Virus record (IMG/VR): IMGVR_UViG_2563366824_000005
Location: 1 to 43,437 of that record
Source of the DNA: a virus
Lineage: Duplodnaviria; Heunggongvirae; Uroviricota; Caudoviricetes
Length of the DNA: 43,437 bases
Strand: one strand, 5' to 3'
Part shown: one piece after another, positions 1-43,437 of the stretch
How positions within the stretch are numbered: the stretch's first letter is position 1
Layout of the letters: each line of letters starts with the position of its first letter
Notes under the pieces: generated by a model
What the model was told of the DNA's origin: nothing
Databases searched by the model: none
What the model saw: only the letters and a program-made list of their open reading frames with translations
Made by a program: the position numbers and the translations under genes

Positions 1-309
1 TCACCCACGATTAACCAACAGCCAGACCAGCAGACACGCCACCACCGGCACAGCAAAATCCATCAGGCTTGCCACATCCCACGCGCGCGGATCAAAACCG
101 CCCCACCACGGCATATTCATTCGCTTGCCATGCCCGAACATTTCGATCCAGCGATATTCTGCCTGGGTGTGTTCACGCGCAATGAAGAACGTACAACCGG
201 CTATCGCCCCGTAAGCCCAGTTCCCGGTAAAAAGACCAATCAGTAGCTGCGCAGCCACAGCACAAAGCGCATGAAGGAAAGGTGTTATATCCATTTTCAT
301 CCCACCCAA
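1..309 (-). CDS. small multi-pass membrane protein of unknown function, moron-like gene downstream of tail-fibre genes
   Basis: ORF with stop at 1-3; candidate ATG starts at 309, 300 or 294; hydrophobic Gly/Ala/Trp-rich segments; lies directly after hairpin 311-332. Confidence 0.45.
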   Translation of the reverse strand: MGGMKMDITPFLHALCAVAAQLLIGLFTGNWAYGAIAGCTFFIAREHTQAEYRWIEMFGHGKRMNMPWWGGFDPRAWDVASLMDFAVPVVACLLVWLLVNRG

Positions 310-332
310 TAAAACGGGGCGCTCGGCCCCTT
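308..332 (-). terminator. putative intrinsic terminator after tail-fibre gene
   Basis: minus-strand GGGGC-CGA-GCCCC hairpin followed by GTTTTATT, just after the stop of ORF 337-1377. Confidence 0.5.
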
Positions 333-336
333 AATA

Positions 337-1377
337 TTATTTAGACGCAAGCGCCGCATCAATTGCAGATAATCTTTGTCTTAATTCTGCGTTTTCTTCT
401 TCCAGTGCTGTTATTCTGTCGTCTGACTCTCTGGCTACCTGAACAAGCAAGCCAGTAACACCAGAATAATCTACTGTGTAATAACGTTCACCTTCTTCAC
501 CTTCCGATCCGCTCGCACCGTCCTGATATTTCATTACGGAACCTACAACTTCTGGGATTGCTTCCAGAGCTTCCTGTGCAATGACACCAGCATAGGGCAT
601 ACCGTTTTCTTTAAGCGTGTATGTATAGCCGTTCATTTTACGGATGCGGTCGGTTGCATTATCGATCACCTGAATGTTGTCTTTCAGATCCCGGTCGGAA
701 TGCTGGTTAAATGCGGTGGCATGACATGCACCATTAACGCTTAACATATAGGTGTTATCGGTATTTTTCTGCGCATAGAACATATAAGCGCCACCATCAA
801 CACCGACTTCATAAACAACAGGACGGCTGGAGTTGCCCCACAATTGAGCAGTAACACCAGCATAAGCGGTTCCCTGTGTGTTTAATGTCATGGTTGACCC
901 ATGATTGGCATATTTGATCTGTAATGTGTCGGTGTAATCAAATTTAATAAGCGCGTTACTTCCACGCTTGCTGTATGACATAAGGCAGTTACCCATTTTG
1001 AGGTATCCGCTGTCACCGGGAAAAATCATCGTACCGCCATAAAGGTTGGTAAAGTCCCAGCAAATGTTTGTCCCGTTATCGTTCAGGTTAAGGCGCGCCA
1101 TTGCGTTACCTGGACTGTCTATCCATTTTTTGAGGTATAGTTCGCAATACGCATCCTCAACACCTGCCGTCCTGTGAGTTGAGCGGAGTTTTCTCCCAAA
1201 TATAGCTCCGCTAGTTGGTAATACCTGCTGATACCATGAAGCAGACCAGTCACCAACGATTTCATCTTTGCTGTCTACATATAATTTTGTTGCGTAGCTT
1301 CCTTGATCGTTTTTTAATTTGCTAACGTCGGATTTTAGCGTTTTGATGTCATCAGGAATTACTGTCGATGTAGCCAT
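337..1377 (-). CDS. tail fibre / receptor-binding protein with C-terminal intramolecular chaperone (peptidase S74-like) domain
   Basis: 346 aa; C-terminal segment HSDRDLKDNIQVID...GVIAQEALEAIPEVV plus coiled coil resembles auto-cleaving chaperone domains of endosialidase/T5-type fibres; recalled from memory. Confidence 0.55.
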   Translation of the reverse strand: MATSTVIPDDIKTLKSDVSKLKNDQGSYATKLYVDSKDEIVGDWSASWYQQVLPTSGAIFGRKLRSTHRTAGVEDAYCELYLKKWIDSPGNAMARLNLNDNGTNICWDFTNLYGGTMIFPGDSGYLKMGNCLMSYSKRGSNALIKFDYTDTLQIKYANHGSTMTLNTQGTAYAGVTAQLWGNSSRPVVYEVGVDGGAYMFYAQKNTDNTYMLSVNGACHATAFNQHSDRDLKDNIQVIDNATDRIRKMNGYTYTLKENGMPYAGVIAQEALEAIPEVVGSVMKYQDGASGSEGEEGERYYTVDYSGVTGLLVQVARESDDRITALEEENAELRQRLSAIDAALASK

Positions 1378-1386
1378 TTTTCTTCC

Positions 1387-1668
1387 TCACATCCAGCCAC
1401 GAAGTTGATGCTCAACAGCAACCACGTATTCATCGAATAATGACGATATTTGCGAATCATTAATGATGCGCACGTTTACAAAATATCCGTCTTCCTTAAC
1501 ACATACCGGTTCGCCATCTTCAGTTAGTTCTCCGGTTTCTTTGTACACGTTACCTATCACGTCAATAAGAATATCATCCTGCATCGACTCGTCATCATAA
1601 TAGCCAGTACTCTCCATAAAGGCCGAAAAGTCGGCCCTGTCGGCAAATTTGAGTGTTAAATCTTTCAT
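1387..1668 (-). CDS. hypothetical protein, possibly tail-fibre accessory/assembly protein
   Basis: 93 aa acidic protein; ATG overlaps stf stop (TAATG), suggesting translational coupling; no recognised family. Confidence 0.4.
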   Translation of the reverse strand: MKDLTLKFADRADFSAFMESTGYYDDESMQDDILIDVIGNVYKETGELTEDGEPVCVKEDGYFVNVRIINDSQISSLFDEYVVAVEHQLRGWM

Positions 1669-4040
1669 TAGATTGACTCCCCCACCTGAGCATCAGTCAA
1701 TGCCTTGTGCCATATTCTGAAATTCCTGACATGACCAAATAAATGACGTAACCCGGCTGTAGTCTGGCCTCCAATACGGATAATTGCGGTGTTCTGAATA
1801 CAGGACCATGTGGTTTTTGTTTCGCTGGATATATGCCCGTTACTTACTGAGCACGTAGACTGCTCTGACTTTACACGCATCCCCATAACCATTTTTTCAA
1901 GCGATGCGTTTTCGTTTACCCGTCTGTTAGCTCCTCCAATATCGCAATAAGGAAATCCGTCGTAATCTGTTGAACGACCGAAGCCAAGAATAATAGCCGC
2001 TCCGGTTTGATGACCGCCGGTATCAAAAACACGTGGCGCTGCATTTGGCGTTTTATACCAGTTCTTATGTACCTCACAAAGAACCGTAAAAGGAAGATTA
2101 TAAAGATTATTCTTAATTGGAACTGTAACTATATCGCTTGCGCGGGTCGCCGCCGTCGCTCCTGATATAATAAAAGATGATACACAAGGCCCATCTTCTA
2201 CTTGTGGGGTGGCCAGATAAATATAGTCACCAGATACGGTTGCCCCGCTCTGCTTAGGAGAATACTGTATCTGAGAGCCTATTTTAAACTCCCCATCAAT
2301 TGCCTGAATTGTTGCCTCTGCAAAAATCCATCCGGTAGCTTCGTCCTTTCTGACTCTCGCTGTAATTCTTGAGGCAGCACCGCCTGTCATATTAATTTCA
2401 AGCGTTTGTGTATCAATATACGCATCACCAAGAAAAGTTGTTGCGCTACCGTCATATTTATCAAACCGGATACGCAACCTTACCTGCAGTTCTGTTTTAA
2501 AACGACATGAGGTTGTCACGTGTTTATTATCGCCTGAGACATCAACTGACTTTGTTGCAGCAATTGATGCCATATTAATGGCTGAGGTTTGCCCAATCAG
2601 AGAATCGTTGCAGACAAACTTTCCATAGGTAAAACCAAAATTATCCGTCCCTGTTTCGGGCACATCCATATTTGACGATCGCCCCCAACTGGCAGGGCTT
2701 TCCGAATTGAGCATGTAGTTTGTTCTTTGCCCCTCAATAAGCAGGCCATCACGTTCAAATCGTGGCTCGTCAATGGCAGCCTCTGTCAGCACACCAGATT
2801 TGTTAATATAGGTTGCTTTCGATGCACGTTTAAACTTAACAATCTTGTCGCCAGGCATCGTTATTTCATCGTCACCAATAACAATTTTTTTATATGACGG
2901 CGAAAAGCCCGTAATCATATCCAGTGAATCGTTAAACGGTATCCACACATCAGGCAGTGGCTGTAAGACATATTTATACGGCTCTGCTGCCTGACTTGCA
3001 TACTCTCTGGCTGCGTCTTCACTTGCTTTAGCTGCTGTCTGGCTTGCTGCCGATGCTTTCGCCGAGTTCGCCGCTGCAGTCTCGCTTGTCTTTGCATTGG
3101 TTTCACTGGTTTTTGCCGCTTTTTGACTGTTGGCTGATGCAGTGGCAGAAGCAGCCGCCGCGCTTGCAGAACCAGCTGCCGCGCTCTCGCTTTGGGCTGC
3201 TGCAACCTGGCTGTTTTTCGCCGCAGTTTCGCTGGCTTTGGCATTCGTTTCGCTGGTCTTCGCTGCCGTCTGGCTGGACTTTGCGTTAGTTTCACTCGTC
3301 TTCGCTGCTTTCTGGCTGTTAGCCGCAGCAGTTGCTGCTCCAGCTGCTGAAGTCGCAGAACCGGCTGCTGCGCTCTCGCTCTCAGCTGCTGCAGTCTGGC
3401 TGTTTTTCGCCGCAGTTTCACTGGCTTTGGCATTCGTTTCGCTGGCCTTCGCTGCCGTCTGGCTGGACTTTGCGTTGGTTTCGCTCGTCTTTGCGGCTGT
3501 CTCGCTATTTTTCGCGTTGGTTTCTGATTTTTTAGCTGCTGTCGCGGAATTTGCCGATGCAGTCTGCGAGGCCGCTGCCGCCTGTGCGCTGTTAGCTGCA
3601 TTCGTTTCTGAGTTTTTCGCCGCGTTCTTCGATGATGCCGCTGCAGTTTCGGATTTCTTTGCCGCCGCTGCGCTCTGAGAGGCGGCTTCAGAGTTGCGTG
3701 CCGCTTCTTCCACCATTACCTCAAAACGACGCAATGCCTCCGGCATGACATCCTCTTCCGTCATGGCACCGAGAAAATCATTCAGCGTGCCTGGTCTGGA
3801 ACCTTCATAGACGGTAATGGTCCCGGCATGTGAAGGCGGAAAACCTTCAACCAGCAGGGTGACGCTGTACTGGCCATACTCAACATCCATGCTGTAACGC
3901 CCGGCTTCATCCGGATTTTCAGAGGCCACCGTATTCACCAGTACCGTGGTGCTGTTACGCTTTGCTTTGAGCTGAATAGTGCAGTTCTGTATTGGTTTTC
4001 CTGCACCGTCTTTCAGCACGCCTGAAATCTGTACTGCCAT
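1668..4040 (-). CDS. stf: side tail fibre protein (Stf-like) with Ser/Ala/Thr-rich repeat region and lectin-like C-terminal domain
   Basis: N-terminus MAVQISGVLKDGAGKPIQNCTIQLKA... matches lambda/K-12 Stf N-terminal domain; start taken at third Met of track ORF; C-terminus ends ...FGHVRNFRIWHKALTDAQV (LamG/concanavalin-like pattern). Confidence 0.8.
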   Translation of the reverse strand: MAVQISGVLKDGAGKPIQNCTIQLKAKRNSTTVLVNTVASENPDEAGRYSMDVEYGQYSVTLLVEGFPPSHAGTITVYEGSRPGTLNDFLGAMTEEDVMPEALRRFEVMVEEAARNSEAASQSAAAAKKSETAAASSKNAAKNSETNAANSAQAAAASQTASANSATAAKKSETNAKNSETAAKTSETNAKSSQTAAKASETNAKASETAAKNSQTAAAESESAAAGSATSAAGAATAAANSQKAAKTSETNAKSSQTAAKTSETNAKASETAAKNSQVAAAQSESAAAGSASAAAASATASANSQKAAKTSETNAKTSETAAANSAKASAASQTAAKASEDAAREYASQAAEPYKYVLQPLPDVWIPFNDSLDMITGFSPSYKKIVIGDDEITMPGDKIVKFKRASKATYINKSGVLTEAAIDEPRFERDGLLIEGQRTNYMLNSESPASWGRSSNMDVPETGTDNFGFTYGKFVCNDSLIGQTSAINMASIAATKSVDVSGDNKHVTTSCRFKTELQVRLRIRFDKYDGSATTFLGDAYIDTQTLEINMTGGAASRITARVRKDEATGWIFAEATIQAIDGEFKIGSQIQYSPKQSGATVSGDYIYLATPQVEDGPCVSSFIISGATAATRASDIVTVPIKNNLYNLPFTVLCEVHKNWYKTPNAAPRVFDTGGHQTGAAIILGFGRSTDYDGFPYCDIGGANRRVNENASLEKMVMGMRVKSEQSTCSVSNGHISSETKTTWSCIQNTAIIRIGGQTTAGLRHLFGHVRNFRIWHKALTDAQVGESI
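3000..3700. repeat. tandem repeats of about 189 bp inside stf, encoding AAKTSETNAK-type repeats
   Basis: motif ctgtttttcgccgcagtttc recurs at 3211 and 3400 (189 bp apart) with flanking near-identical sequence; more diverged copies on either side. Confidence 0.7.
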
Positions 4041-4098
4041 ATTCACTCCACAAATAAAAAAGGCGCCATTTCTGGCGCCCGTATTTGGGTTATAAAAC

Positions 4099-7000
4099 TC
4101 AACTGATACTGATACCGGCTGTTGATTTCTTCATCACGACAACAAGAAGGTCGCTGATACTGGTCGTTGGCGTCCAGTTATTAGCACCATATGAAGAAAC
4201 ATTGAAAGTCAGGGTGACATGACCGTGTCCGGCAGGCATATCAATGACGGATGAAAATACCCTGCTGACATCCGTCGCGGGTTGCTGAAAGATTTCCTGT
4301 CCGTTCTTCAGCACCTGCAGCTTACAGGTTGAATACCAGTATGACTGTTGGTTATTGCTGTTGAAGTTTTCATGCTTACCACCGTGAAACAGAACGGGTG
4401 GGATTACTATCTGACGGTCAAAAGCCTGGTCATCGTACACAGTGACCGTAATTGTACCGCTGGCATAACTGCCATTTCTCGGAAAGGCTTTTCCCACCGT
4501 TTTGACAATATCACCTTCAATCTGGTTGGCAGACAGTTTTCCCAGAATCCGACAGTTCTGGTTAATCGTGACATTATTGAGCGTCCCGGAGTTCGCATTC
4601 ACGTTACCGCTGATATCGGCATTTTTCGCCGTCAGCCGCCCGTCCGGTGTCAGGGAAAATACCGGCGGATTGCCGCCACTGGTAATGGTGGGAGCCGTCA
4701 GATACTTCAGGAACACTTCGTTCATGAATATCTGGTTACCCTGCGCCACAAACATCGGAGTTTCATTCCCGTTTGCCGGGTCAATAAACGCGATACGGTT
4801 AGCGGCAACCAGGAACTGGCTCAGTTTACCTTCCTCCGTATCCTCCATACTAAGGCCAAGCCCCGCGACATAATGCCTGCCGTCTTCGGTCTGCTCAATT
4901 TTGACGCCCCACATGGCATTCCATTTATCGTTGGCGTCCTTCCACTCTTTCGAAAACTCCTCCAGTTTGCTGGCGTTATCCTCCGTCAGCTCGACTTTTT
5001 CCAGCAGCTCCTTGCCGAGATGGGATTCGGTTATCTGGCCTTTGAAAAAATCCAGGTAACCTTCCGCATCATCGCTCGCCCGACCGACAGCCTCCACGAA
5101 TGTCGATTTGCCGACGGTGTTCACACTGCGAACGTAAAAATAATAATCATGACCCGGCTTAATATTGATACTGGCAGCTATCCAGTACAGCGCCGTGCCA
5201 AGATAGCGGGCTGTGGTTTCAACCTGCCTGATATCCGCAATCCGCTTTTCCGAGAACCAGAACTCAAACTGTACCGTCGGATCATAAACGGCAAGATGCG
5301 GCGTGGCGGTTATCTGAAAATAGCCCGGCGTCAGCTCAATCCTCGACGGCGCTGCCGGTGCGGCAATCCGGAACGATACCGATGCCGGATCGCCCTGCTG
5401 CCCCCAGGCATTTGCCGCCCGGACTGTCAGTCTGTAGTTCCCCAGCGCCAGTTGCGTGAAACGGTATGTGGTTTCCGTCGTCCTGGCCGTGCTGACCAGC
5501 CGCTCACTGCCGTCATCCGCTGCCACGGTCAGGCGAAGCATAAAGCTCACGCCCTTCACCACCTTCGGTGTGTCCCAGCGCGCCAGCACCTGATATTCCC
5601 CGCTGTCTGCAGTGACTTCTGCGGTCAGGTGCTGCACCGCTGGCGGCGTGACACCATTCACCGTGCCACTCTGTTCGCCGTCAAAGTGCGCCCCGTTATC
5701 CACGATGGCCTCTTTTTCCGGCACATGCTGCACGGCGGTGATGGCATACGTGCCGTCGTCGTTCTCACGGATACTCACGCAGCGGAACAGTCGCTGGCGC
5801 AGCGTCGGCAGCTTCAGCCCCCATACGCTGTATTCAGCAACACCGTCAGGAACACGGCTCACTTTTACCTTCACGCCGTCGGTGACGGACTGAACCTCCA
5901 CGCTGACCGGATTGCCACTTCCGTCAACCAGGCTTATCAGCGTGGTACCGGAGGATGGCAGCGTGATTTCACGGTCGAGCGTCAGCGTCCGGGTCTGGCT
6001 GTTCACCGCCAGCACGCGACCACCGGTGCTGATACCGGCATAGTCATCATCGCAGATTTCAATAACATCGCCCGGCACATGGCGAAGCCCTTCTGCGCCC
6101 ACGCTGAAATCCACGGTCTGCGTTTCCAGCAGTTCCGTTTTAATCAGCCACAGCCCGGCGCGGTGTGCCTGCCCCCGGCTGGTACAGCCAAAGGCATCCA
6201 TCTTCGTGACATTACGACCGTAACGGGCAATGGCCTGCGTATCTTCAACAAGCTCTGTCGCCGTCTCCCAGCCGTTGTTCGGGTCAATCCAGTTCACCTC
6301 AACGGCATTATGGCGGTCCTTCAGGGCGCTGAAGCTGTAGCGGAACGGCGCGCCATCATCCGGCATCACCACATTACTGCGGTTATAGGTCCACACCTTA
6401 TCCGACGGTCGGTCCTGCACGAACGTCAGCGTCTGTCCGTTCCATACCGGCATACAGCGCATCGCCGAGCAGAAATCACTGAGCACATCCCACGCCTTGC
6501 GCTGTGTGGTCAGGTACGCATTACAGGTGATGCGCGGCTCCGTGCCGCCAAAGCCGTCCGGCACTGACTGGTCGCAGTACTGGCCGATGACATACAGCGC
6601 CCATTTGTCCACATCCGCCGCACCAAGACGTTTCCCCATGCCGTAGCGCGGGTGGGTCAGCATATCCCACAGACACCAGGCCATGTTGTTGCTGTATGCT
6701 GGTTTTAACGTTCCGTCCCAGATACCGCTGTATTGTCGCGTCTGCGGGTTATAGTTCGACGGCACCTGCAGAATGCGCCCGCGAAGATGATAATTACGGC
6801 TCACCTGCTGGCTGCCGAACTGCTCCGAGTCCACCTGTACGCCGACCAGTGCCGTGTTCGGGTAGCACTGTTTCACATCGATGATCTCGGTGTATGACGA
6901 CCAGAGCGTTTTGTTCTGCAGCTGGTCTGTGGTGCTGTCCGGCGTCATCCTGCGCATCCGGATATTGAACGGGCGCGGCGGCAGGTTATCCACCACCACC

Positions 7001-7497
7001 GAGGCCAGATACTGCGAGGTGGTTTTGCCCTTAATGGTGATGTCTTTTTCCGTCACCCAGCCACCGTTACGCTGTATCTGAACCAGCAGGCGGACTTCCG
7101 ACGGATTCCTGTCTCCCTTTGAGGTGGTTTCCACCAGTGCCTGTACACCGAAGGTAAAGCGCAGACGGTCGATGTTTGCCGACGTGATGGTCCGGGTGAT
7201 CGGCGTTTCATATTTCACTTCCGTACCGAGCACCGTCTCGGAACCGGAGGATTCAAATCCCTCCGGCGGTGTCTGCTCCTGCTCACCTGCCCGGAACACC
7301 ACCGTGACACCGGAGATGTTGGTATTCCCCTCACTGTCCAGCACCGGTGTACTGTTCAGCAGCACGCTTTTTAATCCATCCACCGGACCTTCAATCGGCC
7401 CTTCGCTGATGGCATCGATCACACTCAGCAGCTGCGTGGATTTCAGGTTATCCTTCGCTTCGCGCGGGGTATGCCCCTTACTGCTGCCTTTACCCAT
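4099..7497 (-). CDS. J: tail tip host-specificity protein J
   Basis: 1132 aa, same length and gene position as lambda J. Confidence 0.9.
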
Positions 7498-7557
7498 TCG
7501 TCATGCTCCATAAACGACAAAACCGCCCGGAGGCGGTTTCACATAAAACATTTTGCA

Positions 7558-8229
7558 TCAGCGACCAATCACCACAACCTGACCACCGTCCCCTTCGTCT
7601 GCCGTGCTGATCTCCTGAGAAACCACCCGCGACCCCACAAGCATTTCACCGTACAGAACAGGCAGAACATTGCCCTGAGCAACCATGTTATCCAGTGAGG
7701 AAAAATAGGTGTTCTGTTTGCCGTTATCCGTTGTCTGTGTGCGGGGAGTTCTGGCTTTCGGTGCCAGCATCTGCGCCACACCACCGAGCACCATACTGGC
7801 ACCGAGAGAAAACAGGATGCCGGTCATACCACCGGCCCCAATGGCTGCCCCCCATGCTGCAAGGGTGGCTCCGGCAGTAAAGAATGATCCGGCAATGGCG
7901 GCAGCTCCCAGGACAATCTGGAATACACCACCTGACTTGGCCCCGGCGACTCTGGGAACAATATGAATCACAGCGCCATCAGGCAGAGTCTCATGTAACT
8001 GCGCCGTTAATCCGGACGTGCTGACATCCCGCCCGGCAATCCGTACCTGATACCAGCCGTCGCTCAGTTTCTGACGAAACGCCGGGAGCTGTGTGGCCAG
8101 CGCCCGGATAGCTTCAGCCCCCGTTTTCACACGAAGATCGATGCGGCGGCCAAATCGTTGCAAATCCCCGTAAAGGCAGATGCGTGCCATGCCCGGTGAC
8201 GCCAGAGGGAGTGTGTGCGTCGCTGCCAT
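7558..8229 (-). CDS. I: tail assembly protein I
   Basis: 223 aa, near-identical to lambda I as recalled; overlaps K by 103 nt as in lambda. Confidence 0.85.
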   Translation of the reverse strand: MAATHTLPLASPGMARICLYGDLQRFGRRIDLRVKTGAEAIRALATQLPAFRQKLSDGWYQVRIAGRDVSTSGLTAQLHETLPDGAVIHIVPRVAGAKSGGVFQIVLGAAAIAGSFFTAGATLAAWGAAIGAGGMTGILFSLGASMVLGGVAQMLAPKARTPRTQTTDNGKQNTYFSSLDNMVAQGNVLPVLYGEMLVGSRVVSQEISTADEGDGGQVVVIGR

Positions 8230-8870
8230 TTGTCGGTATACCTCTCTCGTTTGCTCAGTTGTTCAGGAATATGGTGCAGCAGCTCGCCATCACCACAGTA
8301 AATGGCGGCATGATTCGGCACCGATGAACCAAAACAGCACAGCAGCACATCGCCCGGTTGTGCTGATGACAACGGCACCTGATACAGCCCTGTGGCCTCC
8401 AGATTATCCAGATAGAGATTCTGACCGTGACGCCACCAGTCATCCTCGCGATGAAAATCCGGCATCTCAATCCCCGCCAGATGATAAGCATCCCGGAACA
8501 GCGTGTAACAGTCCGTCACCCCGTGTTCAAAGCGCCGCCCGGTGAGATGCGGCACACAGCGGAACTTATGAATCGTCCCCCGGTAGACCAGCCACCACGG
8601 CAAATCACTCTGCACCTGCAGCCGCCGGTCAGCCTCACTCAGCCAGGGCAGACCACCGGGGTGGCTGTGGACCAGCGCCACAATCTCACCCTGCATCTCT
8701 GCCCGCAGCCAGTACTCCGGCGACATCCGGAAATACGCCTCCGGCTCACCGGAGATATTCACGCAGGGAAAATATCTTTCCCCTTCCGGCGTTCTCACCA
8801 CGAAGCCGCACGACTCCGCTGGCGCACATCGCCGGGCGTGCGCCAGAATCGCTGATTCTGTCTCTGTCAT
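8127..8870 (-). CDS. K: tail assembly protein K (MPN/JAMM plus NlpC/P60 domains)
   Basis: 247-aa ORF starting just after L; lambda K is annotated from an internal Met (199 aa) equivalent to 8726 here; HSHP motif present. Confidence 0.8.
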   Translation of the reverse strand: MTETESAILAHARRCAPAESCGFVVRTPEGERYFPCVNISGEPEAYFRMSPEYWLRAEMQGEIVALVHSHPGGLPWLSEADRRLQVQSDLPWWLVYRGTIHKFRCVPHLTGRRFEHGVTDCYTLFRDAYHLAGIEMPDFHREDDWWRHGQNLYLDNLEATGLYQVPLSSAQPGDVLLCCFGSSVPNHAAIYCGDGELLHHIPEQLSKRERYTDKWQRRTHSLWRHRAWHASAFTGICNDLAAASIFV

Positions 8871-8875
8871 GGGAT

Positions 8876-9574
8876 TTACTGCGAAAGTTTGTTAATGGAA
8901 AGGAAGCCGCCAAAGTTGCCGACGTTATTGCGGAACTTACAGCCACTCAGGCATTTGCTGCATTTATCCTTCGTGATATCGGACGTTGTCTGGTCATATT
9001 CATCCGCGACCGCCGGACCGTGATAACCGCACTCATCGCCGCGATAGGTCCAGGTGCAGGTGTTGGCCAGCATGATACGTCCCGGAAAAACAGCGCCATC
9101 TGTTTCCGTCGGCGTGGACAGTACAAAAGAGGCACTCACCGCGCTCAGTTCGCTGCACTGCTCGATGCGCCAGCGGCTGATCACCTCCTGCTCCGGATCG
9201 GCGTCACTGTTTCCGTTAACGAAGTTCACCGCATCCAGAAAACGGGCGTAAACCTTACGCCGGACCACCGTTCCGCCGACCAGACTCTGCAGATCTTCCG
9301 CCATCCCGGTGACCATACCGTACAGGTTAGAAACCGTCAGCGTGGGGCGCGTACTGGTGCCTTTGCCATTCAGTTCAAAACCGCTCCCCTGAATGGGATA
9401 CGGCTGATACTGTCGCCCCTGCCAGGTGACCGGCTCACCTTTTTCGTTCAGCTCATTACAGAAAAAATAACGTTCTCCACCGACCTCTGTCAGGTCGATT
9501 TCCCAGAGCACCACGCTGGCCGACTGCTCCGCACGGGTGCATTCATTCAGTGTTTCCTGCCGGATATCCTGCAT
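8876..9574 (-). CDS. L: minor tail protein L
   Basis: 232 aa, lambda L length and position, Cys-rich C-terminus. Confidence 0.85.
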   Translation of the reverse strand: MQDIRQETLNECTRAEQSASVVLWEIDLTEVGGERYFFCNELNEKGEPVTWQGRQYQPYPIQGSGFELNGKGTSTRPTLTVSNLYGMVTGMAEDLQSLVGGTVVRRKVYARFLDAVNFVNGNSDADPEQEVISRWRIEQCSELSAVSASFVLSTPTETDGAVFPGRIMLANTCTWTYRGDECGYHGPAVADEYDQTTSDITKDKCSKCLSGCKFRNNVGNFGGFLSINKLSQ

Positions 9575-9903
9575 CAGTTCACCACCTGTTCAAACTCTGC
9601 GCTGAACTCAACACGCAGCATACTGACCCGCGACGACCATTTTGCGCAGGTCACCTTTATCTGCCGCCACTCATAAGGCGGCGTCCACAGAAAGGCCTTC
9701 CAGCCCCCGTGCTCTTCCAGAAACGACTCCAGCGCCGTGGCCTCCCAACGGGGGACAGAAAGCGTCACGCTGTACGTTTTCAGGTTGGCATTCAGCCCGG
9801 CAGGCGCTCGCTGGGAATAGCCATCACCAAAGCGCACCTTTCTTACAGAAGGGGCCGAAGCCACATCCATACCGGGTTTCACTTTCCAGCGGAAGGTTTT
9901 CAT
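9574..9903 (-). CDS. M: minor tail protein M
   Basis: 109 aa, lambda M length and position. Confidence 0.85.
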   Translation of the reverse strand: MKTFRWKVKPGMDVASAPSVRKVRFGDGYSQRAPAGLNANLKTYSVTLSVPRWEATALESFLEEHGGWKAFLWTPPYEWRQIKVTCAKWSSRVSMLRVEFSAEFEQVVN

Positions 9904-12461
9904 CGTCCACCTCCGGAGAACAGGCCACCATCACGCATCTGTGTCTGAATTTCATCACGGGCACCCTTGCGGGCCATGTCATACACTGCCTTCATCATCT
10001 GTGGACCTGGCAGACCATTCGTACCGTCGTTCTGAATCACCACGTGATTGTTCTGATTAAAATTAATGCCTTCAGCCCGCCGCATCTGCGCCGGACTTCC
10101 GGCACCGCCCACATAACCACCTTCCGCATAGCCCCGCATCAGGCGGTACAGGTTGCCGACACCAATCCGGCTGGTTGCCTCCTTCGTGAAGACAAATTCA
10201 CCACGGTGAACAATCCCCGCTGGCTCATATTTGCCGCCGGTTCCCGTAAATCCCCCGGTCGCAAAATGGAATTTCGCCGCAGCGGCCTGAATGGCTGTAC
10301 CGCCTGACGCGGATGCTCCACCACTGGCAGCACCGCCAATGGCGCTGCCGATACTCCCGACAATCCCCACCATTGCCTGCTTAAGCAGAATTTCTGTCAT
10401 CATGGACAGCACGGAACGGGTGAAGCTGCGCCAGTTCTGCTCACTGCCGGTCAGCATCGCCGCCATATTCTGTGCAATACCATCAAAGGTCTGCGTGGCT
10501 GCACTTTTAACCTGCGACATACTGTCCGTGGCGCTCTCTTCCCACTCACTCCAGCCGGACTTCAGGCCTGCCATCCAGCTCCCGCGAAGCTGGTCTTCAG
10601 CCGCCCAGGTCTTTTTCTGCTCTGACATGACGTTATTCAGCGCCAGCGGATTATCGCCATACTGTTCCTTCAGGCGCTGTTCCGTGGCTTCCCGTTCTGC
10701 CTGCCGGTCAGTCAGCCCCCGGCTTTTCGCATCAATGGCGGCCCGTTTTGCCCGTTGCTGCTGTGCGAATTTATCCGCCTGCTGCGCCAGCGCGTTCAGG
10801 CGCTCCTGATACGTAACCTTGTCGCCAAGTGCAGCCAGCTGGCGTTTGTACTCCAGCGTCTCATCTTTATGCGCCAGCAGGGATTTCTCCTGTGCAGACA
10901 GCTGGCGACGTTGCGCCGCCTCCTCCAGTACCGCGAACTGACTCTCCGCCTTCCACAAATCCCGGCGCTGCTGGCTGATTTTCTCATTCGCTCCGGCATG
11001 CTTCTCCAGCGTCCGGAGTTCTGCCTGAAGCGTCAGCAGGGCAGCATGAGCACTGTCTTCCTGACGATCGCCCGCAGACACCTTCACGCCGGACTGTTTC
11101 GGCTTTTTCAGCGTCGCTTCATAATCCTTTTTCGCCGCCGCCATCAGCGTGTTGTAATCCGCCTGCAGGATTTTCCCGTCTTTCAGTGCCTTGTTCAGTT
11201 CTTCCTGACGGGCGGTATATTTCTCCAGCGGCGTCTGCAGCCGTTCGTAAGCCTTCTGCGCCTCTTCGGTATATTTCAGCCGTGACGCTTCGGTATCGCT
11301 CTGCTGCTGCGCATTTTTGTCCTGTTGAGTCTGCTGCTCAGCCTGCTTTCGGGCGGCTTCAAGCGCAAGACGGGCCTTTTCACGATCATCCCAGTAACGC
11401 GCCCGCGCTTCATCGTTAACAAAATAATCATCCTTGCGCAGATTCCAGATGTCGTCTGCTTTCTTAAACGCAGCCTCTGCCTTAATCAGCATCTCCTGCG
11501 CGGTATCAGGACGACCAATATCCAGCACCGCATCCCACATGGATTTGAATGCCCGCGCTGTCCTGTCTGCCCAGGTCTCCAGCGTGCCCATGTTCTCTTT
11601 CAGGCGGCGGGTCTGGTCATCAAACCCTTTCGTTGCGGCTTCGTTCGCCGCCTGCAATGCCCCGGCTTCATCGCCGGAACGCTGCAACTGAGCAACATAC
11701 GCAATCTGCTCCGCCGTCACGTTATGGAACTGGCGCGCCATCGCCGTCAGCCCCGACGTCGGGTCAGTGGTCAGCTTCCCGAAGGCTTCAGCGACCTTGT
11801 CCACCTCCACGCCGGATGCAGAAGAGAAACGCGCCACACTCTGGCTGATGGACGCAATCTGAGCCTCACCGCTTACCCCCGCCTTAACCAGTGCACTGAG
11901 TGACTCGCTGGTCTGGTTAAACGTCAGCCCTGCCGCCTGCCCGGCTCTGGACAGGACCAGCATACGATCTGCCGTCAGACCCGACTGATTACCGGAAAGG
12001 ACCAGCGTTTTGTTGAAATCGGACAGGGTTGAGTTACCCTGATACCAGGCATACGCCAGCGCACCGGTCGCCACCGCCAGCGAGGTGGCCCCGACCATCG
12101 GCAGGGTGATCGCACCGGCAAGCCCCCGGAACATGGGGATCATCCCGCCGAAGGAGTCCTTAACCTGACCACCCTGTTGCAGCAGGATCAGCCACGGGCT
12201 TTGCCCGCCTGCAAGCTGCGTGGCCACGTCGGTGAACTGTGCAGGCAGCATACGCATGGCGGCTTTATACTGCCCGACGGAAATCCCCGCTTTCTGTGCA
12301 GCCAGTGCCTGTCGGCTCAGCGACTGTTCAACGACTGCCGCTGTTTTTTTCGCATCACTTTCCGTACCGGAAAAATGACGCCTGACTCTGGCCATCTGCT
12401 CGTCAAATCTGGCCGCATCCAGACTTAAATCAACGACCAGATCGCCTACCGGTTCAGCCAT
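9900..12461 (-). CDS. H: tail tape measure protein H
   Basis: 853 aa, N-terminus MAEPVGDLVVDLSLDAARFDEQMARVRRHF as in lambda H. Confidence 0.9.
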   Translation of the reverse strand: MAEPVGDLVVDLSLDAARFDEQMARVRRHFSGTESDAKKTAAVVEQSLSRQALAAQKAGISVGQYKAAMRMLPAQFTDVATQLAGGQSPWLILLQQGGQVKDSFGGMIPMFRGLAGAITLPMVGATSLAVATGALAYAWYQGNSTLSDFNKTLVLSGNQSGLTADRMLVLSRAGQAAGLTFNQTSESLSALVKAGVSGEAQIASISQSVARFSSASGVEVDKVAEAFGKLTTDPTSGLTAMARQFHNVTAEQIAYVAQLQRSGDEAGALQAANEAATKGFDDQTRRLKENMGTLETWADRTARAFKSMWDAVLDIGRPDTAQEMLIKAEAAFKKADDIWNLRKDDYFVNDEARARYWDDREKARLALEAARKQAEQQTQQDKNAQQQSDTEASRLKYTEEAQKAYERLQTPLEKYTARQEELNKALKDGKILQADYNTLMAAAKKDYEATLKKPKQSGVKVSAGDRQEDSAHAALLTLQAELRTLEKHAGANEKISQQRRDLWKAESQFAVLEEAAQRRQLSAQEKSLLAHKDETLEYKRQLAALGDKVTYQERLNALAQQADKFAQQQRAKRAAIDAKSRGLTDRQAEREATEQRLKEQYGDNPLALNNVMSEQKKTWAAEDQLRGSWMAGLKSGWSEWEESATDSMSQVKSAATQTFDGIAQNMAAMLTGSEQNWRSFTRSVLSMMTEILLKQAMVGIVGSIGSAIGGAASGGASASGGTAIQAAAAKFHFATGGFTGTGGKYEPAGIVHRGEFVFTKEATSRIGVGNLYRLMRGYAEGGYVGGAGSPAQMRRAEGINFNQNNHVVIQNDGTNGLPGPQMMKAVYDMARKGARDEIQTQMRDGGLFSGGGR

Positions 12462-12499
12462 ACCGGACTCCTCCTGCGATCCCTTCTGATACTGTCATC

Positions 12500-14131
<1,632 letters not shown>

Positions 14132-14150
<19 letters not shown>

Positions 14151-14554
14151 TTTCCCGCAGAAACAGGCTCTGCAGGCCCGGCGTCCTCTGCCTGTTCAGG
14201 GGCATTATTCACCACAAACTCAGACATTCCGGACAGACGTAACACCACGTTTTCAGCCTGAGCAATTGCCTCCGTGGGCCAGGTGGTAAGCACTTCCTGC
14301 TCAATCTGCGTAATGGCTTCATTCATGGACGGCAGCTTTGTCTTCTGCGGATGGTTATGCCACAGAGACATCGCCACCAGAAACGCCCCGCCTCTGATAA
14401 GATCCTCTACAGACACCTGCAGGTTGCCACTGGATTCAGCCTTTTTTTCCTGCTCTTTCAACCAGGCAAGATGCTCAATACGCTGCAGGGCTGACAGTTC
14501 AGAAAGCGTGACGGTCACACCGTTATGTTCAAATGATTCGGTTTTCAGGAACAT
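14132..14554 (-). CDS. G: tail assembly chaperone G
   Basis: 140 aa, lambda G length; ends ...PVSAGKCSTVS. Confidence 0.85.
14150..14156 (-). other. programmed -1 ribosomal frameshift slippery site for G-T fusion (GGGAAAG)
   Basis: heptamer GGGAAAG on minus strand near end of G, with T frame open from 14150. Confidence 0.6.
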
Positions 14555-14569
14555 CGCTGACTCTCCGGA

Positions 14570-15310
14570 TTAACTGGCGGTGACGGTAATTTCTGCAACC
14601 GCAGCAAACTCACCATTACCGGATACAACCGGAATGTTGACCTTGCCTGCAGCAACGCCGTTCACGGTGATGGTCATACCACTGACCGACACGGTGGCTT
14701 TTGTTTTATCCGCTGACACCGCACGGAAGCTCTTGTCGGTTGCGCCTTCCGGCTGGAATGCCACGGTCAGCGTGGTGCTCTTCCCTTTCACTACGGAAGC
14801 GCTGGCTGGCGTCACGGTCATACCGGTTGCCGCTGTTACCGTGCTGCGATCTTCTGCCATCGACGGACGTCCTACGTTGGTGACTTTCACCGTGCGGGTG
14901 ATCACGTCCTTCGCCGTCACCGCCTTACCGATACTGCTGACCCAGCCGCGGAACACATCGACCGTGCCGTTCGGGAAGCGGATTTTATAGGCACGGGTAT
15001 CACCTTCATTAAACCACGCCAGCAGCGCCTGCTGCCCCTGCTCTCCGGGCATCCACGCCAGCGTGAAGCTGGTATCTCCGGCAGATTTCTGCCCCTGTCC
15101 GGTCGCGGTCCAGTCCGCATCTTCATCATCGAGATAACTGTCGTCATAGGACTCAGCGGTCAGTTCGCCGGGCGTCAGGTCTTTAACTTTAGCCAGACGC
15201 GACCAGTCAACGTCTGAAAGCGGGTTCGCATAAGGGTCGCCGCTCCCGTTATAAACCCACAGGGTGGTTCCGGCACCTTTCACCGGTATTGCTGGATTTG
15301 GTACAGGCAT
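14570..15310 (-). CDS. V: major tail tube protein V
   Basis: 246 aa from [16 protein letters not shown]..., lambda V-like including C-terminal Ig-like region. Confidence 0.9.
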
Positions 15311-15317
15311 ATCGTCC

Positions 15318-15713
15318 TCACATTTCATAGGTAATGACATAAGTCAGATCGGCTGAACTCCACAGGCCCGCATCATCGTCGCGCCGGTAGTCATAGCCAC
15401 TGGCCACCATACTGGTGATCAAATCTGACAGTGCCGGGATATCGCTCATCACCGGATAAATCCGGGACTCCATCCACGCATCCAGCTCTGAATCCGGCAC
15501 CTGAGCAGGCAGGAAAACTTCGATATGCAGCTCCGCCTGCCAGGTATCGCTGTCCAGCTCTTCGCCCGTGTATTCAGCGCCGGTGAGATAAACGGCAACT
15601 GCCGGAAAATCCGCCTCATCAAAAACAGCGGGGCGACCATCAAAAAACGTCGCCCCGGTGTCATGCTTCTCCAGTGCATCCAGTACGGCTGCACGGAGTT
15701 CAGTATGTTTCAT
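15318..15713 (-). CDS. U: tail terminator protein U
   Basis: 131 aa, lambda U length and position. Confidence 0.85.
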
Positions 15714-16288
15714 CGCTTTATTACCATCCTCAGTTGATGCTGCAGCGCATAGCCCAGCTCTTTCGGAAGACGCTCACGCCGTATCCGTTCAATATTCTGT
15801 TTAAACGCCGTGGTCAGTGGCACCGCCATCGGGATTTTCACCACATCAATGGGGTAACGGTTTTTCCCGGCCACACGCTGCATAACATGCCACCGGCCAT
15901 TTTTCAGTTGCTGAATAAACGCGCCGGGAATACGACGGTTTCCCACCACAAGCACGCTGCCGCCACCTTTCAGGGATGAACGCTGCCCCTTTTTACGACG
16001 CCTGCGTCGGGACAGGACAACCCGCGCATTACCCAGCCTGATTACGGGCAAATCCCCCCGGTTAACCCTGATTCTGGCCTGCGGATTTTTAACCGTGGCC
16101 CTTTTCAGCCTGGCCCTTTCCTTTACCAGTTTCCGGCGTACCTTTGTCTCACGGGCAACCTGTGACGCCGACTGCGATATCGCGGATGAAGCAACGCGGT
16201 TAATGGCCATTGCGGCGGCACCAGGCACCGCCGTTTTGCTGATACGGCTGAGGTTTTCAACGGCCTGCTCAAGACCTTTTATGGCCAT
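15710..16288 (-). CDS. Z: tail completion protein Z
   Basis: 192 aa, lambda Z-like (MAIKGLEQAVENLSRI...). Confidence 0.85.
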   Translation of the reverse strand: MAIKGLEQAVENLSRISKTAVPGAAAMAINRVASSAISQSASQVARETKVRRKLVKERARLKRATVKNPQARIRVNRGDLPVIRLGNARVVLSRRRRRKKGQRSSLKGGGSVLVVGNRRIPGAFIQQLKNGRWHVMQRVAGKNRYPIDVVKIPMAVPLTTAFKQNIERIRRERLPKELGYALQHQLRMVIKR

Positions 16289-16299
16289 ACATCCCCCTT

Positions 16300-16653
16300 T
16301 CAGCGGCGACGGTTAACGGCAGGCGGTACGCCCCGCCCAAGCCAGAGATGACAGCTTCCGCCATCATCCGGCGAAACACGATCTATCCAGAAGTTTTCCT
16401 CACCGATGGTCAGCGTGTCTCCACGCCGCAGCTGCCGCACATCATCAGTCCGGACAAACAGGGACGGGCTGGAGCCTTCAACGCGTACGCCCTGTCCGGC
16501 ATAGCTGATATTTTCAGGGTCATCAAAAACACCACGTATCACAGCGCCGGACTGCTCACCGGATGTCATGGTGGCTGACGTTCCCATGTACCCGCGTATC
16601 GTTTCATCGGCGCGGGCAATGGCAGCATCGAACAGGTTATCGAAATCAGCCAC
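16300..16653 (-). CDS. FII: head-tail joining protein FII
   Basis: 117 aa, lambda FII length and position. Confidence 0.85.
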   Translation of the reverse strand: MADFDNLFDAAIARADETIRGYMGTSATMTSGEQSGAVIRGVFDDPENISYAGQGVRVEGSSPSLFVRTDDVRQLRRGDTLTIGEENFWIDRVSPDDGGSCHLWLGRGVPPAVNRRR

Positions 16654-16664
16654 AGCGCCTCCCG

Positions 16665-17060
16665 TTATTGCATTCTGGCCAGGCCACGTTCTGTCATTTC
16701 GGCTGCCACACCGACAGAGACACGAAACGCCGTTCCCGGCAGCACAAATGCCACAGGTTCATCCCGCGTGGCGTGAAGTGCATCAGTATGCAGCGTCACC
16801 AGTGCCACGACCGTGACCAGAGCAGCCGTATCAATCATGGTATCCGGCTGCTCTGATACCACCTCATTTTCATGTCCGGTCAGCGCATTTTCCGGTCTGA
16901 GAGGGGTATCCTGACCGGCAGCGTCATCCGTGTCATCAAGCTCCTCTTCCAGCTCTGCCACACGGAGCGCCAGTTCTTCTTTCGTCCCCGTCAGGCTGAC
17001 ATCACGGTTCAGTTGCTCACCCAGCGACCGGAGACGGACAATCAGTTCATCTTTCGTCAT
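16665..17060 (-). CDS. FI: DNA packaging protein FI
   Basis: starts MTKDELIVRLRSLGEQLN as lambda FI; track ORF has a 13-aa upstream extension. Confidence 0.8.
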   Translation of the reverse strand: MTKDELIVRLRSLGEQLNRDVSLTGTKEELALRVAELEEELDDTDDAAGQDTPLRPENALTGHENEVVSEQPDTMIDTAALVTVVALVTLHTDALHATRDEPVAFVLPGTAFRVSVGVAAEMTERGLARMQ

Positions 17061-17101
17061 GGACTCCTCCACAGAGAGAAAATGGCCCCGAAGGGCCACG
17101 A

Positions 17102-18127
17102 TTACGCCAGTTGTACGGACACGAACTCATCAGGGTCAGCCAGCAGCATCAGCGGTGCTGACTGAATCATGGTGAACTCACGTGCCGGATCGCCGGTGGT
17201 CACCCAGTTTTTCGGGTAACGGGCAGAGGAGTTAATGCCTTCGCGCTGTGCGTCCGCATCCTGAATGCAGCCATAGGTGCGCAGACCGCGTGCCTGAGTG
17301 TTCCCCAGCACCATCGTGTTGTCCGGCAGGAAGTTCTTTTTGACGCCGTTTTCCACGTACTGTCCGGAATACACGACGATGGCCACATCGCCATACATCC
17401 CCTTGTAGGACACCGCTTTGCCCAGGTCTTTCACCGCTGTCTCCAGCTCGGAATGAGAGCCGCGACGAGTATCCAGCTTCTCCCTGACGGCTTTGAAGGA
17501 ACGGAACAGCGCCCAGCCTTTCGGATCAAACACGATGATATTCACCACTCCGCTGGCGTTCAGCGCGTAGGCTTCGATATCGTCGGTCGGGTCATACGTG
17601 GACTTGTCACGCTTGCTCCACTCCGTGCCGCCGGACTGCGTGATGTTATTCGCCTCACTGCGGCCCATATCCACCTCAACCGGATCGAAGGCTTCACCGG
17701 TCATGGTGTATTTGCCCTTAAGCACGGCAGAAACTGCCTGCATCTCTTCGACCTGGGCAATGGCCAGCTCTTCGTCACGCATGTTCTGCATAATGATGCG
17801 ACGGCGGCGGTAAGCCGGGTCCGCCAGATTCTGCGGATCTTCATCCGGCAGGCGACGCAGGGTCATCTGCGGATTCACCTCATGCTTCGGCTTGACATAT
17901 CCCGGCGTAAATTCAGAGGTGGAGCCGCCACGGGAGCGGATAACCTCACCGGAAACAATCGGCGAAACGTACAGCGCCATGTTTACCAGCCCCGGAATTT
18001 GTGAGAGATAGACTTTCTCCGTGGTGAAGGGATAGCTCTCACGGAAAAAGAGACGCAGAAACAGCGGATCAAACTTAAATTTCTGCTCATTTGCCGCCAG
18101 CAGCTGGGCGGTTGTGTACATCGACAT
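17102..18127 (-). CDS. E: major capsid protein E
   Basis: 341 aa from MSMYTTAQLLAANEQKF..., lambda E. Confidence 0.9.
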   Translation of the reverse strand: MSMYTTAQLLAANEQKFKFDPLFLRLFFRESYPFTTEKVYLSQIPGLVNMALYVSPIVSGEVIRSRGGSTSEFTPGYVKPKHEVNPQMTLRRLPDEDPQNLADPAYRRRRIIMQNMRDEELAIAQVEEMQAVSAVLKGKYTMTGEAFDPVEVDMGRSEANNITQSGGTEWSKRDKSTYDPTDDIEAYALNASGVVNIIVFDPKGWALFRSFKAVREKLDTRRGSHSELETAVKDLGKAVSYKGMYGDVAIVVYSGQYVENGVKKNFLPDNTMVLGNTQARGLRTYGCIQDADAQREGINSSARYPKNWVTTGDPAREFTMIQSAPLMLLADPDEFVSVQLA

Positions 18128-18182
18128 AAAAAAATCCCGTAAAAAAAGCCGCACAGGCGGCCTTTAGTGATGAAGGGTAAGG

Positions 18183-18515
18183 TTAAACGATGCTGATTGC
18201 CGTTCCGGCAAACGCGGTCCGTTTTTTCGTCTCGTCGCTGGCAGCCTCCGGCCAGAGCACATCCTCATAACGGAACGTGCCGGACTTGTAGAACGTCAGC
18301 GTGGTGCTGGTCTGGTCAGCAGCAACAGCAAGAATGCCGACAGCAGCACCGTCGGTGGTGCCATCCCACGCAACCAGCTTACGGGTGGAGGTGTCCAGCA
18401 TCAGCGGGGTCATTGCAGGCGCTTTCGCACTCAATCCGCCTGGCGCGGTTGCGGTATGAGCCGGGTCACTGTTGCCCAGCGGCTGGTAATGGGTAAAGGT
18501 TTCTTTGCTCGTCAT
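18183..18515 (-). CDS. D: capsid decoration protein D
   Basis: 110 aa from [12 protein letters not shown]..., lambda D. Confidence 0.9.
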
Positions 18516-18524
18516 AAACATCCC

Positions 18525-19824
18525 TTACACTGGTGTGTTCAGCAAATCGTTAACGGCATCAGATGCCGGGTTACCTGCCGCCAGCGGTGTCGGTGCCCCC
18601 TGCATCAGACGATCCAGCGCAGTGTCACTGCGCGCCTGTGCACTCTGTGGTGCTGCGGCCAGAATGCGGCGGGCCGTTTCCACGGTCATACCGGGGGTTT
18701 CTGCCAGCACGCGGGCCTGTTCTTCGCGTCCGTGAGCCTCCTCACAATTGAGGATCCCCATAATGCGGCTGTTTTCTGCCGCAACCGCTGCGGTGATCTG
18801 TGCGTTCACGTCCGGCTGCGCCGCGCTGGCGTTCTCGCCCTCTGTCGCTGACACCACGTCAGTAACGTCAGCCTGCAAAGCAGTGGCTGAAACAGTTGTT
18901 GATTGAGTCTCTTTGGTCATTCGCCCTCCTGAGAGACGGGATTTACGTGCATCCAGTGCCTCACGCATAACGGTGATCGCATCGGTGCTGTTGACAAGTT
19001 CATCAGCCAGTCCGGCATCAATGGCCTCCTGACCGCTGTACACTGCAGCCTCGGTATCCAGCACAGCCTGCACGGACAGGCCGGTATATGCCGACACCTT
19101 CTGCGCAAACATCCGGCGGGTTGCATCCATCCGGGACTGCAGTGTCTCCCGGACGTCATCCGGAAGATGGCTGTAGGGGTTGCCATCCACCTTATGGCTG
19201 CCGCTGTAAATCAGCGTGATTTCCACGCCCTGTTTCTCCAGCGCAGCACCGTAATTACTGTGAGCCATCATGACGCCGATGGAGCCTGTCCGAGCGGTCT
19301 GCGTGACCAGACGCCGGGAGGCGGCACTGGCAAGCAACTGACCTGCACTGCAGTTCATGTCGTTGGCAAGCGCCCATACCGGTTTTATGTCACGCACACG
19401 GGCGATGATGTCAGCGCAGTCAAATGCCCCCGCCACCATCCCGCCGGGCGTGTCCATATCGAGCAGAATGCCGTCCACCATCGGATCGCTGGCAGCCTGT
19501 TGCAGACGGGCGATAATGCCGTTGTAACCGGTCATCCCCGAGTACGGCTGCAGCGCCCGCGTCCGGCTGACCAGCGTGCCGGACACCGGCAGCACGGCGA
19601 TGCCGTTCATGACCTGATAACTGCGGGCCTGTCGTGGTCCGTCATCATCACCGGATAATGCCAGCGTCGCGAGTGCCTCCTGGGCAGTCAGGCTGTCGCC
19701 GGACACCGCATCCGTCAGGCGGCTGATCCCAAACTGGCCTGCAAGCGCACAAAAGAAAACCCGCGCATAGGCGGGTTCAAGCATCAGCGGCTCATTAAAG
19801 GCCATACTGGCAATATGCGGGAGA

Positions 19825-19844
<20 letters not shown>
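18525..19844 (-). CDS. C: capsid assembly protease C (scaffold Nu3 nested in same frame)
   Basis: lambda C-like from VTAELRNLPHIASMAFNEPL...; probable GTG start at 19844; track ORF is extended upstream. Confidence 0.8.
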
Positions 19845-23525
<3,681 letters not shown>

Positions 23526-23551
<26 letters not shown>

Positions 23552-24071
23552 TCAGCAACCCCGGTATCAGTTCATCCAGCGCGGCTGCTTTGTTCATGGC
23601 TTTGATGATATCCCGTTTCAGGAAATCAACATGTCGGTTTTCCAGTTCCGGAAAACGCCGCTGCACCGACAGGGGGATCCCGTCGAGAATACTGGCAATT
23701 TCACCTGCGATCCGCGACAGCACGAAAGTACAGAATGCGGTTTCCACCACTTCAGCGGAGTCTCTGGCATTTTTCAGCTCCTGTGCGTCGGCCTGCGCAC
23801 GCGTAAGTCGATGGCGTTCGTACTCAATAGTCCCAGGCTGGAGATCTGCCTCACTGGCAGCCCTGTAATCCTCAACCTCTTTACGGAGTTTTTCATTTTC
23901 GATATCAGCTTCCCTCTGCGCATACCACTGAATTGCCATGGCGGTATCAAATCCAGATTCAACGCCCTTACCACCTCCGGAGACGCAAGGGAGTCCCTGA
24001 GACTGCCAGCGTTCAATCGTTCGCGGATCCACGTTGAAAATTTCGGCAAGTTTCTTTTTATTAACCTTCAT
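23526..24071 (-). CDS. Nu1: terminase small subunit Nu1, with phage-21-type N-terminal DNA-binding region
   Basis: 181 aa; residues from about 60 onward match lambda Nu1 as recalled; N-terminal HTH segment diverges. Confidence 0.9.
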
Positions 24072-24098
24072 GAAACAGTCTCACAATAAATACAGGGG

Positions 24099-24206
24099 CC
24101 GACATGAAAGTGCCCGAAAATGACTTTTTTAGGCGTTTCATGTCGGACCTTTTACGGATTCGATATTAGAAAAAACAAATAGTTATGTTCGAGAAGTACC
24201 GACATG
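24099..24206. promoter_or_regulatory. cosB with three terminase-binding R repeats (CATGTCGG), R2 inverted
   Basis: CCGACATG at 24099-24106 and 24199-24206, CATGTCGG at 24139-24146, between cosN and the Nu1 start. Confidence 0.6.
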
Positions 24207-24246
24207 ATTTTCCCCAGAAAATTTTCATAAATAGCGAAAACCCGCG

Positions 24247-24258
24247 AGGTCGCCGCCC
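24247..24258. other. cosN cohesive-end site (GGGCGGCGACCT on minus strand)
   Basis: minus strand reads GGGCGGCGACCTCGCGGGTTTTCGCTATTTATGAAAATTTTC, as at the lambda left end; opposite flank matches the lambda right end (CGTAACCTGTCGGATCACCGGAAAGGACCCGT). Confidence 0.8.
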
Positions 24259-24457
24259 CGTAACCTGTCGGATCACCGGAAAGGACCCGTAAAGCGATAA
24301 TGATTATCATCTACATATCACAACGTGCGTGGAGGCCATCAAACCACGTCAAATAATCAATTATGACGCAGGTATCGTATTAATTGATCTGCATCAACCT
24401 AACGTAAAAACAACTTCAGACAATACAAATCAGCGACACTGAATACAGGGCAACCTC

Positions 24458-24691
24458 ATGTCAACGAAGAACAGAACCCGCAGAACAACAACCCGCAACA
24501 TCCGCTTTCCTAACCAAATGATTGAACAAATTAACATCGCTCTTGTTCAAAAAGGGTCCGGGAATTTCTCAGCCTGGGTCATTGAAGCCTGCCGCCGGAG
24601 ACTGTGCTCAGAAAAAAGAGTTTCGCCTGAAGCAAACAAAGAAAAGAGTGACATTACTGAATTGCTCAGAAAACAGGTCAGACCAGATTGA
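24458..24691 (+). CDS. ribbon-helix-helix-like small protein (homologue of lambda right-end ORF p79, YlcI/YnfO family)
   Basis: 77 aa MSTKNRTRRTTTRNIRFPNQMIEQINIAL...; reads away from cos like the lambda counterpart. Confidence 0.6.
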   Translation: MSTKNRTRRTTTRNIRFPNQMIEQINIALVQKGSGNFSAWVIEACRRRLCSEKRVSPEANKEKSDITELLRKQVRPD

Positions 24692-24747
24692 AGCAATTTA
24701 GATAATCGTGCAGACTACCCCCCTCATATCACATGGAAGGTACTACA

Positions 24748-25158
24748 ATGGCTCAGATTGCCATTTTTAAACAAATATTCGATAAAGTGCGAAATAATTT
24801 AAACTATCACTGGTTTTATTCTGAACTAAAACGTCACAATGTCTCACATTACATTTACTATTTAGCCACAGAGAATATTCATCTTGTTCTTGAAAACGAT
24901 AATACGGTTTTAATAAAAGGACAGGGTAAGGTTGTAAATGTAAGATTTTCAAAAAATAAATGCCTTATAGAAGCCACCTTAAAAGGATTCAAATCAGGAG
25001 AGTTATCATTTTACGAATACAGGAAAAATCTTGCTACAGCAGGGGTTTTCAGATGGATTACAAATATCCACGAAAACAAAAGGTATTACTATACCTTTGA
25101 TAATTCATTACTCTTTACTGAGAACATTCAGAACACTACACAAATATTTCCGCACTAA
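24748..25158 (+). CDS. DUF1398-like protein (YbcV/YdfO-like)
   Basis: 136 aa from [14 protein letters not shown]...; AT-rich gene; GGAAGG SD 7 nt upstream of ATG at 24748. Confidence 0.55.
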
Positions 25159-25465
25159 ATCATAACGTCCGGTTTCTTCCGTGCCAGAACCGGACTCGCT
25201 GGCATGATGAAATATGTGTACCCGGTAACCCCGGTGTGCATCGTTTTTGATTATTCCCCCACACTTGTGCAGAAGGAGTTCCCCGTCAGGCTACAGTCAT
25301 AATTAATGCAAGAGTACAGCGACGATACAGCGCACAGAAATAAATCAGGTATCCATTGACTTCACAAAGACGGTACATAGCATCGACAGGAGTAATTGCG
25401 TAAATTGAACTCTTGGCACACTTTAGCCACCGGCGAATCTTCAGCGGATTATCCTTGGCCGGTTT

Positions 25466-25930
25466 TTATCTGAGGCATTGCTCTCGAATGTATAGCTGTG
25501 CCCCTTCAAGTTGTTTTTGCATTATTATCAGTCGCGCTCTGAGGGTGAAATAATCCCGTTCAGCGGTGTCTGCCAGTCGGGGGGAGGCTGCATTATCCAC
25601 GCCGGAGGCGGTGGTGGCTTCACGCACTGACTGACAGACTGCTTTGATGTGCAACCGACGACGACCAGCGGCAACATCATCACGCAGAGCATCATTTTCA
25701 GCTTTCGCATCAGCTAACTCCTTCGTGTATTTTGCATCGAGCGCAGCAACATCACGCTGACGCATCTGCATGTCAGTAATTGCCGCGTTCGCCAGCTTCA
25801 GTTCTCTGACATTTTTGTCGCGCTGGGCTTTGTAGGTAATGGCGTTATCACGGTAATGATTCAGCCCCAGACTAAGCGCACCACAGGCCACCAGCAGGGC
25901 AATGATGACCACGCACAGTACGCGGTTCAT
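25466..25930 (-). CDS. Rz: i-spanin Rz
   Basis: 154 aa with N-terminal TM segment and coiled-coil; lambda Rz-like. Confidence 0.8.
25528..25710 (-). CDS. Rz1: o-spanin Rz1 lipoprotein, embedded in Rz in +1 frame
   Basis: 60 aa with lipobox LVVVGC and PPPPP tract; near-identical to lambda Rz1 as recalled. Confidence 0.75.
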
Positions 25931-25931
25931 T

Positions 25932-26069
25932 TCACCACCAGCGTATCTGACCGATGAAATAACCAGAGGCCATAATCACAAACACCAGCCAGATAAGAAT
26001 GAACTTCCAGGTGGATAATTTTTCAGCCATCACTCGAATCTCCCGAATCAGTTTGCTAAAATCAAACAC
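25932..26069 (-). CDS. candidate small membrane protein (45 aa, GTG start) immediately upstream of Rz
   Basis: AAGGAG SD 5 nt before GTG at 26069; in-frame ATG at 26030 gives 32 aa; C-terminal hydrophobic helix [20 protein letters not shown]; stop overlaps Rz start (TGAAATG); below track length cut-off. Confidence 0.3.
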
Positions 26070-26105
26070 ACTTTCTCCTTTGACTTTTCCGGAGTCAGGA
26101 AACAC

Positions 26106-26139
26106 AAAACCCCGCTTGGTGCCAACAAACGGGGTTTTT
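26106..26139 (-). terminator. hairpin with U-run between endolysin and Rz (possible terminator or attenuator)
   Basis: minus strand CCCCG..TTGG/CCAA..CGGGG stem followed by TTTTGTGTTT. Confidence 0.35.
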
Positions 26140-26228
26140 ACTTTTATTCACTTACGTTTCGCCACTTCGCAGGATTTCATGTTATCCGCCCGCGTGGCCA
26201 TGCCTTATTTTTCAGCAAAATATTCTGC

Positions 26229-26762
26229 TTATCTGTCGATACCCCAGCACGCCAGCGCGCTCTCCTGGTCACGACGGGATACCTGACCGTAGCAGTTGTT
26301 TGAACGAATACGGCAGTCTCTGCCACCGTCCTTAATCCACCAGCGAATCGCCTCACACGCTCCCCTGCGATCACCTGCATTAATTCGTTTATAAAACGTC
26401 GACGGGAAACACTTACCGGGACCAATGTTGTACGGACAGAATGACGCGATCCCCGCTTTCTGGGGTTCGCTCAATGGCACTTTGATGTTTTTCTCCACCC
26501 ATGCCAGCGCCTTATCACGCTCAATGGCGTTGACCTGGTCGCATTTTTCCTTCGACAGTTTCATACCGGGAAAAACGGGTTTTCCATCCACCATCGTGGC
26601 CCCCCGACAGATGGTCCAGTTGCCGGAACCATCGCGGTATGCCGTAGTGTGGTTACCCTCTTTTTCATCCAGAAACTGGTCAAGTATCTGAGGAGCTGAT
26701 GCGCCTGCTCCAATCAGCGCCAGAACTGCAGCTGACAGGCCGTATTTGATTTTTGCGTTCAT
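26229..26762 (-). CDS. SAR endolysin (GH24 T4-type lysozyme with N-terminal signal-anchor-release domain)
   Basis: 177 aa; Gly/Ala-rich weakly hydrophobic N-terminus; catalytic spacing E-x8-D-x5-T in ...EKEGNHTTAYRDGSGNWTI... Confidence 0.85.
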   Translation of the reverse strand: MNAKIKYGLSAAVLALIGAGASAPQILDQFLDEKEGNHTTAYRDGSGNWTICRGATMVDGKPVFPGMKLSKEKCDQVNAIERDKALAWVEKNIKVPLSEPQKAGIASFCPYNIGPGKCFPSTFYKRINAGDRRGACEAIRWWIKDGGRDCRIRSNNCYGQVSRRDQESALACWGIDR

Positions 26763-26867
26763 GGATATTTATCAGGATTTATCGGTTTCTGAACCCTGGA
26801 TATGTTTATCTGTCCCGGCCTGTTGAATCAGGCGGGGAAAAGGTAAAGACAATCAAGAGGATTATTT

Positions 26868-27140
26868 ATGGACAATAGCACCATTTCTCTACAGGAGTTG
26901 CTCGACTGCATTTCCAGGCTTCGGGATGATGTAAATGCCCTCACTGTTGCATTTTCACATCTGGCCTTATCAATTCCCAGGGAGCAAATGCTGCCAACGC
27001 TGGCATCCATTCATTTTGAATCACGCAACCCCAAATGGTCCCAGGAACAACAAAATTCTTTCAAGTGGCTGGCGGCATTGCTGGAAGAAAATTATGCTGG
27101 CAAAACTACCATTTCGGCGGAGTCTTCAGGGAACCAGTAA
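26868..27140 (+). CDS. hypothetical protein on the strand opposite the lysis genes, convergent with the ydfR-like gene
   Basis: 90 aa ORF; AAGAGGA SD about 7 nt upstream of ATG; 3' end overlaps ydfR-like gene by 35 bp; no recognised family. Confidence 0.4.
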   Translation: MDNSTISLQELLDCISRLRDDVNALTVAFSHLALSIPREQMLPTLASIHFESRNPKWSQEQQNSFKWLAALLEENYAGKTTISAESSGNQ

Positions 27141-27450
27141 TCCTTCCCGGTAGCTTTCCTTTGTAGGTTATCCATACATTCTGCGCCTCTAAAATTACGG
27201 GGCGCTTTTCCGGCGACTGCTCATCCCCTTCACATAACCCGGCAGCGACATCCAGGAAGACCTGTCTGATGCTCCTTCTGGCCGCTGCCTCATAAAACTC
27301 CAGCGCAGCACCTTCAACACGGTCCAGCGAGATGTCCAGGTCAAAAATTTCACCGTCAAAGCGTTCTTTGTCCTGTAATGCTAAAGTTACCGTAACTTTA
27401 TTCTCAAAATTGCGGATCCCTTTCACAATCAGTTCATAGTTTTGAGTCAT
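27106..27450 (-). CDS. YdfR-like protein (DUF1327) between holin and endolysin
   Basis: 114 aa MTQNYELIVKGIRNFENKVTV...; same position as ydfR in K-12 Qin; GGGGAGAG SD. Confidence 0.6.
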   Translation of the reverse strand: MTQNYELIVKGIRNFENKVTVTLALQDKERFDGEIFDLDISLDRVEGAALEFYEAAARRSIRQVFLDVAAGLCEGDEQSPEKRPVILEAQNVWITYKGKLPGRITGSLKTPPKW

Positions 27451-27454
27451 TGAA

Positions 27455-27670
27455 TTACTCTCCCCGTGCCGCCTTACGACGGTCCTCTCTGATTTTGAAA
27501 TACAGGTTAGTCAGATATGTCAGCAGCCCAAACAGCAGACTCCCCAGCACGCCTATTGCCGCCCACTGAGACGGGGAAACCCTGTCCAGCAACTGCAGGA
27601 ACCAGTAGCCCGTTCCCACCGCTGACGTGGTGTATGACACACCTGTTGTGATTTTTTCCATCTGGTCCAT
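27455..27670 (-). CDS. class II pinholin (phage 21 S-type) with dual-start motif
   Basis: 71 aa [10 protein letters not shown]...[40 protein letters not shown], close to P21 S21 as recalled; Met1 and Met4 give the antiholin/holin pair; track ORF extended upstream. Confidence 0.8.
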
Positions 27671-27977
27671 ACCCCGTCTCCCGTTATCCGGAAGCTGAAA
27701 ACAATAAAAAAGCCACCAGTTAACTACTGATGGCTCTGATAACTCATGCAAGCGTCTCAGACGACCCACTGACACTACCGGTGAGTTTAACGATACCTTC
27801 CATTTGACTGGCTCACTTTTTATGATGATGCCGGTGCATTTATCTCCAGCGCCAGACTTTCTATCTCAACGCCATACGTTACATTTTTGGTAATATCCAT
27901 CAGCGTCAGTGCATTTAGTCCCACTGCCAGACTGTCTTTTATGGCCTGGAATGCCGGGCCAGTACGATGACGTAGTA

Positions 27978-28166
27978 TCACTCCGGCTCAGTTGCACCAC
28001 TGACCACCACATCACCTTCTGCTGCAATCGCCTGCATCAGGGTATAAGGGGTTATGGCCACCGGACTACCAAACGGCTGCCCGCCCTCTTTCAGTTTATG
28101 TGTCAGCTTTTCCGCAAGATCTGACGGCGGCGCCGCCCTGACAACATCATAGTGTTTAAATGCCAT
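27978..28166 (-). CDS. hypothetical small protein (62 aa)
   Basis: start at MAFKHYDV... with GGAAAG SD; divergent from ORF 28427-28762 across an AT-rich spacer; no recognised family. Confidence 0.4.
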   Translation of the reverse strand: MAFKHYDVVRAAPPSDLAEKLTHKLKEGGQPFGSPVAITPYTLMQAIAAEGDVVVSGATEPE

Positions 28167-28426
28167 GGTTCTTTCCACTATCTGAAAAATAATTCTTTAA
28201 AATACCGGATATGTAATACAGAAAAAACACAAAACCATACCTTAAATAAAAACCTGATTATCAAGCAGATATGCATGGATAAACTACAAGACGAGATATA
28301 AACCACCCTGCATTTAAATAAACAATAAACAACATCAGAAAAATAATTCTGCGCTATGGTTTACATTCAAAAATATCATTTATACTTTTCAGAACATCAC
28401 CAGCAAGGCATAAACAAGGAAGCTAA

Positions 28427-28762
28427 ATGAAGTGGATTGTGATTGATACAGTTATCCAGCCATCATGCGGAATATCTTTTTCAGTCATATGGAGTAAAGT
28501 AAAATTAATAATCTGGTATCAATCGGATGCTTTCTTACCTCCTGAAAGTATATTTACACTGACTCACACAGGTATCATGCTCAATAACAAAGTGCTACCT
28601 GTAACCATTTACAACGTAGTACCATTCAATAAAACATTCTGGAATTTAATCAAAAACAGCCAGGAATGCCCTACAAATACAGATAACGTATTGAATGAAT
28701 GCTTTAATAACCGTTGCACTCTGCAAATATGTCCTTATGGACTAAAACAACAAAGTCCATAA
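28427..28762 (+). CDS. hypothetical Cys-rich protein (111 aa) in AT-rich moron
   Basis: AAGGAAG SD before ATG; AT-rich codon usage unlike flanking phage genes; followed by hairpin at 28797-28818. Confidence 0.45.
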
Positions 28763-28796
28763 GGAGTTTACTCACATCTGACAAAATCAATATAAA

Positions 28797-28818
28797 CAGC
28801 CCCTCCGGAGAGGGGCTG
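28797..28818. terminator. strong 9-bp GC hairpin (CAGCCCCTC-CGGA-GAGGGGCTG)
   Basis: perfect inverted repeat; U-rich tract on the minus-strand side only. Confidence 0.45.
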
Positions 28819-29209
28819 GAGAGTGGCGCTATGTGCCATTGCATGGTGCCGGGTGCCTCCCGGTGAATTCAGTACCAGCACCTGAATCCGCGATTATCCC
28901 ATATACCTACTCGCTGATTGCCCCTCCGCACAGGGGGATTCACCATGCCAGTTTCTTTTAACAAACTCCCCGCAAACCAGACAACAGTCAACCGCCTGAA
29001 TTGTGAAGTATTTAAAAATTTCTCCCGCTAACTGATACCCGGCTAACAGTCTGGCGTTTTCTTTTTCAGCAACGGGAAAGCAACAACCACCACACCCGCC
29101 ACCAGCACACCGTCAGCCAGCACTGACATTATCCGGCTGCTGCAATGCCATTCACAAAAACAGTAAGCAATCACTTTTTACCGTAACAGGTGATAATCCA
29201 GATATGTAT

Positions 29210-29536
29210 CTACCCCAGATGAGTAATCCGAAGTTCATCCATACCACAGGTCCTGGCTATTCTGTTGTACTCCTGAACAAGAGCAAATAATTCTGAATTA
29301 GCAACCATGAACTCATCGCAAACCCTCTGTATAGCATCACTATTCAGAAGAATAACGTCTCTTCCCGAAAGACGATCAGGAGTACAGAACAAAACTGTCA
29401 AACGGCTGAAGGCCTTTGCTCGTGCTGCATTGACTATATCAATACGCTGCCTAAGGATGAAACACCCCGACGCCTCATCAATATTCACTCTACCCACACC
29501 ATATGAATGATAAATATTTAATACTGAAAAAACCAT
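29210..29536 (-). CDS. hypothetical protein (108 aa from first ATG)
   Basis: track ORF begins at TTG 29563; first ATG at 29536; weak SD; moderately AT-rich. Confidence 0.3.
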   Translation of the reverse strand: MVFSVLNIYHSYGVGRVNIDEASGCFILRQRIDIVNAARAKAFSRLTVLFCTPDRLSGRDVILLNSDAIQRVCDEFMVANSELFALVQEYNRIARTCGMDELRITHLG

Positions 29537-29673
29537 TAGACCGTATAACAAACACTCAATCAATACTTAACAGAACTTTTATTTTTGACAAACATATAAT
29601 ATTTTCAACAATATCCTGAGCCAGGTATATTCCAGTATAAGGCTCTGCCGGAAGGAATCTGGAAGAATGAATA

Positions 29674-29750
29674 TGGCGCGCTGTACTGGATTCGAACCAG
29701 TGACCGATTGCTTAGAAGGCAATTGCTCTGTCCGGCTGAGCTAACAACGC
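29674..29750 (-). tRNA. tRNA-Arg (anticodon UCU)
   Basis: 77-nt cloverleaf GCGTTGTTAGCTCAGCCGGACAGAGCAATTGCCTTCTAAGCAATCGGTCACTGGTTCGAATCCAGTACAGCGCGCCA with encoded CCA. Confidence 0.85.
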
Positions 29751-29784
29751 TGAATACCGATAATGGACCGCCATCGGGGACCCG

Positions 29785-29795
29785 CCCCCCCCCCC
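29785..29795. repeat. homopolymeric C11 (G11 on minus strand) tract between the two tRNA genes
   Basis: cccgccccccccccccgcacc at 29781-29800. Confidence 0.9.
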
Positions 29796-29856
29796 GCACC
29801 AACACCCCTGTTATCGTGTCGTCTGCTCTTCCTGATAAGCTAATGGCGGTTTGTGA

Positions 29857-29932
29857 TGGTGGCCCTTGCTGGATTTGAACCAGCGACCTGGCGATTATGA
29901 GTCGCTCGCTCTCACCACTGAGCTAAAGGACC
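29857..29932 (-). tRNA. tRNA-Ile2 (anticodon CAU, ileX/ileZ-like; would be called tRNA-Met by anticodon alone)
   Basis: 76-nt cloverleaf GGTCCTTTAGCTCAGTGGTGAGAGCGAGCGACTCATAATCGCCAGGTCGCTGGTTCAAATCCAGCAAGGGCCACCA, resembles E. coli ileX. Confidence 0.8.
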
Positions 29933-29971
29933 GGGAGCAGAATAATAACGGTCCGTAATTAATTCCGCAAT

Positions 29972-29995
29972 AAAAAACCCGCTCGGCGGCGGGTT
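29972..29995 (-). terminator. tR-prime-like intrinsic terminator of the short late-promoter transcript
   Basis: minus strand AACCCGCCGCCGAGCGGGTTTTTTATT about 45 nt downstream of the putative start site. Confidence 0.7.
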
Positions 29996-30042
29996 GTAGA
30001 AACTCTTCTAACGTCAGGCATAAAACGCCCATCGTTATGACG

Positions 30043-30070
30043 AATTTACCACAGATTCCGGAAAAATCAA
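30043..30070 (-). promoter_or_regulatory. putative late promoter (pR-prime-like) with qut region, just downstream of Q
   Basis: minus strand TTGATT - 16 nt - TGgTAAATT (extended -10), resembling lambda pR-prime TTGACT/TAAATT. Confidence 0.5.
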
Positions 30071-30075
30071 CCTTG

Positions 30076-30897
30076 TTACCTAGTTACCTTTTTTAACTGC
30101 CGCTCAGCCCATGCTTCTTCAATATCAAACCGGGTCACCAGCGCATCATAGAATTTCTTAACTGTTTTTTCCCATGACGCGCGTGTTATCTGGTTTGTCA
30201 CCTCGCATATAGCATTAAATGCCTCCGTTGATGGTAGCCTTTCATAGCCACGACCACCACAACGCTGGCAGTCTCTGATAACAGGCATACCACGTTTTAC
30301 CGACTCTTCACGATGAATGGCGACACCACGCCCACGGCAATCCTTACAGGCGGTGGAAACCTCACCCTTCCCGCCACACTCCGGACAGGCAACTTTTACC
30401 ACCTCCCTGACTTTTTTCCATTCTTCCCAGTAAGACGGATACACACCTTTCGTACACTTTGCCCATACCGGCGGCTTACCATCCGGATACTGGACCTTGT
30501 TTGTAAAAACTACGCTTTCAATAAATTTTTCCCCATAGCAACAAGGGCACAGCTTTTTACTCGCTGCGCTGCGGGCATAATCCTCAAAAGCGCACGAAGC
30601 CATAATGCGCATCACTACCGGTTTTATTTCTGCCGGAAGTTTTCTCAACGCCGCCACACGATCGCACCGACTGAGTGCATAATCTGCCAGTAATTCTGTT
30701 GCCCGCGCCCTGTCATTCATACTAATGCCCATCTTCCCCAGGAACGCAGAAAACCCCATCTCAGCCCGATTCTGTGTCATGCCCTGCGCGGCCATCACAT
30801 CAGTGATACTCAGCGCATCTTTTGACGTTGAGGCCGATGCATCGGTCAGGCAAGGGGATTTTGGGGAGTAGTATTTCGGTAAATCTTCCAGTTTCAT
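30076..30897 (-). CDS. late-gene antiterminator Q-like protein (Qin QuuQ-type)
   Basis: 273 aa with paired CxxC motifs; positioned between rusA and the late promoter/tRNAs. Confidence 0.75.
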   Translation of the reverse strand: MKLEDLPKYYSPKSPCLTDASASTSKDALSITDVMAAQGMTQNRAEMGFSAFLGKMGISMNDRARATELLADYALSRCDRVAALRKLPAEIKPVVMRIMASCAFEDYARSAASKKLCPCCYGEKFIESVVFTNKVQYPDGKPPVWAKCTKGVYPSYWEEWKKVREVVKVACPECGGKGEVSTACKDCRGRGVAIHREESVKRGMPVIRDCQRCGGRGYERLPSTEAFNAICEVTNQITRASWEKTVKKFYDALVTRFDIEEAWAERQLKKVTR

Positions 30898-31268
30898 TTT
30901 TTGACCTGCTCTTCATGCATTATGGGGTAAATCTTCACCCCCAGACGTCCACCAGATACTGGCTGACCACGAACGATATTGATTTCATCAAACTGCTCAT
31001 CGTCCATTAACACTCCCGCATGCGTCAGCGCATCCAGCGGTGCTTTCAGGATATTGTCCAGGTCGCGACGACGCTTATCCGGTGGCTCTGCAATCACCTT
31101 TATCGCCAGCCTTCCGGACAGGCTTAATTTCAGCCGCTGCTGGCGAACAATAAGCGCCACAGCACGGCGATAACGCTTTCCCTCCTCCGAGATAAAATAT
31201 GTGCTGCCACGGCGTCGCCAGTAAGTGTTCACCGTCGGCGGGTAAGGTAAAACCAAATCTATGAGCAT
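30894..31268 (-). CDS. rusA: Holliday junction resolvase RusA
   Basis: 124 aa with RusA hallmark ...DKRRRDLDNILKAPLDALTHAGVLMDDEQ... Confidence 0.85.
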   Translation of the reverse strand: MLIDLVLPYPPTVNTYWRRRGSTYFISEEGKRYRRAVALIVRQQRLKLSLSGRLAIKVIAEPPDKRRRDLDNILKAPLDALTHAGVLMDDEQFDEINIVRGQPVSGGRLGVKIYPIMHEEQVKK

Positions 31269-31280
31269 CAGTCACCTCTT

Positions 31281-32330
31281 TTACCCAAGCACGCCAGTTG
31301 CAAAGGCGTGATCAAGAAAACGAAAAATTAAATCAACCTGAGAACCATGCTTTTCTTCGAACGCCAGCGGATCCGCATGAAGCTCGTTGTGATGCTCCCG
31401 ACACAGCGGTAGCGTGAAAATATCGTGAGATTTTGTCCCCATTCCGCCCTGACCATGACCAATCAGGTGATGGGGATCGTCGGCTGGCTTACCACAACAC
31501 GCACACGGCTGTGTCTTCACCCAGCGTGTGTATTTCTCGTTAACCCAGCGGCGACGTTTAGGTCGTTTCATGAAAGATTCCGGAGACTCAGGATCAACGG
31601 CAATGCTGACCACCGTCTTTTCCTGTGGTGGGTTCTGTTGCTGGTGGGTGTGAGGCAGCGGCGCAAGATTTTTTGTGCGCTGTTTCAGTATGCTGGTGGC
31701 GGTCTGCTCTCCCGGTACGATGTCGCTTTCACGGTACATTGAGCGGATTTTTTCCGCACGCAACCCCAGCGAACGACGTAATACCGCTTCCGGTAGCGCG
31801 TCCGCCACCTGATTGCGGACCGCCCACCAGGATAATTCAGCCAGAGATAATTCACGCTCCTGCGTACCGCTTATTGCGTGACCGATGACGTCAATCATCC
31901 ATGCTGACAGGTTTTGATGAGCAACTTGCTCGAGTGATTCGGATGTCTGGTCACGCAGCTGGTTGTCGCAGTGCCAGCACAACACCATTGCGCCGGTACC
32001 ATAACGGTGAATGACGGTTTCGCTGTGATGATAATCGCCGTGTGGCCACTGGCAGGATTTAATATGGCGCAACAGCCAGTCAGACAATGCACCAGCACCA
32101 CCAGCAGCACGAATCACCCGTGCGTTACTGAAAAACGGCAGCAATGTTTTGTCTTCCACCAGCGGCTGGCGAGCGGCAGGAACGACCCCGGACGGCAGAT
32201 TACGCATGCTTTTCGGTTCCGGCTCCACCAGTAACCGGGTATTGTGGAATACCGGCATGGATTCACGGCCCGGCTTAACGATCACCAGCCCGAGTTCCGG
32301 TACCAGAACAGGTCGAAGTAATACCCGCAC
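31281..32330 (-). CDS. DUF968 protein (YdfU-like) with C-terminal HNH-like Cys/His motif
   Basis: 349 aa; CACCGKPADDPHHLIGHGQGG...H motif; same position as ydfU in Qin. Confidence 0.65.
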   Translation of the reverse strand: MRVLLRPVLVPELGLVIVKPGRESMPVFHNTRLLVEPEPKSMRNLPSGVVPAARQPLVEDKTLLPFFSNARVIRAAGGAGALSDWLLRHIKSCQWPHGDYHHSETVIHRYGTGAMVLCWHCDNQLRDQTSESLEQVAHQNLSAWMIDVIGHAISGTQERELSLAELSWWAVRNQVADALPEAVLRRSLGLRAEKIRSMYRESDIVPGEQTATSILKQRTKNLAPLPHTHQQQNPPQEKTVVSIAVDPESPESFMKRPKRRRWVNEKYTRWVKTQPCACCGKPADDPHHLIGHGQGGMGTKSHDIFTLPLCREHHNELHADPLAFEEKHGSQVDLIFRFLDHAFATGVLG

Positions 32331-32331
32331 G

Positions 32332-32610
32332 TTACCTCCAGATGCGTTGCTGGAATGTGCGGGATGGACGCGGTGGGCGTTCGGAGTAAGGCAATCTGAC
32401 TGAGATTATCCAGTGACGGTAGTCGAGGCTAAGGGCTTTTTTAACCTCGTATCCGCGCCTGCGGTAACACTGAATTATCCATTCAGCCTGCTCTTCAGTG
32501 CATGGTGGATGCTGGAACCAGTCCGATTTGAATGCATGAAAACGCCGTCCGCATCTGCTGGCAAAGACGGCAGAATCATCAGAATTGTGTAATTTGGTAT
32601 CGTGCGCCAT
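32332..32610 (-). CDS. Rem-like small protein
   Basis: 92 aa from first ATG (MAHDTKLHNSDDSAVF...); track ORF starts at an upstream TTG; position matches rem in Qin. Confidence 0.45.
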   Translation of the reverse strand: MAHDTKLHNSDDSAVFASRCGRRFHAFKSDWFQHPPCTEEQAEWIIQCYRRRGYEVKKALSLDYRHWIISVRLPYSERPPRPSRTFQQRIWR

Positions 32611-33068
32611 CGGTTGTCTCTGCTGGCGCAGCAGGTGCCAGTTGTTCAGGCTGGCGTATAAAGTATAAATAAACTGGTTCCAGTGTAAAGCCCCTACATT
32701 AATGGAATAAAAGTCAAACAACAGATTGTTGGGATAAACACAACGCTTATTATTAAAAGCGATTAGATAAATTAAATTTTAATGTTATGCAATTTTACCA
32801 GATCATCATAACATCTCGTTTGAAACCACCGAAACAACAACCATATCAATATTGATTATGTTAAAGTGAGTAAATATGGAAAACAACAAATCTGCACATT
32901 ACGCTCCTTTTTTATCTGTGATACTTTTTGTTTTATGCTGTGTGTGGGCATTATTTTTATAAAAATATTCACAGATAAAATAAACCCGCCGAAGCGGGTT
33001 AAGTGCGGGTGCATTGAGGATGCCTGACACATCAGAGGTGGCGAGGGATTTCTCCCTCGCCGGGTCTC

Positions 33069-33224
33069 TTACTCCTCAGGTTCGTAAACTGTGAAGACAG
33101 CGACCTCCGTCTGGCCGGTTCGGATTCGTACCTCGCAGAGGTCTTTCCTCGTTACCAGTGCCGTCACTATGACGGTTAAACAGATGACGATCAGGGCGAT
33201 TAACATCGCCTTTTGCTGCTTCAT
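33069..33224 (-). CDS. hokD: Hok-family type I toxin (HokD/RelF-like)
   Basis: 51 aa MKQQKAMLIALIVICLTVIVTALVTRKDLCEVRIRTGQTEVAVFTAYEPEE; AAGGAG SD; below track length cut-off. Confidence 0.85.
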   Translation of the reverse strand: MKQQKAMLIALIVICLTVIVTALVTRKDLCEVRIRTGQTEVAVFTVYEPEE

Positions 33225-33481
33225 AGCCTGCTTCTCCTTGACCTTTCGGTCCGTAAGAGGCTAATCTCTATGTGTCGCATAGATATGGCCTCAGATTAAT
33301 GTTAAACGTCTTGCAGGACGCGTAATGTTACCTGGGGCTTTTCTCTATCTGCCGTTGGTGTTCATGCCCGAGGCAGATAGCCTCAAGCACCCGCAGTCAT
33401 TCTACTTAACTAAGATTTCCCCGCAAACCGTTTTTGTCCAGCACAATAAATATCCAACTAAACCAATGGAGTTCGCTGTAT

Positions 33482-33661
33482 TTACCGCCAGTATTCAATG
33501 CACATGACCGCCATGAACACCCCTAAAAAAAGGGCATTTATATATCCAAATATTAATATCAAAACATCAACTTTTTCCATATACCTTGCTGTGAAGATGA
33601 TGGGCATACATGATACGAACAACCAGAACGCAACAAACAAAAACTGCAATGCGTTTTTCAT
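33482..33661 (-). CDS. hypothetical small two-helix membrane protein (59 aa)
   Basis: strong AGGAGG SD 4 nt before ATG 33661; two hydrophobic helices; AT-rich context. Confidence 0.4.
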   Translation of the reverse strand: MKNALQFLFVAFWLFVSCMPIIFTARYMEKVDVLILIFGYINALFLGVFMAVMCIEYWR

Positions 33662-34199
33662 TATTCCTCCTACAATCAATGTGCAATTACATTTAAACAC
33701 ACCTCAATTTGGCCGGACATATAAATATCTAAACTAGAAAAAATCACTTACATAGCGTTACAAACTCTTTAGTCTAAAGGTTCATCGTAAAACATTCCCC
33801 ATACTTATCAGTCCGTTCCGCGCCAGGTAGCTTATTGCCTTATCTGGCAACCTATAATCAGGTTTCCGCTTTTTCAGTTGGCTGGTCGTTTAACCGACAT
33901 AGTTAACCCATTAATCTAGTTGCCGGATGTTGGTGGATTTTCGCGTTTTAGTTGTTCATAAAAGTGCACAGCTTTAACCAGTTCTTCTGATGTAACCAGG
34001 GCTGGTGAGGCAGTGAATAAGGCCTGAATTTGATAGTTCGGCCTGTCGTTACAATCCTCTTTTTTCGGTACATATTTCCAGTCAACAGACCACTACTTCT
34101 CCTGAAAGTCCGTAACGCCTTTTTTCACGTAGCGATATCGCCATGCCACTGGTTTTGCTTGCCCCGCCGTTTCATACCCTTCCTGATAATTAATCTCGC

Positions 34200-34376
34200 T
34201 CATTCATCGCCCCACTCATCACAATATGCTTCGACCGGATTTTTTCCTGCTTCATAATCATCACGCCATGCTTCAGCATCAGCAGCACTGCCACCACGTA
34301 ACTCTGCATAGTCCATTAACAGTTCATGCCATTTTTCAAAACTGACGTTGTATTTAGTTGAACCAAAATCAGCCAT
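34200..34376 (-). CDS. hypothetical acidic small protein (58 aa)
   Basis: MADFGSTKYNVSFEKWHELLMDYAELRGG...; start overlaps stop of upstream acidic ORF (AATGGCTGA); below track cut-off. Confidence 0.4.
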   Translation of the reverse strand: MADFGSTKYNVSFEKWHELLMDYAELRGGSAADAEAWRDDYEAGKNPVEAYCDEWGDE

Positions 34377-34551
34377 TTTGCTCTTCCTCTTCGTCTTTTA
34401 TTTCGTGATATGAGTAATTGCAGTAGTTAAAGAAAATATCTTTTGCTTCGTCATGTATTTCATCAGGCGTCGCATCAGCATCCACTTCGAATTCATCCTC
34501 GAAATCTCCACCAGCCATTCCCGTTTCAATAATTATTTTGAACTTTCGCAT
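34369..34551 (-). CDS. hypothetical highly acidic small protein (60 aa)
   Basis: track ORF; about one third Asp/Glu (FEDEFEVDADATPDEIHDE...KDEEEEQNG). Confidence 0.45.
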   Translation of the reverse strand: MRKFKIIIETGMAGGDFEDEFEVDADATPDEIHDEAKDIFFNYCNYSYHEIKDEEEEQNG

Positions 34552-34644
34552 TTCACTACCGCCCTTTCGGGTGGCCTCCTGCTGTTCTGAGGGTGCAGAA
34601 ATCCCTCCGGTTAAGGATTAAATTTTTAACAGTGCTAAATTTAA

Positions 34645-34960
34645 TTATTCAGTTTTGGATTTTGTCACCCTGCGTATCCGCGCTTTCCCGTTACGCTCAA
34701 TCTGAATTAGCTTTTCTATATTTTTTCGCCTTTCCCGTTCCTCCTGGCGCAAGAGCCTTACATCATCTGCCAGTCTGGTTTCTCTTTTCGCCACAGAGAG
34801 CATCCAGTCAAATGGCTCCACAACTGCACCGCAGATTTTACAGCGGACCTGACGCTCTTTTTCGTCAACCCGGACAGAAGCGTGATGGCAATATGGTCTT
34901 TCCGATGGCTCATAAAGAAAATTAACCTGATTACGAGGGTCATCCTCTTTTATCGGAAAT
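34645..34960 (-). pseudogene. zinc-ribbon-like ORF lacking a canonical start codon (possible frameshifted gene)
   Basis: open frame ...PYCHHASVRVDEKERQVRCKICGAVVEPFDW... ending at TAA 34645-34647, with no in-frame ATG/GTG/TTG near its 5' end; ATG-initiated 61-aa ORF 34758-34943 is in another frame. Confidence 0.25.
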
Positions 34961-35058
34961 AAAACGATATTGCTTAACTAATCCTCTGGTTTTATTTCCA
35001 TGCTCCTCTCCTTTGATGCGAATGCCAGCGGCAATTGAAGCCTGATAGCTAATTTCAC

Positions 35059-35481
35059 TCACAGTACCGCCTCCTGAAAATTACCCTGATAGAAAGCCAG
35101 TACACGCTGCATAGCTTCGCTCTTCCGGCACTCGCGACAGATTATATTCAGGCGCCTGTCGTAGCGGCGTATTTCTCCGTCTGGTAATGACCAGATTAGG
35201 TCCGGATCAACCGCAGATGGTTTCTTCGGCTTTGCCCTTGAGAGCTTTTTACGGGCATTTTGCCAGTCCTTACGCGCCTGTTCAGACGGGAATAACCCGT
35301 AACCAGAGTTGTATACATCGCCACTGGCAACCAGCTCTCTGGCCAGAACGCTCATCAGATATCTTGTTGCCCCAGTTTTAGTTTCCAGTTGTCGTAACGT
35401 CTCGCGCCCACTCTGGCGTACGAGTTCAACAACCTGCCCTTTAATTTTTTCCCGCTCTTCTTGTGTAAAAACTTTTGCCAC
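35059..35481 (-). CDS. hypothetical protein (140 aa), possibly DNA-binding, immediately downstream of replication gene
   Basis: track ORF; basic C-terminal half with CRECRK motif; occupies the lambda P position but is not P-like. Confidence 0.45.
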   Translation of the reverse strand: MAKVFTQEEREKIKGQVVELVRQSGRETLRQLETKTGATRYLMSVLARELVASGDVYNSGYGLFPSEQARKDWQNARKKLSRAKPKKPSAVDPDLIWSLPDGEIRRYDRRLNIICRECRKSEAMQRVLAFYQGNFQEAVL

Positions 35482-35521
35482 AAGCCCTCCTGAAAATTAC
35501 CTCATGACCAGAAATTAACAC

Positions 35522-36598
35522 TTACCCCCTGAAGCCCGGCGGAATTTCGTTATCCGGTTCAGAAATATGATTCACACAACGCTGGTTGTTCGTGCCGCTT
35601 ACCGGGAGCAACCAGGGGTTCTCAAAATTCCGGTCCGGTCCAAAAAACGTCGTCGCTCGCTGAACAAATTCCGTTCCCGTTTTCCCGGTAGCCGCCAAGT
35701 ATCTTGCGTAACGCCTCACGCCATCCAGCATGGCCTCTGGTGGCACCCCCTCGCGTAATCTGGCCTTCCAGGCACTGAAAGCGGATTTCTTCGGGTTTGC
35801 TCCGGCACGCAACGGGTACTCCCGCCAGACCTGTTCGAACACATCCGGATAATCCACTCGTCCCACAGACTGCCCGGTGTTTTCCGGGACTACCCGATCG
35901 GCTTCCCGCTGAATGGCGGAATCGGCTTCGGGCTGCTGCAGTTGGTGTGATGGCTCCGGCCTTGCGGTCATCACCTGCTGCACAGCGCCCGAATCGGCTT
36001 TCAGCGCATACGCTGAATCGGCTTCCGGTGTCGTGCCTGCTGGCTGACCAAGATTGACGGTCTGAACATCCCCTGCCTGGTTCGTGGCGTTTTTTACGCC
36101 ATGGACCATAGTGTTTTGATCTTCTTGATCTGTATCTTTATCTGTATCTTTATCTGTCGTGACTCGTCGTGACATGTGCGTGACATTTCGTGACGCGCCG
36201 TGACAATCGCCATTTTGTTCCCGCTTTCTTTCCCTCTCTCGCTGCGCCCTCTTGCGCTCTGCAGGAGATTTTGCGGTTTGCGAAATATTGCCGTTGTCCT
36301 CTTTAAGCACCTGGCGTTTTTCCCATCCAGTGATTAAATCACCATCAAGTACCCGCCCCTGCATCGTCTGCAAAATTGAATCAATTACCTCTTCTGTCAC
36401 GTCGAGCGCACTTGCCAAATCTTCTGTCGTGACATCAATGTGACCTCGCGTGACATTTCGTGACGCGCTCACCAGGAGGTGGATATACACTGCCATCACT
36501 GTTGCAATTGGCTGCCCTGACACCCTGGCAATTGTTCGCCACTTAGGGTCATTTGGCATGTCATGCCATAATCTGAGCCAGGCGTTAGCCATACTCAC
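35522..36598 (-). CDS. putative replication initiation protein (lambda O analogue) carrying internal iterons
   Basis: 358 aa; N-terminal region resembles phage replisome-organiser/DUF1376-type domains (from memory); linker encoded by iteron repeats; position after cII-like gene. Confidence 0.6.
   Translation of the reverse strand: MSMANAWLRLWHDMPNDPKWRTIARVSGQPIATVMAVYIHLLVSASRNVTRGHIDVTTEDLASALDVTEEVIDSILQTMQGRVLDGDLITGWEKRQVLKEDNGNISQTAKSPAERKRAQRERERKREQNGDCHGASRNVTHMSRRVTTDKDTDKDTDQEDQNTMVHGVKNATNQAGDVQTVNLGQPAGTTPEADSAYALKADSGAVQQVMTARPEPSHQLQQPEADSAIQREADRVVPENTGQSVGRVDYPDVFEQVWREYPLRAGANPKKSAFSAWKARLREGVPPEAMLDGVRRYARYLAATGKTGTEFVQRATTFFGPDRNFENPWLLPVSGTNNQRCVNHISEPDNEIPPGFRG
36128..36204. 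repeat. candidate origin iterons: five direct CGTGAC repeats at 10-11 bp spacing plus 12-bp tandem tctgtatcttta x2
   Basis: CGTGAC at 36158, 36168, 36179, 36189, 36199; tandem units at 36128-36151. Confidence 0.55.
36406..36464. repeat. second iteron-like cluster (CGTGAC/GTCACG repeats)
   Basis: GTCACG at 36406, CGTGAC at 36428, 36449, 36459, GTGAC at 36440; segment cgtgacatttcgtgacgcgc duplicated from the first cluster. Confidence 0.45.
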
Positions 36599-36663
36599 CT
36601 CTTTTGATACCGAATCTTTTTACTCACAAATTGCCGGAAGTGATCCGGTATGAATATTGCGAG

Positions 36664-37089
36664 TCAATGCACAGCCACAATATTTCCTGCAGGGCCACCA
36701 CGATTCATCTGGTTGAAACCAGCGATCGCCACTGCGACAAAATCATCAGCGTCTCTCACCAGTCGTTCCCGCGTCTCCACTAGTTCCCGAAAATAGGCTG
36801 AGCTATGACTGCGCATTCGGGCCACCAGCAGAGGTGGCATTGCTTTTTCGATAGCTGGTAACAACGCCTGAATTTTTTTAACCGCATCAGGGGTGTCTTT
36901 CTCCACCCAGCGGAAAATTTTCTGAGTATTGCGAGCCAGGGCTTCCGGATGGCTGTCGTCATACAGTTCCGGGAACGTCATTCCCAGCTCGAAATACGCT
37001 TTGGTAATTTTCACAGCCGGTACTTTTTCGCCGTCCGGATGCGCCCAGGCATTCATCGCCATGCGGATGTGTTCATGCTTGATTTTCAT
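36664..37089 (-). CDS. YdaT-like protein (proposed cII analogue)
   Basis: 141 aa starting MKIKHEHI...; sits between cro-like and O-like genes; family recalled from memory. Confidence 0.5.
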   Translation of the reverse strand: MKIKHEHIRMAMNAWAHPDGEKVPAVKITKAYFELGMTFPELYDDSHPEALARNTQKIFRWVEKDTPDAVKKIQALLPAIEKAMPPLLVARMRSHSSAYFRELVETRERLVRDADDFVAVAIAGFNQMNRGGPAGNIVAVH

Positions 37090-37340
37090 GAATCAACTCC
37101 CATCAGCTTTTTCGTAGTAGTTTTATTCCTGCCAATAGTTAAAATTGCATCGGCAGAAAATAATCCGTTTGATGCAAGAGCGATTTTTTCAGCGTAATTT
37201 GTTTCGCCGGTATATTCTGTGCGAGGCAATTTTCCGTTATCCATCCATTTATAGATTGCTCTTTGGCTGACACCACAAACGTCGGCCACAACAGCAACGC
37301 GAACAGTTTTGATTACATCTTCAAGTGTTTTCTGGTACAT
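37086..37340 (-). CDS. Cro-like HTH regulator
   Basis: 84 aa from MYQKTLEDVIKTVRVAVVADVCGVSQRAIYKWMDNGKLP... (HTH); divergent from repressor; GAGGGTGA SD. Confidence 0.65.
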   Translation of the reverse strand: MYQKTLEDVIKTVRVAVVADVCGVSQRAIYKWMDNGKLPRTEYTGETNYAEKIALASNGLFSADAILTIGRNKTTTKKLMGVDS

Positions 37341-37419
37341 ATCACCCTCACAATGTGAACTTTGAGTACATGCTATAACAGAACTGACAGTACATTCAAG
37401 AGCGAATATCATTGAACTT
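37341..37419. promoter_or_regulatory. divergent promoter/operator region between cro-like and repressor genes
   Basis: 79-bp spacer with GTACAT motifs at 37366 and 37391 and a third at 37334 in the cro start; repressor ATG lacks an SD (possibly leaderless like lambda cI). Confidence 0.4.
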
Positions 37420-37839
37420 ATGGTTCATGAAGATAAAGCGCGTAAAGAGTTCGCCAGTAGGCTTGCGCTAGCCTGTGAAAACGCTGGTTATGAACAACAT
37501 GGAAGGCAGGCAGAAATTGCCCGTCGAATGAAATTAACACCAAAAGCGGTTAGCAAATGGTTTAATGGCGAAACAATTCCTCGCCGGGAGAAATTAAGGG
37601 AATTAGCAACACTAATAGGAACAACACCAACCTATCTTTTGGGAGAGGATACAGAAGAAAGTGGACAGGTACGTTTCTATCAGGAGTTAAATCCAAGACA
37701 AAAAATCATCATTGACCTTCTGGACGAGCTCCCTGACAGTGAGACAGATGAACTTTTAAAAACTCTTGAAGAGAAAAAACAGAAGTACAATGCAATTTAC
37801 GAAGAGTTAGCACGAAAGAAAAAACAAAAAGCCTCTTAA
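37420..37839 (+). CDS. CI/DicA-like repressor (XRE-family HTH)
   Basis: 139 aa; HTH ...RQAEIARRMKLTPKAVSKWFNGETIPRREKLRELATLIG...; same orientation as downstream dicB operon, as dicA in Qin. Confidence 0.75.
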   Translation: MVHEDKARKEFASRLALACENAGYEQHGRQAEIARRMKLTPKAVSKWFNGETIPRREKLRELATLIGTTPTYLLGEDTEESGQVRFYQELNPRQKIIIDLLDELPDSETDELLKTLEEKKQKYNAIYEELARKKKQKAS

Positions 37840-37911
37840 ACCAGCATAAATCCGGTAGCGCCTTCCTCCGGGTTTGTGCTTCACTTTATCCCATCTCATT
37901 TTTTTATACAC

Positions 37912-37960
37912 AAAATGTACTAAAAGTACTTTACAACAATGAACGCAAAGTACATTATAT
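37912..37960 (+). promoter_or_regulatory. putative dicB-operon promoter with palindromic operator (GTACTAAAAGTAC) and GTACAT repeat
   Basis: perfect inverted repeat GTACT-aaa-AGTAC at 37917-37929; GTACAT at 37950-37955, same core as motifs in the cro/repressor spacer. Confidence 0.4.
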
Positions 37961-38136
37961 ACCTGCCACCCACCCCGCCCCACAGAATGCAGGGCAATAC
38001 TTCGAGTTACCAGGCAGTGGTCAGGGGTTAAGTAGCCAGCCCGAGGCGTAAGAACATGACGGCAGGGTTCAACTTTAATAACTATGCAGCAGGTTTTTGT
38101 TCCGCTACCCCGGCGTTAAGGGGAAATGAGGTCAGC

Positions 38137-38292
38137 ATGGATACTATCGATCTTGGCAACAACGAATCTCTGGTGTACGGCGTGTTTCCCAACCAGGACG
38201 GCACCTTCACCGCAATGACGTATACCAAAAGCAAAACGTTTAAAACCGAATCTGGAGCGCGTCGCTGGCTGGAAAGAAATTCAGGTGGGTGA
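38137..38292 (+). CDS. ydfA: YdfA-like small protein
   Basis: 51 aa MDTIDLGNNESLVYGVFPNQDGTFTAMTYTKSK...; GAGG SD; track ORF has upstream extension. Confidence 0.65.
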   Translation: MDTIDLGNNESLVYGVFPNQDGTFTAMTYTKSKTFKTESGARRWLERNSGG

Positions 38293-38293
38293 T

Positions 38294-38422
38294 ATGGATT
38301 TCGACACAATCATGGAAAAGGCTTACGAAGAATACTTCGAAGGCCTTGCCGAAGGCGAAGAAGCTCTCAGCTTCAGCGAATTTAAACAGGCGCTTTCCAG
38401 TTCGGCAAAATCTAACGGCTGA
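38294..38422 (+). CDS. ydfB: YdfB-like small protein
   Basis: 42 aa MDFDTIMEKAYEEYFEGLAEGEE...; start coupled to ydfA stop; below track cut-off. Confidence 0.6.
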   Translation: MDFDTIMEKAYEEYFEGLAEGEEALSFSEFKQALSSSAKSNG

Positions 38423-38451
38423 TAAGCGAAACAGCACCGCGAGGAATCAGC

Positions 38452-38670
38452 GTGCAGAAACGAGAACCCGTCATCATCGCGCCAGACTATACCGATGATG
38501 AACTTTATGAGTGGATGCGCCAGAAAATTAATGCAGCGCAGGATCTGAAATGGGCTAATGAAGCCAGGGCTAAGCAGGCTGAAAATCTGTCCGCTCTGGA
38601 GCAGGATATCACCAATCTGGAAAAAGCAGCGGCATTAAGCATTGCCAGAATGATTACATACCCGCGTTAG
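38452..38670 (+). CDS. ydfC: YdfC-like protein
   Basis: 72 aa, GTG start preceded by GAGGAA; position as ydfC in Qin. Confidence 0.6.
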   Translation: MQKREPVIIAPDYTDDELYEWMRQKINAAQDLKWANEARAKQAENLSALEQDITNLEKAAALSIARMITYPR

Positions 38671-38949
38671 TAGCTAATCAACAAAGCTAAGGTTAGTAAT
38701 TAAGGAGTTCTCCACGGGTGAGGTGGAGTGCGTGCGCCGGACACGGGTGAGCATCCGGCACTGACAGTTTACTGAAAGGATATTTCCCTGAAAAGTCTGA
38801 CCATAACGCGAAAGCGCACGGCGAGGTAGCTGGTTCATAGATAGCCTGTCGTTAAATTTTCGTCGACCGTGCGCTTCCGGTTGTGGCAATCCGCGAAATG
38901 GCGCGGCGGTAAGTATGGCGGGGTTATTCCTTCCCCCGTTGAGGACACC

Positions 38950-38986
38950 GGGTTGTCAGGTTGACCATACGCTTAAGTGACAACCC
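38950..38986 (+). other. 9-bp stem-loop upstream of DicF (candidate RNase III/RNase E processing structure)
   Basis: GGGTTGTCA - 19 nt - TGACAACCC perfect inverted repeat. Confidence 0.35.
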
Positions 38987-39011
38987 CGCTGCAACGCCCT
39001 CTGTTATCAAT

Positions 39012-39069
39012 TTTCTGGTGACGTTTGGCGGTATCAGTTTTACTCCGTGACTGCTCTGCCGCCCTTTTT
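39012..39069 (+). ncRNA. dicF: DicF small regulatory RNA with its terminator
   Basis: TTTCTGGTGACGTTTGGCGGTATCAGTTTTACTCCGTGACTGCTCTGCCGCCC followed by TTTTT matches K-12 DicF as recalled. Confidence 0.8.
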
Positions 39070-39238
39070 AAAGTGAATTTTGTGATGCGGTGAATGCGGC
39101 TAAGCGCACGCGGAACAGTTAAAACCAAAAACAGTGTTATGGGTGGATTCTCTGTATCCGGCGTTAATTGTTAACTGGTTAACGTCACCTGGAGGCACCA
39201 GGCACCGCATCACAAAACTCATTGTTGAGGGCGCGATA

Positions 39239-39427
39239 ATGAAAACGTTATTACCAAACGTTAATACGTCTGAAGGTTGTTTTGAAATTGGTGTCACTAT
39301 CAGTAATCCTGTATTTACTGAAGAGGCCATTAACAAAAGAAAACACGAACGGGAGTTATTAAATAAAGTATGCATTGTTTCAATGCTGGCCCGTTTACGT
39401 CTGATGCCAAAAGGATGTGCACAATGA
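39239..39427 (+). CDS. dicB: cell division inhibitor DicB
   Basis: 62 aa MKTLLPNVNTSEGCFEIGVTISNPVFTEEAINKRKHERELLNKVCIVSMLARLRLMPKGCAQ. Confidence 0.85.
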   Translation: MKTLLPNVNTSEGCFEIGVTISNPVFTEEAINKRKHERELLNKVCIVSMLARLRLMPKGCAQ

Positions 39428-39615
39428 ATCCAGTATTTGCACTTATTCTGACGGTTTTTCTTGTTTCCGGAGAGCCAGTTGATATTGCAGTCAGTGTTCA
39501 CAGAACAATGCAGGAATGTATGGCAGCAGCAACCGAACAGAAAATTCCAGGCAACTGTTATCCGGTCGATAAAGTTATTCACCAGGATAATAACGAAATC
39601 CCGGCAGGATTTTAA
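39424..39615 (+). CDS. ydfD: YdfD lysis protein
   Basis: 63 aa MNPVFALILTVFLVSGEPVDIAVSVHRTMQECMAAATEQKIPGNCYPVDKVIH...; start overlaps dicB stop. Confidence 0.8.
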   Translation: MNPVFALILTVFLVSGEPVDIAVSVHRTMQECMAAATEQKIPGNCYPVDKVIHQDNNEIPAGF

Positions 39616-39708
39616 AACAGCACCGTAATAAATATCCAGTTTCATTCTTATATGTCAGCAATGGCAGAGATTTGTTCACCCTTAAATCTGTGATGAGGTT
39701 TATCAATA

Positions 39709-42150
39709 ATGAGCACTGATAAAGAAGAATTTGCACTATATTGCGAAGCAAAAAATGACAAAGTAAGAAAACGCCTAGGAATTAAAGGTGGTTTTTACTG
39801 GACTACAGCAAAAAAATTATCTGTTGCAATCTCCCGCTGCATTACCGCAATGGATGACAACGATTATGATGAAGACGACTTTAAAAAACCCGTCCGCGTC
39901 AATTTGCCCGTTGTTGACGACCTTCCGCCAGAAGGCGTGTTTGATACTGAATTCTGCAACCGCTATGAAAAAGGCGGGAAAGATGGCATCACAATGACAT
40001 TTATCGGCCCTTCCCCCTCTGTTCAGGACAAATCAGCCAGCACTGATAATACCAACATCAACGGCGAAGACATGACTGAGATTGAGGAGAGCATGCTTCT
40101 ACCTGTCTCCGGTCAGGAACTGCCCATTCGTTGGCTTGCTCAACACGGCAGCGAAAAACCAGTAACGCACGTTTCACGCGACGAACTCCAGGCATTACAC
40201 ATTGCACGGGCTGAAGAACTACCGGCTGTTACTGCCCTGGCTATTTCGCATAAAACCAGTCTGCTCGACTCGCTGGAGATTCGCGACCTCCACAAACTGG
40301 TTCGTGACACTGACAAAGTTTTCCCTAATCCTGGTAATTCAGACCTGGGACTAATAACTGCTTTTTTCGAAGCATACCTGGACGCTGACTACACTGATCG
40401 GGGTCTGCTGACAAAAGAGTGGATGAAAGGAAATCGTGTTTCACGCATCACCCGCACGGCTTCCGGTGCTAATGCTGGCGGTGGGAACAAAACCGATCGC
40501 AGTCCGAATTTAGTACACACCCTCGACACACTGGATGTGGAGATTGCAGCAGCCACACTTCCGATGGATTTTAATATTTATGAAATTCCGGGCAGCGTTT
40601 ATCGTCGCGCAAAAGAAGTAGTCCTGAAAAAAGAAAGTCCGTTCAAAGAATGGTCCGCAGCACTTCGTGCAACCCCGGGTATTCTGGACTATTCCCGCGC
40701 CGCTATTTTTGCACTTATCCGAAGCGCACACCCTGAATTTTATCACTACCCGGGACGCCTTCAGGGGTATATCAACGCCTATTTGACGGAAACTGATCAC
40801 GAGAACCCCAGCAAGGAAACTCTCACAGCTGCCCGGCATACGCCGGAAAAAGATATCCTGGAAGAAATTAACCGCGAGGTGGTTACTGAGCGTGAAACAG
40901 AAGAAGAAAAACCACAACCATCTGACGCAATGGCAGGTGAACAGGCAACAACTGAAACAATGGAACCGGATACAACTGAACATTGCCAGAACGCGCAGTC
41001 GCTGGATGCTCAGTCGCAGGTGAGTTCCGCTAACCAAGTAAAAGTCACCGCTGACGAAGTAAACAAAATTATGCAGGCAGCCAATATCAGCCAGCCTGAC
41101 GCCGATAAGTTACTTGCTGTATCGCGTGGTGAATTTGTTGAGGGGATTAGCGACCCTAATGATCCGAAATGGGTCAAGGGGATCCAGACTCGCGATTCTG
41201 TGAACCAGAACCAGCATGAATCGGAAAGGAACGACCAAAAAGCGGAACAAAACAGCCCAAATGCGTTACAAAACGAGCCAGAAACGAAACAATCCGAACC
41301 AGTAGCGCAACAGGAACCGGAAAAAGTCTGCACCGCCTGCGGTCAGAGCGGTGGCGGCAACTGCCCTGATTGTGGCGCGGTGATGGGCGACGCAACATAC
41401 CAGAAAACATTCGATGAAGAGAATCAGGTTGAAGTTCAGGAAAATGATCCGGAGGAAATGGAAGGCGCTGAACATCCACACAAGGAGAATGCTGGCAGCG
41501 CTCAGGACCACGCCAGCGATAGTAAAACTGGCGAGACGGCAGATCCCTTAATTACGGTGAATGGTCATCACGAAATCACATCCACCAGCAGGACGTGTGA
41601 CCATCTAATGATCGACCTTGAAACCATGGGAAAAAATCCTGATGCCCCGATCATCTCAATAGGTGCAATATTTTTCGATCCGCAAACCGGAGATATGGGA
41701 CCGGAATTTAGTAAGACTATCGATCTGGAAACTGCTGGCGGAGTCATTGATCGGGACACCATTAAATGGTGGCTTAAGCAATCACGCGAAGCGCAATCTG
41801 CCATTATGACCGATGAAATCCCGTTAGATGATGCACTGTTACAATTGCGGGAATTTATCGACGAAAACTCCGGTGAATTTTTTGTTCAGGTCTGGGGAAA
41901 TGGAGCCAACTTCGACAACACGATTTTGCGCCGTTCATACGAACGGCAGGGGATCCCCTGCCCGTGGCGTTACTACAACGATCGCGATGTACGCACAATC
42001 GTTGAGCTGGGGAAAGCCATAGACTTCGATGCCAGAACGGCTATTCCATTCGAAGGTGAGCGCCATAATGCACTTGATGACGCTCGTTACCAGGCAAAAT
42101 ACGTTTCAGCTATCTGGCAAAAACTGATCCCGAGTCAGGCTGATTTTTAA
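39709..42150 (+). CDS. large exonuclease (YdfE/exonuclease VIII-like N-terminal region, C-terminal DEDDh 3'-5' exonuclease domain)
   Basis: 813 aa; C-terminal motifs MIDLET..., WGNGANFD..., HNALDDARY; central CxxC...CPDC zinc ribbon and acidic low-complexity linker. Confidence 0.65.
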
Positions 42151-42165
42151 TGTTCAACCCTAATT

Positions 42166-42191
42166 GCCGCTAACCGTATATAGTTAGCGGC
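42166..42191. other. perfect 9-bp palindrome GCCGCTAAC-N8-GTTAGCGGC between exonuclease and xis
   Basis: read directly from sequence; no U-run follows. Confidence 0.5.
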
Positions 42192-42208
42192 GGTTATGAG
42201 ATATAGCT

Positions 42209-42412
42209 ATGAGCAGCTTATTTTTAACCGAAGATGAATTGCTAATATTAACGGGCTGCAAATATGCAAGCCACCAGCGAAAATGGTTAATGGAAAACGG
42301 GCTTCCGTTCTATACCAATCGTAGTGGCAAACCGATTGTCAGCCGGGATCTATTTACCTGCAATAAAACTTTACCACCACGCGAGGTAGAGCCGAATTTT
42401 GGTGCGATCTGA
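42209..42412 (+). CDS. xis: excisionase-like protein (Xis)
   Basis: 67 aa directly upstream of and overlapping int by 1 nt (TGATG). Confidence 0.55.
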   Translation: MSSLFLTEDELLILTGCKYASHQRKWLMENGLPFYTNRSGKPIVSRDLFTCNKTLPPREVEPNFGAI

Positions 42413-43437
42413 TGGGAAGACGAAGGAAAAATCCTGAACACGAAAAATTACCTCCAAATGTATACCCAAATAAATATAGTTATGTATGGAAACCAACATC
42501 CAGAGAATCTGTAACACTAACCGCCATCAAGGATGGTTTAGCTGCTTTATGGAAAAAGTATGAGGAAACTGTAAATAATCGCGATCGTGCAATGACATTC
42601 GGTCGCTTGTGGGAAAAATTCCTCGCCAGCGCCTATTACAGTGACCTCAGTCCAAGAACACAAAAAGATTATCTGCAACATCAAAAAAAGTTGCTTGCCG
42701 TATTCGGTAAGGTGCCGGCAGATTCCATAAAACCAGAACACATCCGTCGATACATGGACAAGAGAGGGGAACAGAGTAAAACGCAAGCCAACCATGAAAA
42801 AAGCAGTATGTCCCGCGTTTACAGTTGGGGGTATGAGCGAGGGTACGTGAAGGCTAACCCATGTGCAGGTGTAAGTAAATTCAAGGCCAAAAACCGCGAA
42901 CGATATGTAACCGACAAAGAATACCAGGCAGTATTAAGCGTTGCACCTCTTCCTGTTTTTATCGCAATGGAAATTGCCTATCTGTGTGCAGCGAGGGTTT
43001 CCGATGTGTTATCGCTGAAATGGGAGCAGATTGGAAACGACGGGATCTTTATCCAGCAAGGGAAAACAGGAAAAAAACAGATAAAAGCATGGAGTCCACG
43101 ATTACAGGCGGCGATCGAAAAAGCAAAACAGTTACCAACATCCGCCTATGTAATCAGCAATCAATACGGCAACCGATATATGTACAAAGGCTTTAACGAA
43201 ATGTGGGTAGAAGCAAGAAATCGCGCAGGCAAAATTTCAGGTATTTTAACCGACTTCACCTTTCATGATCTGAAGGCGAAAGGAATTTCAGACTATGAAG
43301 GAAGCAGTCGGGATAAGCAACTTTTCTCTGGTCACAAAACCGAGGGGCAAGTGCTAATCTATGACAGGAAGGTTAAAGTTTCACCGACACTTGATGTCCC
43401 GTTACCTGAAAATATTCCAAGAAAATATTCCAAGTAA
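42412..43437 (+). CDS. int: tyrosine integrase (lambda Int family)
   Basis: 341 aa; N-terminus MGRRRKNPEHEKLPPNVY resembles lambda Int MGRRRSHERRDLPPNLY; C-terminal catalytic region; ends at window edge. Confidence 0.85.
   Translation: MGRRRKNPEHEKLPPNVYPNKYSYVWKPTSRESVTLTAIKDGLAALWKKYEETVNNRDRAMTFGRLWEKFLASAYYSDLSPRTQKDYLQHQKKLLAVFGKVPADSIKPEHIRRYMDKRGEQSKTQANHEKSSMSRVYSWGYERGYVKANPCAGVSKFKAKNRERYVTDKEYQAVLSVAPLPVFIAMEIAYLCAARVSDVLSLKWEQIGNDGIFIQQGKTGKKQIKAWSPRLQAAIEKAKQLPTSAYVISNQYGNRYMYKGFNEMWVEARNRAGKISGILTDFTFHDLKAKGISDYEGSSRDKQLFSGHKTEGQVLIYDRKVKVSPTLDVPLPENIPRKYSK

Follow-up and report, generated by a model that had tools for sequence, protein, structure and literature searches.

What do two small, overlapping and extremely acidic genes contribute to a lambdoid prophage? 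A sequence-only reading of the 43,437-nucleotide stretch of DNA analyzed here (the window), which is a Qin/Rac-like lambdoid prophage of E. coli, had described the genes as a translationally coupled pair in the nin-like region and suggested that their products are DNA mimics or anti-defence factors. The anatomy and the position of the genes described in that reading stand, whereas the pairing does not hold up well, and the two proteins are better treated separately.

Anatomy and setting of the two genes

Two adjacent ORFs of 60 and 58 amino acids, referred to as A and B, are present on the minus strand of the window as had been described (Table 1). Gene A encodes 19 Asp and Glu residues (32%), which give its product a net charge of -14 and a pI of 4.06. 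The product of gene B contains 15 such residues (26%) and has a net charge of -10 and a pI of 4.17. The negative charge density per residue is -0.23 for A and -0.17 for B. When 60 non-overlapping ORFs with a minimum length of 50 amino acids were chosen greedily from the whole window, A and B came out as the two most acidic, in agreement with the extreme Asp/Glu richness noted before. The local GC content of the A-B segment is 40%, compared to 51% for the window.

The genes overlap start-to-stop, as claimed. The 3' end of A reads ...CAA AAT GGC TGA, and the ATG of B is embedded in that string, resulting in the 8-nucleotide overlap ATGGCTGA. At the sequence level, this is the overlap of a downstream start with an upstream stop that is characteristic of translational coupling; B also has a Shine-Dalgarno-like run of its own. 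This purine run, GAGGAAGAGCAAA, coincides with codons E55-E57 and Q58 of the poly-Glu tail of A plus the first base of N59. It is the putative ribosome-binding site of B, and part of the extreme charge of A, that of its disordered tail, may be a by-product of encoding the initiation sequence of B. In the copy of B from a SPI-7-type ICE, the near-identical string GAGGTAGAGCAAA precedes the ATG, and the upstream gene is different. Because the ICE keeps this string after a different gene, the B cassette appears to carry its own initiation region, and a recombination boundary probably lies just upstream of the purine run. A split Shine-Dalgarno sequence like that of T4 gene 38 was considered for A, with AGGAGG about 25 nucleotides upstream of the ATG and a GNRA-loop hairpin after it. 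It was rejected, because the 111-nucleotide leader folds no better than shuffled sequence (z = -0.80).

The order of genes on the minus strand, from the replication genes to Q, bears out the assignment of A and B to a nin-like region of the early operon. On the minus strand, the stretch from the replication genes to A and B contains no site resembling a promoter or terminator. The two genes are therefore probably transcribed as part of the early-right (pR) transcript, downstream of the replication genes. The overlap and the lack of an intervening promoter-like or terminator-like site are as expected of the proposed translational coupling, but the notion of a pair is weakened by the occurrence of the two families mostly apart, as described below. 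An Rfam scan of positions 32500-35600 identified sok alone, and no RNA element in or beside A and B.

Table 1 Features of the window around genes A and B, listed in the reading direction of the minus strand
Feature	Position	Strand	Details
cro-like gene	37086-37412	minus	
YdaT/cII-like gene	36664-37089	minus	
O-like replication initiator	35522-36598	minus	
DUF977/Ren-like gene	35059-35481	minus	
137-codon gene with nonsense mutation	34645-35058	minus	directly upstream of A
Gene A	34369-34551	minus	60 aa; MRKFKIIIETGMAGGDFEDEFEVDADATPDEIHDEAKDIFFNYCNYSYHEIKDEEEEQNG; from ORF list
Shine-Dalgarno-like purine run	34377-34389	minus	GAGGAAGAGCAAA; adjoins B ATG; read from sequence
A stop (TGA)/B start (ATG) overlap	34369-34376	minus	8 nt; ATGGCTGA; read from sequence
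Gene B	34200-34376	minus	58 aa; MADFGSTKYNVSFEKWHELLMDYAELRGGSAADAEAWRDDYEAGKNPVEAYCDEWGDE; from ORF list
DUF551-like pseudogene	33780-34203	minus	directly downstream of B
AT-rich segment	33400-33850		GC 0.36
Hydrophobic ORF	33482-33700	minus	72 aa; MFKCNCTLIVGGIMKNALQFLFVAFWLF...
hok/sok	33069-33392	minus	
Rfam sok match	33222-33392	minus	100.8 bits; gathering score 59
Hok ORF	33069-33224	minus	51 aa
Terminator-like hairpin	33000-32983	minus	AACCCGCTTCGGCGGGTT; T-rich tail follows
AT-rich segment	32650-33000	minus	GC 0.32
DUF968 gene	31281-32330	minus	
RusA and Q	30076-30897	minus	

Both genes flanking A and B in the window are pseudogenes, which leaves A and B as intact genes between two decayed neighbors. 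The 137-codon gene upstream of A is interrupted by a nonsense mutation at codon 27 and is intact in phage vB_EcoS-640R1 (96% identical). Its product contains a CxxC-based, zinc-ribbon-like motif and matches PHROG 1621, and RefSeq lists a shortened product of 108 amino acids. The DUF551-type gene downstream overlaps the stop codon of B, begins with MSEINYQEG, and matches PHROG 660; it encodes 171 amino acids in another strain, and several stop codons break the copy in the window. The hok/sok type I toxin-antitoxin locus further downstream is complete, and its Hok gene is named hokD by RefSeq in an identical prophage. The AT-rich segment between hok/sok and the DUF551 remnant contains a strongly hydrophobic ORF, and the region is annotated inconsistently, on either strand, in other records. 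A second, very AT-rich segment is positioned downstream of hok and upstream of rem-like and DUF968 genes, and a strong terminator-like hairpin is found at its hok-proximal end.

Families, predicted folds, and distribution

Gene A matches Pfam DUF7167 (PF23768) with a score of 52.6 bits (cut-off 24.4), its residues 2-53 aligning to profile positions 1-60 of 60, and PHROG 1997 over the full length (E 1.3e-29). Judged by these profile matches, A is a full-length member of DUF7167/PHROG 1997, both already catalogued and uncharacterized. RefSeq contains an identical protein, WP_001224679.1, named 'DUF7167 family protein'. The AlphaFold2 model of A, calculated from a 42-sequence alignment, has a mean pLDDT of 88.8. 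The predicted fold is composed of a beta-hairpin (strands 2-10 and 15-23), a helix (residues 29-43), and the disordered, low-confidence acidic tail KDEEEEQNG. Net charges of 42 DUF7167 members, those from Enterococcus phages included, range from -16 to -7. The positions that are acidic in at least 80% of the members include E31, E35, D38, E18, and E22. In the predicted fold, the helix presents E31, E35, and D38 on a single side, and E18 and E22 are at alternating positions of strand 2. According to helix and strand geometry, the conserved acidic positions should form exposed stripes.

Homologues of A occupy variable early accessory slots beside Ea22-like, DUF551, recombination, Dam, and theta-subunit genes. 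Phages of Citrobacter, Klebsiella, and Enterococcus, as well as P22-like prophages, carry A but lack B; virulent Enterococcus Herelleviridae and Klebsiella Guernseyvirinae are among the carriers. In the Enterococcus Herelleviridae, A is downstream of an ASCH/DUF3850 gene. Klebsiella copies come from both prophage-like and Guernseyvirinae phages. In Guernseyvirinae, A is positioned upstream of the gene for a Gp2.5-like annealing protein and overlaps a DUF2800/PD-(D/E)XK nuclease gene at the start of the latter. The nuclease has 454 amino acids, and the DUF7167 gene is located at positions 2501-2671 and 2501-2668 of two such records (L004 and L008, respectively). One Guernseyvirinae record mislabels the 55-amino-acid DUF7167 protein as 'PD-(D/E)XK phosphodiesterase'. 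In P22-like and lambdoid pL regions, A is near Erf-SSB-Dam, GamL-exonuclease-RecT, and theta-subunit genes. In Citrobacter prophages, an Ea22-like gene precedes A, and a 59-amino-acid gene that follows A was considered as a divergent B and ruled out, as there is no homology between them. A was also considered as a remote homologue of DUF1187; the N-termini look alike, but the hhalign probability is only 0.15.

Gene B belongs to a different family. It matches PHROG 519 (E 5.1e-22), with residues 1-58 aligned to profile positions 76-137 of 143, and none of the Pfam or NCBIfam families. On the basis of this match, B is a member of PHROG 519, which is already catalogued and has no known function. 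Since B covers only part of the profile, some PHROG 519 members carry additional N-terminal sequence; the B homologues from phage Vi01 and from IncU-like and IncT plasmids match the same region. An identical protein is listed in RefSeq as a 'hypothetical protein' (WP_000753064.1). The family is small, with 74 representatives at E ≤0.001 among 1.84 billion proteins. The AlphaFold2 model of B (mean pLDDT 86.3, 42-sequence alignment) is a three-helix bundle with helices formed by residues 13-27, 34-42, and 47-55, and the median net charge of 42 family members is -10.

B is present in every class of mobile element examined. About 200 phage records contain B, and 182 of the homologues are less than 60% identical to it and originate mostly from virulent Ackermannviridae that infect Salmonella, Klebsiella, and Escherichia. 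In Salmonella phage Vi01, the homologue is Vi01_151c, directly after the major capsid gene. Prophage copies are located near int/xis or in nin regions, Enterobacter prophages carry B directly after an Ea22-like gene, and B also occurs in distant temperate-phage-like metagenomic contigs. In the SPI-7-type ICE, B starts 6 nucleotides after a 'ParE family toxin-like' gene, and Ea22-like genes come next. Four database proteins (P0046, P0052, P0062, and P0142) are versions of B with in-frame internal deletions, 31-45 amino acids long, that keep both termini, which suggests recurrent deletion between short repeats, or decay.

Homologues of B are carried by 554 plasmids, 516 of which are conjugative. 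Among the carriers are plasmids of the IncI2 type with sizes of about 60 kb, for example pFORC82_3 with mcr-1, and large IncU-like and IncT plasmids, in which B is inside long one-directional arrays of small genes without known function. On pFORC82_3, B overlaps an unrelated upstream DUF1187 gene by the identical 8 nucleotides ATGGCTGA (DUF1187 at 5166-5381 and B at 4997-5173 of record L014). The IncI2 operon is organized in the order CaiF/GrlA-like regulator, DUF1187, B, SPFH, NfeD, and type IV secretion genes. The database protein P0123 (127 amino acids) is a fusion of DUF1187 and B. Location of B in the IncI2 leading region was considered, and is not clearly the case on pFORC82_3: about 19.5 kb separate B from nikA and the presumed oriT, and B lies on the far side of repA, at the head of the SPFH/NfeD/type IV secretion operon. 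The genes ydaF and ydaG of the E. coli K-12 Rac prophage were rejected as homologues of DUF1187 and B, as YdaF belongs to DUF1391 and the locus is unrelated.

Prevalence, selection, and decay of the A-B cassette

The A-B DNA is present in 2114-2162 of 5426 complete E. coli genomes (~40%), and both genes are found in 1743-1752 of the genomes with a match. Public databases already contain the exact A and B proteins, each on 1000 or more contigs. In Stx2a phages, for example ArgO145, A and B overlap in the same way, but the cassette is located in the pL/Ea22 region instead of nin. This difference from the pR nin location in the window indicates moron-like mobility of the cassette. A and B each commonly fill a variable slot between Ea22-like and DUF551 genes. 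From the comparison of these contexts, we conclude that A and B are probably two independent mobile modules from unrelated families, the pairing of which is evolutionarily shallow, and their adjacency in E. coli can be explained by the recent shared descent of one cassette. The A-B segment is also found, at 95% nucleotide identity, in the record PP818812.1, 'Actinobacillus phage vB_Apl-pPE4' (L012), where about 720 bp around it are 91% identical. This phage has Hok and Ea22-like genes as well, and its recorded host is Actinobacillus pleuropneumoniae; the host assignment looks doubtful.

Six intact A-B copies with nucleotide identities of 92.6-100% to the copy in the window were used to determine dN/dS. 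The ratio is 0.04-0.19 for A. For B it is 0.00-0.23 in nine of the twelve pairs that give a ratio and 0.35-0.58 in the remaining three. The dN/dS values, mostly of 0.02-0.2, together with the confident AlphaFold2 folds and the matches to existing families, indicate that A and B are real genes.

Other copies have been inactivated. Cryptic Qin remnants and the deposited phage PhiR42_1 have in common nonsense mutations at codon 37 of A and codon 37 of B, and in both the B start is changed from ATG to GTG. The identical inactivating mutations point to one ancestral decay event that has spread widely. The decayed A-B copies (L023 3001-3352, L024 3001-3352, and L011 2901-3252) come from Qin-type remnants of several E. 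coli strains and from PhiR42_1, a phage from ECOR13 that is deposited as 'complete'. About 700 records fall in the 80-90% identity band. In one Rac-type record, A is a pseudogene and B is intact. A and B are thus accessory and dispensable for the phage, and a host that carries a dead prophage does not maintain them. The nonsense mutations shared by the cryptic Qin remnants indicate that it is the active element that profits from A and B, and that the host has not domesticated them.

Candidate functions and relation to known systems

Homology searches place A and B in uncharacterized families and link them to no known mimic, anti-defence protein, or solved structure; an anti-defence function is plausible for both. 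Sequence and profile searches of the PDB with A and B returned nothing significant. The matches from a Foldseek comparison with viral models were all uncharacterized phage proteins, among them proteins of phAPEC8 and Lactococcus phage 949. The PADLOC defence-system models do not match A or B at E values up to 0.1. In a search by identifier, which is a weak test, PF23768, DUF7167, phrog_519, and phrog_1997 are absent from the ten supplementary files of the EVADES catalogue of 268 anti-defence proteins. Literature searches by family name, accession, and peptide string found no paper mentioning A or B, and the supplement of an accessory-gene screen likewise does not mention them.

Conserved acidity is a family-wide trait of both A and B. 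It is quite possible that, independently of each other, the two proteins act as acidic decoys or inhibitors, each directed at a basic protein of the host or its defences that binds nucleic acids. A and B would be produced early, after the entry or induction of the element, and each would act alone and stoichiometrically. The decoy would bind and block the basic nucleic-acid-binding surface of its target, and the outcome would be an anti-defence or host-takeover function of the general DNA-mimic kind. The case is stronger for B than for A because B is present in every mobile-element class examined. The distribution of B among phages, plasmids, ICEs, and prophages is as expected of a function useful to any incoming DNA. 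We more tentatively consider a specific form of this proposal, in which the B family is a broad-spectrum establishment or anti-defence factor. In temperate lambdoids, virulent Ackermannviridae, SPI-7-type ICEs, and conjugative plasmids of the IncI2, IncT, and IncU-like types, B, with its acidic bundle of about 55 amino acids, could serve as a decoy for nucleic acid, aimed at a DNA-binding protein conserved in enterobacteria, either a defence or a nucleoid protein. A could be another decoy, independent of B and different in fold, whose range extends to Gram-positive phages.

Several other explanations share part of this evidence. That A and B constitute an obligate two-component unit, either a heterodimer or an effector with its partner, with stoichiometry set by translational coupling, would agree with the 8-nucleotide stop/start overlap, with the joint movement of the genes between pR nin and pL/Ea22 at 92-98% nucleotide identity, with the presence of both in 1752 of 2114 matching E. 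coli genomes, and with their joint inactivation in Qin remnants. However, such a unit is quite unlikely, as the families are unrelated and mostly apart. B is without A in Ackermannviridae, the 554 plasmids, the ICE, and Enterobacter prophages, and A is without B in the Citrobacter, Klebsiella, and Enterococcus phages and P22-like prophages. Furthermore, on plasmids B overlaps another upstream gene in the identical manner, one record combines an A pseudogene with an intact B, net charges of -14 and -10 make electrostatically poor partners, and recent descent from one cassette accounts for the co-occurrence in E. coli. We regard it as very unlikely that B is an antitoxin-like neutralizer of a ParE/RelE-type toxin. 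The position of B in the ICE, 6 nucleotides after the 'ParE family toxin-like' gene, the label 'antitoxin' given to a B homologue in one Kuttervirus record, and the small size and acidity that B shares with many antitoxins would fit this function. Nevertheless, no toxin gene adjoins B in the window or in the other contexts examined, B matches no Pfam or NCBIfam antitoxin family, and the Kuttervirus label is given without stated evidence. The ICE copy is 89% identical to the phage copy at the DNA level; because of this identity, the start of the shared sequence at the B ribosome-binding site, and the adjacent Ea22-like genes, the ICE block appears to be a recent capture from a phage. Decay of both flanking genes in the window, and of A and B themselves in some prophages, could indicate that the ORFs are non-functional leftovers or annotation noise, but purifying selection in the intact copies, the conservation of the families across distant phages, and the confident fold predictions make this extremely improbable.

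Roles in the biology of the phage itself were also weighed. Small exo-xis-region genes of lambda and Stx phages have reported roles in development and host physiology. The location of the Stx2a cassette among Ea22-like genes in the pL region, and the many prophages in which an Ead/Ea22-like gene is the direct upstream neighbor of A or B, with a DUF551 gene downstream, would be consistent with modulation of phage development or host physiology by A and B, such as the lysis-lysogeny decision, the efficiency of induction, or the cell cycle. It is nonetheless unlikely that they are such modulators, since B is abundant in strictly virulent Ackermannviridae and on conjugative plasmids, which make no lysis-lysogeny decision, and A is found in virulent Enterococcus Herelleviridae and Klebsiella Guernseyvirinae. 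In addition, in a tblastn search of a phage collection, lambda is absent from all 19 matches of A and from the best 40 of the 200 matches of B. A function as accessory factors of phage DNA metabolism, in which A could regulate or partner a nuclease or recombinase, is similarly improbable. The overlap of A with the nuclease gene and the nearby Gp2.5-like gene in Guernseyvirinae, the Erf-SSB-Dam or GamL-exonuclease-RecT modules near A in P22-like and lambdoid prophages, and the position of A and B downstream of replication genes in the window speak for it. However, the neighbors of A vary by lineage (ASCH/DUF3850 in Enterococcus, Ea22-like in Citrobacter) and include no conserved partner, early accessory regions adjoin recombination genes by default, and nothing comparable is seen for B.

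The window adds no new sequence, as identical proteins are already in RefSeq. What is new here is the independence of the two modules, the family-wide acidity, the breadth of elements that carry B, and the dispensability and decay of the genes in cryptic prophages. If either protein is an anti-defence factor, it is a very common one, present in about 40% of complete E. coli genomes, and Stx2a-converting phages are among its carriers. For B, the proposed function, if true, would bear on plasmid spread as well as on phage host range: conjugative plasmids with the gene number in the hundreds, and the IncI2 plasmid examined, which also carries mcr-1, is one of them. The wide range of mobile elements that contain B makes it a sensible choice for screens of anti-defence or establishment functions; the case for A is weaker.

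A does not differ in any respect from Pfam DUF7167/PHROG 1997, a family without a known function. AcrIE9 and AcrIE10 are a widespread pair of small co-encoded proteins from mobile elements of Enterobacterales; AcrIE9 is a double-stranded DNA-binding protein that is found mostly on plasmids and rarely in prophages (PMC12248084). In contrast, A and B are acidic, abundant in prophages, and mostly unpaired outside E. coli. The identification of A and B with AcrIE9 and AcrIE10 was rejected on the published description, because AcrIE9 is a DNA-binding and plasmid-centered protein.

Known DNA mimics are small, are expressed early, and have a very high density of negative charge. Their surface carboxylates imitate the way phosphates are spaced in the DNA backbone, often within a dimer, and they compete with DNA by occupying the DNA-binding site of a target. 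A and B resemble T7 Ocr, ArdA, T7 Gp5.9, lambda Gam, Ugi, phi29 p56, AcrIIA4, and AcrIF2 in size, predicted early expression, and charge density, and the unusually high acidic density that marks DNA mimics is found in both. According to the predicted folds, conserved acidic positions, such as those described above for A, should lie on exposed faces. No similarity in sequence or fold was found between A or B and Ocr, ArdA, Gam, Gp5.9, Ugi, p56, or the Acr mimics. In their genomic position, A and B are comparable to the nin and exo-xis/ea genes of lambda. They occupy the same slots, either between the replication genes and Q or between the recombination genes and xis-int, and are likewise dispensable, mosaic, small, and often overlapping with their neighbors. 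Homology of A or B to the Nin, Orf, or Ea proteins of lambda was not detected. B differs from the nin and ea genes of lambda in being common in virulent phages and on conjugative plasmids, too.

Follow-up and report, generated by a model that had tools for sequence, protein, structure and literature searches.

In phage lambda, the replication origin lies inside the gene of the initiator O, after the cro and cII genes, and in the linker-coding part of this gene the iterons (nt 349-433 of 900) are followed by an A- and purine-rich sense-strand tract and then by an imperfect palindrome. The lambda iterons are annotated as 18-bp sites with an internal dyad, placed about 20-24 bp apart, and in lambda-type modules a loader gene of the P/DnaC type is located directly downstream of the initiator gene. 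The O protein itself is modular and consists of an N-terminal DNA-binding part, an origin-encoded linker and a C-terminal recruitment part. Iteron plasmids (RepA, pi and RepE) have iterons of 17-22 bp about two helical turns apart, usually together with DnaA boxes. In P4 (α protein, ori and crr) and P1 (oriR and incA), one initiator is provided with short direct repeats in two separate clusters, one of them tied to the unwinding site, and these clusters are separated by kilobases or located on both sides of the rep gene. The gp38 protein of SPP1 binds direct repeats in its own gene (oriL in gene 38), beside an AT-rich unwinding element (PMC6316719). SPP1 also has a second origin, oriR, 13 kb off, and itself supplies both a loader (gp39) and a helicase (gp40). 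The host protein DnaT, which belongs to the PriA-PriB-DnaT restart pathway and is targeted by PriA to abandoned forks, has been proposed as the recruiter of DnaB/DnaC, by a mechanism that is still unknown (PMC13377028).

The window (the whole stretch of 43,437 nt that was analysed) contains at positions 36078-36470 what is very probably the vegetative replication origin of a lambdoid E. coli prophage, situated inside the gene of the initiator that would recognise it (Table 1). A lambda-like candidate origin with iterons inside the initiator gene had been put forward in the preliminary description, and the shared order of the elements, their conservation and selection at the DNA level lend it strong comparative backing. 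As in lambda, the initiator gene takes the place of O, behind cro- and cII-like genes, with a Ren-like gene downstream in both; the order of iterons, A- and purine-rich tract and palindrome in the linker-coding part is the same, the iterons occupy a similar place in the gene (nt 389-435 of 1071), and the initiator shows the same three-part modularity. The earlier label 'O-like' is thus apt as an analogy, whereas homology to lambda O is undetectable (hhalign probability of 0.1% for the N-domain profile, and no Pfam O-family match even at E ≤ 10), the protein being of a winged-helix 'replisome organizer' type instead. In contrast to the lambda sites, the cores in the window are asymmetric, 6 bp long and repeated every 10-11 bp. 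Unlike lambda, the window has a second array in the N-domain coding region and a DnaT-type tail on the initiator, and it has no loader gene of the P/DnaC type directly downstream.

The likeness to SPP1 gp38 consists in the direct repeats and AT-rich element inside the organizer's own gene, but in the window a single locus contains both arrays, and neither a loader nor a helicase is encoded. The P4 and P1 initiators belong to other families and, unlike their clusters, both clusters of the window fall within ~310 bp of coding sequence. The 6-bp core, the spacing of one turn and the lack of a DnaA box also set the locus apart from iteron plasmids. As compared to host DnaT, the last 21-24 residues of the window protein are nearly identical and only this tail matches; the window protein would be targeted by sequence-specific origin binding rather than by PriA. 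As far as sequence comparison can tell, the plan is a known one, that of a lambda-like origin in an initiator gene, and the new elements are the unrelated protein, the much shorter repeats and the second array.

Table 1. Coordinates of the candidate origin, the initiator gene and its neighbours in the window
Feature	Position	Strand	Description and basis
Palindrome	36078-36108		13-bp stem, 5-nt loop; directly past the AT-rich tract
A/T- and purine-rich tract	36110-36157	-	6/12-nt repeats (GATAAAGATACA...), two GATC sites; encodes TDKDTDKDTDQEDQNT
Array B	36158-36204	-	Five GTCACG cores, spacing 10/10/11/10 in gene orientation; direct reading, pattern search, Tandem Repeats Finder
Inverted single core copy	36396-36401	+	Some 30 bp past array A in the direction of the gene; pattern search
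Array A	36428-36464	-	Four cores, GTCACG (one is GTCACA), spacing 10/10/11 in gene orientation
Initiator gene, 'phage replisome organizer'	35522-36592	-	356 aa from ATG 36592; ORF finder
C-terminal tail ...QRCVNHISEPDNEIPPGFRG, coding region	35525-35596	-	Match to the tail of host primosomal protein DnaT
Helical C-terminal domain, coding region	35597-35866	-	aa 245-334; PHROG matches
Disordered linker, coding region	35867-36205	-	aa 132-244; holds array B, AT tract and palindrome
Basic helix, coding region	36212-36265	-	aa 112-129, AERKRAQRERERKRE; between winged helix and array B; structure model
N-terminal winged-helix domain, coding region	36314-36592	-	aa 3-95; putative iteron reader
CII-like/YdaT gene	36664-37089	-	Upstream, same early operon; ORF and profile matches
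Cro-like gene	37086-37412	-	Upstream, same early operon; ORF and profile matches
DicA-like repressor gene	37420-37839	+	Divergent; profile matches

The open reading frame of 358 aa described earlier, which runs from GTG 36598, was recovered by the ORF finder; however, the ATG at 36592 is the likelier start, because homologues start with MANAW and 356 aa is the length of the largest protein cluster. The nearest protein cluster of the initiator (356 aa, 5786 members) bears the name 'phage replisome organizer', and the full length of the protein matches PHROG 3729 'replication initiation protein' (E = 3.8e-257), while Pfam and NCBIfam offer no name above threshold. The fold of the N-domain resembles the DnaD N-terminal domain, and the winged helix of the Phage_rep_org_N type is present. 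The corresponding model, PF09681, aligns with the window protein over model positions 1-119 of 121 at 16.2 bits, below the cut-off of 23.3 (E = 0.011), and one of ten diverse family members scanned gives any match, reaching E = 0.01. The encoded winged-helix domain is best read as the part that would bind the origin. PhiR5_2, which has the same C-domain, a different N-domain and no GTCACG, is an instance of modular C-domain exchange and ties GTCACG to the N-domain. The arrays overlap or abut the N-domain coding region, so their co-inheritance with the N-domain is automatic and is no proof that the N-domain is the reader. Mutual information between motif class and N-domain is highest for the iteron-encoded columns and for K116 and Q119 of the basic helix, a ranking confounded by coding and phylogeny that yielded no specificity residues. 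The basic helix, with the motif W-x-K-R-Q-P-K-R-E-D...R-x-R-E-R common to the family, might contact DNA.

The linker displays pLDDT below 50 at residues 132-194, 196-201 and 203-244 of the structure model, and its length is strongly variable between close relatives. Array B, the AT tract and the palindrome together encode aa 132-174, the start of this low-confidence segment. The C-terminal domain matches PHROG 1701 'DnaD-like helicase loader' (E = 6e-63) and also PHROG 9327 'primosomal protein', which suggests a module for the recruitment of a helicase or loader. The tail contains the motif SEPDxxIPPGFRG, and residues 335-358 align with the ends of the DnaT chains of PDB entries 6aep, 2ru8 and 9zbt (E = 0.003-0.07 across the final 21-24 residues). 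A search of PDB sequences with the initiator returned this DnaT tail alone, together with a spurious hit on a designed repeat protein. NCBIfam NF002770 (DnaT) matches the tail only, through model positions 156-179 and with a score of 19.2 bits (cut-off 201); no match to PF17948, the DNA-binding domain of DnaT, is present in the window protein, and the C-domain apart from the tail has no DnaT-family match in Pfam or NCBIfam. An Aeromonas relative of the initiator contains the whole PF17948 domain (60 bits).

Sequence reading and pattern search bore out the five CGTGAC copies reported on the plus strand (starts at 36158, 36168, 36179, 36189 and 36199) and their spacing of 10, 11, 10 and 10 bp, and Tandem Repeats Finder recorded an array of 10-bp period at 36156-36205. 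Array B encodes aa 132-147, the beginning of the disordered linker, and it is probably the core initiator-binding array. The second cluster is also real, but it comprises array A and the inverted copy at 36396, and the start at 36406 given for it could not be upheld. On the plus strand, array A reads CGTGAC at 36428, 36449 and 36459 and TGTGAC, with one mismatch, at 36439 (spacing 11/10/10); it encodes aa 45-57, which form the last part of helix 3 and the loop ahead of the helix-turn-helix of the winged-helix motif. Inverted copies are found at the equivalent place in Pseudomonas, Aeromonas and Ralstonia phage genes too. The segment said to recur in both clusters is the 20-mer CGTGACATTTCGTGACGCGC, at 36179-36198 and again at 36449-36468, with 270 bp between the two. 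The spacing of one helical turn places all the cores on the same face of the helix. On both strands of the window the hexamer occurs 30 times, as compared to 20.3 ± 4.5 in shuffled sequences, and nine of these 30 copies are inside ~310 bp, within the interval 36150-36470, for which the density elsewhere in the window predicts 0.16 (Poisson P = 1.3e-13).

The 12-bp tandem duplication of the earlier account was likewise found, as 2.9 copies of TCTTTATCTGTA at 36123-36157 which can also be read with a period of 6 bp (Tandem Repeats Finder). It precedes the iterons on the plus strand only; on the gene (minus) strand it comes after them. GC content of the tract (0.325-0.35) is the minimum of the gene and its AT skew ranges from -0.46 to -0.63, the latter value being reached at 36100-36159. 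The tract is a likely DNA-unwinding element. In all 71 related loci with an anchorable phased array B, an AT tract comes next; the 40 nt past array B show a mean AT content of 0.63 against 0.43 for the gene and a purine content of 0.75 against 0.57, and among the E. coli copies the tract is 30 to 60 nt long. In the 100 nt past the tract of these 71 loci, the best perfect stem averages 5.69 bp, as compared to 4.70 bp in controls, and stems of at least 7 bp are seen in 23% against 6% of controls (P = 8e-9); the palindrome is frequent but not universal in the family. When the origin strand was folded as single-stranded DNA, the palindrome was the only structure obtained and the overall z of -1.66 was not significant. 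In the promoter and terminator scan, whose counts match those expected from shuffles, the palindrome is terminator-like on the antisense strand only.

The family scan covered about 80 related loci (80 loci) from many bacterial groups, Proteobacteria and beyond, and the layout is retained in about 70 of them although the hexamer varies. Both arrays are present in 51 of the 80 and array B alone in 20; zone B has at least three phased copies in 72. Array A is missing from 20-24 of the 80 loci, about a quarter, so that firing cannot in general depend on it. Five motif classes were distinguished, GTCACG, GTAACG, CGAACG, GCAACG and GTGACG, with an additional, weakly supported ACTACG-type motif at two loci. 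When zones A and B were called independently, the same motif was obtained in 45 of 48 loci, and two of the other three have the same unit in another register. The class pentamer reaches a density of 18.8 per kb within the array zone, as compared to 2.4 per kb elsewhere in the loci, and phased pairs number 3-7 as compared to at most 1-2 in shuffled sequences. The iteron is a 6-bp core with a period of 10-11 bp, near-random spacers of 4-5 bp and no dyad. GTCACG recurs in branches just 35-41% identical (L011, L072, L073 and L077).

The action of selection on the DNA itself has been elucidated by comparing frames, codons and indels. In array B the hexamer is translated as VT, CH and SR in three frames, and between E. 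coli and the Pseudomonas phage phita81A both the copy number of array B and its peptide differ, the core and phase being retained. Codon entropy in array A is 0.46 bits against 1.52 in the remaining domain (25 loci of the same class; Mann-Whitney P = 1.7e-5); its GTC and ACG codons are fixed in 20 of 20 sequences, and the spacer codon R51 takes all four CGN codons. The arrays alone are the indel hot spots of the N-terminal half, and they change in whole-iteron steps, as in an array A insertion of 7 aa, i.e. 21 bp or two units. The hexamer in three frames and the frozen synonymous sites therefore indicate selection at the DNA level, and the comparison across loci shows the array layout and the motif shared by A and B to be, by all signs in the sequences, under such selection throughout a very large phage and prophage family. 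These observations leave hardly any likelihood to the explanation that the repeats are the trace of a selected peptide (ASRNVT and similar) or of neutral slippage, with no function as DNA. ASRNVT does occur twice, as reported earlier (aa 45-50 and aa 135-140 in the 358-aa frame), and the linker in which array B is located, disordered and variable in length, tolerates slippage. However, VT, CH and SR are unrelated, the synonymous positions of the core are frozen while the spacer codons drift, the helical-turn spacing is held by mixed 10- and 11-bp units with insertions of 21 bp, and one architecture is built from five hexamers, hence from different peptides, in Proteobacteria and beyond. The frame and codon analyses already contradict this explanation; the doubling of ASRNVT arises as a by-product of the repeated DNA, and selection does not maintain it as a protein repeat in its own right.

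A DNA-level function could also reside in the binding of another factor, either from the host or a Cro-like, CII-like or DUF977 protein of the phage, for transcription control, partition or packaging. The assignment of the binding protein is itself inferential and a weak sigma-70-like match on the plus strand (36180-36207) lies inside array B; nevertheless, this is quite improbable, as neighbouring genes are wholly different at loci which keep the arrays (Ralstonia phage Firinga, cyanophage Cy-LDV1, and Pseudomonas and Aeromonas phages), and the change of motif from lineage to lineage would be intolerable for a conserved host factor. Promoter-like matches in the region (3 against 4.0 expected from shuffles) and DnaA boxes are not in excess either, and the terminase genes, hence cos or pac, are ~12 kb from the arrays. 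A somewhat doubtful yet possible explanation is that the arrays, or at least array A, are control sites bound by the initiator and acting as an autoregulatory roadblock or in titration or handcuffing, after the manner of P1 incA and P4 crr, in which case array B would describe the true unwinding site only partly. Array A is within the coding region of a folded domain, has no adjoining AT tract and is often missing, whereas array B and the AT tract beside it occur at nearly all loci; the motif is almost always common to A and B, as for sites competing for one protein, and in P1 and P4 the iteron sets are split and either flank the origin or lie far from it. On the other hand, control sites are compatible with array B as the origin, so that they amount to a refinement for array A and not to a full rival, and there is no evidence that a lytic or temperate phage replicon needs copy-number control. 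The distance from A to B (about 220, 231, 260, 271, 278 and 317 bp among the loci) is not helically phased, which argues against a rigid looped structure.

The divergent DicA-like repressor gene places the candidate origin within the immunity and replication region. Transcription of the early operon, coming from 36664-37412, would cross the candidate origin and may activate it. Downstream of the initiator are the DUF977/Ren-like gene, ORFs of at most 61 aa, hok/sok, an HNH gene and Q. The replication module of the window was found to lack genes for a helicase or a loader, and in relatives of the initiator DnaB, DnaC-like or primase-helicase genes come after. A DnaA-dependent origin found no support, as no DnaA box occurs in 36078-36470 and the window, with 35 boxes against 32.7 expected, has no enrichment. 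The GC-skew check that had been proposed was run; the cumulative minimum at ~37-38 kb falls in the region of the divergent promoters, where the direction of transcription changes, and offers no independent support for the origin. In a plasmid collection, the module as sole replicon gave 11 matches, which are large plasmids or mislabelled prophage-bearing chromosomes, plus two 50.9-kb circular Pseudomonas phage genomes; these matches support the origin at most weakly.

In the proposed mechanism, monomers of the initiator would bind the cores head to tail through their N-terminal winged helix, forming a nucleoprotein complex at array B, which array A, ~260 bp off, might join through looping unless it serves as a control site. 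Stress from the complex together with early-operon transcription through the gene may then melt the adjoining AT-rich tract, and the C-terminal domain with the DnaT-like tail would recruit the host DnaB helicase. The route via host DnaC is probable, because the phage encodes no helicase or loader; for the same reason, the lack of such a gene in the replication module, the loading step is speculative. A bolder version, to be entertained only tentatively, is an origin which mimics DnaT and dispenses with a loader, where the initiator melts the tract and passes it directly to host DnaB-DnaC, with array A as a cis partner. The winged-helix initiator would here line the DNA along one face, on 6-bp cores spaced by one turn, and melt the purine-rich hexamer-repeat tract; its C-terminal module, copied from the restart protein DnaT, would join the origin to the replication-restart machinery without PriA or PriB, and the second array, in the codons of the DNA-binding domain, might loop or handcuff and so set firing or copy number. 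If this holds, a family of more than 2000 clusters would provide simple sequence-specific tools for DnaB/DnaC recruitment of the DnaT type.

With the sites inside the gene, the specificity of the initiator and its binding sites are genetically inseparable. Knowledge of the origin and of the hexamer classes may help to predict which co-resident prophages cross-activate or interfere in replication, to design mini-replicons and to read coverage profiles after induction. The family is also an unusually clean natural case of overlapping codes, a putative protein-binding word of 6 bp being read in three frames with indels limited to 21 bp (two turns, seven codons), and the presence of a DnaT-type tail in an initiator that has no loader hints at a connection of phage origins with the restart primosome of the host. 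A literature search of full texts open without subscription revealed no account of the origin of this family, and in database records the module goes only by the names 'phage replisome organizer' or 'hypothetical protein' and carries no annotated origin. The module is present in 2036 of 5426 complete E. coli genomes (38%), and the N-domain family comprises 2239 clusters at 50% identity in public data.

Direct reading and an exact pattern search revealed five copies of CGTGAC on the + strand, with starts at 36158, 36168, 36179, 36189 and 36199, in agreement with the number and the 10/11/10/10 spacing given in the preliminary description. The second cluster proposed there also exists, with a minor correction of its coordinates: its copies start at 36428, 36449 and 36459, with a TGTGAC (one mismatch) at 36439 and a spacing of 11/10/10. 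A single inverted copy of the core is located at 36396-36401. On both strands of the window there are 30 copies as compared to 20.3 ± 4.5 in shuffles, and 9 of the 30 lie within 36150-36470, as against 0.16 expected there from the density outside this segment (Poisson P = 1.3e-13). Tandem Repeats Finder reported a 10-bp-period array (36156-36205) and, at 36123-36157, 2.9 copies of the 12-bp repeat TCTTTATCTGTA, which can also be read with a 6-bp period; the tandem duplication described beside the CGTGAC repeats is thereby borne out. In line with the recurring segment described for the second cluster, the 20-mer CGTGACATTTCGTGACGCGC is present twice, 270 bp apart. ASRNVT, the protein duplication attributed to the DNA repeats, does occur twice in the initiator and is a by-product of them. 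The two groups are hereafter termed array A (near 36428) and array B (near 36158), with the core GTCACG on the gene strand.

These repeats very probably belong to the origin of the prophage, bound by its own initiator, and the earlier interpretation of an origin inside the initiator gene, in the lambda arrangement, is supported by the layout, the concerted motifs and the selection at DNA level. The repeat-bearing ORF (35522-36598, minus strand) is likely to start at the ATG at 36592, because the homologues begin with MANAW and their main cluster is 356 aa long. The product can be aligned along its entire length with PHROG 3729 'replication initiation protein' (E = 3.8e-257); it is named 'phage replisome organizer' at NCBI, and some phage records have 'DNA replication protein O', others 'primosomal protein I'. 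The gene occupies a position equivalent to that of lambda O, preceded by Cro-like and CII-like/YdaT genes, followed by a DUF977/Ren-like gene and facing a DicA-like repressor. The window is an entire lambdoid prophage, carrying integrase, RecE-like exonuclease, DicF, hok/sok, Q, tRNAs, lysis genes and terminase. Its immunity region is of DicA/DicC (Qin) type, and the Q-like antiterminator gene (30076-30897) has the two tRNA genes immediately downstream.

An AlphaFold2 model from an 84-sequence alignment is confident for the N-terminal winged-helix domain (N-domain, aa 3-95), with helices (4-13, 18-27, 31-47, 58-65, 69-79) and a beta wing (80-90), followed by a basic helix (112-129), a disordered stretch (132-244), a helical C-domain (245-334) and a tail. 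Directly after array B lies the lowest-GC region of the gene (36100-36159, GC 0.325-0.35), which displays marked strand asymmetry, its sense strand being A- and purine-rich. The order of elements is the same as in the annotated lambda ori, where four iterons (O-gene nt 349-433) are followed by ACAAAAGACACTATTACAAAAGAAAAAAGAAAAGATTATT and an imperfect palindrome. No DnaA box was found inside the origin element. On the + (antisense) strand the palindrome and a T-rich run score as an intrinsic terminator, and array B contains a weak sigma-70-like match (GTGACA-16-GACAAT, 36180-36207); these signals may be due to chance or may hint at antisense transcription through the origin.

Features of the probable origin element, and RNA and toxin-antitoxin loci elsewhere in the prophage
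Feature	Position	Strand	Remarks
Array A	36428-36464	-	encodes aa 45-57: last residues of helix 3, then the loop preceding the helix-turn-helix
Array B	36158-36204	-	encodes aa 132-147, opening residues of the disordered linker
Palindrome, 13-bp stem	36078-36108		after the AT tract
hok/sok-type toxin-antitoxin	33069-33392	-	Rfam sok 33222-33392, 100.8 bits; overlaps start of 51-aa Hok-like ORF 33069-33224
DicF antisense sRNA	39013-39064	+	Rfam 76.7 bits; between immunity region and RecE-like exonuclease gene
isrC and STnc100 sRNA matches, two tRNA genes	13567-13689, 28788-28977, 29677-29932	-	

Related loci were collected by tblastn of the N-domain against phage genomes and by a profile-guided scan that took one genome per species. 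The 80 usable loci come from Gamma-, Beta- and Alphaproteobacteria and a few other phyla, and include phages of Pseudomonas, Aeromonas, Ralstonia, cyanobacteria and uncultured hosts. Phased hexamers (3-7 phased pairs per locus as compared to at most 1-2 in shuffles) cluster in two zones, at gene nt ~120-180 and ~340-450; both arrays are present in 51 loci, only B in 20, only A in 3 and neither in 6. The hexamer varies by lineage (GTCACG, GTAACG, CGAACG(C), GCAACG and GTGACG classes, and a weakly supported ACTACG-type class of two loci), and all classes fit NNNACG. Conservation is limited to the 6-bp core, the 4-5-bp spacers being nearly free. When the best phased pentamer was called independently for each zone in the 48 loci with at least 3 phased copies in both, zones A and B agreed in motif (identical or register-shifted) in 45, and two of the other three carry the same unit in another register. 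The class pentamer reaches 18.8 per kb in the array zone as compared to 2.4 per kb elsewhere in the loci. A hexamer-repeat tract of AGATAA, AGATAC or AGAGAA type follows the last array-B unit in 71/71 loci with an anchorable phased array B (AT 0.63 vs 0.43 and purine 0.75 vs 0.57 for the gene), and a GC-rich hairpin frequently comes next (stems of at least 7 bp in 23% vs 6% of controls, P = 8e-9). Among the E. coli viral contigs with identical N-domains, the tract, which corresponds to 36110-36157 of the window, measures 30, 36, 42, 48 or 60 nt, 36 nt being found in 68/80; in a few of these contigs array B is one unit short (4 instead of 5) or array A is (3 instead of 4).

In the window, array B presents its hexamer in three reading frames: tGTCACg (CH), gcGTCACGa (SR) and GTC ACG (VT). 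The N-domain of Pseudomonas phage phita81A shares 63% identity with that of the window over 163 aligned residues (73% over residues 3-111), and its array B has four copies as compared to five, encoding a different peptide, DDVTQCHAESRNVT, with identical core and 10-bp phase. As the array A peptide is conserved, synonymous codon usage was compared at 25 GTCACG-class loci from Enterobacterales, Pseudomonas, Bordetella, Acidovorax, Chromobacterium, Gilvimarinus, Stenotrophomonas and others. In array A the codon entropy amounts to 0.46 bits, as against 1.52 bits in the remaining N-domain (Mann-Whitney P = 1.7e-5); the core codons V49 and T50 are GTC and ACG in 20/20 sequences, and all four CGN codons are in use at the spacer codon R51. 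In close E. coli relatives, arrays A and B are the only indel hot spots in the N-terminal half, and the insertions are whole units, e.g. +7 aa (TCHGVSR), i.e. 21 bp, a length that spans two iterons and two turns of the helix and makes up seven codons. These comparisons indicate that selection on the arrays acts on the DNA and not on the peptide.

The encoded N-domain is the parsimonious candidate for the reader of the arrays, which accompany it regardless of the C-terminal part or neighbour genes: with its own C-domain and no partner gene in the window, with a DnaT DNA-binding domain (PF17948, 60 bits) and then a DnaC-like gene in Aeromonas phage pAEv1818, with another C-domain and then a Toprim-DnaB fusion in Pseudomonas phages, and with a full DnaB gene in Ralstonia phage Firinga and cyanophage Cy-LDV1. 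Escherichia phage PhiR5_2, which shares only the C-domain and tail with the window (64% identity), has no GTCACG. Such co-inheritance is, however, automatic, since the arrays overlap the coding sequence of the N-domain or border on it; the real argument for the N-domain as the probable reader is the concerted change of the A and B motifs together with purifying selection at DNA level. GTCACG recurs in branches just 35-41% identical to the window protein. No specificity residues were located in the N-domain, the mutual-information scan being confounded.

The final 24 residues of the initiator, QRCVNHISEPDNEIPPGFRG (35525-35596, minus strand), differ little from the C-terminal tail of host DnaT (PDB 6aep, 2ru8, 9zbt; NCBIfam), and relatives carry the whole DnaT DNA-binding domain (PF17948). 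DnaT recruitment of DnaB/DnaC is stated to be still unsolved in a 2026 structural paper on the PriA-PriB-DnaT preprimosome (PMC13377028), and no role or partner is assigned to the tail in the sections consulted there or in PMC4132743. No DnaB, DnaC or P-like gene was found between the initiator and Q (30897-35522, minus strand), where the content is DUF977/Ren-like, ORFs of at most 61 aa (one DUF7167), hok/sok, an HNH-type 349-aa gene and Q. In PhiR5_2 the same C-domain and tail are followed by the phage's own DnaC-like gene (3092-3832 of its locus, L002), which the window lacks; this fits, and does not prove, a contact of the tail with DnaC (or DnaB-DnaC), whereby the window prophage would use host DnaC. 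The element combines asymmetric cores phased at one helical turn, a neighbouring tract that is strand-asymmetric and melts easily, and a palindrome, and its location within the early operon implies that transcription traverses it. Winged-helix monomers would bind array B head to tail on one helix face, array A would join by looping or may be a control site, the AT tract would open, and the C-terminal module would bring in the host helicase, the last step being the least certain.

The initiator has no detectable homology to lambda O and scores below the Pfam threshold for Phage_rep_org_N (16.2 vs 23.3 bits), which gave any match in just 1/10 family members scanned. Its iterons are unlike the annotated 18-bp dyad sites of lambda and the 17-22 bp iterons of plasmids, and the system differs from lambda in its second intragenic array and the absence of a loader gene; it is therefore filed as a variant of the 'origin inside the initiator gene'. 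New as compared to lambda are the initiator family and the iteron grammar, with 6-bp words that recur once per helical turn and differ by lineage. The pair of arrays whose motifs change in concert is also new, as is the recruitment module, which has a DnaT tail and no loader. No description of the origin of this family was found in the full-text literature, subscription-only literature being outside the search. The 411-bp origin segment is present in 2036/5426 complete E. coli genomes, in most cases with an identity of at least 99%, and the genes in which it lies are annotated as 'hypothetical protein', as 'phage replisome organizer' or as 'DnaT-like ssDNA-binding domain-containing protein'. 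Among 50%-identity cluster representatives, 2239 are related to the N-domain (E <= 1e-3). The kind of origin is textbook, and this variant is very common, unannotated and experimentally tractable.

Two loci show a variant iteron grammar. In Erwinia phyllosphaerae (gene nt 141-225, 411-452) the steps between GTCAC cores are of 5 bp in addition to 10 bp, and in Microcystis phage MACPNOA1 (gene nt 369-460) the GTCAC cores form palindromic pairs (GTCACggcGTGAC). In Pseudomonas phage PACT201 (PP931175.1, 2400-3500) the initiator gene is unannotated and has several frameshifts, probably due to sequencing or assembly error, yet both its open reading frame defects leave the iterons unaffected. Two 50.9-kb circular 'plasmids' of clinical P. 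aeruginosa (CP137943.1 and CP124671.1), for which PLSDB gives no replicon type, carry this N-domain amid phage-type early-region genes (S24 repressor, CII, NinB, NinG); they are taken as phage genomes, which may represent replicating phage caught at sequencing or phage-plasmids.
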